DNA from: Escherichia phage St11Ph5
Sequence record: NC_070873.1
DNA length: 64,000 nt
Reading direction: 5' to 3' (one strand)
Below, piece by piece: positions 1 to 64,000 of this stretch; the stretch's first letter is position 1; each line of letters opens with the position of its first letter. A program made the position numbers and the translations under genes. The notes below the pieces were generated by a model that was not told the origin of the DNA, did no database searches, and saw only the letters and a program-made list of their open reading frames with translations.

Positions 1-83
1 GCTGGGGCTACACCCTTACACTCAACTAGCCCCCCCGGTATGTTGACGGTGTAGCCACTACCCTACCCCACCTTACACGTTAC

Positions 84-103
84 ACATGCTCCGCATGTTA
101 TGG
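84..103 (+). promoter_or_regulatory. Hairpin promoter of N4 vRNAP type (copy 1): stem ACATGC/GCATGT, loop TCC, then TATGG
   Basis: Perfect 6-bp inverted repeat with 3-nt loop; same architecture recurs 4 times upstream of early genes; the template-strand loop would be GGA. Confidence 0.55.
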
Positions 104-140
104 ACATGTCGTCCTATCGTCAACTATTGGAGCTATCATC

Positions 141-464
141 ATGACTACTCAAGCTACTGTACGTATGACCGCAGGAACTTTACTTGGTACTGTTAACTCA
201 GCTGCTACTACTGTTGCAGATACATTCAGTACAGCAACTAAAGCAGTAGGTATGCTTAATTCATATGTAAGTACTATGGCGGAGAAACAAGCCATTCGTA
301 CTAAATTAGAAATGCATACCTTTGTTAATAAACTGGCAGAGGAAACAGCTATGACTGAGACTCTGCGTAAGAAAAGTATCGAGGAATTCTGCAAGGATTC
401 AGAGAACGCTCGAATCTATAACGCAGAATATTCCAAAGTAATTGACATCCTGACTAAAGACTAA
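141..464 (+). CDS. hypothetical early protein (107 aa)
   Basis: ORF follows hairpin promoter, GGAG about 8 nt upstream of ATG, terminator immediately downstream. Confidence 0.6.
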   Translation: MTTQATVRMTAGTLLGTVNSAATTVADTFSTATKAVGMLNSYVSTMAEKQAIRTKLEMHTFVNKLAEETAMTETLRKKSIEEFCKDSENARIYNAEYSKVIDILTKD

Positions 465-471
465 ATCACCT

Positions 472-498
472 AGGAGACTCTTCGGAGTCTCCTGTTTT
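472..498 (+). terminator. intrinsic terminator (AGGAGACTC-TTCG-GAGTCTCCT then GTTTT)
   Basis: 9-bp GC-rich stem, TTCG tetraloop, T-run. Confidence 0.7.
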
Positions 499-554
499 GA
501 ACATTAGATAGATAGTCAAAAGTAGATAACTATCTACTTTAAGGATAGAAAATC

Positions 555-884
555 ATGACTAAATTCCGTTGTATCAAAGGCAATTGTGACATTCCTGTTG
601 GAACAATTATTGAAGGAGAACTTAAGGGTGAATATATAATTCTCACTAAGGATTCTACTATTCTAATGGGAGAAAAGCCTATCTTTGAGAAAGGAGAACC
701 AGTTAAGTTAACTGGTTACGTATGGCAATGGGAAGCCTGTGAAGATAAGGAAGAACTACTGGAACGTTATGAGAAAGCTGTTCGTGCCCATGAAATGCTT
801 GGTGCTCAAGACCCGGAAGATTGGTCTGGAATTGAGGAAGAGTATGAATCTGCTAAGGCAGAATTGCTTAAACGTTTGTCTTAA
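555..884 (+). CDS. hypothetical early protein (109 aa)
   Basis: ORF with AAGGA upstream of ATG. Confidence 0.6.
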   Translation: MTKFRCIKGNCDIPVGTIIEGELKGEYIILTKDSTILMGEKPIFEKGEPVKLTGYVWQWEACEDKEELLERYEKAVRAHEMLGAQDPEDWSGIEEEYESAKAELLKRLS

Positions 885-890
885 AAACCG

Positions 891-909
891 GAAGCTCCGC
901 TTCTATTGG
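891..909 (+). promoter_or_regulatory. Hairpin promoter of N4 vRNAP type (copy 2): GAAGC-TCC-GCTTC then TATTGG
   Basis: Same hairpin, TCC loop and downstream motif as copy 1. Confidence 0.55.
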
Positions 910-937
910 ATACATTTCAACCAATTAAGGAGCATCC

Positions 938-1153
938 ATGAACGTAAAATCTATCCGTATAATTGAGAATTGCTTTAGTGATAAACCAGTAGACCTCAGC
1001 AACTCAAGAAGGTCTACAGATAAAGAATATAAAGAGTTTCTATCCTTACTCGATGAATATCGTATGCAAGGGCATGTTGAATTACATGCCTTTCTGCATA
1101 ACTCAGGCTACTTCATGGACAAACTGGAAGCTAAAACAGGTTGTCCATTCTGA
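938..1153 (+). CDS. hypothetical early protein (71 aa)
   Basis: ORF with AAGGAG upstream of ATG. Confidence 0.6.
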   Translation: MNVKSIRIIENCFSDKPVDLSNSRRSTDKEYKEFLSLLDEYRMQGHVELHAFLHNSGYFMDKLEAKTGCPF

Positions 1154-1159
1154 AAACCA

Positions 1160-1179
1160 AGATGCTCCGCATCTTATGG
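1160..1179 (+). promoter_or_regulatory. Hairpin promoter of N4 vRNAP type (copy 3): AGATGC-TCC-GCATCT then TATGG
   Basis: Same architecture; preceded by AAAACC as in copy 2. Confidence 0.55.
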
Positions 1180-1278
1180 ATGATGTAAATGCATCCACTA
1201 ATCATTGAACTTTTATCCCTTTGTTTGGGTGTTCTCACCGACGAGTTCACCCGTAAATCACATAAATCTGGAGAGTAC

Positions 1279-1662
1279 AAAATGTCTATTCAAAAATTCA
1301 CTTTCGGTCAATCTAACGCTGCTGCTTCTACTGCTAAAGCTGATAAACCAAAAGCTCAGTTCTGGCTGAACATTGGTTATGTAGCCAATGAAGGCTCTGA
1401 TGATGAGAAATTCATCTCACTGCCTACTGGTATTCCACTGGATACTCAGGAACCGCTGCCTACTAATAGCAGCAATGCTGACTTCCGTGCTATGCGTTGT
1501 GCACAAAACGACTTGCTGGAACAGTTAATCCAATATGCTCAGAACCTGGAACCAGGTGAAGAAGGTATCATTAACCTGCAAGTTCAACTTCGTCGTGTGA
1601 AAGCAGAGGCTGCTGACATTCCAGCAGACGAGAATAAATATGCTCGTAAACTGACTTTCTAA
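1279..1662 (+). CDS. hypothetical early protein (127 aa; start moved downstream of the promoter)
   Basis: ATG at 1279 preceded by GGAGAG; the listed ORF start at 1189 would overlap the promoter hairpin. Confidence 0.55.
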
Positions 1663-1671
1663 TCAATTACA

Positions 1672-1700
1672 AGACTCCCTTCGGGGAGTCTTTTATTTTT
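1672..1700 (+). terminator. intrinsic terminator (AGACTCCC-TTCG-GGGAGTCT then T-run)
   Basis: 8-bp stem, TTCG loop, TTTTATTTTT. Confidence 0.75.
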
Positions 1701-1874
1701 AACTAGACGATAAGCTATTTCTACTTTTTGAGTATCTTTAGACGAAGGATACTGAAACAGTAACCAGATAGATATAGATTTATATTAGATGAAGGAGTAA
1801 CCATTATGCGTACATTATGTAACCGTTATAACTCACAGAAGATGATTAATATGTTACAACCTTAGGGCAGTAAG

Positions 1875-2102
1875 ATGTCACTGAATGCTCGTTGGCAGGT
1901 ATCCGTAAAAGATGAAAACGGTCACTGCTATGACCACTTCTTTGTAACTAAACCTACTCGTAAACAAATTCGTAAACTTCACAAAGTACGTAAGCATTAC
2001 TTACTTAGTAAATGCTACGAATGTGGCAAAAGGATAGAACTGGGTAAAGAATTTACCTTAGATGACTTAAACTATGCACACGCTGACTGCCTAAAAGGAT
2101 AA
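1875..2102 (+). CDS. small Cys-containing protein, possible zinc ribbon (75 aa)
   Basis: Paired Cys/His motifs (HCYDH ... CYECG ... HADC). Confidence 0.5.
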   Translation: MSLNARWQVSVKDENGHCYDHFFVTKPTRKQIRKLHKVRKHYLLSKCYECGKRIELGKEFTLDDLNYAHADCLKG

Positions 2103-2106
2103 GACT

Positions 2107-2325
2107 ATGTTGGACTTCATTGCGTTTGTAATACTCTGCTATGTGCTATATCGCCTACGTGGTTACATCCTCAATGGAGCCAAGTGGATAATTACTAAGC
2201 TGGTACTTATCTGTAAGTTACCAGTTGTATTAGTTAAGTGTTTGTTTGCTTCCATCATAGCTAAAGAGGTGCGTAAACAACTATGGGCTAAGGAAGCAGA
2301 AGACTATGTTAAGAGGAACCAGTGA
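2107..2325 (+). CDS. small hydrophobic (membrane) protein (72 aa)
   Basis: ORF with hydrophobic N-terminal segment. Confidence 0.45.
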   Translation: MLDFIAFVILCYVLYRLRGYILNGAKWIITKLVLICKLPVVLVKCLFASIIAKEVRKQLWAKEAEDYVKRNQ

Positions 2326-2471
2326 TGAATTATTCAGAATTGTGGCTTAAGTTTTATGAAGATTGGCTTAGTGCTGTATCTGGTAGACGCACCGAAGGTG
2401 ATATGAACCGGGCAAAGGAATTTGCAGATAATTGTATAAAGTCACTGAAGGAATCGGATGATGTTCACTGA
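2325..2471 (+). CDS. small ORF (48 aa), below the ORF-track cutoff
   Basis: ATG overlaps the upstream stop (TGATG); fills an otherwise empty plus-strand gap. Confidence 0.3.
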   Translation: MNYSELWLKFYEDWLSAVSGRRTEGDMNRAKEFADNCIKSLKESDDVH

Positions 2472-2634
2472 CATAGAATCTGCTATTGAAGAAGCTATGT
2501 ATCGTATGACCAGTGGTCCTCAAATAAGACACTATGGTCTGGTACAGAAAGGACACCTCATTGCTGTACGTATTGTACGTAACAGTAACCCTCAACGTTT
2601 TATGTGGACAACTAAATCATGCGTAAGTCATTAA
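2458..2634 (+). CDS. small ORF (58 aa), below the ORF-track cutoff
   Basis: ATG overlapping the previous ORF end; same strand and packing as neighbours. Confidence 0.3.
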   Translation: MMFTDIESAIEEAMYRMTSGPQIRHYGLVQKGHLIAVRIVRNSNPQRFMWTTKSCVSH

Positions 2635-2636
2635 TT

Positions 2637-2750
2637 ATGGGAACCAAAGAAGACGTACAGAAGATGAAAGAACGTCTAGCTGCTAAGAAACAAACGTCTG
2701 AACCTGTACGTCGTATCATAACCTTCAATCATCCAATCTTAGGAAACTAA
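2637..2750 (+). CDS. small ORF (37 aa)
   Basis: ATG 3 nt after previous stop; weak support. Confidence 0.2.
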   Translation: MGTKEDVQKMKERLAAKKQTSEPVRRIITFNHPILGN

Positions 2751-2752
2751 TC

Positions 2753-2965
2753 ATGTACTTTATAATCTTTATAGTATTGCTGTACCTTAACATTTGGCTA
2801 ACTAATGTAGCTGGTAATATTACTAAAACTTTTACTGCTAATAATGATGTCAGAGGTTTTGCAATATTTGGTTATGTTACTGCATTAACCAAGGGATTGA
2901 GCATAGGCTACGGCTTATGGTTCATATACTATTGTGTAGTCAATTTCCCATATTCATTTATATGA
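2753..2965 (+). CDS. small membrane protein (70 aa)
   Basis: Two hydrophobic segments in translation. Confidence 0.45.
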   Translation: MYFIIFIVLLYLNIWLTNVAGNITKTFTANNDVRGFAIFGYVTALTKGLSIGYGLWFIYYCVVNFPYSFI

Positions 2966-3025
2966 ACTGGCCTATATCAATAGCCATGTTTGTACTATTA
3001 ACATACGGTGCATTAGTAGAACTGG

Positions 3026-3056
3026 GAGTCCTCCATTAGGAGGGCTTCTATTTTTT
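3026..3056 (+). terminator. intrinsic terminator (stem around ATTA loop, then CTATTTTTT)
   Basis: 9-bp stem with G-U pairs plus T-run. Confidence 0.6.
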
Positions 3057-3103
3057 ATTCTTGAATAATTAGATATGTATTTAAATAGGAGAAATAACCT
3101 TGA

Positions 3104-3414
3104 ATGAAATTGTTTGTATACTTCCTCATTCAGCTAAGATAGCTGACCGGAATATACGTATCCATTTACCATTCCCATTAAGCAATCCATTCACTCGTAA
3201 TGAAAGAACCACAGTAGAAGATGTAGAGGTAGCTTATGAAGCTTACCTTCGTAATCGTCTTATTAGTGGTGATAAGCTAATTACAGCAGAGATGGAAAGG
3301 ATTGCATCCTTTGTAACGGATAGTACAGGTAAACCTGTTGGCTTAATTGGTACTGAATCTGACGTTAATGTTATTCGTAAAATATTACTGGAGGCACTCG
3401 GTGAACAATCTTAG
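3104..3414 (+). CDS. hypothetical protein (103 aa)
   Basis: ATG at 3104 preceded by AGGAG. Confidence 0.5.
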
Positions 3415-3646
3415 TGATGTCATCATAGATAAAACAATATTAGTGAATCCCAAAGGGTATGCCTGGTTCATGCTAAAGCATACCCGTAAGGTATATGTTA
3501 GAAAAGTATATATACGTAACTTTGGTAAGTTATCTTACAGAGAAGTACGTATTAATAATGAGATGTACTTTCTAGATGAGTCAGTGATTATCAAATCAAC
3601 CGAAGACAGAAAAGCCCCTTACTTTAACTATTACGGATTCAACTAA
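3401..3646 (+). CDS. hypothetical protein (81 aa), GTG start proposed
   Basis: GGAGG 10 nt upstream of in-frame GTG at 3401; the listed ATG at 3347 would overlap the upstream gene by 68 nt. Confidence 0.4.
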   Translation: MNNLSDVIIDKTILVNPKGYAWFMLKHTRKVYVRKVYIRNFGKLSYREVRINNEMYFLDESVIIKSTEDRKAPYFNYYGFN

Positions 3647-3647
3647 A

Positions 3648-3869
3648 ATGATGTACTCAACTGATTATGGTGTTTGCCCTGTATGTAACAAACGTAAAGG
3701 AGTCGCTAATCATAAGAAGTGTAGTCGTATCCTACAGAAACGACGGAACCAGGAAGAATGGGCTAAGGTATTGGAAAATCAGCATAAAGATGAGTTCAAG
3801 CAGATGGCTGTTAAGGCATCTACTCAGCTTATCCGTCGTACTAACTTCATAGAAGGTTATCAGAGATGA
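3648..3869 (+). CDS. small zinc-ribbon-like protein (73 aa)
   Basis: CPVC ... HKKC motif. Confidence 0.5.
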   Translation: MMYSTDYGVCPVCNKRKGVANHKKCSRILQKRRNQEEWAKVLENQHKDEFKQMAVKASTQLIRRTNFIEGYQR

Positions 3870-4222
3870 AACTAATCGTAGCTGGTGGAAGAGACTTCGT
3901 AGATACCAATCGTATGATTGAGGAACTACAGAAGTTAGTAAATTCAGGGAATATACCTGAATGTCCAGAATTAGTATGTGGCATGGTTCGTGGAGCAGAT
4001 ATATTAGCTTTCTATTTATGGAAATCTGCAAATATGCAGATACATGTATTCCGTGCTGAATGGGATGTCTATGGCAAATCTGCTGGATTCCGCAGAAATA
4101 AAGAGATGGGTGAATTCGCAGATGCTGCTGTATGTTTCTGGGATGGTAATTCCAAAGGAACCAAGCACATGATTGATATCATGCAGAGACTTAATAAACC
4201 CGTATACATCGTAAGGTACTAA
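3866..4222 (+). CDS. SLOG-type (DUF2493/YpsA-like) Rossmann-fold protein (118 aa)
   Basis: MKLIVAGGRDF N-terminal strand-Gly motif, GxVRGAD, conserved Phe-Trp-Asp-Gly-x-Ser-x-Gly-Thr near the C-terminus; by-eye resemblance only. Confidence 0.5.
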   Translation: MKLIVAGGRDFVDTNRMIEELQKLVNSGNIPECPELVCGMVRGADILAFYLWKSANMQIHVFRAEWDVYGKSAGFRRNKEMGEFADAAVCFWDGNSKGTKHMIDIMQRLNKPVYIVRY

Positions 4223-4480
4223 ATGATTATTACATATCCTACCTGTAGACCATTCAATTACATGGGGCAAACAATTGCAATACCTTTATGGGTTAAATAT
4301 GTTGCCCTGTTACCACGTACATATACTAGCAATAACTCTTCTCTTATGGGTTTTGCAAGAAAGCCTAAACTAACTGCCGAAGGTACTTGGGTATCTAAAG
4401 GAAGACAGGAAGAGATTGGTATTTGTAATTATGTGCCTGAAGATGACAAAACTTATTTAACAATGGAGAAGGTGAAGTGA
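4223..4480 (+). CDS. hypothetical protein (85 aa)
   Basis: ORF in operon-like string with start/stop overlap. Confidence 0.45.
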   Translation: MIITYPTCRPFNYMGQTIAIPLWVKYVALLPRTYTSNNSSLMGFARKPKLTAEGTWVSKGRQEEIGICNYVPEDDKTYLTMEKVK

Positions 4481-4791
4481 AAACTATTCTAGTAGTACAT
4501 GATTCTACATTTACTGATGTAGATAAGATGATGCGTAATATTGATTATGTATCTCAGACAAGCCAAGCATTCAATGAAGAGTTTACTCTGTACTGTAATG
4601 CCGAATCTCCACTGGTTCCTATTCTTAAGGAGTCAGGTCTACCCTTCTCTACAGAAAACTTTCCGGAAGAACCAGACTATGTAATCTCATTCATCTATGA
4701 CTTACATGATGGTTCTGAAACTAGTGAATTAGCTATGAACCAGTGGCGTAGTAAACGTCCTGTGTTCGCATTTCAGGTACTTAAACCATGA
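4477..4791 (+). CDS. hypothetical protein (104 aa), GTG start overlapping upstream stop
   Basis: GTGA overlap with previous stop; GGAGAAGG upstream. Confidence 0.45.
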   Translation: MKTILVVHDSTFTDVDKMMRNIDYVSQTSQAFNEEFTLYCNAESPLVPILKESGLPFSTENFPEEPDYVISFIYDLHDGSETSELAMNQWRSKRPVFAFQVLKP

Positions 4792-5168
4792 AGATTATGT
4801 CATTAGGCGATGACACCAATGCTTTACTTGGTGTATCTGCATGTCCAATTATTATTGTTAATAAACATCACGGTAAATCCGGTGAGTATATTGGACGTGG
4901 TTCACCATTAGGTAATCCATTCGTTATTGGTAAAGACGGTTCGAGAGAACAGGTTATAGCCAAGTATCGAGTATGGCTTAATGAGCAAATCATGAGAAAT
5001 AATCCAGTTGTATTGGATGAACTTAATCGTCTTGGTAATAAAGCCATTGACGAGAAAGGCTTAGCCTTACAGTGCTTCTGTTATCCGAAACCATGTCATG
5101 GTGAAGTTATTAAAGAGAAACTAGTGAAGGCTATGTATAACTATTTTGTGGAGAATCCTAATGGATAA
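4788..5168 (+). CDS. DUF4326-like protein (126 aa)
   Basis: YIGRGSPLGNPF and CYPKPCHG motifs resemble the DUF4326 signature; by-eye. Confidence 0.45.
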   Translation: MKIMSLGDDTNALLGVSACPIIIVNKHHGKSGEYIGRGSPLGNPFVIGKDGSREQVIAKYRVWLNEQIMRNNPVVLDELNRLGNKAIDEKGLALQCFCYPKPCHGEVIKEKLVKAMYNYFVENPNG

Positions 5169-5346
5169 ACAATGCAAATGTGGTAAAGGCCATGTATCTC
5201 AATGGGATGGTAAATGTGGTCATTGCCGAACCAAGAAGGAACAACGTGACCTTGAGTATGCTCTTACTTATTTAGAAGTAACCCGTCACTACAACAGTAT
5301 GACCACACACGATGCTTATACTTACAACAGAGAGGCATGTAAATGA
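5146..5346 (+). CDS. small Cys-rich protein (66 aa)
   Basis: CKCGKGH ... CGHC motif. Confidence 0.45.
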   Translation: MWRILMDKQCKCGKGHVSQWDGKCGHCRTKKEQRDLEYALTYLEVTRHYNSMTTHDAYTYNREACK

Positions 5347-5693
5347 AAGAAATCTTAGTATTCACTACTAATACACTTGGGCAACATACCAATGCTGCTG
5401 CCAAATTAGCTTATAAGAAGCATGGTGCTCGTTGGGGTATGGCCTATGGTCATTATGGTAATAGCTTTGCCATTCCAATAAAGGATGGTAATGGTAACCG
5501 AATTAAAGAAGGTGCTATCTATGGCTTCATTGAAGGCTTTATTGCCTATGCATCATCTAATCCACAGTGGGACTTTAAAGTCGTGAGTAATGACTATCTG
5601 GACCCATACCAATTCATTAATGTAACGGGCAATGTACTGTTACCAGAAGCATGGCGTAAACACTTAGGTGATGCTTACAACTACTGGAGCTAA
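5343..5693 (+). CDS. hypothetical protein (116 aa)
   Basis: ORF with ATGA overlap to the previous gene; Gly-rich motifs; no family recognised with confidence. Confidence 0.5.
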   Translation: MKEILVFTTNTLGQHTNAAAKLAYKKHGARWGMAYGHYGNSFAIPIKDGNGNRIKEGAIYGFIEGFIAYASSNPQWDFKVVSNDYLDPYQFINVTGNVLLPEAWRKHLGDAYNYWS

Positions 5694-5695
5694 TA

Positions 5696-5956
5696 ATGAC
5701 GTATGAAGAATTATGGTCTGCTCAAGTCAGAGCCAGAGCACTCACACGACATGACATCTATTGTGCATTACAGAACGAATTAAAGAGTCGTACTAAGCTG
5801 GGTCACATATCTGGCTTAGTTAAGATACCTATGACTAGCCTAGTCTGGCCTTACCAGAAGAAAAGTAATGAGTTTAATGGTAATGGTCTGCATGTACGTA
5901 TCGACTACATTGGTAATGAAAATAATATTCGTATTACCTTTTGGACTAAACGCTAG
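5696..5956 (+). CDS. hypothetical protein (86 aa)
   Basis: ORF 2 nt after previous stop. Confidence 0.5.
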   Translation: MTYEELWSAQVRARALTRHDIYCALQNELKSRTKLGHISGLVKIPMTSLVWPYQKKSNEFNGNGLHVRIDYIGNENNIRITFWTKR

Positions 5957-5961
5957 GTAAT

Positions 5962-5981
5962 AGCTGCTCCGCAGCTTTTGG
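5962..5981 (+). promoter_or_regulatory. Hairpin promoter of N4 vRNAP type (copy 4): AGCTGC-TCC-GCAGCT then TTTGG, upstream of the RNAPII genes
   Basis: Same hairpin/loop/downstream motif as copies 1-3. Confidence 0.55.
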
Positions 5982-6009
5982 TTATTAATCATATTTAGGA
6001 GAATAAGCG

Positions 6010-6828
6010 ATGTACTCATCTATTGAACATCAGAAGCGACTTGAAATCCTTTTCAACAAAAATCAATTACTCCCTCGCATGAGGAAGGAATTCGAGGACT
6101 CCGAAGAAATTGACTTTAAAGCTTTTGCTGCCTATTTAGAAATTGATTATAAGCTGCTCATTGATGCAATGGTGCAGATTGCCCTACATAAACGTGCTGA
6201 CATCCAAACTATGATTGGCTCTCTCATGAGTCACTCAGATGATGCTCAGTACATCGCTGACTGTCTGTATAAGATGGCAGAGAATGACTGCTTCAACTAT
6301 GACCCTACCATCGACAAGTTTGGTGTTATTTATGAGATTAGTGAAGATGTACAGATGGAACTGGAAGCATTCCAGTATCCATTACCTATCGTAAGTGCTC
6401 CTAAACCTGTTAAGTGTAACCGTGATACTGGTTACTACGAGAGCAGAGGTAGCATCATCCTCAAGAAGAACCATCATGAGATGGATGTCTGTCTTGACCA
6501 CATCAACCGCATGAATAACCAACGTCTCTGTATTAACTGGGACGTTGCTAACTATGTAAAAGACTCTCGTCCTAACATGGATAAACCTAAAGAAGGTGAA
6601 ACCCGTCAGGACTATGAGAAACGTGTTAAAGCCTTTGAGAAGTACAGTCGTACAGCTAAGGAAGTAATGGAGTTAGTGACCAAAGAAGGTAATAACTTCT
6701 CTTTGGCTCACAAATACGACAAGCGTGGGCGTACCTATGCCTGTGGCTACCACATCAACTATCAGGGAACCAGTTACAACAAAGCTGTACTGGAGTTCGC
6801 TGATAAGGAGTTAGTAAATGAAGACTAA
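6010..6828 (+). CDS. phage RNA polymerase II, N-terminal-type subunit (T7-like RNAP, split; 272 aa)
   Basis: YDKRGRTYACGYHINYQG resembles the T7 RNAP DWRGRVY...NPQG region; followed by the catalytic subunit. Confidence 0.7.
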   Translation: MYSSIEHQKRLEILFNKNQLLPRMRKEFEDSEEIDFKAFAAYLEIDYKLLIDAMVQIALHKRADIQTMIGSLMSHSDDAQYIADCLYKMAENDCFNYDPTIDKFGVIYEISEDVQMELEAFQYPLPIVSAPKPVKCNRDTGYYESRGSIILKKNHHEMDVCLDHINRMNNQRLCINWDVANYVKDSRPNMDKPKEGETRQDYEKRVKAFEKYSRTAKEVMELVTKEGNNFSLAHKYDKRGRTYACGYHINYQGTSYNKAVLEFADKELVNED

Positions 6829-7036
6829 CATTGGCTCCTATGAACTATGGGTTAATGAAGAGTGTGTCTACTCAGGTACATATGTGAAGTGCTTATACTT
6901 TGAGAAGCTTTACAAGCTTCAAAACCCTAAGAGTAAAACCATTATTTATAAACTATCTGCCGACGTAGTAACTGGCTAATCCATCCAATAAGCAGGCTCT
7001 CCATAGTGGGGAGCCAAGAAGCAAAAGGAACATAAA

Positions 7037-8254
7037 ATGCAACTGTTAACCGCTCGTGAATACCTGAAAGTAGATATCGCTAATAACTATGGCTTAGATA
7101 AGAAGACATGGGATGAGCGTATTGCCTGGTTTGATGAGAACGAAGCTAACCTGCTTAATCTGGTAGATGAAGCTGAAGATTCTGCTCTGTTCTTTGCTGG
7201 TGTAAACGCATGGAAAGACATGAAAGCAGGTAAGCCTATTGGTTATGCCGTAGCTCTTGATGCTACATCATCAGGCTTGCAGTTACTGGCTTGCCTGACT
7301 GGTGACCGCTCTGCTGCTGAATTGTGTAACGTAGTTAACTACATGGGTGAGAATGGTAAGCCATTACGTCGTGATGCTTATACAGTTATCTATCACAAGA
7401 TGCTGGACATCCTTGGTGAAGCATCACGTATTAAACGTAGTGATACTAAGCAGGCAGTTATGACTGCATTCTACGGCTCAGAAGCCAAGCCTAAAGAAGT
7501 ATTCGGTGAAGGTATTCGTCTCAAGACTTTTGAGAATGTAATGGAAACTGTTGCTAGTGGTCCTTGGGCACTTAACAAGTTCTTACTGCAATGTGGTAAT
7601 CCAGATGCTAACCGTTATATATGGGTACTCCCTGACAACTTCCATGCTGTCATTAAAGTCATGATTCCTGAAGTACAGACTGTTAACTTCTTAGGTAAGC
7701 CATTCGACATCACTCGTATGGTTCAGGGTACTGAAGAGAAGACACGTATGCTCTCTGCTAACATCACTCACTCTATTGATGGGATGGTGGTACGTGAGAT
7801 GCTGCGTCGTTGTAACTTCGACCGTGACTTAGTGGAAGCTGTGCGAGAACTCTGCGATGAAGGTCCATCAGAATATGGGGAGATTGCAGGTAATCTGGAG
7901 AAGGTACAGGAATTGTGGAGCCACTATGAGAAATCCGGCTTCTTATCCTTATCCATTCTGGATTATCTTGACCCATGTACTATTGCTTATGTAGACCGTC
8001 AGGTAGTAGCAGATATGATTGACACCATGCCTAAGAAGCCATTCCCTGTAATGACTGTACATGACTGCTTCCGTTGCCATCCTAACTACGGTAATGACCT
8101 ACGTCGTCAATACAATCAGATTCTGTCTGACATTGCTAAGAGTGACTTACTGGGCTTCATCCTGTCTCAGGTACTGGGACAAGAGTTCTCTGCTGGTAAG
8201 CTGGATGACAGCCTCTGGCAGGACATTCTTGAAACAGACTATGCATTAAGTTAA
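7037..8254 (+). CDS. phage RNA polymerase II, catalytic subunit (T7-like single-subunit RNAP palm; 405 aa)
   Basis: Motif A DATSSGLQ, motif B RSDTKQAVMTAFYGS, motif C TVHDCF. Confidence 0.85.
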   Translation: MQLLTAREYLKVDIANNYGLDKKTWDERIAWFDENEANLLNLVDEAEDSALFFAGVNAWKDMKAGKPIGYAVALDATSSGLQLLACLTGDRSAAELCNVVNYMGENGKPLRRDAYTVIYHKMLDILGEASRIKRSDTKQAVMTAFYGSEAKPKEVFGEGIRLKTFENVMETVASGPWALNKFLLQCGNPDANRYIWVLPDNFHAVIKVMIPEVQTVNFLGKPFDITRMVQGTEEKTRMLSANITHSIDGMVVREMLRRCNFDRDLVEAVRELCDEGPSEYGEIAGNLEKVQELWSHYEKSGFLSLSILDYLDPCTIAYVDRQVVADMIDTMPKKPFPVMTVHDCFRCHPNYGNDLRRQYNQILSDIAKSDLLGFILSQVLGQEFSAGKLDDSLWQDILETDYALS

Positions 8255-8270
8255 TAAACTAGCCTCATTC

Positions 8271-8306
8271 CTTCGGGAGTGGGGCTTATTTTTTCTTTGG
8301 AGGTAG
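8271..8306 (+). terminator. intrinsic terminator after the RNAPII genes
   Basis: 11-bp stem with TTCG loop followed by TTATTTTTTCTTT. Confidence 0.7.
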
Positions 8307-8311
8307 CAACT

Positions 8312-8494
8312 ATGCTAATCACTTTTGAAGTAATCTTTCAGCTAATACTGATAGTTTTATCTATACTGGTTCTGTCTACAATAGTTCATTCCCACAAGTC
8401 TAAGTTTGCCTACTGCTACTATGGGGCATACTCACTAGGTTGCTTTGTAATGGCAGGATGGATAGCTTTTACTATCTACTGTGTAAACAACTAA
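8312..8494 (+). CDS. small membrane protein (60 aa)
   Basis: ATG at 8312 after GGAGG; the listed start at 8279 lies inside the terminator hairpin. Confidence 0.4.
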   Translation: MLITFEVIFQLILIVLSILVLSTIVHSHKSKFAYCYYGAYSLGCFVMAGWIAFTIYCVNN

Positions 8495-8511
8495 CCCTCT
8501 TAACGGAGGGT
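8485..8511 (+). terminator. intrinsic terminator (AACCCTC ... GAGGGTT then TATTTTTT)
   Basis: 7-bp stem plus T-run. Confidence 0.6.
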
Positions 8512-8567
8512 TTATTTTTTACATGTCATGTATACTAATCCTGCTATTTACTTATGAGGAAATTGAT

Positions 8568-9401
8568 ATGCCAACTTTGAAAGTAGGTTTTAACAAAACC
8601 ACTAATGTCGCAACTGTACTGGATGCAGGTGGTTCTATCCCGGGTGGTTCCGTAGAAATAGGTACTTTTGTACACCCGGATGCTACCTACCCTGATAGTT
8701 TAGTTATCTTTCATGGTGTTCGTGATCTGCTGTATAAATGCTCTGCTAAAAACCCTGCTGAAGAGGGTTTCTGGCCTAACAACATTGTGGATATGCAGTC
8801 TATCTCTATTGATATGAAAGCTACTCCACGACTGACTATTGCTACCAAACTGCCTCGTGTAGTATCTGCTATCGAAGGTGAAGACATCAACTGGCATGTT
8901 GATGTAGCAGGTGGTAAAGCACCATTTACTTATAAATGGCAATTCAAAGCTAATACTGCTGGTGCAGCATTCGCTGATATTAGCTCCAGCACTAACCCAT
9001 CCGCTGCTACTGCAACATTGACCCTTAATGATGTAACAGCTGCTTCCGCTGGTACTTATAAAGTGATTGCTACTGATGCTAATGGAACCACGGTAGAAGA
9101 TGAGTCGTTGCTGGCTGTAGGCTACTACGAAGCAAGCTCCCTGGTAGCTACTCCTGATTCACTGGCTCTGTCTGTTGCTGCTGATATTGCTGCTGGTAAG
9201 ACCGTAACAATTGTTGCTATGCCTGTTGGTTCTTCTGCTGGTACTTTGTCTATCAAGACCGCTCCAGATTCTGCTCGTGCTACGGCTACCATTGCTGGTA
9301 ATGTACTGACAGTTAAGCCAGTGGCTGCTGGTGATGCTACTTCTGTAGTAGTTACCAACGGTACTGTCGATGTAACTATCTCTGTTACTGTTGCAGAGTA
9401 A
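8568..9401 (+). CDS. Ig-like domain protein, likely capsid decoration protein (N4 gp17-like position; 277 aa)
   Basis: Ala/Thr/Val-rich repeats with Big_2/Ig-like character; sits immediately after the RNAPII genes; ATG at 8568 after GAGGA. Confidence 0.55.
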   Translation: MPTLKVGFNKTTNVATVLDAGGSIPGGSVEIGTFVHPDATYPDSLVIFHGVRDLLYKCSAKNPAEEGFWPNNIVDMQSISIDMKATPRLTIATKLPRVVSAIEGEDINWHVDVAGGKAPFTYKWQFKANTAGAAFADISSSTNPSAATATLTLNDVTAASAGTYKVIATDANGTTVEDESLLAVGYYEASSLVATPDSLALSVAADIAAGKTVTIVAMPVGSSAGTLSIKTAPDSARATATIAGNVLTVKPVAAGDATSVVVTNGTVDVTISVTVAE

Positions 9402-9423
9402 GAGTATTTCTTTTTGTGGTTAT

Positions 9424-9449
9424 AGCCCTCCTTAGCGAGGGCTTTCTTG
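9424..9449 (+). terminator. stem-loop, weak terminator
   Basis: AGCCCTC-CTTAGC-GAGGGCT followed by TTCTTG. Confidence 0.4.
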
Positions 9450-9468
9450 TATCTATAGGAGAGTAAAA

Positions 9469-9783
9469 ATGGCGCAAAAATTGCGTGTATGGCACATTCC
9501 CCAAGTGCCAATGAAGGCATTTCAAGTAGAGACTAATAGTCTTCAGGAAGCTGTTAAGATTAAGAATGCGTTAGCAGATTATGATCTATTCCAATATGAG
9601 AACAATGTCAAAGGCGATTATGCTAATGCTAACGGTATTGAGATGTGGGATGAGACTATCTCCGATCAAGAACTAGTGGAGATGGGTTTAGAAGACCGTT
9701 GGGTAGATTGGTATATTGAAACTGAAGATGGTTTCTTTGATGACCCAGAAGAGTATCTGAATTATCTAATCAAGCAAGTATGA
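9469..9783 (+). CDS. acidic hypothetical protein (104 aa)
   Basis: ORF after AGGAGAG; strongly acidic, Trp-containing. Confidence 0.55.
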   Translation: MAQKLRVWHIPQVPMKAFQVETNSLQEAVKIKNALADYDLFQYENNVKGDYANANGIEMWDETISDQELVEMGLEDRWVDWYIETEDGFFDDPEEYLNYLIKQV

Positions 9784-9832
9784 TTGCTTTATTTGGGGTT
9801 ATAAACCCTGAAATGAAACCCTCAAGTTTGAC

Positions 9833-9862
9833 CTCCCTATTAAAGGGAGGTCTTTTTTTGAC
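9833..9862 (+). terminator. intrinsic terminator (GACCTCCC ... GGGAGGTC then TTTTTTT)
   Basis: 8-bp stem plus 7 T. Confidence 0.7.
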
Positions 9863-9884
9863 TTAAACATTCTGGAGCCAGGAA

Positions 9885-10097
9885 ATGTATAAAGAGATTG
9901 CATTCTTCTCATTCTTGCTAGGTGGTTTAATAGGTGCAGGATTTGTAGCTATTTCTAATACCTACTTTGGTTCTACTCCAAATTCTGTAACACAAACCCT
10001 CAAGCATGAATGTGAATTAAATATCCCTCGTAATCAAAACTGTGTAATGCAGTTCGTACCGGAGAAAAATGAATATCCACAATCTACATTTGGTTGA
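9885..10097 (+). CDS. small membrane protein (70 aa)
   Basis: Hydrophobic N-terminal segment; GGAG upstream. Confidence 0.45.
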   Translation: MYKEIAFFSFLLGGLIGAGFVAISNTYFGSTPNSVTQTLKHECELNIPRNQNCVMQFVPEKNEYPQSTFG

Positions 10098-10329
10098 GAA
10101 ACTGTATGAAGAATACAATGACAACCGACAGCAATTAGCTAGTTTGAAGAAGTCACCACATATGGTGAAAGTATCATTCAATGGTACGGATTTAGGACCG
10201 CAAGCTCGTACAAGAATACTTCCTGAACTGCTGTCATTTTATCAAAAGAGGATTGCTGTCTTAGAAAAACGCTTTGAGCATTTATGTGTAGATTTATCAC
10301 CACTCCCAGATGAAGGGGAAGATGAGTGA
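10069..10329 (+). CDS. hypothetical protein (86 aa)
   Basis: ORF; start uncertain (overlaps upstream by 29 nt). Confidence 0.4.
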   Translation: MNIHNLHLVEKLYEEYNDNRQQLASLKKSPHMVKVSFNGTDLGPQARTRILPELLSFYQKRIAVLEKRFEHLCVDLSPLPDEGEDE

Positions 10330-10511
10330 AATTAACCCAGTCCCAAGCAATCTTCCTTCGTATGGTTCAAGGTGGCTCTGCCACCAGCAACCGTAATAAC
10401 AAAACCGCACAGTCCCTTAAGAAGCTGGGCTTAGTTCAGTTCAATGCTGGTCTTGGGTGGTCATTAACCCTTATCGGTGTACTTAAACTCAATGAAATGA
10501 AAGGTAACTAA
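10326..10511 (+). CDS. hypothetical protein (61 aa), GTG start
   Basis: Weak; GTG start overlapping previous stop. Confidence 0.3.
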   Translation: MKLTQSQAIFLRMVQGGSATSNRNNKTAQSLKKLGLVQFNAGLGWSLTLIGVLKLNEMKGN

Positions 10512-10841
10512 ATGAAAACTTTACTTAAAGGTATTGCAGTAGCTGCACTGATAGCTTTAGCTCCAAATGCACAAGCAGTTAAACCAGAACCAATTCTGGA
10601 AGGTGCTCAGGCTTATCTGGATGACACTCGTGATGCATTCGGACAAGGATTCTTCATGGGCAGTATGATCTCTTACATCGAGAACACTAATAACTGTGTT
10701 CCAGATGGTATGAAGTATTCAGACATTCTGCCTAAGATTGCCAAAGTAGTTATTTATGACTCTGCAATCCTCAAACTGAAGAATACATCTCAAATTGTCG
10801 TGTACTCCGTACACAAGGCATATCCCTGCACTAAATCTTAA
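10512..10841 (+). CDS. secreted/periplasmic protein with N-terminal signal peptide (109 aa)
   Basis: MKTLLKGIAVAALIALAPNAQA signal-peptide-like leader, AQA cleavage motif. Confidence 0.55.
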   Translation: MKTLLKGIAVAALIALAPNAQAVKPEPILEGAQAYLDDTRDAFGQGFFMGSMISYIENTNNCVPDGMKYSDILPKIAKVVIYDSAILKLKNTSQIVVYSVHKAYPCTKS

Positions 10842-10875
10842 TCAGTAATCCCATTAGCTTTAGGAGAGTAAGTAA

Positions 10876-11928
10876 ATGGCAAGCATTGACTCCTTGACTG
10901 TATGTAATTCACGTCAAGCTCGTAACTTTATTATCCGTGCTCTGAAAGCAGGTAACGTACCGTTCCTGACTTCATCACCAGGTATGGGTAAATCTGCAAT
11001 TATTCGTTCTATTGCAGAAGAATTTGGTATGAAGCTGATAGACCATCGTCTGTCTACTTCTGCTCCGGAAGACCTTTCTGGCTTACCATTCCGTAATGGC
11101 GACCGTGCAGAATTTATTCCTTTCGCTGACCTATTCCCTATTGAAGGGGATGAAGTACCGGAAGGTTATAATGGCTGGCTCCTGTTCCTTGATGAGTTCA
11201 ACTCAGCTAAGAAAGAAGTGGTAGCTGCTGCATACAAGCTGATTCTCGACCGTATGACTGGTCAGAAAAAGCTTCATCCTAATGTGATGATTGTCTGTGC
11301 TGGTAACAAAGCCACTGACCGTGCCATTGTTAACCCACTAGGTACTGCAATGCAGTCTCGTGTGGTTCACTTCGAAATGGAACTTAACTTCGACATCTTT
11401 GTTGAAGATGTAATGATTCCTCAGCAATGGGATGAACGTCTGGTTGCATTCTTACATGCTAATCCTGGTTATCTGCATGACTTCGACCCAGCACATAAGA
11501 ATAAAACATTCTGTTGCCCTCGTACCTGGGACTTTGTTAACAAAGACCTCAAGAACCTGCCAGAAGGTGCTCTGCCTGATGAAGATTCTCTTTACTACGC
11601 AGGACACGTTACTGCTGGTAAAGCTACAGAGTTTGTTCAGTTTACTCAGGTATACAATCGTATCATTACGATTGAGAAGGTGGTCAAAGACCCATTGGGC
11701 TGTGCACTACCCGATGATAACAACCTGTGTTGGGCTACCGTTAACCACCTGGCTAACAAAACTACTGAAGAAAACTTCGCTGATGTTCTTCAGTACATTG
11801 AACGCTTTAAAACGTTCACCCATAAGATTCTGTACTTCCGTACAGTAGGCAGAGCATTACCAGAACTACAGGCTACCCCTGAATGGCGTAAGGCTGCTGC
11901 TAATATCTCTCGTTACATTCACGGATAA
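10876..11928 (+). CDS. AAA+ ATPase, MoxR-like (350 aa)
   Basis: Walker A SPGMGKSA, Walker B LLFLDEFN, MoxR-like spacing. Confidence 0.8.
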   Translation: MASIDSLTVCNSRQARNFIIRALKAGNVPFLTSSPGMGKSAIIRSIAEEFGMKLIDHRLSTSAPEDLSGLPFRNGDRAEFIPFADLFPIEGDEVPEGYNGWLLFLDEFNSAKKEVVAAAYKLILDRMTGQKKLHPNVMIVCAGNKATDRAIVNPLGTAMQSRVVHFEMELNFDIFVEDVMIPQQWDERLVAFLHANPGYLHDFDPAHKNKTFCCPRTWDFVNKDLKNLPEGALPDEDSLYYAGHVTAGKATEFVQFTQVYNRIITIEKVVKDPLGCALPDDNNLCWATVNHLANKTTEENFADVLQYIERFKTFTHKILYFRTVGRALPELQATPEWRKAAANISRYIHG

Positions 11929-11935
11929 TCACAAC

Positions 11936-13111
11936 ATGAACCAATTTCCTCAGCACACACTTAGTGATGAACAACTCATGCGTGAGTATGACCGTATTCA
12001 GGCGCAGGCGTTTCTCGGACGCAGTGCTGCGTTCTTTGGTTCATTGCTGTGTAGTCTTAAGTTCTCATGGAAACGTGAGGATTGCCCCACTGCATGTACT
12101 GATGGGATAGAACTCCATTTCAACCCAGACTTCTTTATCTGGATGTGTCCAGATGCAAGAGAAACAGTATTAATGCATGAACTATGGCATGTAGCATATC
12201 TACATGACATCCGTCGTGGAAGCCGTGACCCGGAAATCTGGAACCAGGCTTGTGACCACTTCATTAACCTTCAGTTAGAAGAAGATGGTTACAAGTTCAC
12301 TGGCATTGACAAAGGCATTTGCAAAGACCCTCAATATAAAGGATGGGTCGAAGAAGACATCTACGATGACCTGATGAAGAACCCTCAGAAAAGGCAGAAG
12401 CCCTCGGGGGGTGCTGGAGCAGGTCTTGCTGGCGACATGAAATCCCCCACTTCGGGGCAGTCCCAGGGTGCTGTTGTCAACAACGTAGTACGTGCAATGC
12501 AAAGCCAGAAAATGGCTGGTGGACAGATGCCCGGTAAGGGTGCTGGTCGTATGGAAGAGGTTATTACCCAATTCCTTAAACCAGTGGTTCCCTGGCAGGA
12601 AGTTCTGATGAACTTCTTTACCGACATTGATGACACACACTATACGTGGGCCAGACCTAATCGTCGTTACACTGATATCTATCTACCTTCCCTGGAAGAT
12701 GATGAAGGACGTTTACGTCACTTAGCCTACTTTGAGGATGTGTCTGGTTCTATTAGTAGTGCTGACTCTCTGCGTTTTAACTCAGAGGTTGCCTACGTTA
12801 AGAGCCAATTCAATCCTAAGAAGATGTCCTTAATTACCTTCGACGATATTATCCAGGAAGAGATAGACATCACTGAAGAAGATACTTTTGAAGAGATTAA
12901 GATTACAGGTCGTGGTGGTACAAGCCTTGTGCCTGTACGAGATTGGATTATTAAGAATAAACCAACCGCTGCAATCATATTCTCCGATATGTATGTTCGC
13001 CCAATGGAAGAATTGCCATTTGATATCCCTATCATCTGGTGTGTTCTGAATAATCCTAATGCTACCGTACCTTTTGGGGAGGTAGTTCATATCCCTAAAG
13101 GAATGAAATAA
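11936..13111 (+). CDS. vWA-domain protein with N-terminal zincin-like HExxH domain (391 aa)
   Basis: HELWH motif, DVSGSISS MIDAS-like motif; directly downstream of the MoxR ATPase. Confidence 0.7.
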   Translation: MNQFPQHTLSDEQLMREYDRIQAQAFLGRSAAFFGSLLCSLKFSWKREDCPTACTDGIELHFNPDFFIWMCPDARETVLMHELWHVAYLHDIRRGSRDPEIWNQACDHFINLQLEEDGYKFTGIDKGICKDPQYKGWVEEDIYDDLMKNPQKRQKPSGGAGAGLAGDMKSPTSGQSQGAVVNNVVRAMQSQKMAGGQMPGKGAGRMEEVITQFLKPVVPWQEVLMNFFTDIDDTHYTWARPNRRYTDIYLPSLEDDEGRLRHLAYFEDVSGSISSADSLRFNSEVAYVKSQFNPKKMSLITFDDIIQEEIDITEEDTFEEIKITGRGGTSLVPVRDWIIKNKPTAAIIFSDMYVRPMEELPFDIPIIWCVLNNPNATVPFGEVVHIPKGMK

Positions 13112-13617
13112 TGGTTGTTAATGGTAATTCTCTATATCGTTCTTCTCAGTTGCTAGATGTCCCTGACCGTAAGATATCCGAGCATGGTGTAAGCTACGGA
13201 TTGGGTGAAGCTGGTTATGATATTCGTATCAAACAGGATATTACCTTCTATCGCTTACTTGGGTTGATTCCAATGGTGAAGGTCGTTGATGGAAATCAAG
13301 TATCACGACATTTTGGTAAGTTCACATTGGCTTCAGCAATTGAGAAGTTCAACATGTCTCCGTCCTGTGTAGCTATCGTTCACGATAAGTCTACATGGGC
13401 AAGACGTGCATTATCCGTATTTAATACAGTAATCGAACCAGGGTGGAAAGGTTGGCTTACTTTAGAGCTTGCCTACCATGGTCGTAAGAAATTGCATATC
13501 CCGGCTGGTTCTGGGATAGCTCAAGTATTATTTCATCTGGTTCAGGAACCTGCTAATTACAATGGCAAGTACATGAACCAGGAAAACAAACCAGTAGCTG
13601 CAAGAAGCAGTAAATAA
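13111..13617 (+). CDS. dCTP deaminase/dUTPase-fold protein (168 aa)
   Basis: GVSYGLGEAGYDIRI and EPGWKGWLTLEL motifs resemble dCTP deaminase. Confidence 0.55.
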   Translation: MVVNGNSLYRSSQLLDVPDRKISEHGVSYGLGEAGYDIRIKQDITFYRLLGLIPMVKVVDGNQVSRHFGKFTLASAIEKFNMSPSCVAIVHDKSTWARRALSVFNTVIEPGWKGWLTLELAYHGRKKLHIPAGSGIAQVLFHLVQEPANYNGKYMNQENKPVAARSSK

Positions 13618-13626
13618 GGAAACAAC

Positions 13627-13836
13627 ATGTCAGTATTTCAAGTAACTCATGCAACCTCAGATGTACGCTTAACCATTAATGCTGCAAATGTAATTGCAGT
13701 AGAACAGATTCCACAGTCTGACCATGCACGCGTCATATTTGTAGATAATAACTATATAGAAACCAAAGAAACCTATCGTTCAGTACGTAATTACCTGAAG
13801 AAAGCACTTGCTTCTGCAAGCAAAGACGCTGAGTAA
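13627..13836 (+). CDS. hypothetical protein (69 aa)
   Basis: ORF with start near upstream stop. Confidence 0.45.
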   Translation: MSVFQVTHATSDVRLTINAANVIAVEQIPQSDHARVIFVDNNYIETKETYRSVRNYLKKALASASKDAE

Positions 13837-13909
13837 GTAGCTGCCTAAATAGCCCAGCATTGTTGGGCTATTTGTGAAGAAACTAACTCAACCCCACATA
13901 GGAACCATC

Positions 13910-14161
13910 ATGGAATCTTTAGCAGCAATCCTTGTTATGTTGTTTGTATTAGCTGTATACCTTATCCCTACTATCATTGCTTTTGCACGAGGCCATGCCT
14001 CTAAGTGGGGCATTGGTGTGCTAAACATCGTATTAGGTTGGTCACTGGTATTCTGGGTAGTAGCACTGATTTGGGCACTGTCCAATAAAGGAACTACAAT
14101 CGTTAACGTTGGTAGTGGTAACCAGTACAACGTGTCCCAAACGAGCAGTAAAGCAGAGTAA
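13910..14161 (+). CDS. superinfection-immunity (Imm)-like membrane protein (83 aa)
   Basis: IIAFARGH ... NIVLGWSLVFWVVALIWA matches the Imm family pattern; ATG at 13910 after AGGA. Confidence 0.5.
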   Translation: MESLAAILVMLFVLAVYLIPTIIAFARGHASKWGIGVLNIVLGWSLVFWVVALIWALSNKGTTIVNVGSGNQYNVSQTSSKAE

Positions 14162-14234
14162 CTAACCGAAGTATCCCCAAGAGGGTACTTCTGGAAGTTA
14201 CTTCCAGCTCATTGCTTATCCATCTCCTAACCCA

Positions 14235-14262
14235 AGCCCACCTAACCCGTGGGCTTTTTTAT
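14235..14262 (+). terminator. intrinsic terminator (AGCCCAC ... GTGGGCT then TTTTTTATTT)
   Basis: 7-bp stem plus T-run. Confidence 0.7.
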
Positions 14263-14292
14263 TTAAAGGTACTTCTTGTGACAAGTAGACGA

Positions 14293-14656
14293 ATGGTAAG
14301 TCTATCCTACAAGGACTGGACTTCGGTAAGCTGGAACAAACTGCAATGCTTGCTTTAGGTAAAACTATCCATGACCAAGTGGAAAGTGAAATTGAAGCAG
14401 ATATTTATACAAGAATGCAGGTTCTTATTAAGAAAAATGGGTTACTACCAGATCCCTTCATTCATACATTCCCCCAGAACCTCATCTGAAATCTAAGGTA
14501 GACCGAATCATAGATAAGTTCTGGCTTAACCCATGTAAGGATGACACGCAACTTTATCTGGCTCAAATACAAAAGAATCCTCGTACTAAGGATGTATTCA
14601 AAGGCAAGAGCACTACCCATCACTACCCCTGGTATAGAAGAGGTAGTAAATACTAA
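14293..14656 (+). pseudogene. possible frameshifted gene remnant (three short consecutive reading frames)
   Basis: Three abutting short ORFs in three frames, no convincing RBS; the last ends TAATG-coupled to the next gene. Confidence 0.2.
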
Positions 14657-15099
14657 TGCGTATTCCATTCCTAAGAAAAAGAGAACGAAATCCTGTTCTT
14701 TATAATAAAGGCATAGAGGATGAGTATGAACTCAACCGTAAAGCTCGTTCCTACACAACAAAATTATTCATGGGGACTAAAAACCCTGATAGATTATTGG
14801 ACTTTGTTTTTGAACAAGTCTTTATCATATACAGCTTAGCTATGTCTGCTGGTTCACAAGAAGTGAGTGATAAGGCAAGAGATGCTCTCTGTATGCTCCG
14901 TAAAGAGTATGAAGCCCTCATGTATGAAGACTTATACTCCTTTAAAAAAGAAACCGCTGTAGCGTGTTCTGTGGCTCTTACTGAAGGTGTAGCAGTATTA
15001 CAGGAACTACCTCGTAGTGAGTTTAAGCTGGTATACGTTCAGGTTAAGAAAATCACAGAGACGAGAAGTGGTATCACCAACTATCTAAGGTCATTCTAA
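14656..15099 (+). CDS. hypothetical protein (147 aa)
   Basis: ORF, stop overlaps the ThyX-like start. Confidence 0.5.
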   Translation: MRIPFLRKRERNPVLYNKGIEDEYELNRKARSYTTKLFMGTKNPDRLLDFVFEQVFIIYSLAMSAGSQEVSDKARDALCMLRKEYEALMYEDLYSFKKETAVACSVALTEGVAVLQELPRSEFKLVYVQVKKITETRSGITNYLRSF

Positions 15100-16043
15100 T
15101 GATTAAGGCAACTGTCATTGCAGATTCCGTTCATCCAGAAACAGGAACTCGTATCACAACCTTTGAATTGGTTTACCCCCGATTCATTCACAGTGAGTTT
15201 ATGACTCACCGTGTATTTAACCGTAACGCTTCAAGCAGTCGTGCTATCCCAACTGCTAAGTTAATCGAACAGGTTCGTAATGAACCAGTGATGCCAAGTC
15301 ACTGGGGTAAGAACCAGAAAGGAATGCAGGCAAGTGAAGAACTCACTCCTATGGAGATTAAGGATGCTGAGTTCATTTGGGAAAATGCTGCCTCTGTTGC
15401 TGCTGTGTATGCTGAACAACTTCGTCGCGGACAAGTACATAAGCAGATTGTTAATCGTATTCTGGAACCATTCACGCATATCCGTGTAGTGGTAACTTCA
15501 ACTAGCTGGGCTAACTTCTATGGATTGCGTGACCACAAAGATGCACAACCAGAGATTTGTAAACTGGCTCAAGCAATGCGTAAGGCACATGAGGAAAGTA
15601 CGCCAAGGGCATTACCATATGGGCAATGGCATCTACCTTATATTGCTCATATTGACCGTGTTGGGGCTTACAATTTCTGCAAACGTAATCGAATTACACG
15701 CGATGAACCAAGTGATGCAGAAGTGCATGGACTACTTCTCAAAGTAAGTGCTGCACGTTGTGCTCGTGCCTCATATAACAATTTTGAGGGACGTCCCTCT
15801 ACTATCGAAGAAGACCTTGGCTTATTCGCTAAGTTAGTGGAAAACCAACCTATTCATGCTTCCCCAACAGAACATCAAGCTACGCCTATGAACCTTAGTG
15901 AGAAGTATGTGAATAACATGAACCCAGTTACCTGGGAACAAGGTGTTACATCCATGGATAAAGAAGGTAATCTGTACTCAGGTAACCTGCTCCACTTTAT
16001 CCAATTCCGTAAGTTAATTCCTGGTGAGACTATTACTGAATGA
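15099..16043 (+). CDS. FAD-dependent thymidylate synthase ThyX-like (314 aa)
   Basis: HRVFNRNASSSR resembles the ThyX RHR...S..R motif; WANFYGLRDHKDAQPEI resembles the ThyX W.HF..LR...AQ.EI region. Confidence 0.55.
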   Translation: MIKATVIADSVHPETGTRITTFELVYPRFIHSEFMTHRVFNRNASSSRAIPTAKLIEQVRNEPVMPSHWGKNQKGMQASEELTPMEIKDAEFIWENAASVAAVYAEQLRRGQVHKQIVNRILEPFTHIRVVVTSTSWANFYGLRDHKDAQPEICKLAQAMRKAHEESTPRALPYGQWHLPYIAHIDRVGAYNFCKRNRITRDEPSDAEVHGLLLKVSAARCARASYNNFEGRPSTIEEDLGLFAKLVENQPIHASPTEHQATPMNLSEKYVNNMNPVTWEQGVTSMDKEGNLYSGNLLHFIQFRKLIPGETITE

Positions 16044-16278
16044 AAAACTAGCTCTATATGCAATGCTAACTAGTGGCTTACTCCCATTAATTTTCGCATA
16101 CAAAGTCGCCTTTGTATTAGAAACAGATATGCAGTTCATTCGAGCCAGTATTCTGTTATTAATAAGTGAGATTGGTTTGTGGTGTCTTTATTATATTGCT
16201 CGTGACTATGAAGCAATTCGCGAGCAAGAAGAAGTGAAAAAACAAATGATACGTTTTGTAGAACAAAATCGTAAGTAA
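16024..16278 (+). CDS. small membrane protein (84 aa)
   Basis: Two hydrophobic helices. Confidence 0.45.
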   Translation: MRLLLNEKLALYAMLTSGLLPLIFAYKVAFVLETDMQFIRASILLLISEIGLWCLYYIARDYEAIREQEEVKKQMIRFVEQNRK

Positions 16279-16305
16279 ACCTAAGACCTCCTCCGGGAGG
16301 TCTTT
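16279..16305 (+). terminator. intrinsic terminator (AGACCTCC-TCCG-GGAGGTCT then TTTTTTT)
   Basis: 8-bp stem plus T-run. Confidence 0.75.
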
Positions 16306-16338
16306 TTTTGGTTTCAATTAACTCTTTTAGGAGGGCAT

Positions 16339-16551
16339 ATGCCTGCTAAATACCGTATCAAAGACACACCTGTAATGTGTGAGGGTGAGAAAGGTGACAT
16401 TGTATATGCCTGTATCCAGGATGATTTCAATGCTGCTCAAATGCTAACCCAAATGACCAATACACTGCATGTATCTGTAACACTGGACCCTACCGGTGAC
16501 TATCCATGCTTCCCTATTCCTGCCCATAACCTGGAGCAAATCCATGATTAA
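16339..16551 (+). CDS. hypothetical protein (70 aa)
   Basis: ORF after AGGAGGG. Confidence 0.45.
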   Translation: MPAKYRIKDTPVMCEGEKGDIVYACIQDDFNAAQMLTQMTNTLHVSVTLDPTGDYPCFPIPAHNLEQIHD

Positions 16552-16858
16552 TCCTGAAGTAATTCATAGTAAAACCGGTAAGGCTATCCCACTTAGTGAG
16601 ATTGCAGTTACAGGTGATATTGCTGCTTGCCCGGCAAACATTGCCTCTTTATGTATGTGCATTGCTGCATTGGCAGAGGAACGTAAGTTATGGCTGGAAC
16701 CAAGCAAAGAAATGGTACTGGCTGGTATGGCTGAACTGAATGCACTTCTGAAAGAAATGTATGACGAGAATGGTCAATTAGTTGAACCAACTGATGACCA
16801 AATATCAGACACTGTAGTATTTGTCCTTCAAGCAATGGCAGGTAAACGTAATGGCTAA
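16544..16858 (+). CDS. hypothetical protein (104 aa)
   Basis: ATG at 16544 after GGAG. Confidence 0.45.
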   Translation: MINPEVIHSKTGKAIPLSEIAVTGDIAACPANIASLCMCIAALAEERKLWLEPSKEMVLAGMAELNALLKEMYDENGQLVEPTDDQISDTVVFVLQAMAGKRNG

Positions 16859-17042
16859 TGTAAATATTGCCTCAGAGAAAACGCATAGCATTCAGATTAA
16901 TGGATTAACTGAGTATCAGGTCTTATTCCTAATGAATGCTTTTCAAAATAGTCCAGTGGGCCACCATCCTAATGATGAACCACGAGAAGAAGCTGAACTA
17001 CGTAAAGCTATTTTTGATAAGTGTAAACAAGTTCTAATGTAA
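16849..17042 (+). CDS. hypothetical protein (64 aa)
   Basis: ATG overlapping previous stop. Confidence 0.4.
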
Positions 17043-17069
17043 GCAACATTTAATCTGGAGAGTAAATAA

Positions 17070-19637
17070 ATGTTAGTTGCAGATACCAATGAAGTAGCTA
17101 CCTCAGCGACACTGGGTGGCAAAGAAACAATTGCCTTTGGCATCTCTGATGACCCGGCATTCTTCCATGTATTAAGTACTTCCCTGTATAACAATCCTAC
17201 TCTGGCAGTAGTTCGTGAAACTATCTGTAACAGTTGGGATGCTCATATAGAAGCTGGTAAGACTGATAATCCTATTCGTATCACTATTGATACAGACAAC
17301 TTTATTACCTTCCGTGATTACGGTAGTGGTATTCCAGATGAACTCATTGGTTCCATTTATGGTGTCTATGGTGCATCTACTAAGAAGTCCAACAGTAGTG
17401 TTACCGGTGGCTTTGGTCTGGGATGTAAATCTCCATTCGCTTATACAGATAGCTTCCAGGTTACTTCATGGAACCAAGGAAAGATGTCGGTATATAACAT
17501 AGCTAAGGCTGCAATTGAGAATGATGGTAAGCCTGGTATTGTTCCTATTGTTACTAACATTCCTACTGAGGAATCCGGTTTGGAAGTTAAATTTCAGTTA
17601 GGTAAACATGATGTAAATACCTTCGTACATTACATCACATCAATCGTATTTAATGGTGAGATTAAAGCTGAGCTTAGTATTCCTAAACTAGTTAAAACAG
17701 AAGCAGGAAATAGTATTCAACAAGGTGACTACACTTTACTGAATACGCTGGGAATGTCATTTGAACCTGGTTCATATGATATGTCTGATAGCTGGTATCA
17801 GGGCTATATGGGTAACAGTAACATATTCGTTCGTTACGGCAACGTAATGTACCCAATAGTATCTAGCCCAGCTAGTGAAGAAGCTGTAGGTCTTATCCTC
17901 AACTTTATGAACATCATTGGTGCATCTAATTTAGTAGTTCAGGCTGCACCGGATACTCTAGCTATTGCCCCTAGTCGAGAAACACTGTCTAATCAGAAGT
18001 TAACCGACGATGGTATTACTACTCTATGTGTAGATTTAGTAAACCGTATGGAGAAAGAGATTAAGGCTAAGATTCCTGAAGCTATTAAACAGGTTGAGGA
18101 ATACGCCTCTAAATCCCCTACTTGCTTCTGGACCTATCCATCTTTTATGCTTGCTGTTACAGACAGAATCGTTCAACGTTATATGTCCTCTAGTTTGTGG
18201 GCTAAGCAACGTAAGCATCACATCAAGCATTGGCGTAATCTATCCAATAAAGCATTATTAGCTCGTCCTGAATATGCAGGTCTTAAGAAACTGTATGGTA
18301 AGGCTATGCGTGCTCTTAAGGATACTCGTGAAGAAAGTACATACTCCCCATTCCATGAATTAGTATATCGCCATCTACACTTACCTCAGCTTGCTGCTTT
18401 AAAAGCTACTGGTATTAAGTGGTCTGGTTACATAGTGAACCAGGGTAACAGTATTGACTTGGAGAAGGGTAAACTCGCTGACTACTTTAGGATATTCCAT
18501 AACTCTCATCAGAGTATTGGCATATTCACTACCAAGAACGTTGTAGTTACCCGACGTTTATCTGATTGTGCAGACTCTTTCTCATACTTCCCCGAATACA
18601 ACCGAGGTGACCTGGAGCGTACAGCTTTTGTTCACTTAGTTGGTCCTAAGAAGGGTGCAGCAGAAGAAGCTGTATCTAAGTTCACTGCTATGGGTTATCG
18701 GGTGATTGACCTTACTCAATATAATGAGTGGGACAAACCAACCAACTACCGCAGAGAGCAGGCTAAGATAGCTGCTGAGAAACGGGCTAAGACAATAGCT
18801 GCCAATAAAACCAAAGCAGGAGGTAAAACTAATGCTCTGATTTCATTGAATGCAGTTCTCGGCACTACCCCTGTACGGAATAAAAGTGGGGATTGGGATT
18901 CTAAACCGTACATTGACAAGGATTTTACTGACCCGAGCTTCCATGAGAAATATGGTTTCGTTGAGGTAGAGCAGCCTAAGTACTATGTACTAGCCAATCA
19001 GATTAGTTCTGGTAGTCCAATAACTGCCCGTATTGGAACCATGTGGAAATGGTATGAGTTATCTGATGAGATGAAAGCAGAGACTGTTGTCTGTCGTAAT
19101 CAAATCGAGGCTAACAAAGCCAAACGACGAGGTGCTATCCACATTGATGATGTTCGCTTTAATGAGTTGATGTCAGTTATTACCAGTAAAGGCTTCAAGA
19201 AGTATGTTACTGAACACCGCATCGGTATTCTGGATTACATAGGACTGGATGACAGAGAGTACTGGGAAATCCTCGACATACTGGGTCTAACATTCAAACC
19301 GTTACAGAATCTGATTTTTAAACCAGAGTATGAATGGGCATATGACTTTCTACGGAGTCGACCACATGACAACAAAGAAAAACTTGTTGAAATGGGCTGT
19401 ATTAAATCAGTAGATGACTTAGAGCCATATAGAATGATGGCTAATCCACGTAATCATAAGTACTTTAAAATTCTTAATGATTACAAAGAATTATTCAGTC
19501 ATAGCTGGAATAAAAATGACATCCTACAGACGCTGGACTTAGGTAGTTTGGTAAAACACCTTAAGAAGAATCCAGAGGATATTCCTGGGTTTAAGTCCCT
19601 CTACCGTAACCGTCTAAATAAACTGAAAGGTAACTAA
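17070..19637 (+). CDS. rIIA-like protein with N-terminal GHKL-type ATPase motifs (855 aa)
   Basis: DYGSGIP and GGFGLG motifs (Bergerat/GHKL-like); size and position consistent with rIIA. Confidence 0.65.
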   Translation: MLVADTNEVATSATLGGKETIAFGISDDPAFFHVLSTSLYNNPTLAVVRETICNSWDAHIEAGKTDNPIRITIDTDNFITFRDYGSGIPDELIGSIYGVYGASTKKSNSSVTGGFGLGCKSPFAYTDSFQVTSWNQGKMSVYNIAKAAIENDGKPGIVPIVTNIPTEESGLEVKFQLGKHDVNTFVHYITSIVFNGEIKAELSIPKLVKTEAGNSIQQGDYTLLNTLGMSFEPGSYDMSDSWYQGYMGNSNIFVRYGNVMYPIVSSPASEEAVGLILNFMNIIGASNLVVQAAPDTLAIAPSRETLSNQKLTDDGITTLCVDLVNRMEKEIKAKIPEAIKQVEEYASKSPTCFWTYPSFMLAVTDRIVQRYMSSSLWAKQRKHHIKHWRNLSNKALLARPEYAGLKKLYGKAMRALKDTREESTYSPFHELVYRHLHLPQLAALKATGIKWSGYIVNQGNSIDLEKGKLADYFRIFHNSHQSIGIFTTKNVVVTRRLSDCADSFSYFPEYNRGDLERTAFVHLVGPKKGAAEEAVSKFTAMGYRVIDLTQYNEWDKPTNYRREQAKIAAEKRAKTIAANKTKAGGKTNALISLNAVLGTTPVRNKSGDWDSKPYIDKDFTDPSFHEKYGFVEVEQPKYYVLANQISSGSPITARIGTMWKWYELSDEMKAETVVCRNQIEANKAKRRGAIHIDDVRFNELMSVITSKGFKKYVTEHRIGILDYIGLDDREYWEILDILGLTFKPLQNLIFKPEYEWAYDFLRSRPHDNKEKLVEMGCIKSVDDLEPYRMMANPRNHKYFKILNDYKELFSHSWNKNDILQTLDLGSLVKHLKKNPEDIPGFKSLYRNRLNKLKGN

Positions 19638-19641
19638 TCTG

Positions 19642-21690
19642 ATGAAAATCGAACTGATTTCTATCATCGCACTGGCAGTTGACAGTCGTAATCTTACATT
19701 GTGGAAGCCTGATGGCTCCACGATTGTATATCCTCAGAGCGACCCACGGGTTGCTCGCATTGTATCTGAAGCACAAACCAAAGGTTTGGGAACTACTAAA
19801 GACCAGATAGAAGTAAACATTGCACCAGAAGCAAACCTGCGTACTGAATATCTGGAAGCAGAGAAGAACACTAATGGATTCGTCCGTTTCTTCAAGGTAG
19901 CTAAAGCTAAACTTAAAGAGTTCTTCCAGGATGGTACAGGTATCCAACCTGCACACATAGTCTCAGATATTAAGCTGGGTAATCCTACTAAGACATTAGT
20001 ATCTAAAGCCATGGATACCTTCCTGGCTGTGCAGGCTAATGAACCAGAAGTAACTGTAACAGACGGTTGCTACGACAGACGTGACAATCTGATGTGGGTT
20101 ACTGGCTGGGATAAGGACCATAACCATCCTGCACTGGTTCGCTTTATTAACGATGTATTGTATTGGGGTTATGCCCATACCGACCGTATTCTTGCACAAG
20201 AGTGGCCTATTGCAATCCGTGCAGTATCCGATGATGAAATGAGTGAGTTTGCTAAACAAGCTAAGCACATCAAAGGAGTACACATTGTATTTACCAGTCG
20301 TGATGTAACTCCATTTCCTTACGTAGAAGTAGCTAAAACTACGAACCAGGATAAACTGGCTGCTGCTTCTGAGAAGTTGGCTGCATTGGGGGCTATTAGC
20401 ACCGATGACGCTAACTTCCACACTGAAGTGAAAGAAGACGAAGTGGTTGTTGCTGTTACCAACAATGGGGTTATTCCTGGAGTTGAAAACCTGCATCGTC
20501 ACTTACGTCAGTCTGCCAAGCTGAAAGACTACAAGGGCTTTACTAAGTTCCTTGAGCGTCTGGCTCCGGTTATTAAAGACCGTCTGCACTCAGTAGAAGA
20601 CCTGATGAAGTTCATGGAGACTGCTGAATTACCTATTGCTGATGATGGTTCAATCCTGTTCCTCAAACGTCTTCAGTATAAAGACAAAGAAAATGGTAAA
20701 CGTGTATTCGTTGACTGTCACTCAGGTAACATTCGTCAGTGGGTAGGCTGCAAAGTGCAGGTACGTGAAGACCTGGTAGACCCTGACCGTCGTCAGGACT
20801 GCTCTAATGGTCTACACGTAGCATCCATGAGCTATATCCGTAGCTTCGGTGGTAACGTAACTATCCTTGGTAAAGTAGCACCAGAAGATGTATTTGCTGT
20901 TCCTCAGTACAGCACCAATAAGATGCGTGTATCTGCATATCATATTATTGCTGAACTACCAGAAGAGGAACGTAATAACGTTAACAACGGTATCTATCTG
21001 TCTAAGACAGAAGTAGGTAAGAAATTGCTTAACGATGCTATCGTTGGGAACCATAGTTCACCCACCACACTTATTATGGTTGGTGGTCATCGTGGAACTA
21101 ACCTCAAATACACCAATCTCACATCTGGTTCTGTAGAACAATTCCGTACAATTGCTAGTAAAGAAGCACTGAACATGGAAGAGTCACTGAATGAAGCTGT
21201 AGCTGCTGAACCAGTGAAGGCTACTGACCTTAAACCTGTTATTAAGAAGGCTCCTACTGTGAAAGAACAAATCCAGGAACTGGTCAAAGAGTTCCTTAGT
21301 GCAACAACACCGGAAGATAAGTTAGCTGCTGCTGACCTTCTGGTAGAACTGCGTTCCAAAGCCAGAAAGCCTTGGGGTGCATTCGATGTAGGTAGTGATG
21401 TAGTAGCTAAGATTGCTGATGTACGTGCAACCTATACAGCTAAACCTATTGGTAAACCTAAAGCTGTTAAGCAGGATAAGACAGTTAAACCCACTAAATC
21501 TAAGCCTGCTATTAATGGTACTAATGCCAATATCATCAGAGGTTATCTAGCAGATAGTGGTATGTCCGATTATCAGAAAGCCCACTCCATTCATGACCTG
21601 AAACGTGCAGCTAAGAAGTCATACGCTGCTATGGGTCTTACTGAAGAAGAGTGCAAAGCCATTGATAAACTGAAGCACCATCTTAAGTAA
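19642..21690 (+). CDS. rIIB-like protein (682 aa)
   Basis: Called mainly by synteny directly after the rIIA-like gene. Confidence 0.45.
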   Translation: MKIELISIIALAVDSRNLTLWKPDGSTIVYPQSDPRVARIVSEAQTKGLGTTKDQIEVNIAPEANLRTEYLEAEKNTNGFVRFFKVAKAKLKEFFQDGTGIQPAHIVSDIKLGNPTKTLVSKAMDTFLAVQANEPEVTVTDGCYDRRDNLMWVTGWDKDHNHPALVRFINDVLYWGYAHTDRILAQEWPIAIRAVSDDEMSEFAKQAKHIKGVHIVFTSRDVTPFPYVEVAKTTNQDKLAAASEKLAALGAISTDDANFHTEVKEDEVVVAVTNNGVIPGVENLHRHLRQSAKLKDYKGFTKFLERLAPVIKDRLHSVEDLMKFMETAELPIADDGSILFLKRLQYKDKENGKRVFVDCHSGNIRQWVGCKVQVREDLVDPDRRQDCSNGLHVASMSYIRSFGGNVTILGKVAPEDVFAVPQYSTNKMRVSAYHIIAELPEEERNNVNNGIYLSKTEVGKKLLNDAIVGNHSSPTTLIMVGGHRGTNLKYTNLTSGSVEQFRTIASKEALNMEESLNEAVAAEPVKATDLKPVIKKAPTVKEQIQELVKEFLSATTPEDKLAAADLLVELRSKARKPWGAFDVGSDVVAKIADVRATYTAKPIGKPKAVKQDKTVKPTKSKPAINGTNANIIRGYLADSGMSDYQKAHSIHDLKRAAKKSYAAMGLTEEECKAIDKLKHHLK

Positions 21691-21702
21691 TAGCCTGTTC
21701 AA

Positions 21703-21737
21703 ATAGCCTCACTTATAATAAAGTGAGGCTATCTTTG
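21703..21737 (+). terminator. stem-loop (12-bp stem), possible terminator
   Basis: ATAGCCTCACTT ... AAGTGAGGCTAT followed by CTTTG. Confidence 0.4.
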
Positions 21738-21752
21738 AAGAGGAAATAAGCT

Positions 21753-22148
21753 ATGTCTAAAGTATTCAGAAGTAATCGCAAAGCAACTGATGAAGACATC
21801 ATTCGTATGAATGCTGTTGGTCTGTCCCTCGCAACTATCGCTAAGACGTTGGGGGTTCACCCCACTACGGTTACTTTGCGATTGCGTTCTCTAAACATTG
21901 AACCAGCCGATACACGTCGGACGTTCATGGAAAACGTATTACGACCTTTACCAACCCATGTGGCTGATTGGCTATCAGAACAAGTTGGTCCTGCTTATGA
22001 GATTCGTTCATATGTAAGAGACTTGATTCTGGAGGCATATAACAATCGTCACCTTAACCAAGAGAGTGAGCATGACAAGTTCATCCGTTTGTACGCTGGC
22101 AAATACGGAAGCCTGGTTCCGGAAAGCAGTACCAAATCCGACGAGTAA
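21753..22148 (+). CDS. helix-turn-helix DNA-binding protein (131 aa)
   Basis: HTH-like segment AVGLSLATIAKTLGVHPTTVTLRLR. Confidence 0.5.
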   Translation: MSKVFRSNRKATDEDIIRMNAVGLSLATIAKTLGVHPTTVTLRLRSLNIEPADTRRTFMENVLRPLPTHVADWLSEQVGPAYEIRSYVRDLILEAYNNRHLNQESEHDKFIRLYAGKYGSLVPESSTKSDE

Positions 22149-22527
22149 GAACATTAGTACCCAGATGGGTTGCCATCTGGAAGAAGTAGAAGAAATGCTT
22201 CAGACCATTTATCCAAATGGTAGTTACGATGCAGAATTACTGCAACGTGCACAAGATGCCATTACAAATCTGGCAAACCATATGAAACGTAATGACGATG
22301 CTTATCGCATTGACGCTAGTACCAGTCTGCTGGACTCATTGGCTGACCAGATTGTTACAGCAACTGGCGTCGGTACTTTCCTTGGGATGAATGTCCCTGG
22401 AGCATTGGCTGAGGTCAATCGCTCAAACTATTCTAAGTTTGAAGATGGTGAGCCTGTCTTCAATGAGAATAAGAAAGTTATGAAAGGGAAAGACTACACT
22501 CCCCCGGATTTAACCCCTTACATCTAA
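22066..22527 (+). CDS. MazG-like nucleotide pyrophosphohydrolase (153 aa; start uncertain)
   Basis: LEEVEEML ... EVNRSNYSKF pattern typical of all-alpha NTP-PPase; overlaps the upstream ORF by 83 nt. Confidence 0.5.
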   Translation: MSMTSSSVCTLANTEAWFRKAVPNPTSKNISTQMGCHLEEVEEMLQTIYPNGSYDAELLQRAQDAITNLANHMKRNDDAYRIDASTSLLDSLADQIVTATGVGTFLGMNVPGALAEVNRSNYSKFEDGEPVFNENKKVMKGKDYTPPDLTPYI

Positions 22528-22548
22528 CCCTCTACGGAGGGTTTTTAC
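22526..22548 (+). terminator. intrinsic terminator (AACCCTC-TACG-GAGGGTT then TTTT)
   Basis: 7-bp stem, tetraloop, T-run. Confidence 0.65.
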
Positions 22549-22559
22549 TGGAGATTTTA

Positions 22560-23870
22560 ATGTTTTCCAAACCTACCAAAGCCCCGCTGAACAAGGGGCA
22601 AGAAGCGGTTGCGAAGGAGTTCTTCGACTTCCTGCTCAACCCTAATGCTACCGAATTCAATATTAGTGGCCCAGGGGGAACTGGCAAGACATTCCTGATG
22701 TCGCACCTCATTGATGACACAATGCCTGCATATATGGAAACTTGCTCCCTTATGGGAACCAAGCCTCTGTATAACGAAGTTGTTATGACTGCGACCACGA
22801 ACAAAGCTGCTGAAGTTCTGGCTCAGGCTACTGGACGTCCAACATCTACCTATCATTCCTTTCAGGGGCTGATTGTTAAAAATGACTTTAAGACTGGTGA
22901 GGCTAATGTCGTGCCGTCTAAATCATTCAATATTAAGAAGAACAAAATCATCTTCGTAGACGAAGCATCCATGATTGACCGTCAGTTACTTAAGTATGCT
23001 CGTGAAGGTACTCACCAGTGCAAACTGGTATTCGTAGGAGATGCTTCTCAGCTTCTGCCTGTTAAAGAGAATAAGTCTCCAGTGTATGCAGGTAATATCC
23101 CAACACACTATCTGACTGAACAGATGCGTACCGATGCACCGGAACTTAAAGCATTGCACCAGCAATTGCGTGATACGGTGGAAGGTAAGACAGGCTTCCT
23201 GCCTATTAAATGTATTCCAGGCATCATTGACTGGGTACAGGGAGAAGAGATGGAGAAACTGGTTCTCAGTCACTTCACTCAACCTACCAATAGCCGTATT
23301 GTTGCTTACACAAATGACCAGGTTATTAATTACAATAACTACATTCGTAAAGCCAATGGCTACGTGGGTGAATACTCCATTGGTGAACAGTTAGTTTCTA
23401 ACTCTGCTGTTCGCTTAGGTGTGGAAGACCGTCTGTCTATTGAGCAGGACGTAAAACTCATTGACCAGGATAGTAGTACTCGCATGATTCAGGTTACAGG
23501 TGACCTGGAACTGGAAGTTCGTGATAGTACTCTGGACCTTGGTTATGGTGGTATTGTAAGTGAAGTTCCAGTACCTACTGACCCAGACTACTTCAACCGT
23601 TTGGTTAAGTGGCTTGGTAAAGAGAAGAACTGGGAACCTTACTTCCGTCTTAAAGAAACCATTCCAGACCTGCGTGCTACTCATGCATGTACTGTCCATA
23701 AATCACAAGGCTCTACTTACGACACAATCTTCATTGATGCAGATGACCTCTCAAGCTGTCGCCAACCTGATATGGTTGCCCGTCTGCTTTACGTCGCTGT
23801 GTCCCGTGCACGTAAGCGAGTAGTGTTCTATGGCAATCTTGTCAGTAAGTATGGTGGTCTAACTTTCTAA
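22560..23870 (+). CDS. SF1 DNA helicase, Dda/RecD-like (436 aa)
   Basis: Walker A GPGGTGKT, Walker B FVDEASM, C-terminal TVHKSQGSTYD and VAVSRARK motifs. Confidence 0.8.
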   Translation: MFSKPTKAPLNKGQEAVAKEFFDFLLNPNATEFNISGPGGTGKTFLMSHLIDDTMPAYMETCSLMGTKPLYNEVVMTATTNKAAEVLAQATGRPTSTYHSFQGLIVKNDFKTGEANVVPSKSFNIKKNKIIFVDEASMIDRQLLKYAREGTHQCKLVFVGDASQLLPVKENKSPVYAGNIPTHYLTEQMRTDAPELKALHQQLRDTVEGKTGFLPIKCIPGIIDWVQGEEMEKLVLSHFTQPTNSRIVAYTNDQVINYNNYIRKANGYVGEYSIGEQLVSNSAVRLGVEDRLSIEQDVKLIDQDSSTRMIQVTGDLELEVRDSTLDLGYGGIVSEVPVPTDPDYFNRLVKWLGKEKNWEPYFRLKETIPDLRATHACTVHKSQGSTYDTIFIDADDLSSCRQPDMVARLLYVAVSRARKRVVFYGNLVSKYGGLTF

Positions 23871-23880
23871 GGGAGGATAT

Positions 23881-24411
23881 ATGCCTCAGATTGGTTCAGC
23901 GACTATTGGTCAAGTTGCCAATAGCAGTGAGATAGTCAAACACCTGTTCTTAGCAGAACTGGTTCGTCTTGATAGTGTGTTAAACGGTATCATTGATAAG
24001 AATGACCGTATCAATGGTATTGATGTATCGGCTGGATTCCTTTATCAAGGGGAGTTCTATCAACGTTCTAATGCTGCCAGACCCCCAACCTACGGAGAAC
24101 GATTAACACTTAATCCAGAACTATGGCCTGCAATGGACAAGTATCTGAAAGCCTCCAGCCGTCTGATTATGGAAGTACACCTCGTTAACCAGACTGTATA
24201 TCGCCTGGTTCGTGGTTGTATGTCCTATCAGGATGTACGTGATGCTTTACCTGAATGCCTGGTAGCCCAGGACCAGACTGGTAAGTACAAGGAACTGCCA
24301 CGTACTCGTGAAGCAGCCTGGACACTTGCTGGTGATGCTATGGCAATCAAGCAGTATGAGAAGATTCTGCCATCTATTGAGTACTATGCAGCTTCCCATC
24401 TGATTTTCTAA
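23881..24411 (+). CDS. hypothetical protein (176 aa)
   Basis: ORF after GGGAGG. Confidence 0.5.
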   Translation: MPQIGSATIGQVANSSEIVKHLFLAELVRLDSVLNGIIDKNDRINGIDVSAGFLYQGEFYQRSNAARPPTYGERLTLNPELWPAMDKYLKASSRLIMEVHLVNQTVYRLVRGCMSYQDVRDALPECLVAQDQTGKYKELPRTREAAWTLAGDAMAIKQYEKILPSIEYYAASHLIF

Positions 24412-24420
24412 GGTAAAGCT

Positions 24421-27000
24421 ATGCGTTACATCACCTCTCAAGATACGGGTAAGTATCCTATTGCTATCCTCGGTCATCAAATCCGAAGGGAGGAGATGAT
24501 TAAAACCTACCTGCTGCCTAATGACCTAAGTATGGAAGATTTCATCTTCATTGAACTTCATTCTGCCCCTGGTAAGAAGAAGACTCCTGCAAGGGAGATT
24601 AAGGAGTTCATACAGCAGGAACTGCAACAAGTACTGGATGATGCAGAGACTCAGTACATTATCTGTACCGATTCTGATTACTTTAAAATACTGACTAAAG
24701 AAGCTAAAGCAGAGGCTAACCTCGGCTATGTTTGTGACTCAGTATGGGGTAAGCAGAAGGTTATCTATGCACCTAGCTACAGACAGGTCTTTTATGACCC
24801 TCCTGTAGTGAAATCCAAGATTGCTCAGGGTATGGATGCATTACTTAACCACATTCGTGGACAGTATGCTGAACCAGGTCATGGAATCATTGAGTTTGAA
24901 GCCTACCCAGATACTCCGGAAAAGATTAAAGCCTGGTTAGACCAATTGCTTGAGATGAATAAGCCTCTGGCTATAGATATCGAAGCATTCGGTTTAAAAC
25001 ACTATAACGCCGGTATAGGGACAATTACATTCTGTTGGAGTAAGACACAAGGCATAGCCTTTAATGTGGACTACGAGCCGATTCCTGGAGCTACTGAAGC
25101 ACCTTATGGGCGTATCAACAGAAATGATATTGTTCGAAATCTTCTACGTGAGTTCTTCATTAAGTACACCCAACGGCAGATGTATCACAACATTAGCTAT
25201 GACGTGTATGTGCTTATCTATCAGTTATTCATGGATAATCTGATTGATACAGAAGGCTTACTGCATGGCATGGAAATCATGCTACGTAATTGGGACTGTA
25301 CTAAGTTAATCACCTACTTGGCTACTAACAGTTGTGCTGGTAATCACCTTAGTCTGAAAGACCAGGCTCAAGAGTATGCTGGTAACTATGCTCAGGATGA
25401 TATCAAAGACATCCGTCTTATTCCTAATGAGCAACTGTTACGCTACAACCTCATTGATGGTTTATGTACTTGGTACACCTATGAGAAGCACTGGGATACC
25501 TTGGTAGCTGATGACCAACTGGATGTTTACAACAACATCTTTAAGCCAGCTTGTGAAGACATCATCCAGATGCAATTAACCGGTATGCCTATGAATATGG
25601 ATACCGTTAACCAAGTAGCTAAGGAGATGGAAACTGACAGGAACCAAGCTCTGAAAACTATTCGTGAGTCTAAGCTCATGAAGAATTTCACCCTGATGCT
25701 TCGTCAGGAATGGGTAGATGATAAGAATGCTAAGCTCAAGAAGAAGCAGGTGACGCTTGCTGACTGTGACATCGAGTTTAATCCAAACTCCGGTCCACAA
25801 TTACAGAAGCTGTTATTTGATTATATTGGCTTACCGGTTCTTGGTCTTACTAAGAGCAAGCAACCTGCTACTGACGGTGACACTATTAAAGCACTGCGTA
25901 CACACACGCAGAGTGAAGATGTTAAGGAACTGCTCAATGCACTTATCGACTATAAGCTCGTGGATAAGATTATCACTAGCTTTATACCAGCTTTCAGGAA
26001 TGCCCAACCCGGGCCGGATGGATGGCACTACCTATTCGGCAACCTCAATCTGGGAGGCACAGTCTCCGGTAGGCTATCGGCTTCAGAGCCAAATCTACAA
26101 ACAATTCCATCCGGCTCTAAATATGCCAAGAAGATTAAGAAATGCTTCGAAGCTCCTCCAGGCTGGATATTTTGCGGCTTGGATTTCGCCTCGCTGGAAG
26201 ACAGAATCTCTGCACTAACTACTAAAGACCCACAGAAGCTTAAGGTATATACCGATGGCTATGATGGGCACAGTCTCCGTGCATATGCTTACTTTGGTGA
26301 GCAGATGCCAGACATAGAAGACACAGTAGAATCCATTAACTCCATTCAGCATAAGTACAAATCATTACGTAGTGACTCGAAGGCTCCAACCTTCTTGCTT
26401 ACCTATGGTGGTACGTATATGGGGTTAATGAAAAACTGTGGCTTCTCTGAAGAGAAAGCTAAGACTACAGAGAAGCGTTATCACGACCTCTATGTAGTTA
26501 GCGACCAGTGGGTTCAGGCTAAGCTAGACGAAGCTGCCAAAACTGGTTATGTTACTGCCGCATTCGGTTTGAGAGTGCGTACTCCTTTACTGGCTCAGGT
26601 TTTACGTGGGACATGTAAGACTCCGTATGAAGCAGAAGCAGAAGGCAGAACTGCTGGTAATGCTTTAGGGCAAAGCTGGTGTCTACTGAATAACCGTGCT
26701 GGTTCAGAATTTATGCGTAAAGTCAGAGCCAGTGAGTTCAGGTTAGATATACGTCCTAGTATTCATATTCACGATGCTCAGTACTTCATGATTCGTGACA
26801 ACATGGATACCTTGCAGTTCACGAACAAGCACTTGGTTGAGGCCGTTAACTGGCAAGACCATCCCGATATTGCTCATCCAGAAGTTGGTTTGGGTGGGGA
26901 ACTATCCTTGTTTTACCCAACGTGGGCTAACGAGATTGAAATTCCAAATCACGCTACCCCAGAAGAAGTTCATCAAATAATTCAAAAGGCATTCGCATGA
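24421..27000 (+). CDS. DNA polymerase, family A, with 3'-5' exonuclease domain (859 aa)
   Basis: Exo I LAIDIEAFG; motif A LDFASLEDRI; motif B RSDSKAPTFLLTYGG; motif C HIHDAQ. Confidence 0.85.
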   Translation: MRYITSQDTGKYPIAILGHQIRREEMIKTYLLPNDLSMEDFIFIELHSAPGKKKTPAREIKEFIQQELQQVLDDAETQYIICTDSDYFKILTKEAKAEANLGYVCDSVWGKQKVIYAPSYRQVFYDPPVVKSKIAQGMDALLNHIRGQYAEPGHGIIEFEAYPDTPEKIKAWLDQLLEMNKPLAIDIEAFGLKHYNAGIGTITFCWSKTQGIAFNVDYEPIPGATEAPYGRINRNDIVRNLLREFFIKYTQRQMYHNISYDVYVLIYQLFMDNLIDTEGLLHGMEIMLRNWDCTKLITYLATNSCAGNHLSLKDQAQEYAGNYAQDDIKDIRLIPNEQLLRYNLIDGLCTWYTYEKHWDTLVADDQLDVYNNIFKPACEDIIQMQLTGMPMNMDTVNQVAKEMETDRNQALKTIRESKLMKNFTLMLRQEWVDDKNAKLKKKQVTLADCDIEFNPNSGPQLQKLLFDYIGLPVLGLTKSKQPATDGDTIKALRTHTQSEDVKELLNALIDYKLVDKIITSFIPAFRNAQPGPDGWHYLFGNLNLGGTVSGRLSASEPNLQTIPSGSKYAKKIKKCFEAPPGWIFCGLDFASLEDRISALTTKDPQKLKVYTDGYDGHSLRAYAYFGEQMPDIEDTVESINSIQHKYKSLRSDSKAPTFLLTYGGTYMGLMKNCGFSEEKAKTTEKRYHDLYVVSDQWVQAKLDEAAKTGYVTAAFGLRVRTPLLAQVLRGTCKTPYEAEAEGRTAGNALGQSWCLLNNRAGSEFMRKVRASEFRLDIRPSIHIHDAQYFMIRDNMDTLQFTNKHLVEAVNWQDHPDIAHPEVGLGGELSLFYPTWANEIEIPNHATPEEVHQIIQKAFA

Positions 27001-27302
27001 CCAAAAGTACTAAAGAAACTGTAGTCAGAAAATATCATTGGATGGTAGCAGCACAGGTAGTATTCCAACTTCCTAAAGTGGATGATGGTTCCCTGCTTAC
27101 CATGAATACAATGTTGCTCACTGATGAACCTTATGTGACCTATAAAGATTTGGCCCGTGCCAATCACTCCCTGAAAATTAGTCTGGACCAACGCTTCGAT
27201 ACCTCAGTTGACTTGAAAGACATTGTTTACCTGTCTCTTAGCAACCTGGGTCTGATGTCTGAACCAGAGTTCCAGGCAAACATGATTCCTAAGGAGAAGT
27301 AA
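26997..27302 (+). CDS. hypothetical protein (101 aa)
   Basis: ATGA start/stop overlap with the polymerase gene. Confidence 0.45.
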   Translation: MTKSTKETVVRKYHWMVAAQVVFQLPKVDDGSLLTMNTMLLTDEPYVTYKDLARANHSLKISLDQRFDTSVDLKDIVYLSLSNLGLMSEPEFQANMIPKEK

Positions 27303-27769
27303 TGGCTAAGCTCTCCGGTGGATTGAATAACTGGTATGTAGTACCAGTTAAGCACCCTCAACGGAAAGAGCAAGAGCCATATCAAGCGGAGTGTGAGGAT
27401 ATTATCCAAGCACTGGGCATGACCTTCGATGAAGGTTGTGCCTTTAAAGCTCTATGGCGAAATGCTGCTGCCCGTATGGGTAATGGTAAACCAGGAAACA
27501 CTTCAGTATATGACGCTGAAAAGCTAGTTCATTACGCTAATCGTATTCTTACTAAGGAGAAGTTAGTAGATGAATTGCCTGCCACAGATACCACTGCTAT
27601 TGGGAGATGCTGGCATTACCCAGGAAATGGGAAGCCTTATATAACAACAAACTTTCAGTTCATTGAGGTAGCCTACAAAGGTGAGCTAGATAATATAGTC
27701 AGCTATAACTTCGATGAGGTAGAGGGTATTCGCTGGAACCAGGTGCATAAATACAGGATTACCTACTGA
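27302..27769 (+). CDS. hypothetical protein (155 aa)
   Basis: ORF, start abutting previous stop. Confidence 0.5.
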   Translation: MAKLSGGLNNWYVVPVKHPQRKEQEPYQAECEDIIQALGMTFDEGCAFKALWRNAAARMGNGKPGNTSVYDAEKLVHYANRILTKEKLVDELPATDTTAIGRCWHYPGNGKPYITTNFQFIEVAYKGELDNIVSYNFDEVEGIRWNQVHKYRITY

Positions 27770-28749
27770 TGAAGATAACCAACAACCATGATGTCTCACT
27801 GGCCCTGGCTGTATGGCTATTACATGACGAGTATGATTACGTAGACAATCCTAAGTATTTGTCTGTTACTACATTGCTTAAGCCTATTAAGCAAATCGTC
27901 ATGAAACATCGTGTAGATCTAAGTGACCAGTCAATTGATGTTATGGATTTCGTCTCCACATCAATGGGTACTGGTTTACATGATTCTATCGAGAAAGCCT
28001 GGAAGTTAGGCCATAAGACTGCATTGAAGAAGTTGGGGTATCCTCAACGAGTAATTGATGCAGTAGTTATTAACCCAACCAAAGCAGACTTTGATGCTAA
28101 CCCTGACCTTATCCCAATCTACATTGAACAACGTGGAACCAGGGTAGTTAAGGGTTGGACTATCGGTGGTAAGTTCGACATCGTAACAGAAGGTCTGTTA
28201 CAAGACTTTAAGTCTACCTCAACCTATTCCTGGGTTGCTGGTTCCCGTGATGATGAACATAAGATGCAAGGCAGCTTGTACCGTTGGATTCACAACGACA
28301 TCATCACCGAGGATGTAATTCGTATTAACTACATCTTCACTGACTTCATGAAACACATGGCTAATAGCAATCCGAACTATCCTGCTAATCGTATTATGCA
28401 TAAGGATATTCCGTTGCTATCTGTCGATAAGACTGAACGTTGGGTAGAAGAGAAGATTCACCTCATTGAGAAATACTGGAATGCACCTGAAGAGGAAATT
28501 CCTGAATGTACTGACGAGGAGTTGTGGCGAACAGAGCCACAGTTCAAGTACTTCTCTGATGCTTCTAAGGTAGATGTACCTGGAGCCAGAAGTACCAAAA
28601 ACTTTGATGATATGGCATCTGCTCGTATCTTCATGGCTGAAAAAGGTGGCAAGGGTGCTATCAAGGTCGTGGAGGGGCAGGTTAAGCGTTGTCTATACTG
28701 CCCTGTCGCATCCATTTGCAAACAAAGAGAGAGATATTTTCCATCATGA
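27769..28749 (+). CDS. PD-(D/E)xK nuclease, Cas4/RecB-like with C-terminal Cys cluster (326 aa)
   Basis: GKFDIV ... LLQDFK (D ... DxK), QGSLY (QhxxY-like), C-terminal CLYCPVASIC (C-x2-C-x5-C). Confidence 0.55.
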   Translation: MKITNNHDVSLALAVWLLHDEYDYVDNPKYLSVTTLLKPIKQIVMKHRVDLSDQSIDVMDFVSTSMGTGLHDSIEKAWKLGHKTALKKLGYPQRVIDAVVINPTKADFDANPDLIPIYIEQRGTRVVKGWTIGGKFDIVTEGLLQDFKSTSTYSWVAGSRDDEHKMQGSLYRWIHNDIITEDVIRINYIFTDFMKHMANSNPNYPANRIMHKDIPLLSVDKTERWVEEKIHLIEKYWNAPEEEIPECTDEELWRTEPQFKYFSDASKVDVPGARSTKNFDDMASARIFMAEKGGKGAIKVVEGQVKRCLYCPVASICKQRERYFPS

Positions 28750-30899
28750 GTATTGACCTTACCGGAGTAGTGCATCATCCGGCGATTGAAGAAATCGTAG
28801 ATGTGCTCTGCAATAAAACCCAGAATAATGACCGGGGATTCTTCCGTGTCGAAGTAGCCTACTTCTTGGCTAAAATGGCATCCTGCATGGGTGCAACCAT
28901 TGTAACTAAAGACCGTGGTGACCTGCCGGTAAACATCTACGCTATTGCGTTGGCTACATCTGGTTTCGGTAAAGGTCACTCAATAAATATCATTGAAGAC
29001 GGGTTCATGACTGGCTTCCGTAAACGCTTTATGGAAGACACCATGCCCGTCATTGCAAATGACCGTTTATGGAAGATTGCTAACGAACGTTCTGCACGGC
29101 AGGGTACTGACCAGCAGGAAGAGTTTGATAAAGTTGAGGCAGAGTATAAACGTGCAGGAGCATATCCGTTTACGTTTGACTCTGGTACTCCACCGGCAGT
29201 TAAACAACTACGTCATAAACTGTTAATGGCTGGGTGTGGTTCAATCAACCTTCAGATTGATGAAATTGGTTCAAACCTGCTGGCTAATACGGACGTGTTA
29301 ACACTATTCCTGGAGCTATATGACCAGGGTAAGGTTAAGCAGAAGCTAACCAAGAACACTGCTGAAAGCGTTCGTGGTGAAGAACTGGATGGTAAGACCC
29401 CAGCTAACCTGTTGCTATTTGGTACACCAAGTAAGCTACTGAATGGTGGTCAGACCGAAGACCAGTTCTATGATTTCCTTGATACAGGGTATGCACGTCG
29501 TTGTCTGTTTGCCATTGGGCATTTAGACAAACGAGCACATGCAACAATGTCTCCAGAAGAAATCTACCGTAACCTGATTAAGCAGGATAACGTACAGTCT
29601 CTAGGTAAGTGGGCCAATCACTTCCATAGTCTGGCTGACCCAAACTTGTTCGGCTTTAAGATGGTCGTGGAAGATGCAGTGGGTATTGCACTGATTACTT
29701 ACAAAATTGATTGTGAGAAACAAGCAGAAGCTATGGCTGACCACGAAGAAATTCGTAAAGCTGAAATTTCCCACCGTTACTTCAAAGCACTTAAACTGGC
29801 TGGTGCATTGGCGTTTGTTGACCAGAGTTCATTCATTGAGATGTCCCACCTTAAACAAGCAATTCTGCTTGTAGAAGAATCCGGGGCAGCATTCCAGGGT
29901 ATTCTCAATCGTGAGAAAGCCTATGTGAAGCTGGCTAAGTATATTGCCTCTGTAGGTAAAGAGGTAACTCATGCTGACTTGCTGGAGTCGTTACCATTCT
30001 ATAAGAGTGGCAATGCAGCTCGTAATGAAATGATGACCCTTGCTACAGCATGGGGCTACAAACAGCACATCATCATTAAGAAAACCTTCAATGAAGGCAT
30101 TGAGTTCTTCCGTGGTGAAACTCTGAAAGAAACTGACATCAATGAGATGATAGTGGCTTATAGTGATAGCTTTGCTTATGACTACATTGGTGAACGTGTA
30201 CCGTTCGACCAGTTGCATGTATTAACCCAAGCTCCCGGTATGCACTGGGTAAACCATCACATGAAGAATGGACATCGTTCTGAAGAGAACGTTATTCCAG
30301 GATTTAACATGATTGTTATTGACTGTGATGGTGGAGTACCACTGCATACGTGCCATGAACTGATGAAGGAATATAAGTTCATGACCTATACCACTAAGCG
30401 GCATTCTGATGAAGAGAACCGATTCCGACTGATTATTCCAATGAACTATGAGTTACACCTCGACACCGAGGAATACAAAGAGTTCATGAATAACGTCATG
30501 TCTTGGCTACCGTTTGAAACGGATGAATCTGCTAACCAACGAGCCAAGAAGTGGATGTCCTGCGAGACTGGTTCCTATCATTACAATCTTGAAGCAAATC
30601 TGTTGGATGTGCGTGATTTTATTCCTCGTACTAGTAAGAACGAGCAGTTCCAGATCCAGATGAAGGAAGTACAGTCGTTGGATAATCTGGAGCGTTGGTT
30701 CGCTAGTCGTATTGCTACCGGTAACCGTAATAATCAAATGATTAAGTACGCACTGGCATTGGTTGACAGTGGTTGGGATTTTGCCCAAGTACAGCAAGCC
30801 GTCCACTCATTCAATAAGAAACTGGCTAATCCATTGCCAGATGATGAGTTGAATGCAACCGTAATGGTCACCGTGGCTAAACGCTTCGCTGGCAAGTAA
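28746..30899 (+). CDS. DNA primase, archaeo-eukaryotic-primase type with PriCT-like C-terminus (717 aa)
   Basis: MIVIDCDGG (hhhDhD AEP motif I), RFRLIIP, C-terminal GNRNNQMIKYALAL; start moved to ATG 28746. Confidence 0.6.
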   Translation: MSIDLTGVVHHPAIEEIVDVLCNKTQNNDRGFFRVEVAYFLAKMASCMGATIVTKDRGDLPVNIYAIALATSGFGKGHSINIIEDGFMTGFRKRFMEDTMPVIANDRLWKIANERSARQGTDQQEEFDKVEAEYKRAGAYPFTFDSGTPPAVKQLRHKLLMAGCGSINLQIDEIGSNLLANTDVLTLFLELYDQGKVKQKLTKNTAESVRGEELDGKTPANLLLFGTPSKLLNGGQTEDQFYDFLDTGYARRCLFAIGHLDKRAHATMSPEEIYRNLIKQDNVQSLGKWANHFHSLADPNLFGFKMVVEDAVGIALITYKIDCEKQAEAMADHEEIRKAEISHRYFKALKLAGALAFVDQSSFIEMSHLKQAILLVEESGAAFQGILNREKAYVKLAKYIASVGKEVTHADLLESLPFYKSGNAARNEMMTLATAWGYKQHIIIKKTFNEGIEFFRGETLKETDINEMIVAYSDSFAYDYIGERVPFDQLHVLTQAPGMHWVNHHMKNGHRSEENVIPGFNMIVIDCDGGVPLHTCHELMKEYKFMTYTTKRHSDEENRFRLIIPMNYELHLDTEEYKEFMNNVMSWLPFETDESANQRAKKWMSCETGSYHYNLEANLLDVRDFIPRTSKNEQFQIQMKEVQSLDNLERWFASRIATGNRNNQMIKYALALVDSGWDFAQVQQAVHSFNKKLANPLPDDELNATVMVTVAKRFAGK

Positions 30900-30955
30900 G
30901 CAAACAGGAGTCTTTCTTTGGTTTGAAGGACTCCTAAATTAAATGAGGAAAAATA

Positions 30956-31708
30956 ATGTCCGAAGTAATTCCCAATGATATGAACACTCAGCTAATCCTG
31001 ATTGCAGGATTCTCAGCGAGTGGTAAATCAGCATCACTGCGTAACATCCGGAACCAGGAACGCTGGCTCTATCTGAATACTGAAGCAGGTAAACGTCTGC
31101 CTTTTCGTAACAAGTTCAATACCTATAACATTGAAGACCCTTACCAAATCTGGGAAGCATTTGATGTTGCATCTCCTGGTGGAGAAATGGCAGATGATGT
31201 TGATGGTATCATCATTGACTCAGCAACCTTTATGATGGATATGCTGGAATCCCAGTACGTATTGCCTTCTGCAAATACGCAAAAGGCATGGGGTGACTTT
31301 GCACAGTTCTTTAAGATACTGCTGCAACAAAAAGTCGTTAAGTTTGGTAAGCCAGTAATCATTACTGCCCATGCTAAAGACGAACTTGATGAAGCTGCTG
31401 GTGTAATGAAAACATTCATCCCAGTGAAAGGTTCTCTGAAGAATAACGGGCTTGAAGCCTACTTCTCTACAGTGGTTTACGCAGAACGTGTAGACATTAA
31501 AGAACTGGAGAAGTACGGAAACAAGATGCTTGAAATTACGGAAGAAGAACGTGACTTAGGGTATAAGCACGTATTCCAGACCCGTCCAACTAAGAAGTCG
31601 GTCGGTAAACGACTTCGTTCTCCAATGGGTATGTTCGATAAGTCCGAGACTTACATTGATAACGATGCCCAAAAACTCTTAGACCATCTGGCTGAATACT
31701 ACGCTTAA
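30956..31708 (+). CDS. P-loop ATPase, RecA-fold (AAA_24/Sak4-like) (250 aa)
   Basis: Walker A GFSASGKS, Walker B IIIDSATF. Confidence 0.5.
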   Translation: MSEVIPNDMNTQLILIAGFSASGKSASLRNIRNQERWLYLNTEAGKRLPFRNKFNTYNIEDPYQIWEAFDVASPGGEMADDVDGIIIDSATFMMDMLESQYVLPSANTQKAWGDFAQFFKILLQQKVVKFGKPVIITAHAKDELDEAAGVMKTFIPVKGSLKNNGLEAYFSTVVYAERVDIKELEKYGNKMLEITEEERDLGYKHVFQTRPTKKSVGKRLRSPMGMFDKSETYIDNDAQKLLDHLAEYYA

Positions 31709-31747
31709 GCGTTTGCCTGGTTGTTAATCACTTATTAGGAAAATCAT

Positions 31748-32551
31748 ATGTCATTGTTCAGTAATCTGAAAGAAAAAACCAAAAACGTTGAAGCTGTTAA
31801 AGACTCCCTTGGTGGTGGTGGCTTCGGTGCAAAAGAAACCGATATCTACACTGGTACTGTAAAAGTAGCTTACGTAGGCAAAGCTGACTCTGGTGCAGAT
31901 TGGATGCAGTTAATCATTGAAGACCTGAAGAACTCTGATGGCGTACCTGCTGGTGAGTTCCGTGCTCAGGTGTACTTCACTTCTGGTAATGCTAAAGGCA
32001 ACAAGCCGACTTACGAGAAGAACGGTAAAGAGTACTTCTTGCCTGGCTACACTGTCATTAACGACATGATGCTGATGGCTACCGGTACTGAACTGCCTGA
32101 AGCTGACTTCGAAGAGAAGATTGTTAAAGTCTATGACTTCGATGCTAAAGCAGAAGTTAATAAATCCGTCATGGTTCCGGTTGACCTGGTAGGTCAGACT
32201 GTTACCTTCGCTCTGGAAAAGGTTCTGGAATCCAAGCAGGTTAAAGGTGACAACGGTTACGTTGACTCCGGTGAAACTCGTGAAGTAAACGAGATTCAGA
32301 AAGTGTTTCATCCGGAACTGTTGGTCACAGTCGTCGAAGGTCAGGAAGCAGAGAAGGCTGAGAAAGAACTGACCCCAGAACTGGCTGTATTCTATGCAGC
32401 ATGGCTGGAAAAGAACAAAGGCAAGACTCGTGACAAGACTAAGAGTTCTGCTGGTGGTAATGGTAAAGGTGGCTTACCTCCTAAACCAGGTGCAGGTGCT
32501 GGCACAGGTACTGCTCCTGCTGGTGGTAAATCACTGTTCGGTAAACGTTAA
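31748..32551 (+). CDS. single-stranded DNA-binding protein candidate (N4 SSB-like size/position; 267 aa)
   Basis: Position in replication module, about 265 aa, Gly/Pro/Ala-rich flexible C-terminal tail; no canonical OB motif recognised by eye. Confidence 0.4.
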   Translation: MSLFSNLKEKTKNVEAVKDSLGGGGFGAKETDIYTGTVKVAYVGKADSGADWMQLIIEDLKNSDGVPAGEFRAQVYFTSGNAKGNKPTYEKNGKEYFLPGYTVINDMMLMATGTELPEADFEEKIVKVYDFDAKAEVNKSVMVPVDLVGQTVTFALEKVLESKQVKGDNGYVDSGETREVNEIQKVFHPELLVTVVEGQEAEKAEKELTPELAVFYAAWLEKNKGKTRDKTKSSAGGNGKGGLPPKPGAGAGTGTAPAGGKSLFGKR

Positions 32552-33105
32552 TGAAAATCCCAATTGTCGGTGCAGACATTAGTCTCCGCAATTGGGGTTT
32601 AGCTCGTGGGATGCTGGACATTGAGTCCGGTGTCTTCGAGCAGGTCGAACTTAAACTGGTTCAAACTGAAGTTGACCACAACAAACAAGTTCGAACCAAC
32701 TCCAAAGATATACAAGCCGCTCACGATTTGTTTCTTGGTTGTGAGGAATGGTTACGGTCTGCTAAAGCAGTATTCGTAGAAGTACCAGTAGGCTCTCAGT
32801 CTGCTAACGGTATGAAATCCTATGGAGTATGCGTAGGATTAATCGGTGCATTCCGTGCATTGGGTTGTCCAATCTTTGAAGTATCCCCAATTGAAAACAA
32901 ACTTGCACTGGTCGGTGATAAAACTGCATCCAAAGACACGATGATTCGTGCTGCTCATGCCATTTATCCTGAAGCCAACTGGCTCACTGATAAGAAAGGT
33001 AAACTTCTAAATAAGAATGAGCACTTAGCAGATGCAATCGGTGCAATCCATGCTGGTGTAAATCTCCCAGCTTTCCAGAACCTCATTAAGTTATTAAAGG
33101 CGTAA
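32551..33105 (+). CDS. RuvC-like Holliday junction resolvase (184 aa)
   Basis: N-terminal MKIPIVGADIS and C-terminal LADAIGAIHAG resemble RuvC-fold catalytic segments. Confidence 0.55.
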   Translation: MKIPIVGADISLRNWGLARGMLDIESGVFEQVELKLVQTEVDHNKQVRTNSKDIQAAHDLFLGCEEWLRSAKAVFVEVPVGSQSANGMKSYGVCVGLIGAFRALGCPIFEVSPIENKLALVGDKTASKDTMIRAAHAIYPEANWLTDKKGKLLNKNEHLADAIGAIHAGVNLPAFQNLIKLLKA

Positions 33106-33106
33106 T

Positions 33107-33550
33107 ATGCAAATCATTTTGAACCAGTCCGAAGTAGAAGCTGCTGTACAGGCTTATGTCGATGATCAAATCAATCTTGCTGGTGACATCAATATTGTCA
33201 TCAATGCAGATGGTACTGCCTCCGTTGGTATTAATGAAGAGGTAAGTCATGATGATGACACCCCACCCGTGGTAGAGAAGAAGACTCGTCGTTCTCGTAA
33301 GAACCCACAAGAAGCTAAACATCGTCCGGTAGAACCAGAACCGGAAGAAGTAGCTGAAGAGGTAAAGGTAGAAGAAACCCAGACCTCTACTGGTGGTCAG
33401 AACGAGAGTTCTACGCCGGAACCTGAAGAAGAAGCAGTAACTGAACCAGAAGCACAAGAAGAAGTTGTGCAGGAAGAAGTTAAGGCTGAAGAACCAGCAG
33501 AAAAACCTGCTACTAAGCCTTCACTGTTCGCTGGCCTTAAACGTAGTTAA
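33107..33550 (+). CDS. highly acidic Glu/Pro-rich protein (147 aa)
   Basis: Low-complexity PEPEEE/EEV repeats in the C-terminal two thirds. Confidence 0.5.
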   Translation: MQIILNQSEVEAAVQAYVDDQINLAGDINIVINADGTASVGINEEVSHDDDTPPVVEKKTRRSRKNPQEAKHRPVEPEPEEVAEEVKVEETQTSTGGQNESSTPEPEEEAVTEPEAQEEVVQEEVKAEEPAEKPATKPSLFAGLKRS

Positions 33551-33781
33551 TCTGGTAGGTGGCTCAGAAGCTGCTGCTAGGTGTGGTAGTGTTTATAGTC
33601 CTGATGCTACTACTGGTCAGGATTATAGACGTGTCGGCTCCATACATAGCTTTTATCATCACTGTCATTATCCTGTGGAAATGCAGTGGTAAACACGGTG
33701 GTGACAAGCCGCCAGAGTAACAACAACCGAACCAGTGTGCAGGAATACTCTCCCCTGTGCATTGGTTCAACTGAGGCCAAT

Positions 33782-33952
33782 ATGAACAAATTTACTATTC
33801 ACTGGTTTAATGGAAAGGTTAGTTCTTTCATGGGTGGAGAACCTGCTGAAGGAAAGAAAGCATTTCACATTGAATCAGAAGGCTGCAAAATCTTAGTACC
33901 GTATGTTTGGTATAAAGATGGTGAAGTAGAAGCATTAAAAAAGAGTAGTTAA
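33782..33952 (+). CDS. small hypothetical protein (56 aa; start moved to internal ATG)
   Basis: GAGG upstream of ATG 33782; the N-terminal part of the listed ORF lies in a likely non-coding stretch. Confidence 0.3.
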   Translation: MNKFTIHWFNGKVSSFMGGEPAEGKKAFHIESEGCKILVPYVWYKDGEVEALKKSS

Positions 33953-34352
33953 TATCGTGAAGGGTTCTGTTAGAATCCTTTGAGATAGGAACTCCTATCA
34001 TAACCTTTCTTAACTTAATCTTTGCCGTATGGCACTGACGCTAGGGTTTATGCCCATCCGTCAGGTAGACTATTTTAAGAATGGGTTATCACAGCAAATG
34101 TAAAGCAACATTCGGGTTAATCAATGGCCTCTCCCTATAGGGGCCATTTCTGAATCTTAGGCTATATCCCAAAGGTTAGCATCTTTGGGATAAGGCTTCA
34201 GATCCCTTATCAACTAACGCTCATGCTGAGCACAACATTAACCAATAATGTCGGATAGTTCATTACGCTATTCATCCAGCATCGAGATGTTAGGTCTTAC
34301 ATGTAACATAGGGTATAAAGGGAGGACTCGTCCCCTCCCTCCTATTATAATG

Positions 34353-34422
34353 GTCGGGGTAGCACGTAGGCATGTGCAGAAGGTCGCTACTTCTCTCGCT
34401 GGTTCGAATCCAGCCCCTGACC
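34353..34422 (+). tRNA. candidate tRNA (70 nt; anticodon loop reads gt-CGC-ta), no encoded CCA
   Basis: Hand fold: acceptor 34353-59/34415-21 (7 bp, one G-U), D-stem GCAC/GTGC, anticodon stem AGAAG/CTTCT, T-stem GCTGG/CCAGC with TTCGAAT loop; short variable region is atypical. Confidence 0.4.
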
Positions 34423-34878
34423 TACTGACATCCTATCAATGAGTACATTAGGCTAACGTGCGGAGGTTTACACTGTAGCCGGTGTAGGTGGAGAAGACGG
34501 CAGGGTAGCTACCTGTGCTTAGTGTACTCTTTGATAGTTTTCGTAAGCGATTATGCGGTTTTTTAGAAATGAACCAATAACATAAATGCAAACGATGATG
34601 TTGTTCTGATGGCGGCGTAATAGCCTGTAAGTCAGCAAGGTCTTCCTATTCCTTGTAAATAAATTCGGCGCAGTGGCCCGCTGTAATTAATAATGGGCAC
34701 ACAACAGGTAAGAGCATTGGGTAATGTCAGCCTTGGTTCGAAGTCGAAAGACATGCGGTAATACCCAGCCAAAGTTCCAGTGCTCTTTCCGTTGTGGAAA
34801 TGCAAGCACAACAAGTCCAGACGATATCTGAGTGACTATAAAAACAGATGGAGCCAGGTGGAATCCCTGGCAATCAAT

Positions 34879-35270
34879 TCCGGTGTAGGTACTAGTGTCG
34901 TGCACGGCATGAGTGTTCTGGTTCGAGTCCAGACGCCGGAACCAATTACCAGTTGCACGAGATGGCTTGACATGTTCAAGTTTGGACTAAGTGTGACACC
35001 GCTAGATTGGAGGGCTGCTGCGGTAAGCTATAGACTCCAACCGGGGGTTCGAATCCCTCACTGGTAACCAATTCAAAGTAGCATTGCACTAATCCATCCC
35101 GGAGTTCAAAGACCAAACATGGAGCAGTGCTACTTTGAATTAGAAGAATTAAGGTGGGTCTGGTGAAGTAGATAGGGTTCGATTCCCTCCGGTAGAGTAA
35201 TCTACTAGCGTGCTTGGTGCATGAATAAGACTTAATACTGGTGGTTCGATTCCATCCCCCACTACCTATT
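34879..35270 (+). ncRNA. cluster of tRNA-like elements (GGTTCGAnTCC T-arms with acceptor-like 3' ends, two ending A-CCA at 34944 and 35070)
   Basis: Four T-arm motifs at 34917-33, 35043-59, 35173-89, 35240-56; acceptor partners sit 63-124 nt upstream, so canonical cloverleaves could not be completed by hand. Confidence 0.3.
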
Positions 35271-35794
35271 TGAGGTGTAACAGTTAAATCCAGTTGCCGG
35301 AAGTGCTATTCTAGATACGCTGCCAATGTGTGAACGGTAAGGCTGTACAGGACTCGGACTCCCACCTCAAACCAAAGTCGCCAGGTACTTATGGCAAACG
35401 GGTAGTAACGAACTAGTCATTCGTCAAACGCCCAACCTATTATGAGTCAGCAAGAACGCCTTCACTTAAACTTAAACAATATGAAAAGTTTCCGTAGATA
35501 CTATATAGGGGTATGTAGGGGCTACGAAGAAGGAGCCAGTTAAAGTCTGGCATGGCTCGCCTATTAATAGAGAACATAGTCCTGATTGCATTGCACTCTA
35601 AAGACAATGCCGGTGAGACAGTCCGGCACTCTAGTTATTGTAAACATACCCACTGACGAGTGGGTATGAGTATGAGCAGACTATAATGCTCAAATACAGT
35701 TATCTATTATCGGACTATCAATCCTGTTTGCTGGTACAAGCACCGGTGGTAATAGTTAACTGGCCTAACCTCGTTAGCTGCGTTAAAGCTACTA

Positions 35795-35820
35795 AGTCCC
35801 TCTTCGGAGGGACTTTTTTA
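35795..35820 (+). terminator. intrinsic terminator (AGTCCCTC-TTCG-GAGGGACT then TTTTTTA)
   Basis: 8-bp stem, TTCG loop, T-run. Confidence 0.75.
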
Positions 35821-35841
35821 TTTGAAAGTAGGAGAAATACT

Positions 35842-36117
35842 ATGGCTAAATATCGTAAAAAACCTGTTGAGATTGAAGCTTTTCAATGGGACGGTAGTCT
35901 TAATCTGAACAAAGAACCAACTTGGATAGTAGATGCTCTTCATAATGGGGTAGTCTGGTTCTCTGGGAAGGATAATAAATTATGTATCAGAACTCTGGAG
36001 GGTATCTTAACTGCTTCCCCCAATGACTATATTATCCAAGGTATACATGGGGAGCTATATCCGTGTAAACCAGATATATTCCTGGAAACCTATATCAAAT
36101 CAACAACCGTAAGCTGA
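35842..36117 (+). CDS. hypothetical protein (91 aa)
   Basis: ATG after GTAGGAG. Confidence 0.5.
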   Translation: MAKYRKKPVEIEAFQWDGSLNLNKEPTWIVDALHNGVVWFSGKDNKLCIRTLEGILTASPNDYIIQGIHGELYPCKPDIFLETYIKSTTVS

Positions 36118-36263
36118 AACTATGATTGACCTAATTTCTACTCCGTATGCCTATGAGGTAACGGATAACCGAGGACATAAGTACTTGGTATTTGCAGGTA
36201 GCGTAGCCTATAACAACGCAGTCATGTTTAAGTACAAACTCAAACCACTCTATGAGGCTAATA

Positions 36264-36644
36264 ATGGCAACAGTAAGTAAAGAAGCAATCGAAGCTAAGA
36301 TTAAGAGCGTTTACTATTTTAATGGTGCTGACGCAGTGAAATCTGCATTCGTTGACCCATTTGCACTTCCAGTAGACGATTTGGCTAACCTGGGTCTGAC
36401 AACCCATTGTGTAATCATTCTGGAAAATGGATTCAAAGTTGAAGGCAAATCCGCCTGTGTAGACCCGGCTATCTATGATGAGCAAAAAGGTCGTCAGTAT
36501 GCATATGAAAATGCATTCAATAAGATTTGGGAATTAGAGGGTTACCTGCTACGCCAGGCACTGCATGAGAAAGAAGAGACTGCTAAAGCTCTGGCTTCCT
36601 TTGCAGAAAACAACACTTGTGATGGTGGTGGTTGTACAATCTGA
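36264..36644 (+). CDS. hypothetical protein (126 aa)
   Basis: ATG at 36264 after GAGG. Confidence 0.5.
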   Translation: MATVSKEAIEAKIKSVYYFNGADAVKSAFVDPFALPVDDLANLGLTTHCVIILENGFKVEGKSACVDPAIYDEQKGRQYAYENAFNKIWELEGYLLRQALHEKEETAKALASFAENNTCDGGGCTI

Positions 36645-36726
36645 TTCAAAGGTGTAAGGTAGTTTTTACCGAAAGGTACTGAACTACCCGACAAAGTAGT
36701 AAGGCTCATGAAGCCAAAACAAAACA

Positions 36727-36754
36727 AGCCCTCCTAGTGAGGGCTTTCTCATTT
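36727..36754 (+). terminator. stem-loop, probable terminator
   Basis: AGCCCTC-CTAGT-GAGGGCT followed by TTCTCATTT. Confidence 0.5.
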
Positions 36755-36777
36755 AATGGAAAGACTCTAGGAGCACT

Positions 36778-37071
36778 ATGGAACTCTTTAAGAAGGGTCA
36801 GCTTATACCAAAGCGTATTGGTGGATTACATGTCCATCGTAAAGCCCGACACCGTTTAACCTTTGGTTGTGATGTACAAATTGATGGTAATAGCTGGATT
36901 GCTGTACCGGATACAGGAATTGCAATGGTTCTCTGTAAGAAGTTAGGTATTCGCAGAAACAACGGTACTTACCAAAACGTAGATGCAGATTTTGTAGATA
37001 TTTACTTTGAAGCTAACAAGATTGATTATGTAATCAAGACTGGCAAAAAGATTCTTGTAGTTAAGAAATAA
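36778..37071 (+). CDS. hypothetical protein (97 aa)
   Basis: ATG after AGGAG. Confidence 0.5.
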   Translation: MELFKKGQLIPKRIGGLHVHRKARHRLTFGCDVQIDGNSWIAVPDTGIAMVLCKKLGIRRNNGTYQNVDADFVDIYFEANKIDYVIKTGKKILVVKK

Positions 37072-37077
37072 AATAGA

Positions 37078-37102
37078 AGCCCCTCATTAGAGGGGCTTTT
37101 TC
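37078..37102. terminator. bidirectional terminator between convergent plus-strand genes and the minus-strand vRNAP gene
   Basis: AGCCCCTC-ATTA-GAGGGGCT flanked by T-runs on both strands. Confidence 0.7.
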
Positions 37103-37104
37103 AT

Positions 37105-40100
37105 TTAGTTAGTTAGGTTGAGCCATGGGTTCAGGGTATGGGCACGTAAGCCTTGTCCTAAACCGAAGGAGTAACCGAGATTACCCTGTGCAGCAATGCT
37201 AAAGATGTTGTCCTGAATAGGAAGACCGACGTTACCAAACATGGTAGGAGTTGGAGCCAGCATAGCCATAGCAGCATGTACTGGGTTATTACGAATCATG
37301 GACACTGCAACTTTTGCAGAACGAATCTTAAAGTTGTAGAACCACATTAAACCAACACTTTCCATATATCCACGGAAGCGTCCTGGTAAACGGTCATAGT
37401 TAATGAACTCTTCCGTTACACGTCCTAGTGCTTCTTCACGAGTCTTGCCTTTACGCTGGGTCAGTTCATCATAGATGATTGCTTTAGCGATAAAGTCAGA
37501 GTACTCAACTGTCTTCTGGATACCCTGGAAGAGGGCAGTATCCTTAGTGATAAGTGCATAACGCCCTGCGTTACGTACAGACTTAGGCAGCTTATCAGCC
37601 AGCTTATCCATGTATTCGTGAATCTTACCTTCAGTAATCAGGATGTCATCACGCCCAATACCAGCATCTGCAATTGAAGAGAACTCACCAGCTTCTAACA
37701 GAGGCCAGATACTCAAACGTTTATGGCTATCCGTGATGGACTGAATCTCAGCCTTAAGTTTACGAATCTGGTTCGGGTTGGTAGCTGCACGTAATTCTGC
37801 TTCTGCATCTACCTGGCGCAGACGAGATTTTAGGTACTGATTAATCTCAGCAGTTTTCTGTGGAATGCTCTTAGCAATGTTCTTAACAGGTACACCACGA
37901 GCAACCATCTGGTAAAGGTTAGCCAGGAAGTTAACAGCAGGTACAACTACTGACTTAACTACAATCAGAGTCTTAGCTTCTTTAACTAAGTTCTGAACCA
38001 GATTCTCACCACCCATTACATACTTATAAGCACGGTTGCCAAATACACCCAGCATAGCTTTCTTGAAGGTATCCAGTGTTTCTGGGGACCAACGAGAATT
38101 ACCAGACCAGGCATCACCAACAGAAGCTGCACGATAACCAAGAGCATCATTGAGCATGTCACGACGTACCCATAACTCACCCGGACCAAACAGACTTTCT
38201 GCTTTCTGACGAGTTTCACTGTTCATCAGCTTAAGTGCATCAGCAGTTACTGGGTCCAGTTTAGAACCAAGAAGGTTAACGTACTGGGACTTATTAGAGG
38301 CAGACATCTTAATATCGTTCTCATACATGCTATGCAGATTCTCAATAAGCATGTCGTTGAAACGCTGAGCCTTAGCCTCTTCCACCTGACGTCCACGCCA
38401 TACACCAATCGCACGAGCAAGATGGTTCTCACCTTCGATGTGCTTCAGCATATTAGGGTCAATGGATTGCTCGTAAGCAACCACATTACCATTGGCATCA
38501 TATACAGGCAGCAATGGTTCATTACCACGTTCACCGCGAGCCAGTGCTTTAGTAACACGGTCCACGGAAGGCTTGTCAGTGATACGACCAGCTACCATGG
38601 TTCCCATAGTAAAGCCTGTACCAAGGTCTACGCCACCAGCAGTATTGCGAACGTTCTGCAGGATACCCTGTGAGAATGGAGCCTGTGCCTGTACTGGTGC
38701 AAAGTAGTAGCTACGTGCTGGCCCACGATTAGCAGAGCTACCCTGATAAGTGCCCAGTCGTACATAGGATTTCTCAATCAAATCAGCAAACTGACTATCT
38801 TCAGCAACAATCAGGTTAACACCCTGTTTAGTCTCACCAGGGATATATCCTTTGTACTGGTTCAAGGTTGCACGACTATCAGACTTAGCTTTAGCCATTT
38901 CGTCTTTACGCTGACCAACCAGGTAAGAAGTAGCAAAGTCCATACCTTCAATTTCTGTCTGAGCCAGTGAAGATAACATCTCACGGTCAGTCTTATTCAT
39001 TGCTTCCAGTGCATACAGAGTAATCAGTTTATCCAGCTGAGCTACATCTACAACAGAACGTGTAGTCTTACGTTCGCCCAGCAATCGAGAAATTGCAGTA
39101 GCATTACGCAGCAGGTTATTACCAACAGTACCATTAATCATGTACTGAGCCAGTTGCTTAGATTTACGGTTAATCAAAGACCAGTTACGTCCGGCTTGTT
39201 TCTGCAAATCTGCTTCCAGTTTATTAACCTCACGGTCAACAATCTTCTGGTCAGTTAGCAAGTCACGGATTTCAGCCAAAGACATAGTGTCACGCAGAAC
39301 AGCTAAGTCAGTTTTACCCATACCGGTATGCATTGCTTTCCACTCCTCATTAGTCAGCTTACGGCTGAACTTAGATGCGATAGTGGTAGGTAAATGTTCA
39401 CGGAACTGTTGACGGTCAGCCTGTACCTGTGCACGTACTGCTTTAATCAAATCATACACAGAAGCATTGCTCTTAGTACGTCCGATTATGTCATTAACCA
39501 GGTCATGGAAAGGTTGCCATACTTTACCCTGGTTCATTGCAGCCATAACACCTTCAGCTACGATTGAACCATTCTTCTCTGTAGCAATAGCAGCTATCAG
39601 TTGTGCAGCATGAGCAGCACCTTTGACCAATGGGTTCTTGGTATTAGCCGCAACTTCACGAGCACCTTCCAAAGCACGGGTAGACAGCACATCAATAGAA
39701 TCCACCAGATACTGGTTAGCACGGTCGATAGCATTACCAGTAGGAGTAGCAACGGAATCATAGAAGGATTCTGCATTAAGACTGGTCTGCATGATTGTCT
39801 GAGCCAGTGCATCCATACCTTCCTGTACGTTAGTGGCTTTAGTATCACCTGCAACACGAGCATTCAGACTAGCCATTGCAGCAGTACCGATGTTAGTCAG
39901 CATTGCGTCAACAGTATTGCCAGATTTCTTATCTGCTTTCATAACAGGAATATCAGCCAGCACCTTACGTACTTCTTCACTTACCATTGCCAGACCAACA
40001 AAGGTAGGCAGTAAGGAAGAACGACCATGTGCATCAAACTCAATGTTGTTAGCACCCATGATGGTATCGAACTTCTGCTGTGCATAGTAACGGTCAGCAG

Positions 40101-43100
40101 GGTTAGTACTATCTGGGTCAGCCATGAATACTTCGACGGTCAGGTTCTTAGTAACATGTGTGTAGTATTCCTGTGCACGAGCCAGGGCAGCTGGGTTAAT
40201 AGCAGCCTCAGTAGCTAGTGCAGCAACAATGTTAGTGAAGAGACGCTGTTCCTGCATATTCATGGTGAAGCCATGGGCCTGAACATCACGGGTTACTTTG
40301 GTTGCATTCACTACTGCATCAGAGAACTTACCTTTGCGAATTACTTGCTGTACTGGTTCTGAACCAATGTAGTTAGTAATTAGCTTATCGAAGGTTTTCC
40401 CTAATTCTTCCAGACGGGTATTGTTACCATATGCTTTGTTATGGAACAGGGTAGTGTCTTTGGCTACAGTAGCAGTAGGAGCTTGTCCACGCATTACTAC
40501 AGCAGAGTTAAACAGTAAGCCAGAGAACATATCATCTGCATTAGCCGGAGCTTTCTTACGTCCGAATACCAGACGCTTGATTGCTTCATATACAGCCTGA
40601 ACCATCGTTTTAAGTGCAGTGGTTTTCTTCTGCTTATTAATAAGTTCACGGTTAGTTAATCCCCAAGCCATGTACTCATTCAGTGCAGCAGCTTTAGCCA
40701 TTGCTGGTTCAATGAAGCCATTAGACAAGTGACCATTAATGGTATTCAGTGCATCAGCATATGCTTCACGTACTGCCGGAGATTCATCATAAACATCCAG
40801 AGCACGGAACTGGTTCATCAGGTCTTCAATATTCTGGACAGCTTCATTAGGAGTACCTTCGTAGTGAGCCAGTACAGATTCAAAAGTAGAAGCATGTACC
40901 AATTCATGAACCAGAGTCTCTAATGAAGGAGTAACTAAGTAGATGGTCTTATCTTCAAAGTTAGTCCAGCCATATGCATTACCTGCTTCAGCAGCCTCAA
41001 TATCTTCTGGTGCTGGGCGAGTAATATTCTTCTCAATAGCATAGGCATCCAGTTGAGAAGGTGTACCATAAACAACCTTATAGTCTTTAGCAGCAAGGGA
41101 TTTCTGTATTTCTTTCAATACTTCTTGCTGTTCAGGAGACATCTCTTTAGCCAATTTAGTAATAGCAGTATTAGACAGCAGACGTACACCAGATTTCAGT
41201 ACACGACCAACTTGTTCCATTGCTGGTACTTCTTTCACTGGTTCTGCTTTAGCAGCACGTACTGCATCACGACGCTTGTTTAATTCAGCATCAAACAGTT
41301 CGTTCAGCTTAGCTACTTGCTGGTCTACAGTTAAACCTTCCAGAGAGATTTTACCGTTGTTCACATAAGGAGCACCAACAGCAGCCATCTGGTCAACAGT
41401 GACCTGTACCTGGTCCATTACCTTGTGACGAATATCTACACCCAGGGCAATGTTACGCAGATTACGCTCAATTAATGCAATACCAGAATCTTTAATCATA
41501 GAAATTTTATAATCTCTATCACCATCTACTCTGGTAATCTGAGCACGTTGATCAAAGTCTAAAGCAGACTTCGCAATAGCATCTATTGCTGCATCGGACA
41601 GCTTATTTAAATCAACATTCTTAGCAAACTTAGAGAAAGACTCATAAACATTCTTGATAGGGTTACCCTGCCAGGAAGTATATACAGCCTCGTTAGCTTT
41701 ACGGCTTGCATCAGTAATGTCATTGATACCAATGTTCATACCATCAAAGATTTTCAGGGTATTCTTTGGAGCACCTTTCATAGTAGAAAGAGTCTGCATC
41801 ATCATGCCATCACCAGTACCGATGGTCATAAATGGAATACCTGCTACACCTGCCTGCGAAGGAGCATAGATGCTCATTGGCACACGCATACGGTCATCTA
41901 AGTTAGTAGCCAGTACTTGGTTAGCAACATCAGTATTTTCACTACCTGCAATGTAGAAAGTCTGGGAACCAGTCTCAATCATTGGAGCCAGTGGTGCTAA
42001 GCTATTCTGAATTTCATTCAGTTCTTTCTGTGTTAAGAAATCACCTTTCTTCCATGTTGGGTCTTTTTCTTTTTCTGCCAGTTTAGCCTGTACTGCCTGT
42101 TGGAACATATCCTGCAATACCAGAGATTGAATCTGGGTAGCCTTCTGTAAGTTCTCCGTAGATTGCATCAACCCTTCACCAACAGTGAATCGGATACTTT
42201 GTCTCATAGGCTCAACAAAGAAGTGCAGCATATTCTCTTGTAAGTTCTTAAGAGCATCCCCGGATACGGTAAACTCCCGGGGATCTAACTTACCAGTCAG
42301 AACACCATCTACTTCTTTAATGAATAACTTACCTTTACGCTTAGCTGGAATATTTCCAGTCAATGCTTTCATAGAAGTAAGGAAGGTATCCAGCATAGCC
42401 TGAGCATCGGCTTCAGATGCAGCCTCCTTACCAAACATCGCCATAGCTGGGGAAATGTTAGGGTCAACAGCACGGGCTTTTAGAACGTCGCTTAAGCGTT
42501 CATAGATGGTATCAGTAATTGCACTTACCATCTTGCCAGCAATACCACGTGCGCCAGAACCATAGATGGTAATGGTTAGTGGGTTTTTAGCGATACCACG
42601 TTTCAAGTCCAGAGTACCGTCTTCCTTAAGATTGAAGTCTTTAATGAACAAATCCATTAGCTTCTGGAGATGGTCCATCTGGTTTATAACAGGAATATTT
42701 TTACTATAAGCATTGCGTAATTCATTTAGATAGAATTGCAGACTATTAGTAGATGCTTCATACAGGTCAACACTGTCTTCCTGAGTATGATGCTCATTCA
42801 TGGTCTTACCGGCTTTACCGAAGAACAAACCACCTTTGGCAGTATTCTTAATCCAGTTTGGAGTGAACTTACCACCGGTCATTAATACCATTGCGTTGAT
42901 TGGACCGTTGGTTACACCATCGGCTTCAACGTACAGTGGGGTATTAAAGTTGGCACGGTCATCACTGTTAAGATAACGGGCATATTCCATAAGAGCCATA
43001 AGAGCTACAAAGGATTTATCATTACCAAGAGATGTTCTCAGAATATCCACTGCATCAGTAGGTAAGTATCCAGACTTATCAAACTCAACCATCATATCTA

Positions 43101-46100
43101 CAGCAGGTTTCAGCTTACCTTCCAGAGCTTTGGTAAGTTCTTCTGACATAGTTTCACGAGTCATTTTATGAACTTTGATACCTAATGCCTGAGCCAGTCC
43201 AAGCTGGAAGCCTGAGAAGTCTTCATTGTTCTGATTCGATAAATCCAGAGTAGCTTTAGTAGGTAAGATAGCCTCACGAACCAACTTAGCTGATTGAGGA
43301 TTATATTTACCTAACATCTGCATACGACCAACACGGGTCATATTGTAAGCATAGTGAATAGGCACAGTGGAAATGTCTTCACTCTGTGCTCTCACCTGTT
43401 CAATAACAGAGAACAATTGGTTGTAAGAATCCTCTACTGAACGGTTTTTACCTTCCAGAGATTTAGCATGGTTCTTATTAAGTAAATCCTTATCCAGAGT
43501 ACCAGCACCCATCAATTCGAGGATACGGTCTTTACCTAAAGCCTCATAGAACTGAACCATTGGGGTATGCACAAAGAACTCTGTAGCCTGCTCTGCTTTA
43601 AGGGCAGCTTTCTGTTCCGGAGTATTACGGACAGCAGGGTTACGTAACTGAGTATGAGCCACGGGAGGAATGTCATCACCGAAATACAGTTTCTCTACTG
43701 GTTCTACGAGGACAGCTTCCTCGATAGCAGTAGGGAATTTGTTAATAGCGTCGGTATCATCCAGCTTCTCAATGGTATACAGACCAATAGTCTTATTGGA
43801 TTCTGGGTCAATTTCAGACACATCCAGCATGGACTCTTTAACTTCACCCATTTCAATAAGGGAAGATAGAATCTCTGTAGCCATTGCCATCGGGATACCT
43901 TTGGTATAACCCAGTGGTGCATCAGCATTACGATTAAGTCCCCAGTAAGATTCAATCTTTTGAGCCAGTGAGTTAGTAGCTTCTACTAAGGTTTGTGCAT
44001 TCTCAAATTCTGCGAGGATACCTTCTGGTAACAAGGAAGCATTTACACCAGTAATTGCAGCCACATCCTGCATGTCTTTAATAGCAGCATTCTGTGTAGC
44101 AGTAAGTCGCCATTGCAGACCAGCAAGTACAGCAGTCTCTAACAATTGGTCATTGAACTTAAAGGTGTCTCCGTCTTTCTCTACGATATTAAGTAACTTA
44201 CCACCTACCCAACGGTTAGCTTCAGTACCTTCTGCAAAACGTTTACCAACGTTCTTGTTAGCAAGGAATTTAGTCAGACGGTCAGACAAAGTAGTCTTCA
44301 GAGTTTCACCAAACTCAAATAAGTCCTGGTAACGCTTAATCACATCACTTGTGAGAGCGTTATTTTCTTTTTGAGTAAATGCTTCAAAACGAGCAGCAGA
44401 AGACAGTGCTTTATTAACATCAGTTAAAGGAGATTCAGAACCAATGGTACGGGACTTAGGTTCTTCTGGCAGACTAAATGCTTTAAGGAACTGGTTCGGT
44501 GTCTTTTCATTGTTATAGACAGGGAACACTGCTTCCATTCCCGATAGAGGTTTACCACCAACAGTATAGTCTGCTTTCAGTTGAGCCAGTGATACTTCTT
44601 CTTTCTCAACGTTATTGGTATTAAGCCCAGATGTATCTACACCAATCTGAATCAGTGCATTGTTTGCTTCTACGAATGATTGAACAGTATTGAATTGTTC
44701 AGCAGTTAGCTTCTGATTATCAAACAATTGCAGAGATACGAACGGTTGCTCACTACCTTTATAGAAAGTAGAACGTACAGCACCAGTATCCAGAGACATG
44801 TCACGATAACCATCATGACCAAATACGTCAGACAGACTGATATGGTCGCCATTGGAACCAACAACAGTACCATCAGCGAATAGCCATGGACTATCTCTAC
44901 GGTCACCATACTTATTAAGAGTATCTTGTGAAATAGTATTCTCTTTCACATAAGAATCTCTTTCAGATTCAGTAGGCTGTTCAACGATATCCTGTTTTTC
45001 AGACTGGTTCTCAGGTTCTTTTACGGTTTGTGGTTTAGACTCTTTAATAGTAGGTTCTGTTTTAACAGCTTCACTAACAGAGGGTTTAGTCTGTACAGTA
45101 GGGGTAACTGGTTCCTGTTTTGTAACAGGAGCTTCATCAACCTGATTCACTGGTTCATTAGTCTGTTGGGATTGAGCAGCATCAAGATTGCCCTGACGGA
45201 ACTCTTTAACTACCTGGGCAGCAGGCTTGTTCAGACGTGAATCCAATGGGGTAACTTTCACATGAGAAACATTAAGCTCCGGGTAAGCCGTAGCAAGTGC
45301 GTTAGCAATATCAGCTACGGTCTTGGCTTCCAGTCCTACTTGCTGGGCAAACTTAACAGACTTGGTATCATACGGATTGACACCGAGGCCAGTACGACTA
45401 CGTACCCATTCACGCGAGGGAGTAAGAGCCTGATAATGGACAGACTTATTCTTATCCGCATTCCCAGAAATCAGATGCTCATTCAACGCTCCGACCTTAT
45501 TCTGCATGTGCTGGGCGAACTTCATAAAGTCGTCGAGATAAGCGGAAGCCAAATCGAAGTTACCAGAGTTGTACGCAGAACGAATGCGTTTAGCATGTTG
45601 CAACGCAGAGTACTGGCCTTCATTAGAACGAGACTCGTCGGTTTTAATCTGTTTACTAACAATGTCTTGAGGACGTAAGCCTAGTTCTTCTGCTTTAGCA
45701 TCAAATTCTCGTGCTCCTTGTAATAGAGCAGCAGCAGATTGCAGGGCAGCACGCTGACGATTCCCCAGTGTAATCTTACCTTCACTTGCATGTTTCAGAA
45801 CCATGTTCACTGAATCTGCATCCAGCACTTCTGGAGACATATCAGCAGCCATAGCAATGTTGTTTGCCTGAGCTTGGTTAGCTTCTTCAGTAGCTTTCAG
45901 TTTACCTGCTTCAGCCTGTTCCTGAATCATAGAATGGATGGCACGGAATGCACGGAGTACCTTCGGTGTATTCTGAACATTAGCCATCAGGCCAGAGAAT
46001 TGGTCAACAATATTAGCAGCAGGAGAACCCTGTTCCAGATTAGCCAGAGCACCAGGGTCACGGTTAATGAAGCTATCCATAGACATGATGTTGTCATACA

Positions 46101-47910
46101 TCTGGATTGCAGCTTCCATTTGAACGTTAGGGTCTTCGGCAGTATTAACCAGGTCAGCCATCTTCTGAATAGCTTCAACACGGTTAGTGGAACCAGAAAC
46201 AGCTTCACGGATTGCCGGGCTAGCTTGTTCCAGTTCTACTGGGTCAAACTTCATTGCCTGAGTTAAGTCAGCAGCATACTGAGTAGCAGCAGCTTTCTCT
46301 TCAGGAGAAATATCCATTGCATCTACTGCTTCCTGAACAGTTGCTTGAGCCTGTTCTGCCTGAGCAGTAGCTTCTTGTGCAGCAGCATTAACTGTAGCGT
46401 CTGATACAGGGGATGCTTGTTCATTTCGCTTAGCAACTTCTTCGCCACGCTGAACCAGGATGTTAGTAATAGGAGAAGCAGCTTTTGCTAATGCATTACC
46501 AGCCAGAGAAGCAGCAGCCATGGTAGTACGTACAGCAGGACCAACGGCAGCACCAGCAGCTTTAACAGTTGCACCAGGAGCTTGAGCAACTCCAGCAGAA
46601 CCGAAGCCATACAATGCACCAAGCCCGGTTTGTTCACCAACACCTTTAAGCAAATCACGCTTAGCATCTACATTACCTTGAATTGCCTTGTTCTGTGCAA
46701 GCTGACTTGTACCAGACTGGATACCTTCTTCTACAGTCTCACGCAGCATGTTAGAACCAGCACCAGCCAGTGAACCTACCTTAAGTGGATTAAGTTCAAA
46801 CTTGGATACCAGTGGACCAGTAAGAGCAGCAACCGGAGCAGTTAAGCCAGCAGCAGTAATACCTGTTTCAGATGCAGTTTGACGACGTGCTTCTTCAGGA
46901 GATAAACCATCTTTAATATGCTGTTGGTATACAGGGGATTTAGCAGCCAGTTCACTAAACGGCATTTCCATAATTTCATTAGCAGTTTGTTGGTATGCAC
47001 CACCAGCTTCCATACCACCAATTGCTATAGCAGGTGCAGCAACACGACCAGTAGCCAATGCAACCTGTGCAGGACGTGAACCTAATTCAGCAGCTAAGGT
47101 AATACCCTTAACAGCTTTATCCCCACCTACCATTACTTTACCGAGTGCGGATACACCACGAATCAATGGACCACCGGTAAAGAGAGAACCAACACCCTCA
47201 GCCAGACCATCAGTAGCAGCCATGCCATTGGACAAAGTGTTAACAACAGAATCGTAAGCATCACGTCCAATGCGAGACAGGGAAGCAACGAGTTCGCTTT
47301 CTCCTTTAGCAATATCCTGCTTATAGAGTTTCTCATTCTCCTGTGCAGATATTACGTTCTGGTTCTGTACTACATTACGACGAGCATTCAATGCATCAGA
47401 CTGTAGGTTATGTACACCTTTATTCAACCAGTCAAGACCGGAAGCAATGGATGCCCCGGCATTATCATTGACCAAGCCTGTGCCAAGAGCAGCAATGCCC
47501 CCAAGGGTATTAGCAACACCAAGACCAACACCAGAAAGGGTATCACCAAGTGCTTCACCATATGTACGACTCTTAGTTAAATCACGACGAACAGCATTAG
47601 CTGCATTGACACGAGCATTGAGAATGTCCATTCCTTGCTCATTGCCGTACTTGTTTATGATTTCAAGAGGAGAGGCGTTAGTAAAATCTGCCTGAATAGA
47701 ACCTGGGTCAAATGCACCAGCACCTAAGTTACCAGTACGACCTGCCTGCAATTGGTAGGCATTCTGAGGAGTTAATTGGAAAGGGTTTTGCCCTTGTTCA
47801 GCTTGTTTCCGAGAGGTTGCAGTAGAGACATCGACTTGCTTAGCAGTAGTGATGCTGTCTGCGAAACCTGCCAGACGGTCAAATGTTGACATAGCATGAT
47901 TCCTGTTCAA
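37105..47910 (-). CDS. giant virion-encapsidated RNA polymerase (N4 gp50-like vRNAP), 3601 aa
   Basis: Single uninterrupted 10.8-kb ORF; size and position (first gene of the minus-strand late block, convergent with the replication block) are hallmarks of N4-like phages. Confidence 0.8.
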   Translation of the reverse strand: MNRNHAMSTFDRLAGFADSITTAKQVDVSTATSRKQAEQGQNPFQLTPQNAYQLQAGRTGNLGAGAFDPGSIQADFTNASPLEIINKYGNEQGMDILNARVNAANAVRRDLTKSRTYGEALGDTLSGVGLGVANTLGGIAALGTGLVNDNAGASIASGLDWLNKGVHNLQSDALNARRNVVQNQNVISAQENEKLYKQDIAKGESELVASLSRIGRDAYDSVVNTLSNGMAATDGLAEGVGSLFTGGPLIRGVSALGKVMVGGDKAVKGITLAAELGSRPAQVALATGRVAAPAIAIGGMEAGGAYQQTANEIMEMPFSELAAKSPVYQQHIKDGLSPEEARRQTASETGITAAGLTAPVAALTGPLVSKFELNPLKVGSLAGAGSNMLRETVEEGIQSGTSQLAQNKAIQGNVDAKRDLLKGVGEQTGLGALYGFGSAGVAQAPGATVKAAGAAVGPAVRTTMAAASLAGNALAKAASPITNILVQRGEEVAKRNEQASPVSDATVNAAAQEATAQAEQAQATVQEAVDAMDISPEEKAAATQYAADLTQAMKFDPVELEQASPAIREAVSGSTNRVEAIQKMADLVNTAEDPNVQMEAAIQMYDNIMSMDSFINRDPGALANLEQGSPAANIVDQFSGLMANVQNTPKVLRAFRAIHSMIQEQAEAGKLKATEEANQAQANNIAMAADMSPEVLDADSVNMVLKHASEGKITLGNRQRAALQSAAALLQGAREFDAKAEELGLRPQDIVSKQIKTDESRSNEGQYSALQHAKRIRSAYNSGNFDLASAYLDDFMKFAQHMQNKVGALNEHLISGNADKNKSVHYQALTPSREWVRSRTGLGVNPYDTKSVKFAQQVGLEAKTVADIANALATAYPELNVSHVKVTPLDSRLNKPAAQVVKEFRQGNLDAAQSQQTNEPVNQVDEAPVTKQEPVTPTVQTKPSVSEAVKTEPTIKESKPQTVKEPENQSEKQDIVEQPTESERDSYVKENTISQDTLNKYGDRRDSPWLFADGTVVGSNGDHISLSDVFGHDGYRDMSLDTGAVRSTFYKGSEQPFVSLQLFDNQKLTAEQFNTVQSFVEANNALIQIGVDTSGLNTNNVEKEEVSLAQLKADYTVGGKPLSGMEAVFPVYNNEKTPNQFLKAFSLPEEPKSRTIGSESPLTDVNKALSSAARFEAFTQKENNALTSDVIKRYQDLFEFGETLKTTLSDRLTKFLANKNVGKRFAEGTEANRWVGGKLLNIVEKDGDTFKFNDQLLETAVLAGLQWRLTATQNAAIKDMQDVAAITGVNASLLPEGILAEFENAQTLVEATNSLAQKIESYWGLNRNADAPLGYTKGIPMAMATEILSSLIEMGEVKESMLDVSEIDPESNKTIGLYTIEKLDDTDAINKFPTAIEEAVLVEPVEKLYFGDDIPPVAHTQLRNPAVRNTPEQKAALKAEQATEFFVHTPMVQFYEALGKDRILELMGAGTLDKDLLNKNHAKSLEGKNRSVEDSYNQLFSVIEQVRAQSEDISTVPIHYAYNMTRVGRMQMLGKYNPQSAKLVREAILPTKATLDLSNQNNEDFSGFQLGLAQALGIKVHKMTRETMSEELTKALEGKLKPAVDMMVEFDKSGYLPTDAVDILRTSLGNDKSFVALMALMEYARYLNSDDRANFNTPLYVEADGVTNGPINAMVLMTGGKFTPNWIKNTAKGGLFFGKAGKTMNEHHTQEDSVDLYEASTNSLQFYLNELRNAYSKNIPVINQMDHLQKLMDLFIKDFNLKEDGTLDLKRGIAKNPLTITIYGSGARGIAGKMVSAITDTIYERLSDVLKARAVDPNISPAMAMFGKEAASEADAQAMLDTFLTSMKALTGNIPAKRKGKLFIKEVDGVLTGKLDPREFTVSGDALKNLQENMLHFFVEPMRQSIRFTVGEGLMQSTENLQKATQIQSLVLQDMFQQAVQAKLAEKEKDPTWKKGDFLTQKELNEIQNSLAPLAPMIETGSQTFYIAGSENTDVANQVLATNLDDRMRVPMSIYAPSQAGVAGIPFMTIGTGDGMMMQTLSTMKGAPKNTLKIFDGMNIGINDITDASRKANEAVYTSWQGNPIKNVYESFSKFAKNVDLNKLSDAAIDAIAKSALDFDQRAQITRVDGDRDYKISMIKDSGIALIERNLRNIALGVDIRHKVMDQVQVTVDQMAAVGAPYVNNGKISLEGLTVDQQVAKLNELFDAELNKRRDAVRAAKAEPVKEVPAMEQVGRVLKSGVRLLSNTAITKLAKEMSPEQQEVLKEIQKSLAAKDYKVVYGTPSQLDAYAIEKNITRPAPEDIEAAEAGNAYGWTNFEDKTIYLVTPSLETLVHELVHASTFESVLAHYEGTPNEAVQNIEDLMNQFRALDVYDESPAVREAYADALNTINGHLSNGFIEPAMAKAAALNEYMAWGLTNRELINKQKKTTALKTMVQAVYEAIKRLVFGRKKAPANADDMFSGLLFNSAVVMRGQAPTATVAKDTTLFHNKAYGNNTRLEELGKTFDKLITNYIGSEPVQQVIRKGKFSDAVVNATKVTRDVQAHGFTMNMQEQRLFTNIVAALATEAAINPAALARAQEYYTHVTKNLTVEVFMADPDSTNPADRYYAQQKFDTIMGANNIEFDAHGRSSLLPTFVGLAMVSEEVRKVLADIPVMKADKKSGNTVDAMLTNIGTAAMASLNARVAGDTKATNVQEGMDALAQTIMQTSLNAESFYDSVATPTGNAIDRANQYLVDSIDVLSTRALEGAREVAANTKNPLVKGAAHAAQLIAAIATEKNGSIVAEGVMAAMNQGKVWQPFHDLVNDIIGRTKSNASVYDLIKAVRAQVQADRQQFREHLPTTIASKFSRKLTNEEWKAMHTGMGKTDLAVLRDTMSLAEIRDLLTDQKIVDREVNKLEADLQKQAGRNWSLINRKSKQLAQYMINGTVGNNLLRNATAISRLLGERKTTRSVVDVAQLDKLITLYALEAMNKTDREMLSSLAQTEIEGMDFATSYLVGQRKDEMAKAKSDSRATLNQYKGYIPGETKQGVNLIVAEDSQFADLIEKSYVRLGTYQGSSANRGPARSYYFAPVQAQAPFSQGILQNVRNTAGGVDLGTGFTMGTMVAGRITDKPSVDRVTKALARGERGNEPLLPVYDANGNVVAYEQSIDPNMLKHIEGENHLARAIGVWRGRQVEEAKAQRFNDMLIENLHSMYENDIKMSASNKSQYVNLLGSKLDPVTADALKLMNSETRQKAESLFGPGELWVRRDMLNDALGYRAASVGDAWSGNSRWSPETLDTFKKAMLGVFGNRAYKYVMGGENLVQNLVKEAKTLIVVKSVVVPAVNFLANLYQMVARGVPVKNIAKSIPQKTAEINQYLKSRLRQVDAEAELRAATNPNQIRKLKAEIQSITDSHKRLSIWPLLEAGEFSSIADAGIGRDDILITEGKIHEYMDKLADKLPKSVRNAGRYALITKDTALFQGIQKTVEYSDFIAKAIIYDELTQRKGKTREEALGRVTEEFINYDRLPGRFRGYMESVGLMWFYNFKIRSAKVAVSMIRNNPVHAAMAMLAPTPTMFGNVGLPIQDNIFSIAAQGNLGYSFGLGQGLRAHTLNPWLNLTN

Positions 47911-47959
47911 ACTTATATCGTATAAGAAGTTTCACTGTACAGTAAGTGAATGTAAGAGA

Positions 47960-47979
47960 AAAGCCCCGGATGGGGCTTT
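47960..47979 (-). other. stem-loop in the intergenic region upstream of the vRNAP gene
   Basis: AAAGCCCC-GGAT-GGGGCTTT; weak U-run on the minus strand. Confidence 0.35.
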
Positions 47980-47995
47980 ATTAGTATGTAAGATT

Positions 47996-49942
47996 TTATC
48001 GAGGTTGCATATAGGGAGGTAAACCCTCTGCTAATTTTCGATAACGTTTAGCTCGTTCTTCATCTTCACGACTACGCTCACGTTCTACTGAAGCATTAGA
48101 ACGGAAGTTCTGTGGAACCAGGTTTCCTTGGTCAGCTACCACAGTATTGACAGCAGCATCTAGTGCAGCTCGTGCTCTTGCTAACTCAGCCTCACGAGCA
48201 GGAATAGTAGCAGCAAGTCCACTTTGCCCAGCAGCTACACGACGACGGGTATCAGCAAGCAAGGCTTCTGCTTGTGTTACCTGGTTCTGAGCATTTTCAA
48301 TATTACCCTGTACCTGAGTAAGAACATTATCACGAGCAGTAGCTTCAATACCTTCCCCACGTCGTACCGAACGTGCTAGTTCTCTGGCAACGGTATCATC
48401 AATACGAATACCACCACCACCCTCATTGGAGATGAATGGATTAAGTGCATCAAGTGCTCGACTAATCATACCTTCCGGTACGTTGGTAGTAGACTGCTTA
48501 AGAATCTCAGCAGCTACAGCAGGAGACTGACCGGATTCCTGCATAACATCATTCAGTCGAGCTATCATCCATCCTTTCTCAGAACCTTTAAAAGCATCCT
48601 TAAGAAGACGGTCTGCTACTTCACCAATGGTAGAGTTGTCACGTAATGCACGAGCATAGTTAGCAGTAATAGTTCCAGTATTATCTTCAGACTGGCGAGC
48701 AGCAACTGTATTGCCTGCCATGTTTGAGACTACTTGCTGGGTCTGTAACTGTTCAAGAGGTGCACCTACTTCTGCCTGTGCAATTAACTGACGTGCTTCA
48801 CTCCATGGCATATCCTTATAACCACCAACACCCAAGTCAGGCAATGCAGCCCAAGTCTTGGAAAGGTTACCACTCTTACGGTCATTGAAGATTGCTTCAG
48901 CTATTTTGTCCTGTACTTCAGGAGTCATTTGCTGATTACGCCAATCTGAACCAAGCACCTTAGGTGCATAGTCTTCCAGAGTAGCTTTATTAATCTGAAA
49001 TGCTCCTACAGGGGAATGACCTTGTGACGGGTTATTAATCATAGTTTGTTGATGATTAGTAACCTCACCCAGTGTCATTTCAGTAATAGGCTTATCAGTA
49101 GCAGCAAAGGTATATGTTGCATCATAAGGAGAACCAGAACGAGTACCAGCAGTTCCCGGAGCAGGGCCAGAAGGAGACACAGCATAAGTACCCGGGAATC
49201 TCTGGTTCACACCTCGCATGATTGCAGCACGTACACCAGGAGAAGCATTCTGCATAGCAGACTCTGCCAGTGTAAGAGCATCCATAGGTGTAGAAGCACT
49301 ACGGAAAATGTCTGTCAATATACCGGATGCAGCTTGTGAATCAGCATCATTACGTTGAGCCACACCCAAATCAAAACGGTTCTGTGCTTGGTTAATAGCC
49401 TGACCACCTTGCCCTTGAAGACGACTCAGCATATCCAGTTGTTGATCAGCAGGGAGTGTAGACAGTGCCTCTCGGGTTTGTCCCAATGCAGAATTAATAC
49501 GGTTCTGGTCACCGGACTGATAAGCCTCAGACAGCAGTCGAATAGCTGGAGAAGCATTATCCAGTGCAGAGTTAACATCCTTTAAGCGACCAAAGTTATA
49601 AGCATTGAAGTCATTGATTCCCTGTTGACCTTGCTGAGTCAGAAGTGTACCTGCTCGCTCATCCAGATTCTGAAGGGTATGTTGGTTTACCAATGAAGGG
49701 TCAACCCCCTGAAACAGTGCACCAGATGCCAGAGCATTACGATACTCAGTAGGGTCTTGATACTGCATAGCATTCATCATGACGGCATTGCCAGCCTCCT
49801 GCTTGGCAGCGTTCTGGAAGTTACCCAGTGCATCACTTAAGCCGGAGGTGGCGCTACCAATCATGCTTCCAAATGTGCGAATGCTGTCACCAACTCCGGA
49901 GAAGTTAGGTGCATCAACATTACGCCATGTAATTTGAGCCAT
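47996..49942 (-). CDS. virion-associated protein (648 aa), possible cell-wall-acting domain
   Basis: Large late ORF beside vRNAP; GAFQINKATLEDYAP loosely resembles the lytic transglycosylase GLMQ region (weak). Confidence 0.55.
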   Translation of the reverse strand: MAQITWRNVDAPNFSGVGDSIRTFGSMIGSATSGLSDALGNFQNAAKQEAGNAVMMNAMQYQDPTEYRNALASGALFQGVDPSLVNQHTLQNLDERAGTLLTQQGQQGINDFNAYNFGRLKDVNSALDNASPAIRLLSEAYQSGDQNRINSALGQTREALSTLPADQQLDMLSRLQGQGGQAINQAQNRFDLGVAQRNDADSQAASGILTDIFRSASTPMDALTLAESAMQNASPGVRAAIMRGVNQRFPGTYAVSPSGPAPGTAGTRSGSPYDATYTFAATDKPITEMTLGEVTNHQQTMINNPSQGHSPVGAFQINKATLEDYAPKVLGSDWRNQQMTPEVQDKIAEAIFNDRKSGNLSKTWAALPDLGVGGYKDMPWSEARQLIAQAEVGAPLEQLQTQQVVSNMAGNTVAARQSEDNTGTITANYARALRDNSTIGEVADRLLKDAFKGSEKGWMIARLNDVMQESGQSPAVAAEILKQSTTNVPEGMISRALDALNPFISNEGGGGIRIDDTVARELARSVRRGEGIEATARDNVLTQVQGNIENAQNQVTQAEALLADTRRRVAAGQSGLAATIPAREAELARARAALDAAVNTVVADQGNLVPQNFRSNASVERERSREDEERAKRYRKLAEGLPPYMQPR

Positions 49943-49954
49943 GATGGTTTCCTA

Positions 49955-50398
49955 TTAACGAGTTAGCTTATTAGCTGCAATGTAAGCATCAGCTGAAGAC
50001 TGGTCACGGTTCTCTGCTGTAGCACGACTACGAGCACGGTCTTCTAGTGCAGTGTTATAAGACTTAATCTGGTTATTCAGGTTAGTGTTAGTAACACTCT
50101 TAGCAAAGTTCAACTGGTCTTTGGCTAACTTATTAGCCTGGAAACCACTGTAGATATTAGCTAATGAACCAAGTGCACCAAGCCCTAACTGAAAGGTAGG
50201 TACGTTCATGCCCAACTGATTAGCTGAACCAGACATGAGCGAAGTAGGGGTAGATGCACCCAAATTAGTACCCATACCAATAGCTGCACCTGGGTTATAG
50301 TTCATAGCCGAGGTATTAAAGTTCTGATTGTTATTAGACATCCAAGACATAGCAGCTGGCTGTGGGGTTTGGTTGCCTGTTAAGAATGACAAATCCAT
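49955..50398 (-). CDS. hypothetical virion protein (147 aa)
   Basis: Late-module ORF, Asn/Ser/Gly-rich. Confidence 0.5.
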   Translation of the reverse strand: MDLSFLTGNQTPQPAAMSWMSNNNQNFNTSAMNYNPGAAIGMGTNLGASTPTSLMSGSANQLGMNVPTFQLGLGALGSLANIYSGFQANKLAKDQLNFAKSVTNTNLNNQIKSYNTALEDRARSRATAENRDQSSADAYIAANKLTR

Positions 50399-50411
50399 GG
50401 GGATTCTCCTG

Positions 50412-53066
50412 TTAAACTAGGTCAGTATTAAGGGTCATGTCAGAGTAGTTGCCAATCATGTCTAGAGACAAGTCAGCTATATCTGAACCAGTCATAAGAG
50501 TACGTGATAAGAATGAATCCAGTGACTCCATTGACACGAATTGCATTGGGTCAATTACACCCTGCCCAGCAGTACCAAACATTTCTTCATACTGCTTATT
50601 GATTGCCATCATATCAGTATTGTACTGCTGCATTACTTTCTCTGCTTTCTGAATAGTAGCAGCCGTAGATGCATTAATATACTGACTAATACCATTACCT
50701 ACCGAACTGGTAAGCTGCATGATGTTTTGGGCATTCATCATCTCACCTGCTAGGGTGGATAAGGATGTACCAGTAGACAAAGCAGTACCAACATTCATAG
50801 CTACCAATGAAGCAATAGCAGCAATGATAAAACCTAGCTTATCTCCGAACAGTGCAGTGGATACTTTTGTAGTAATGGATATCAGAATCATTGCAGCAAT
50901 AGCATTTGCTACAGCACCAACTATTACAGCAGCTAATCCAACAAAACCAAGAGAAGCACCAACTGCACCATATGCTCCAAGTATACCTGCACCACCAGCA
51001 CCCATAGTGAATACGGATACAACGACAGCAACTACAACAACCACAATCTTAAAAGCAGATGTTTGGTACCACTTCTGCTTAACCTTCTTATATGAGTTCA
51101 TCACTAAGTAGGAACAGGCAGTGGATAACTGAGTACTTCGAACCAGTGACATTGAACGGTAGATGTTAGTATGTAGTGGAATAATGAATCCACTCTCCTC
51201 TGCATCACCCATTGCTTCGGCAACATCAATGTGCACTGACTTATTCTTATATACCCTGTTATTGTGGTTTAGACCCAGTACCCTGAGTTTACGGTAAGTG
51301 TTATTACCATCCTGCCAAAGCAACTCATACTCCTGCATCGAATAGAATGTATATGTTACTTCAAGTTTCTTAGCAGAACCGGAGTTAGAAGCTGTCCTTA
51401 TGTTCTTGCGAGTAAGAGTTATATCTCCTGCATACCTGGCTCGAAGTTGTCCTTGCTTAGCACCAGACCATGCTTGTCCTGAGTGAGTAGTTTCGGATAC
51501 ATAGTTCCAGCCAATAGTCATGTCATATTTGTAATGCTTATTACTATGTACCCTAAACTCTCGCTTAGGTATGACTGGATATTCTGGAAGTGGCGGGGGA
51601 GTTCCAATAGTATGCCCCTCAGTTCTGTTCCACCATTCTACATATACATCAACTGCATCATTAGCTGCCTGATACCCTGCAATCACTGCCTCCAAAGTTG
51701 GGTAGGTTGGGTCAGGAGGGAATGCTTCAGTAGCCATCTGAAAGAAGCGATAGATGTATTCCTTGGCAGTATCTTCAGGAGTATTAAGAGATACACCGAA
51801 TGTTCCATAAATGTACTGAATATCACCTATATCATCATTCTTCTTAAGCTCTGTCACTACCTTATCAATTTTCCCACCAGTAGCTTTATAAAGGGCTTTC
51901 TTACAGTGTGGGTAGATTGGGTCATTCTCTACCCATTGTTTATCATTCCTGATTGGAATGAATGGATAGAACCGGTTATCAGTAGCCTCAGTTTCAAACA
52001 GTGAATCTAGTGCAACGTTACCAGAGTTCTGCTTATAGATAAGCATCTTAGGCGTACCAACAGCAGTCATCTCAGTATCAGTACGAGTAGTCTGAGATGA
52101 GTACTTACGAACCAGTGTCTCTGTGGTTGTAGTAATTGTATCGGTACGAGTAACACCACCACCTATATCAACTACATTGGTAGTCACAACAGTACTGGAC
52201 TGAATCTCACCAAACTTTTTATGAGTCATTACTCTGTCAGATACAACTACAGTCACATCATCAGGTTTCTCAGTGAATCCTCTACGGTAAACCTTAACGT
52301 AAGAGTTCCAGTTATCCACACTTGGCTCAGTGACAGTACTATCTTCATCTGGTCTGCCATCAGAGTAAACAGAATGAGTATGTATAGTCTTAATAAGGTT
52401 GGTTGTATTAGCCGTCGTATCGCTTGAAATGGTAGTCCATAACAAAGTGGAGGGTAAGTCATCCTCATCATCATAGACAGTAGTCGGTCCTACTACAGGT
52501 GGATTAATAGAAGGGGATTTGTAAAAAGAGTAATCAGCATAGAGATACAAAGCACCTGGTTCAAAGTTAGTAGGTGTGAATTTAATAGTAGAACCTCCAT
52601 CCAAGGAGGTCATAGTAATTTCATTGATATCTTCATCAATGTCGATGTCGAATCGTTCCATGATTCGACTTGGAGCATTCTCATAAAGATACTGGTCACA
52701 CCATTGTTCAAAGTCAGCAAAGCCAATCTCTGCTGCCTGAACGTAGACAGACTCTCCAGCAGGTGGTGTAATTTGACCCTCTATAACAGTAGGGTCAATC
52801 TTAGCCAGTACACCTAATGAAGAACCAGCCATGCCAACTTCTGAATCATAGTGATTCTTACTCCAGCTGGAGAACAGTCGCATACGAATACCCGGCCCAT
52901 TCAGATAACTATCAGAGATAGTGTCTGCCATAGTGAATCCTGTATTTGAAACGATATTGCCTATGACTACAGTCTTCATATAGTTAGGGCGTTTATGTAT
53001 ATCCCCTGCCATGTTATAGACAGAGGATGCTACGTATACTTTGGTCTTCCCACTGAATAAGCCCAT
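50412..53066 (-). CDS. virion internal/ejection-type protein with C-terminal multi-helix hydrophobic region (884 aa)
   Basis: About 130 aa of consecutive Gly/Ala/Val-rich hydrophobic helices near the C-terminus. Confidence 0.55.
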   Translation of the reverse strand: MGLFSGKTKVYVASSVYNMAGDIHKRPNYMKTVVIGNIVSNTGFTMADTISDSYLNGPGIRMRLFSSWSKNHYDSEVGMAGSSLGVLAKIDPTVIEGQITPPAGESVYVQAAEIGFADFEQWCDQYLYENAPSRIMERFDIDIDEDINEITMTSLDGGSTIKFTPTNFEPGALYLYADYSFYKSPSINPPVVGPTTVYDDEDDLPSTLLWTTISSDTTANTTNLIKTIHTHSVYSDGRPDEDSTVTEPSVDNWNSYVKVYRRGFTEKPDDVTVVVSDRVMTHKKFGEIQSSTVVTTNVVDIGGGVTRTDTITTTTETLVRKYSSQTTRTDTEMTAVGTPKMLIYKQNSGNVALDSLFETEATDNRFYPFIPIRNDKQWVENDPIYPHCKKALYKATGGKIDKVVTELKKNDDIGDIQYIYGTFGVSLNTPEDTAKEYIYRFFQMATEAFPPDPTYPTLEAVIAGYQAANDAVDVYVEWWNRTEGHTIGTPPPLPEYPVIPKREFRVHSNKHYKYDMTIGWNYVSETTHSGQAWSGAKQGQLRARYAGDITLTRKNIRTASNSGSAKKLEVTYTFYSMQEYELLWQDGNNTYRKLRVLGLNHNNRVYKNKSVHIDVAEAMGDAEESGFIIPLHTNIYRSMSLVRSTQLSTACSYLVMNSYKKVKQKWYQTSAFKIVVVVVAVVVSVFTMGAGGAGILGAYGAVGASLGFVGLAAVIVGAVANAIAAMILISITTKVSTALFGDKLGFIIAAIASLVAMNVGTALSTGTSLSTLAGEMMNAQNIMQLTSSVGNGISQYINASTAATIQKAEKVMQQYNTDMMAINKQYEEMFGTAGQGVIDPMQFVSMESLDSFLSRTLMTGSDIADLSLDMIGNYSDMTLNTDLV

Positions 53067-53067
53067 A

Positions 53068-53910
53068 TTAGTTCAGCCCGTTGTTAGACTTCAGCTTGGT
53101 CAGAATGGTATCAATACTTGCGTTAGTGAAGCCATTCGGTGGGTTCAAGCCTTCGTCAATAGTCTTCTGAGTAATCCATGCATCAGTAAACAACTTAGAT
53201 GCTTTAACCTCTGCATCACGTTGGTAAGAAGTAATCTGTTGAGAGTACAACTCTTTCTGTTTACCTACAGAACCCTTAACTACTGCACCATCAGTACGAG
53301 TGTCCAGCGTCTGTGCACGTTGTGCTTCTGTCTGCTCAGTAAGCAATTTAAGCTGTTGGGGTAACATCTGACTAGCATTAAACAATGCAGCACAGTATGT
53401 CTCAGACTCAGTAGCAATCTTTAACTTAGTAAGTGCATATTCACTCTTAGCAGACAATGCCTGAATCTTAGCTAGTACATACTGAGCTTTAGAGGTAGCC
53501 AATGTGACACGAGCAGTAACTGCTTGAATCTGTGCCAGTGCAGCAGCCCAGTATGCCTGGTCACGACCAAGTAAGAACTGAACAGCATTACTCATGCAAG
53601 ATTCCATCATAGCAATGTATGCTTTGGTATATTCACCACCTGTAATGCGGTTAGCCTTAAACTCAGCTTTAAGGTGATTGTGAGCAGATTCCATTAATGC
53701 ATCAAACGTACCACTACCACCTACTTCACGGGTAGTAAGGGATTCATTGGTTATTTTGGTAATGGCTCCAAAGATTGGAGAATCATCCCCACCTGGGATA
53801 TCCCATTCGGGACCGGACATATCAATATCAGGGAGGGTAAAGTCATCACCCTTAGTCAACTCTTCAAGGAGTCGGTTAGCTTCTACCTCAGCAGAACAAG
53901 ACATAATCAT
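53068..53910 (-). CDS. virion structural protein (280 aa)
   Basis: Late-module ORF with coiled-coil-like Ala/Gln-rich segment. Confidence 0.5.
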
Positions 53911-53980
53911 TCCTCTTGGTTCAAAAAGAAACGGCCCACGGAGTTACCCCAGTGAGCCGTGTTGAACTGTAGCTTATACG

Positions 53981-54622
53981 TTAATCGTTAAGGCTACCAG
54001 CAGCAATCTGTGCTTGAGCCAGCTGAGCCAGTTCAGCTTCAGTCAACGGAGGCAGTACTTCAATGGAGAACTCACGTGCTTCTGTTGCACGGATGTCCGG
54101 TAAGCCATTCTTACCTTTACGAGTCGTAATGTTGATAAACTTACGCTCTTTAAGGAACTCGTAGATACAATACGGAATATGATAACCATTGTCGGTTACT
54201 TCACCGAACGGAACAAACTTACGTACAGTACCCATATATTCGTTAGCTACGGTGATAATCTCACCCGGCAGGTCTTTCTTCTTAGGATCGAGGTTCTGGA
54301 TACGTACACGAATCAGTCGAGTCTGCTCTGCACGAATCTTCTGACCCAGGGTCATCTTCTTAACACCAGCTTCCTGTTTTTCACCAAGGGGGTTAACAGC
54401 AGCTTCCTCTACTACTGGTTCATCTTTTACTTGTGCAGCTTCAATCTTCTCACGAAGCTTCTCAACGGAAATGTTGTTAGAGAACTTAATATTCATCAAC
54501 GTTGCACGTTGCTTAAGAACTTCAAGTTCGCTAGGCATTGCAATATCGTTAACGGTATCTTCGTTGCCCTGTACGTTTACTTCTACGTCAGTGGTCGGTT
54601 TATCGTTAATGCTCATGTTCAT
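53981..54622 (-). CDS. hypothetical structural protein (213 aa)
   Basis: ORF immediately downstream of the capsid gene. Confidence 0.5.
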   Translation of the reverse strand: MNMSINDKPTTDVEVNVQGNEDTVNDIAMPSELEVLKQRATLMNIKFSNNISVEKLREKIEAAQVKDEPVVEEAAVNPLGEKQEAGVKKMTLGQKIRAEQTRLIRVRIQNLDPKKKDLPGEIITVANEYMGTVRKFVPFGEVTDNGYHIPYCIYEFLKERKFINITTRKGKNGLPDIRATEAREFSIEVLPPLTEAELAQLAQAQIAAGSLND

Positions 54623-54652
54623 ATTTCCTGCGGTTCATTTAGTTTTATTAAG

Positions 54653-54683
54653 AGGGGGACATAAGTCCCCCTTGTTTTATTTC
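54653..54683. terminator. GC-rich hairpin directly downstream of the major capsid gene
   Basis: AGGGGGAC-ATAA-GTCCCCCT; T-run strong on plus, weak on minus. Confidence 0.45.
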
Positions 54684-54689
54684 GGACTA

Positions 54690-55892
54690 TTACAGAGGAG
54701 CAACAGTCTTAATCAGAGCCAGACGTTCTGGGCGTTTAACCAGGATACCATAGTACCACTTGATAGAACTGAAGCCAGTTTCACCATACGGGTCATTACG
54801 GTCAGCAGTTTCTTTACCAGGCATCTTAGTCATGATGGTGAACTTAACAGACTTACCATCAGTCTGGAAGCCAATGGTAGAGAAGGAATCATCACCAACT
54901 ACCAGCATCGGGAACACGTCGTAGTGCTCCTGACCAGATACCATAGAGCTACGATAACCTGGGTTATTGCTAACCTGTGCACCAGCACCTGCCCAATGCA
55001 GCATCTCAGGAACCTGGATAATACGGAACTTATCAATACAACCGATTTCACCATTCATCAGTGTACCAGCATCAGCATAGTGCTGAACTTCGATGAATGC
55101 TTTATTACCAAACAGGTCTTTCATCGCTTTCAGTTCTGGAACTAGTTCAGAACCAACGTACATCACACGAGTACCACCAAGTACTTTGGTATCTGTCAGT
55201 TTAGAACCAGTGATGATAGTAGTCTGGGTCGGGGTACGGTTCTCAGTAAGAATCTGGTCAAGACGCATCAGGTTCTTATAAGAAACTACAGACGGAGTAG
55301 CACCTTCACCAGTGATGGTAGCATCAGAGACAGCAGCACCTGCATACAGTACAGTACCGGCAGCAGCCAGCAGGTCTTTCTGGAGAACAGCTTCAGTCAA
55401 CTGTACAGCACCATTCATCAGTTCACGAGACAGGTGTTCTTTCAGTTGGTCATCAGAATCAAAGTCCAGAGACTCTTGAGTAAATTCGTAGAAGAAACCG
55501 AACTTATGAATAGAGCCTTCACGAGCCAGACGAGTAAAGCCTACACGGTTAACACGACCACCGTTCTCTGACAGCAGAGGCAGTTTAGAAGTGATGTTAC
55601 CAACGTCTTTGGAAGAACCATACAGGTTACCGTTAACGATGGTAGCACCATTAGCATCAATACCCTGGTCGTTAATGTTCTTATCGTCGAGCAGAGGAAC
55701 GTACTCATACACCTTAACAGTCTTACCGTAGTTCTTCGGCATGTTAACGGTGTTAGCCAGAGGCATAAAATACTGATCTTTACGGGACTGAATAATAGCT
55801 TTCTTCAGCCAGTAATAGGTATTCATCTGGTCGGAACCAGCACCATCAATGCTAGATTTCTGACCGTCAATTGGAGCGTTATAGTTTAACAT
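54690..55892 (-). CDS. major capsid protein (N4 gp56-like size/position; 400 aa)
   Basis: 400-aa late ORF between scaffold-like and downstream structural genes; hairpin immediately after. Confidence 0.6.
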
Positions 55893-55908
55893 ATCATCTC
55901 ATTCCTGT

Positions 55909-57129
55909 TTAAAGACTACCCGGTACTGGGAGTTTAGCGAAATCTTCATCACTCATAGCGAGTGGGTTTACAATAGGTGTTGCTTTACGTGTAGCAGCCC
56001 GATTAAGGGAAGCTGCTTTAGCTTGCTCGTTGTTAGCCAGAGTTTGCTTAGGTTGTGCTACACGCACTACCGGCTGAACTGCTGGTTTAACTGCTTGTAC
56101 CGGTTCAGGCTTAGCCACTTGGTTAAATGCTCCTTGTTGTGCAAGGAGGTTACCAACGTAGTTATAAGCCTGAATGAACGGAGTACCTACCGGAATCTGA
56201 CCTAACACCTGAAGACGATTCACTTCATTAGCAATGGTGTCATAAATACCATTCTCACGTTGTTCGTGAATAGTGTGGAGTAGACCACGATTCTGATAAA
56301 GAGCATCTTTACTGGCAGCATCCCATGTCGAGCTAATAACACCTAATGTAGCTTGTCCTTCTTGAGTAGACTTTAAGTCGTCAATTTCGGTTGCAAAATC
56401 TGCTTCGGTGTCTGTAACACGGTGTTTGCCACCCTGGTAGTTAATTTCCTCTTCTGGATTAAAGTCCAGAGGATCTGTACCAGAGTCCTTCAACAACTTT
56501 TTAATGGCTTCAGGATTCTTCTTATCCAGGTCAATCAGGAAAGAAAGTTTTTCCTCATCCATTAAACCGTTGTTTTGTAGCATCAGCATTACCTTACGGT
56601 ACGGCTGAAGTTCTTGCATCTTACGAGTATAGTTAGCACCCATCTGCATCAGGCTAATGGCCTCCTCCGGTGAACGGGGAGTAATCATTTTGCCGTTAGC
56701 TTTAAAAGGAGCCATCAACTTCTCATAACCTTCCTTATAGTTGAAGTCAGCAGGCAGACCTTCAGACTGTTTGCCTTCTTCTTTCTGTTCCTGGCCTGGT
56801 TCAGCAGTAGAAGGTTCAGCTTTAGTAATCGGCTTACCGTTACTATCAACTTCTGTGTCAACAACTTTATCATCAACTTTATCAGAAGTTAAAGAATTTG
56901 CTGAATCATCTTCATCTGGGTCAGGTTCAGTGGAGGTTTCTTCGGTTGGTAGGTCTTCAACAGCAGGGGTGTCAACTTCTTCATCAGGAGTCTGTACGCC
57001 GTTGGTTTCTGGGTTGTTCTGAGTGGAAGTGTCTTCCTCAGTGATAATAGCTGGGGCTTCCATATTCAGAATCTCATCATCCGACATTGCGAGAATGTCG
57101 GAAGCTGTGGTTGCAGCTTCCGTAGTCAT
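55909..57129 (-). CDS. scaffolding-like protein (acidic, 406 aa)
   Basis: Acidic low-complexity N-terminus (D/E/T/P-rich); lies between the portal and capsid genes. Confidence 0.45.
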   Translation of the reverse strand: MTTEAATTASDILAMSDDEILNMEAPAIITEEDTSTQNNPETNGVQTPDEEVDTPAVEDLPTEETSTEPDPDEDDSANSLTSDKVDDKVVDTEVDSNGKPITKAEPSTAEPGQEQKEEGKQSEGLPADFNYKEGYEKLMAPFKANGKMITPRSPEEAISLMQMGANYTRKMQELQPYRKVMLMLQNNGLMDEEKLSFLIDLDKKNPEAIKKLLKDSGTDPLDFNPEEEINYQGGKHRVTDTEADFATEIDDLKSTQEGQATLGVISSTWDAASKDALYQNRGLLHTIHEQRENGIYDTIANEVNRLQVLGQIPVGTPFIQAYNYVGNLLAQQGAFNQVAKPEPVQAVKPAVQPVVRVAQPKQTLANNEQAKAASLNRAATRKATPIVNPLAMSDEDFAKLPVPGSL

Positions 57130-57148
57130 AGGAAATATCTCCGGTTAA

Positions 57149-57493
57149 TTATTCGTCTTCAGGTTCAGCACGAACTGCATCGAGTTCTTCTTCTACCTGA
57201 AGAATAACGTCAGCTTCGTTTTCGCCCATACGAATGGCAAGGTCGAGCCAACGACGTAAGTGACCAGCAGCTTGAGCCATGTTCAATGCATCTGCACGGT
57301 TATTAGGTTCAAGCAGTGGGTCACCAGACTCCTGCACGTAACGTGCACAATCTTCCACACAGAACTGGCGAAGGATTACTTTACGGAACAGTGGATTCTC
57401 CAGAAGTTTACGTACATCTTCTGCATGTGCAACTGCACCTTTAGCAGCTTCCAGTCGATGTTCCAGTCCTGCGATTGTTGATTCTTTACTCAT
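57149..57493 (-). CDS. hypothetical protein (114 aa)
   Basis: ORF between the portal and scaffold-like genes. Confidence 0.5.
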   Translation of the reverse strand: MSKESTIAGLEHRLEAAKGAVAHAEDVRKLLENPLFRKVILRQFCVEDCARYVQESGDPLLEPNNRADALNMAQAAGHLRRWLDLAIRMGENEADVILQVEEELDAVRAEPEDE

Positions 57494-57506
57494 GTGAAGG
57501 TCTGCC

Positions 57507-59777
57507 TTATAAGTTCATACCAAGAGCCGATGCTGGGTCTTGGCTAGGGTCATAAAACTGGGAACTAAGTGAATAAGTCGGGTCTTGCTGTGCAGCTAAG
57601 TCACGTTCCTGTAAAGAGTTCCCGTTAGTCAAAGTGTTATATCCGACAGCAGCAGATATATTGGGGGTAGTTTCACCTTCTTTAGTAGGTGTTGTCAACG
57701 CCTTAGTTATTTGAAGGTTCTGGTTTCCTTGAGACTGTGCTTTTTGTTTCTCCATATCACGAGCATGTTTAGTACCAGATTCCTGTTCCAGATAATCCAG
57801 GTCTTTAAGATCACCACTAGAAATAGCTTCTTTAGCTTTAGCATTATTGAGTGCAATCTTACTTTTCAACTCTTCATTCTCAAGCTGTGCTTTCTGAATT
57901 GCCAATTGCTTAAGCTGTTCTTCCATAGGGTCTGGCTGTGGTTTCCATGTACGTAATTCATGAGCAAGGTCCGGCATACGTTTAAGTTCTGCAATCTTAG
58001 CTACAAGAGATAACGTAATAGTCTGGTCAACTGTATTACCTAATGTTTGAACCATGAAGCTTAAATCCTGAGACTTCTGGTTATCAATTTCAGCAGTATT
58101 AATATCAACCTCAATATCGAAGTTACCTTTAAGGTCTTCACGATTAATTTCTACATACTGCTCATTAGTAATACGTACCACTTCCTTCTCAGATAAGAAC
58201 ACAGCATTCATTGCACAAATCTTAGTACCAATGTCTGCCATACCCTTAGCTAATCGACGAAGGATTGCCATCTCACGTTTGGATGCTGCATCAAGTGCAC
58301 CACGAATACCAGCAGCCACATCTCCATACGCTGCACCAGTTACGCCACCAGAAAATGCTTTAACACCTGTTAGTGCTTCTGCTTCCTGATTCTGCATCTG
58401 AGTCATTACTATTGCCGACTGAGGTAGTTCCGGGAACTTATGCTCCATAATGGCCTGACTAGGGTTACCCTGCATTGGGTTGTATTCATAGTCTTGCCCG
58501 TCATCATATCGACGACGGTTCAGGGTATCTAACATCCCCTTGGGGTAACCACGCTGTCCATTTGCACTTCGACCTAACAGGTCAATCATCCCACGCATAG
58601 TTGCACCAAGAATTGCTTGGTTATCTCCTAACAGTTCAGCATCAGCCTCACCATAGAGTTCACGTTTACGAGGCATATAGGGAACAACTACCAAGGGCAA
58701 CTTACCATCCGGGAATGGGTTCTTCTCCATACGAATAAGAGTAGAGCCAATCCAGGTAGCGACAATTGGTTCCAGTGAACCATCATCGTTGATGTCATAG
58801 AATCCCCAGTATTCATAAGCGACTACTTTCTTACGAAGTGCATCCTTAAACTGGAAGTCACCAGGAGTTTTACTTTCATGGTCTGGGTCAGTCATAGGAC
58901 TGGAACTTTCCCAGTCAATCTTATCCAGGTTATGGTAACGGTCTTTGTTCTTCATAAGGTCTGCTTTGCACGTCTCAAATGAGATAACTGCATAAAGAGC
59001 CTTATCCAAATCACCATTACAGCTTGGGTCAATAACTACGTTATTTGGGTTAAGCATTTCAACAGTAGGTCTGTTAACCAGTGCTTTCTCTACTTCTACA
59101 TCAGTAACACCAGTCTGAATTGCATAGGTAGCTTCTCCAGTTTCATTGAAGTAGTTAACAGCTTCCTTGATATCTTCCGGCATTGTTTCATCATACTCAC
59201 GGGGATTCTCTGCCTGAAGCTGTAGAGCCTGCTGAAGAATATCTGCTTGTTCCTGGTTCTCAATTGGATACAACTGGAAGACTGGAGTTTCTGTTTTAAT
59301 CTTAACAGTCTTACGTTCCCAACCGATACGAGCAATACCAGTACCATCATCTACGACACTGTGTACGTAATCATCCACCAATTTTACTTTATTAAGCTGG
59401 GTACGGAATTGGTAGTTAAGAACTAGCTCATTCTGACGTGCAGCTAACTCATCTTCAAAAGTTACAGGGGTTACCTTAAAGAGTTTATTGGATGAGAGGA
59501 ATGGTTCAGACAATGGTGCATAACGCCATTCTGCCTGACGGCGAACCAGTCTAGGTTGGACTTGTGAACGACCTTTAACCTTTGGGGGTTTAGCCTTACC
59601 CTTAACTTCCATCAGGTCATTCCACTCACGAATCTGTGCCATGATTGCATCGTGGGCAGGTTTAGCTGATTCCAAATCGCCTTTCAGTAATTGGATACTT
59701 GGTTCCTTCTTCCAGTCCGTTAACTTCTCTGATTGAGCCGGGTCTGGTAAAGGCTTAAAAGTGTCTTGGTGTTCCAT
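57507..59777 (-). CDS. portal protein (N4 gp59-like size/position; 756 aa)
   Basis: About 750-aa ORF upstream of the scaffold/capsid genes on the late strand. Confidence 0.6.
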
Positions 59778-59779
59778 AG

Positions 59780-60286
59780 TTATTCCTGTTCAAAAAGTTT
59801 ACGGTCAGCCTGAATCTGTTTACCCAACTCAATTAGTTGGCTGTCACGGAGTCTAACAGTTGCCCGGAGTTCTTCAACCAAACGTCTGCCTTCTTCAAGA
59901 CTGTTGTCGAGTCTGGCTGCATGGCTTGCAAGACTTCTGCACTCAAAGGTTCCGGATTCGGCTTGACGTTTATATACCGATGCTCGTCTTTCAGACTGTT
60001 GCATCCGGCTGTCGTAATCACTGCTAACGCGAGCAAGCTCGCTTGCGTAATTACTCTCAGCCGTCTGCAACCGGGAAGTGAGTAACCCGACTTCATAACT
60101 ATGGTTTCTTTGGAGAGCATTGTATTTGTCCTGTAATTTTTGTGTTGCCTTTTGGTCTTCGACCTTTTGGGCATCCCACTTCTTTTGAACAGTAGACTGT
60201 CCATTGGAGTTACCCCAAAAGTAAATGGTGGCCCCAAGGACCACCACCAGAAGATAAGGCCAACCTTTAGAGATTAGCATCTTCAT
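59780..60286 (-). CDS. i-spanin (Rz-like): N-terminal TM helix plus periplasmic coiled coil
   Basis: [26 protein letters not shown] then charged coiled-coil region; GGAGG 6 nt upstream of the ATG at 60286; directly downstream of the endolysin. Confidence 0.55.
59833..60096 (-). CDS. o-spanin (Rz1-like) lipoprotein embedded in the +1 frame of the i-spanin gene
   Basis: Signal peptide with lipobox-like ITTAGC and a Pro-rich mature region, entirely inside the Rz-like gene. Confidence 0.45.
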   Translation of the reverse strand: MKSGYSLPGCRRLRVITQASLLALAVITTAGCNSLKDEHRYINVKPNPEPLSAEVLQAMQPDSTTVLKKADVWLKNSGQLLDSVTAN

Positions 60287-60902
60287 TACATGCCTCCAGT
60301 GGCACATTGCCTATTCGGTTAGCTACCCAACCATACGTAAAGTCTGGCATGTTTAATGAGGTGTAGTGGTTCAGTTGTTTGGCATCAAGTAACTTAATCA
60401 TTACCTGACATGCTGCAACTTTGCCTCGTTTTTTCTGTAATGCTTTATATGCATTAACAGTACTTGTACCGACTTTACCATCAACCTGTATTTTAGGGTA
60501 GTCTTTGCCGTCACGGGACATTTCATTAAGAGATAACTGCAACCACTTAGCAGGACGGGTTACACCAGTGTTAACACCAGCATCAACCAGCTTGTGTGTT
60601 ACAGCAGGAGATATATCAGCAAAGGCTACGAAGTTAGGCTTAAGTACGTAGTCATCAATGTATATCTCAGCAGCCATCTCTTTAGACAAACCTTTCATAG
60701 AACCATCCCAACCATACTCAGTAGCCAGAACTTCTTTATGAGATTTAGCTACCGATTGGGTAATTCCATGGTTAGTTTCCCCACCTGGGTCACGAGGATT
60801 GTTTACGTAACCCCCTTCCATATAGAACACTGCCCCCAGGATAGCAGCGACAACTCCTCCCACTGCACCACCTTTCGCAGCAAGTTTTTGTTTAGCTTTC
60901 AT
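60267..60902 (-). CDS. endolysin, GH108-type N-acetylmuramidase with N-terminal SAR-like segment and PG-binding-like C-terminus (211 aa)
   Basis: EGGYVNNPRDPGGETNHGIT (GH108 EGGY motif); Gly/Ala-rich weakly hydrophobic N-terminus. Confidence 0.75.
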   Translation of the reverse strand: MKAKQKLAAKGGAVGGVVAAILGAVFYMEGGYVNNPRDPGGETNHGITQSVAKSHKEVLATEYGWDGSMKGLSKEMAAEIYIDDYVLKPNFVAFADISPAVTHKLVDAGVNTGVTRPAKWLQLSLNEMSRDGKDYPKIQVDGKVGTSTVNAYKALQKKRGKVAACQVMIKLLDAKQLNHYTSLNMPDFTYGWVANRIGNVPLEACNEDANL

Positions 60903-61152
60903 GTGAATCTTCCTTTGGTCGGAAACGTATTAATCTGCCTATGATATTTAAGGCAAACAGTGCGATTGCAATATTGGAACCATGAGGAATGTCTTCCAGG
61001 ATGTGTCGAGGTAATCCTGTCAGCATTGGTTGGATAATATCTATGGCAGAAAACATAATTAACCCAAGCGTACTAATCTGAATGGATGCCCACTTCCAGC
61101 ATCTTTTCCAGTTAGGTACTAACTCTACCTTTCTATTTAACCTGCGAACCAT
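60892..61152 (-). CDS. holin-like small membrane protein (2 TM; 86 aa; start moved to internal ATG)
   Basis: Two hydrophobic helices; GGGAG 8 nt upstream of the ATG at 61152; immediately upstream of the SAR endolysin. Confidence 0.4.
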   Translation of the reverse strand: MVRRLNRKVELVPNWKRCWKWASIQISTLGLIMFSAIDIIQPMLTGLPRHILEDIPHGSNIAIALFALNIIGRLIRFRPKEDSHES

Positions 61153-61466
61153 GCGAATATCTCCCGTCTTGCAGCAGCCAATACACCAATAATTGCACCT
61201 GCCCCAGCCCATACCCACTTACCGAAAATCCCTGCACCAACAACTTTATGCTTAATGGTGATGAACTCTTCAATAGTAGGTTCATTCTTAGCTAAGCTAT
61301 CCTCCACATTCTTTAGTCTATTGCCTATGTCATTGATTGAATCTCGTAGTTCTACTAGAGTCTCCTCTAGTTTCTCACGGTCCTGCCTTTCCCTTGTCTG
61401 GTTCTCAAACAGAGTCTTCAATCGTTCCTCCAACCTGACTAGGAGTAGTTCACCCGATTCATTCAT
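61137..61466 (-). CDS. coiled-coil protein with C-terminal TM anchor (109 aa)
   Basis: Charged helical N-terminus, GAGIFGKWVWAGAGAIIGVLAA C-terminal hydrophobic segment. Confidence 0.45.
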   Translation of the reverse strand: MNESGELLLVRLEERLKTLFENQTRERQDREKLEETLVELRDSINDIGNRLKNVEDSLAKNEPTIEEFITIKHKVVGAGIFGKWVWAGAGAIIGVLAAARREIFAWFAG

Positions 61467-61639
61467 AATATTACCGTAGTTGTGTAGTTAGAATCCCCAA
61501 TAGGGTCATATCATAAGATGACTCATAGATAATACTTAGTATGATGGAGTACATCCAGACATAGTGTCTGCCTTAGACATTATTGTAAGAAGTGCAGGTA
61601 CAGTGAGAGAATGGGGAATGCAAACAGTAAACTCTATAT

Positions 61640-61668
61640 AGGAAAAGCCCCCTTAATTGGGGGCTTTT
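61640..61668 (-). terminator. terminator-like hairpin downstream of the tailspike gene
   Basis: AAAGCCCCC-TTAATT-GGGGGCTTT then U-rich on the minus strand. Confidence 0.5.
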
Positions 61669-61682
61669 AGTAATGTCACATG

Positions 61683-63590
61683 TTATACAAAGTAAACCAA
61701 TGTACCTATGATACGTGAATTATTCCCCAGTGCTGCAACAGAACCAGAAATACCCACTGCTGAGGCTGTAGATGCAGAGATCATGATATTGGAGTTCAGT
61801 GCTTCTGCTCGGATATACAAGCCATAAACAGGTAAGGCAAGTTCAGCATAGTAGCCTACACTACCTGTACCTGTGGTATCACCACACGCAAAAGGCAGAC
61901 CTAAAATTGCTGACTGATTCCCTGTACCAATAGTATTGATATGAATATCAAACTCTACTGTTACCTTACGACCTTCTTTACGGTACTTACCCTTCTGAAT
62001 GTTATAAGTAGCATTACCACCTACAGAAGGGGTCCATGTACCTTCTATAACATCAGAGGATGTCCATGCATTTGGTGATAATGGTGGGTTATTGACAACA
62101 GTGAATTTAGCACCAGCACCTGAGTTGTAGGGGATGAATACAGGATTAATACGAGCAAAGGTGTTATTAACCTGTTCATCAAGGTTGTTCATATCAATCA
62201 GAACCTGTCCATTAGCAAATGTACTAACAGCAATATCCTCTACTACCCAATCACGTAGCTTAACGTTACCATCCATCATTCCGATGATGCGACCATTATT
62301 CCCTATCTTCTCACTATGCATGTTGATGTAACAGTTACGGATTCGTACACTCTGTGGGAAAAGGTAGTTTGCAGGATTAGTCTTGTCACTAAGTACTGAA
62401 ACCATCCAAGGTCGTACAGCTGTACTCACCTCTGTGTAGTATCCATCAATAATAGCACCGTGAGCATTTGGCCCAAGAAGAATACCTCCAGTACAGTGGT
62501 GTGCGTTACCTCCAATTACACGGCACATTGTAGAGTTGATATATGCAAAGTAACCTAAGTCTTGGTTATCGTATGCACCCATTGAGCAATCACGTATGGT
62601 AAATCGTGAGTTACCGCCATCATAGGCACTACCATCAGTCTTCTTGCCAAGGAGAGCTATGAAACTACCAGTTGCTACTGTACTGAAGTAGGTATGTTTC
62701 TCACAACACTCAATGATCCCATCCCAGTTCTCATACTGAGAATAGATGTCATAGGTTGCAGAGTTACCATAGTCCATAAAGATGCAGTATCTGATTCTAG
62801 GTGTGAATACGAAGGACTTAATGAAAATACCGAAACCTGCTTGCACACCACCAGTGAATCGCAGACCCTCTATAGTGTATTCAGACTGATAGAAGTTATC
62901 AGCAGTAGGTGCATCTTCTGGAGTTGGGTCACCTAAGTACATTGCTGCACCAGTACCTGAGTAGTCCAGAGTAGCTGACTGAAAACCATATACTGCTACA
63001 GGGCGTGTAAAGTTTATACCAGTAGTATACTTATAATGACCAGCAGGAAAGATAACAGAAATGGGTGCAGAGTATTTGGCTCGGGAGTTTACCCAAGCAA
63101 CCATAGCCTGAATAGCAGCAGTGTCATCGGTAATCCCATCACCTACTGCACCAAAGTCCTTCAGACTTACCCAATCACCTAATGCAGCCTGTACAGTGCG
63201 AGCAACTTCACCAACACGTCCGGTAATGTGACCAACCTTACTAGAGCCAGTGTTAGAAGCCAGTTCGTCATATACTGCTGTAATGGCTTCATTGACTCGT
63301 ACAGCAATGTCATTTGGTGCAGGAAGTAGACTAACGGTAATACCCCCTGGGTTATAGGTTAATTGGTCACCATTTACATTAGCAATGGTTGCCCCGGAGG
63401 GGAGAGTAGGTAAAGTCCATATCTTCTTAGCATTACGATCGAAGAGTATAGTCTTATCATCTAGCAATGTATTAGTATTCGTACTGAGAATAACTTTACC
63501 TTCTGCTACGTTACATGCACGAGCAATGGCTTGTATATTGGTAAGAATACCCGTAGAGCCTTTACCACCTTGAGAGAACATCTCGTTCAT
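61683..63590 (-). CDS. tailspike/tail fibre with pectate-lyase-like right-handed beta-helix domain (635 aa)
   Basis: LKDFGAVGDGITDDTAAIQAMV is the characteristic N-terminal motif of pectate-lyase-3/beta-helix depolymerase domains. Confidence 0.7.
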   Translation of the reverse strand: MNEMFSQGGKGSTGILTNIQAIARACNVAEGKVILSTNTNTLLDDKTILFDRNAKKIWTLPTLPSGATIANVNGDQLTYNPGGITVSLLPAPNDIAVRVNEAITAVYDELASNTGSSKVGHITGRVGEVARTVQAALGDWVSLKDFGAVGDGITDDTAAIQAMVAWVNSRAKYSAPISVIFPAGHYKYTTGINFTRPVAVYGFQSATLDYSGTGAAMYLGDPTPEDAPTADNFYQSEYTIEGLRFTGGVQAGFGIFIKSFVFTPRIRYCIFMDYGNSATYDIYSQYENWDGIIECCEKHTYFSTVATGSFIALLGKKTDGSAYDGGNSRFTIRDCSMGAYDNQDLGYFAYINSTMCRVIGGNAHHCTGGILLGPNAHGAIIDGYYTEVSTAVRPWMVSVLSDKTNPANYLFPQSVRIRNCYINMHSEKIGNNGRIIGMMDGNVKLRDWVVEDIAVSTFANGQVLIDMNNLDEQVNNTFARINPVFIPYNSGAGAKFTVVNNPPLSPNAWTSSDVIEGTWTPSVGGNATYNIQKGKYRKEGRKVTVEFDIHINTIGTGNQSAILGLPFACGDTTGTGSVGYYAELALPVYGLYIRAEALNSNIMISASTASAVGISGSVAALGNNSRIIGTLVYFV

Positions 63591-63885
63591 AGCAACCTCT
63601 TTGTTTTTCTAGAAGACCTCGCTTCAGCGGGGTCTTATAACTAGGTAAGTACACGGTAGCGTAGGCCAGTATGCATTATCTTATCTAGACTTTTCCTCTT
63701 ACTAGATACAATAACCATCCATTCCCTCCTACAATGTTACACCAACCTTTCATATTAATACTTGGAATACACTAAGAGCAAACCTAGATAGTCAGGGAAC
63801 AAGTCATAGACTCCAGAGCGGCACTCATAGGTGTGCTGTGAGCTATCATAGGTCTGCCCTTGTGTACACTAAGATATTAACCTGC

Positions 63886-64000
63886 TTACGCAGAAGATAC
63901 AGAAGGTTTCTTCATTGCACGACGTTGTACATCCTTAGCAATGGCGTAAGCCTGCTTAGGGTCACACTCTTCCTTGATGAGTTCTTCTGTGTTCCGGCGT
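63886..64000 (-). CDS. 3' end of a minus-strand gene continuing beyond the window (partial)
   Basis: Open minus-strand frame from the window edge to the stop at 63886-63888. Confidence 0.3.
   Translation of the reverse strand, partial: RRNTEELIKEECDPKQAYAIAKDVQRRAMKKPSVSSA

Follow-up and report, generated by a model that had tools for sequence, protein, structure and literature searches.

A probable N4-type lysis cassette with an embedded o-spanin gene in Escherichia phage St11Ph5

Lysis genes of phage N4

The best point of comparison for the locus described here is the gp60-63 cassette of phage N4, which lyses E. coli in ~25 minutes (preprint, Awuah et al., bioRxiv 10.1101/2025.11.12.688109; the preprint is dated 2026). 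For the first description of the N4 endolysin the preprint cites Stojkovic and Rothman-Denes (2007), and it also cites work in which muramidase activity of gp61 is reported. By experiment gp61 is a SAR endolysin, which works in the hy21 background and functions with the lambda holin and the phage 21 pinholin alike. Charge insertions into its SAR domain lead to rapid lysis, for which a single charge suffices, and the exchange G12E has the same effect (10.1101/2025.11.12.688109). As far as the preprint and the earlier work it summarises describe it, gp61 associates with the membrane and leaks from it at a slow rate, and holins bring about its synchronous release.

Two more membrane proteins belong to the N4 cassette. 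The coiled-coil protein gp63 with one C-terminal transmembrane domain (TMD) is both pinholin and master timer: it complements the S21 pinholin defect only, is lethal on expression, and mutations in it shift lysis timing, with S62F leading to rapid lysis (10.1101/2025.11.12.688109). The protein gp62 gives partial, late complementation of both holin defects and is deletable; it triggered only after ~2 hours and its deletion leaves lysis unimpaired. Since it released the soluble 17.8-kDa lambda endolysin as well as SAR endolysin, gp62 is regarded as a late, non-essential large-hole holin. Finally, gp60 and gp60a are functional spanins that complement lambda Rz/Rz1 amber mutants (10.1101/2025.11.12.688109). 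The N4 embedded spanin family is listed with Bp4, EC1-UPM, ECBP1, pSb-1 and G7C (Kongari 2018).

Layout of the St11Ph5 cassette and its relatives

St11Ph5 can be placed by its sequence in the genus Gamaleyavirus (G7C/Bp4-like, Schitoviridae) and is thus an N4-like podophage. Within the window, i.e., the whole 64-kb stretch of St11Ph5 DNA that was analysed, the ORF list and the sequence reveal five tightly overlapping lysis genes on the minus strand at 59780-61466, 3' of the tailspike gene and directly 5' of the portal gene. The features are as follows, with their basis in brackets.

61643..61668, minus strand: 10-bp GC-rich hairpin (fold energy, match in a terminator-like scan)
61137..61466, minus strand: gp63-like protein, 109 aa (ORF, hydropathy, phrog_5211, identity to N4 gp63)
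60892..61152, minus strand: gp62-like membrane protein with two TMDs, 86 aa (hydropathy, DUF7940, phrog_1356)
60267..60902, minus strand: putative SAR-type endolysin, 211 aa (PF05838, PF09374, phrog_315)
60819..60872, minus strand: putative SAR segment of the endolysin, residues 11-28 (composition, Kyte-Doolittle maximum, layout in relatives)
60807-60818, minus strand: EGGY motif of the endolysin, residues 29-32 (read from the sequence)
59780..60286, minus strand: i-spanin (Rz-like), 168 aa (phrog_6197, AlphaFold2 model, identity to N4 gp60)
59833..60096, minus strand: o-spanin (Rz1-like, gp60a-like), 87-aa precursor (ORF, lipobox, conservation)
60001..60012, minus strand: o-spanin lipobox T-A-G-C, with the Cys32 codon at 60001-60003 (read from the sequence)

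The start/stop overlaps between the cassette genes are 16, 11 and 20 nt, the 16-nt overlap being that of the gp63-like gene with the holin gene, and Shine-Dalgarno (SD) sequences precede the starts of holin, endolysin and i-spanin. Therefore, the cassette genes are translationally coupled. The hairpin at 61643-61668 (-17.5 kcal/mol, z -3.0) lies just 3' of the tailspike gene stop and forms a terminator-like boundary upstream of the cassette. Hits in a scan for sigma-70 promoters did not exceed those in shuffled sequences and none lay on the coding strand, and a search of the whole window against Rfam gave no match. Three antisense ORFs on the plus strand (60594-60944, 59837-60085 and 61255-61479) have no Pfam match and were discarded as spurious, and a paper on lysis in KBNP1315 was set aside as irrelevant, this phage being SP6-like.

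The five proteins share 66, 63, 67, 54 and 61% global identity with N4 gp63, gp62, gp61, gp60 and gp60a, respectively, and are encoded in an unchanged order beside the portal gene; St11Ph5 and N4 belong to different genera (Gamaleyavirus and Enquatrovirus). Both phages also share the SAR layout of the endolysin, the o-spanin embedded in the +1 frame with a mature form of 56 residues, and PTIEEFITIKHKVVGAG in gp63. In a comparison spanning Schitoviridae subfamilies, the order gp63-like/gp62-like/endolysin/spanin/portal was present in N4, KP8, HN01, Ea9-2, Pokken, Holyagarpour and RiverRider. In Axy13 the gp62 annotation alone is missing, and Philippe has a different holin and no gp63/gp62 homologue. 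In the Gamaleyavirus relatives ShWW44 (PQ900156), G7C (NC_015933), Bp4, ECBP1, pSb-1, RudolfBernhard_Bas96 and Mimir124 the cassette is 94-97% identical at the nucleotide level, the differences being point substitutions mostly at third codon positions. ShWW44 is collinear with St11Ph5 (megablast, 96.7% over 59700-61700 and 95.0% over 25 kb), and its record annotates all five cassette CDS with the same coordinates. What can be seen directly in St11Ph5 are the genes with their domains, motifs and reading frames, as well as their conservation and orthology.

Taken together, it is likely, with a probability of about 0.85, that the conserved late lysis cassette of an N4-like Gamaleyavirus podophage is encoded here, with a five-step mechanism of the N4 type. 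As such it is the standard host-lysis cluster of a G7C/N4-like E. coli phage, which has already been described; all of its parts have been either catalogued or studied by experiment in close relatives or in phages with orthologous genes, and the value of the analysis lies in annotation. The mechanism would begin with export by Sec of the GH108 muramidase, which its weakly hydrophobic, Gly/Ala-rich N-terminal helix would tether, inactive, in the inner membrane; the SAR helix would end one residue before the catalytic-motif Glu. The gp63-like protein would then build up and trigger as a pinholin, with depolarisation of the membrane and exit of the SAR helix from the bilayer, and the released endolysin would refold and degrade the murein. 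As a second, auxiliary holin the gp62-like protein may trigger later and form large holes. Once the murein is gone, the i-spanin, a helical protein of the inner membrane, and the o-spanin, a lipoprotein of the outer membrane, would fuse both membranes and the cell would burst. The functional roles assigned to the St11Ph5 proteins rest on 54-67% identity to their N4 counterparts and on a preprint, and what is said on behaviour in the membrane, on the size of the holes and on the sequence of steps is transferred by orthology. Hole size and timing of holins are allele-specific and can change with few substitutions, so that the division into pinholin and large-hole holin may carry over to St11Ph5 inexactly.

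Endolysin and holin candidates

The endolysin matches Pfam Glyco_hydro_108 (PF05838, residues 24-113, E 6.3e-20, 71.9 bits at a cut-off of 21.2) and, at its C-terminus, PG_binding_3 (PF09374, residues 117-196, E 1.5e-7, 31.9 bits at a cut-off of 24.6), as well as phrog_315 'endolysin' (E 2.4e-41) and the PDB entries 6V3Z and 6V40 (E 7e-27 and 5e-20). By homology it is a GH108 N-acetylmuramidase of the N4 gp61 family, for which muramidase activity is predicted. Its N-terminus reads MKAKQKLAAK and continues with GGAVGGVVAAILGAVFYM, which leads directly into E29-GGY, the catalytic motif. All 18 residues of GGAVGGVVAAILGAVFYM (residues 11-28) are uncharged, nine of them are Gly or Ala, and the highest 19-residue Kyte-Doolittle mean of the N-terminus is 1.78. 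A Gly/Ala-rich uncharged stretch directly before EGGY was found in 13 of the 13 relatives with a recovered N-terminus and, by pairwise alignment, in N4 as well, where G12 of gp61 corresponds to G15 of St11Ph5. The soluble GH108 muramidases in PDB (6V3Z Sen1395, 6V40, 2IKB, 2IS5) have the GH108 fold, EGGY and PG_binding_3 in common with the phage enzyme. However, their N-terminal helix is polar (DEILGKEGGY, DEIFAAILSREGGY), whereas that of St11Ph5 is an uncharged, Gly/Ala-rich putative membrane segment, and they are not encoded by phage lysis-cassette genes. A single-sequence AlphaFold2 model of the endolysin (mean pLDDT 33.7) was unusable. Since the St11Ph5 enzyme is 67-70% identical to N4 gp61, which is a SAR endolysin by experiment, its assignment to the SAR type is supported, which agrees with an earlier note on this DNA that had described a GH108 EGGY enzyme with a Gly/Ala-rich, weakly hydrophobic N-terminus of the SAR type.

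Membrane topology was derived from hydropathy and the positive-inside rule. The gp62-like protein has hydropathy peaks at residues 22-40 (1.71) and 59-77 (1.46) and a predicted N-in/C-in topology. It matches DUF7940 (E 2.7e-14) and phrog_1356 'holin' (E 5e-30), beyond which no Pfam, NCBIfam or PHROG match and no named pinholin family was found. With 63-67% identity to N4 gp62, it may well be an auxiliary large-hole holin. A strong SD (GGGAG) is located 8 nt before its ATG 61152. A longer form is possible, since upstream no stop codon interrupts the frame as far as GTG 61218 and ATG 61212; unlike in N4, the long form would start with GTG or a second ATG, and the 22-codon extension is open in some lineages only.

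In the gp63-like protein, a cytoplasmic coiled-coil region and the conserved PTIEEFITIKHKVVGAG ('LIN domain') are combined with a single C-terminal TMD (hydropathy peak of 1.59 at residues 80-98). It matches phrog_5211, a family of unknown function (E 4.5e-50), and shows weak matches to coiled-coil Pfam families. It shares 66% (global) to 68% (tblastn) of its residues with N4 gp63, PTIEEFITIKHKVVGAG is identical in both proteins, and 21 columns are invariant across 11 lineages. By length, coiled coil, LIN motif and TMD it fits the N4 gp63 pinholin family, and we infer that it acts as pinholin and lysis timer of St11Ph5. The gene at 61137-61466 lies inside the range covered by the earlier note, where it was left undescribed.

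The arrangement would resemble S21/R21 of phage 21 in that a membrane-tethered endolysin is freed when a small-hole holin depolarises the membrane. The phage 21 pinholin S21 has two TMDs in N-in/C-in topology, whereas the putative St11Ph5 pinholin combines a single C-terminal TMD with a long coiled coil in the cytoplasm. Furthermore, R21 is of the T4-lysozyme type and the St11Ph5 endolysin a GH108 enzyme with PG_binding_3, and unlike the phage 21 system the St11Ph5 cassette probably holds a second, large-hole holin.

Three other readings of these genes have to be weighed against the proposed one. The two-TMD protein at 60892-61152 could itself be an S21-like pinholin serving an R21-like endolysin, with the 109-aa protein having no role in lysis. 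Its topology is that of the phage 21 pinholin, its relatives are labelled 'holin', and it co-occurs with a SAR endolysin in nearly all N4-like genomes. However, the St11Ph5 protein matches only DUF7940 and phrog_1356, its N4 homologue also frees soluble endolysin, late and dispensably, and in N4 it was gp63 that complemented the pinholin defect only and set the timing; we therefore regard this assignment as unlikely. For the same reason the earlier note, which had taken the adjacent two-TMD protein for the pinholin, has to be corrected, as gp62 of N4 is the large-hole holin and gp63 the pinholin. Nor does a SAR endolysin by itself imply pinholin triggering, as had been assumed there, since N4 gp61 functioned with either type of holin. 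Less probable still is that the endolysin N-terminus is a cleavable Sec signal peptide and the enzyme is secreted in soluble form. Basic residues followed by a hydrophobic stretch would suit a signal peptide, and V-A-A and L-G-A in this stretch can be read as signal-peptidase sites. But a polar c-region is absent, and the uncharged stretch reaches Met28, directly before the catalytic-motif Glu29. Cleavage would moreover take away part of the GH108 fold, because residues 19-28 align with the first helix region of the soluble GH108 structures. N4 gp61, as far as it is described in the preprint, is membrane-associated and holin-released, and one charge in its SAR domain results in rapid lysis (10.1101/2025.11.12.688109). 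The least credible of the three makes the 109-aa gene product a virion protein, either a tail tape-measure or a tail needle protein. It draws on the labels of relatives, 'tail length tape-measure protein (T)' and 'tail needle protein', and on the coiled-coil character, but the protein has only 109 aa and a C-terminal TMD, and its gene heads the lysis cassette with the 16-nt overlap to the holin gene. In addition, N4 gp63 is lethal when expressed, complements a pinholin defect and alters timing when mutated. In many database records the gp63 orthologue, the likely lysis timer, carries a wrong label as tape-measure or tail-needle protein.

Mimir124 and Bas96 carry a gp63/gp62 allele other than that of St11Ph5. 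Their gp63 genes differ from that of St11Ph5 by 27-29% of nucleotides, as against 2-8% in the neighbouring endolysin, spanin and portal genes, and gp63 of Mimir124 hardly differs from its counterpart in Klebsiella phage KP8. It is conceivable, yet rather doubtful, that the gp63-like and gp62-like genes are swapped as one timing module among N4-like genera and that alleles of the gp63 regulatory region decide on lysis inhibition. G7C, which belongs to the same genus as St11Ph5, is reported to show no lysis inhibition (10.1101/2025.11.12.688109). In the gp63 regulatory region St11Ph5 has Asn61 in place of Ser62 of N4, and the alternative start Met17 of N4 gp63 is absent, the corresponding residue being Leu16; both differences also speak against a simple transfer of the N4 role to the St11Ph5 protein. 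Correct labels would be useful for engineering N4-like coliphages, for therapy assessment and for tuning burst size or lysis timing.

The spanin pair and its embedded reading frame

The i-spanin has an N-terminal TMD (hydropathy peak of 1.61 at residues 3-21), matches phrog_6197 'Rz-like spanin' (E 7.8e-78) and is 54-57% identical to N4 gp60. In a single-sequence AlphaFold2 model (mean pLDDT 76.9) it forms two long helices (residues 9-111 and 116-167). Together with the TMD and the PHROG match, this points to type II insertion in the inner membrane and a helical domain in the periplasm. The single periplasmic cysteine, Cys116, has a conserved counterpart in six of eight lineages. The SD sequence GGAGG lies 6 nt before ATG 60286, which was therefore preferred over a longer start at ATG 60307.

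The i-spanin ORF (59780-60286) encloses the complete o-spanin ORF (59833-60096), which is in the +1 frame because (60286-60096) mod 3 = 1. Its signal sequence ends in the lipobox T-A-G-C with Cys32, where N4 has IVGC, and satisfies a PROSITE-type lipoprotein pattern; Thr at position -3 is outside the strict [LVI] consensus. Since the residue at +2 is Asn, sorting to the outer membrane is expected. An upstream Cys in SLPGC (precursor residue 10) was rejected as lipobox, as it is too near the N-terminus and no hydrophobic region precedes it. The start is ambiguous: ATG 60096 fits the lipoprotein position rule with a weak SD, and ATG 60120, which has AGGA 8 nt upstream, would give 95 aa. The mature lipoprotein has 56 aa.

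As Pfam, PHROGs and NCBIfam hold no matching model and the SD before ATG 60096 is weak, the +1 ORF could be suspected to be a chance open frame that is not translated, and an ORF of 87 aa or more in an alternative frame indeed arose in 245 of 5000 codon-shuffled i-spanin genes (4.9%). However, such an ORF with a lipoprotein signal was seen in just seven of the 5000 (0.14%). Moreover, the +1 ORF was present in 15 of 15 related loci examined, the lipobox Cys is invariant across 11 aligned lineages, and ORF, Cys and a 19-residue motif of the mature peptide are kept where the i-spanins share only 37-57% identity. By tblastn the o-spanin occurs in 157 phage records, a count equal to that of the i-spanin. 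Substitution density is lowered in the overlap compared with the non-overlapping part of the i-spanin gene, namely 1.1-1.9% against 2.7-4.1% in close relatives, 12.9% against 29.5% in Jgk1 and 27-28% against 48-51% in N4 and KP8. In most distant comparisons the o-spanin is even more conserved than the i-spanin (72% against 53% in Axy13, 61% against 39% in Philippe). Its precursor is 60-61% and its mature part 79% identical to N4 gp60a, and the N4 pair complements lambda Rz/Rz1. Conservation thus effectively refutes a chance frame, and the interpretation of the +1-frame lipoprotein as a true embedded o-spanin of the N4 family, with a predicted role in outer-membrane disruption, is supported.

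The earlier note had proposed just this, a lysis cassette with an o-spanin embedded in the +1 frame of the i-spanin, and ORFs, invariant Cys, lower divergence of the overlap and complementation by the N4 pair bear it out. It was also right that gene callers often miss the o-spanin: the protein is still missing from Pfam, PHROGs, NCBIfam and many GenBank and RefSeq records, including the RefSeq N4 record and the annotations of most relatives. ShWW44 annotates it as CDS 59833-60120, and its equivalent is a CDS in Bas96 and AlfredRasser and a misc_feature in Mimir124. Of the peptide features given in the earlier note, the signal with a lipobox-like end holds, but the mature peptide is not Pro-rich, with 4 Pro in 56 residues (7.1%).

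Similar to lambda Rz/Rz1, an N-terminal TMD is followed in the i-spanin by two helical segments in the periplasm, and the o-spanin lipoprotein gene lies entirely in the i-spanin gene in the +1 frame. The sequence family is a different one, as matches of the St11Ph5 i-spanin to other Rz-like PHROGs are weak (E 5e-5 or worse). Lambda Rz1 is a lipoprotein of about 40 aa that is strongly Pro-rich and has Cys29, whereas the mature St11Ph5 o-spanin has 56 aa and no periplasmic Cys. The i-spanin differs likewise, with one periplasmic Cys in St11Ph5 and two in lambda Rz.

Organisation of the lysis region

The minus strand between 59780 and 61466 carries five tightly packed genes, which confirms the lysis cassette that the earlier note had placed there. 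All five are orthologues of phage N4 genes, with identities of 66, 63, 67, 54, and 61% to gp63, gp62, gp61, gp60, and gp60a, respectively.

Open reading frames (ORFs) and hairpin of the lysis region
61137-61466, minus strand: gp63-like protein, 109 aa
60892-61152, minus strand: gp62-like two-helix protein, 86 aa, frame open up to 61218
60267-60902, minus strand: endolysin, 211 aa
59780-60286, minus strand: i-spanin, 168 aa
59833-60096, minus strand: o-spanin, 87 aa, within the i-spanin gene in the +1 frame, alternative start 60120
61643-61668, minus strand: symmetric hairpin AAAAGCCCCC-TTAATT-GGGGGCTTTT with a 10-bp GC stem, after the upstream tailspike gene (-17.5 kcal/mol, z -3.0)

Consecutive genes of the cassette overlap by 16, 11, and 20 nt, and the i-spanin stop is followed after 2 nt by the start of the portal gene (57507-59777). 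Three starts have a good Shine-Dalgarno sequence: GGGAG for the 86-aa gene, AGGAAG for the endolysin, and GGAGG for the i-spanin. The cassette is separated from the tailspike gene by an intergenic region of 216 nt (61467-61682), on the coding strand of which no promoter was identified; the hairpin could terminate transcription in both directions, and in most relatives the similarity to the window ends past ~61570. The cassette as such is already known, routine and correctly recognisable: its parts were catalogued in 2018, the "N4" embedded spanin family of Kongari et al. (2018) including Bp4, EC1-UPM, ECBP1, pSb-1, and G7C, and the orthologous system, in which N4 gp60-63 lyse E. coli in ~25 minutes, is characterised in a preprint (10.1101/2025.11.12.688109; latest version 2026).

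Endolysin and embedded spanin genes

The endolysin matches the Pfam families Glyco_hydro_108 (E 6.3e-20; 71.9 bits, cut-off 21.2) and PG_binding_3 (31.9 bits, cut-off 24.6), as well as phrog_315 "endolysin" and, among solved structures, the GH108 proteins 6V3Z and 6V40. Its N-terminus consists of MKAKQKLAAK and 18 uncharged residues, GGAVGGVVAAILGAVFYM (Gly/Ala 9/18), followed by E29-GGY. This N-terminus is without a polar c-region for signal peptidase and residues 19-28 already align where soluble GH108 proteins have their first helix region, which fits a signal-arrest-release (SAR) segment joining the folded enzyme. G15 is the counterpart of G12 in N4 gp61. The latter is a SAR endolysin, which leaks slowly when expressed alone and gives rapid lysis after one acidic substitution within the SAR segment (10.1101/2025.11.12.688109), and the earlier assignment as a SAR-type GH108 endolysin is supported.

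The i-spanin has an N-terminal TMD and matches phrog_6197 "Rz-like spanin" (E 7.8e-78), and a single-sequence model predicts two long helices with a break at 112-115 beside the sole Cys (pLDDT 76.9). Inside its gene, the o-spanin has its lipobox Cys32 codon at 60001-60003, and its signal satisfies a PROSITE-type lipoprotein pattern. The residue after the lipobox Cys determines lipoprotein sorting (+2 rule), so that the Asn at this position predicts sorting to the outer membrane. The mature peptide has 4 Pro in 56 aa, and calling it Pro-rich was overstated. When the codons of the i-spanin gene were shuffled, 4.9% of trials produced an ORF of 87 aa or more in another frame, and 0.14% produced one that had a lipoprotein signal. 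The +1 ORF and its lipobox were found in all 15 related loci examined, and full complementation of lambda Rz/Rz1 amber mutants is reported for N4 gp60/gp60a (10.1101/2025.11.12.688109), both of which bear out the proposed embedded o-spanin. Its Cys is invariant over 11 aligned lineages, as is a long motif (N-V-.-P, Q..Q..ST, LLD.V). By tblastn the o-spanin is present in 157 phage records, with the i-spanin equal in count and host spread, and against distant relatives its conservation mostly exceeds that of the i-spanin (Axy13, 72% vs. 53%; Philippe, 61% vs. 39%). Nucleotide divergence is lower in the overlap than in the rest of the i-spanin gene, with 1.1-1.9% vs. 2.7-4.1% against ShWW44, Mimir124, and Bas96, 12.9% vs. 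29.5% against Jgk1, and 27-28% vs. 48-51% against N4 and KP8, a signature of selection on both frames. As had been supposed, gene callers miss this o-spanin: it matches no Pfam, PHROG, or NCBIfam model, is missing from the RefSeq N4 record and goes unannotated in most relatives. Several of the surveyed Schitoviridae records already use the names "i-spanin," "o-spanin," and "SAR endolysin N-acetylmuramidase."

Holin candidates and proposed order of lysis

The gp62-like protein has hydropathy peaks at residues 22-40 and 59-77, flanked by basic termini, and matches DUF7940 and phrog_1356 "holin." The earlier note had assigned the pinholin role to this adjacent 2-TM protein, as implied by the SAR endolysin. 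A SAR endolysin by itself has no such implication; N4 gp61 functions both with the pinholin of phage 21 and with a holin of the lambda type (10.1101/2025.11.12.688109). The assignment is also contradicted by the N4 data, where the deletable gp62 with its two TMDs partly complements both holin defects after ~2 hours, whereas gp63, with a single C-terminal TMD, complements the pinholin defect only, and its deletion from a plasmid cassette delays lysis onset by 20 minutes (10.1101/2025.11.12.688109). The candidate for the true pinholin is thus the gp63-like gene, which lies within the region of the earlier note yet was unmentioned there. Rapid-lysis mutations of N4 gp63 cluster in S62-I72 (10.1101/2025.11.12.688109); the gp63-like protein retains the equivalents of T65, I70, T71, and I72 and the entire PTIEEFITIKHKVVGAG motif, with Asn61 replacing Ser62 and without Met17. 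In many GenBank/RefSeq records gp63 orthologues are named "tail length tape-measure protein (T)," "tape measure protein," or "tail needle protein," and in PHROGs they are of unknown function. The tape-measure and tail-needle labels contradict the N4 pinholin data and are probably a coiled-coil artefact.

The gp62-like frame has 22 more open codons 5' of ATG 61152 (61153-61218; GTG 61218, ATG 61212), which overlap the TMD-coding end of the gp63-like gene. This extension is also open in N4, Bas96, Ea9-2, HN01, and KP8 (24 codons in the latter) and closed in Pokken, Holyagarpour, and RiverRider. The long form, regarded in the N4 preprint as a possible dual-start motif (10.1101/2025.11.12.688109), has no clear Shine-Dalgarno sequence in the window.

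Genes, motifs, reading frames, and orthology to N4 were established by the analysis itself, and from this orthology membrane behaviour, hole size and order of events are inferred for the cassette. The gp63-like pinholin (61137-61466) would trigger and depolarise the membrane, the tethered GH108 enzyme would then exit the membrane, refold and degrade the murein, and finally the spanin pair would fuse inner and outer membranes. The gp62-like two-TMD protein may act late as an auxiliary large-hole holin.

Distribution and mosaicism

The window belongs to Gamaleyavirus (Schitoviridae, Enquatrovirinae), within the G7C/Bp4/ECBP1 group of N4-like coliphages. ShWW44 (PQ900156) is collinear with it without indels over 25 kb, and its CDSs at matching coordinates are annotated as portal protein, Rz-like spanin, embedded "putative Rz/RzI spanin," N-acetylmuramidase, holin, and hypothetical protein. 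A tRNA-Ala (anticodon CGC, 34352-34423, plus strand) was predicted by ARAGORN and is annotated in ShWW44 at identical coordinates; Rfam at gathering threshold gave nothing anywhere in the window and thus no independent support for this call.

In our survey of Schitoviridae the complete gene order is kept in N4, Klebsiella phage KP8, Burkholderia phage HN01, Erwinia phage Ea9-2, Stenotrophomonas phage Pokken, Pseudomonas phage Holyagarpour, and Xanthomonas phage RiverRider, and in Achromobacter phage Axy13 a gp62-like gene exists (35% identity), though unannotated. The N4-like Stenotrophomonas phage Philippe (L005, 1503-1901) has a single unrelated holin of 132 aa instead of the gp63/gp62 pair, no homologue of either being found by tblastn, and its SAR endolysin and embedded spanins are retained; the holin module can therefore be replaced with the remainder of the cassette conserved.

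The least ordinary feature is the mosaicism of the gp63/gp62 timing module (60903-61466) within the genus Gamaleyavirus. Compared with Mimir124 or Bas96, the window differs in nucleotides by 27-29% in gp63 and ~15% in gp62, against 2-8% in the endolysin, spanin, and portal genes alongside, and gp63 of Mimir124 has a nearly identical counterpart outside the genus, in Klebsiella phage KP8. Speculatively, this mosaicism could bear on the presence or absence of lysis inhibition among N4-like phages. In the comparison with ShWW44 (58200-63200), portal, gp63-like, and gp62-like genes diverge by 6.3, 5.8, and 5.0%, respectively, nearly all at third codon positions, whereas the tailspike gene portion 61683-63200 shows 0 differences in 1518 nt; an identical tailspike beside ~5% divergence elsewhere suggests that the tailspike (host-range) module was exchanged recently.
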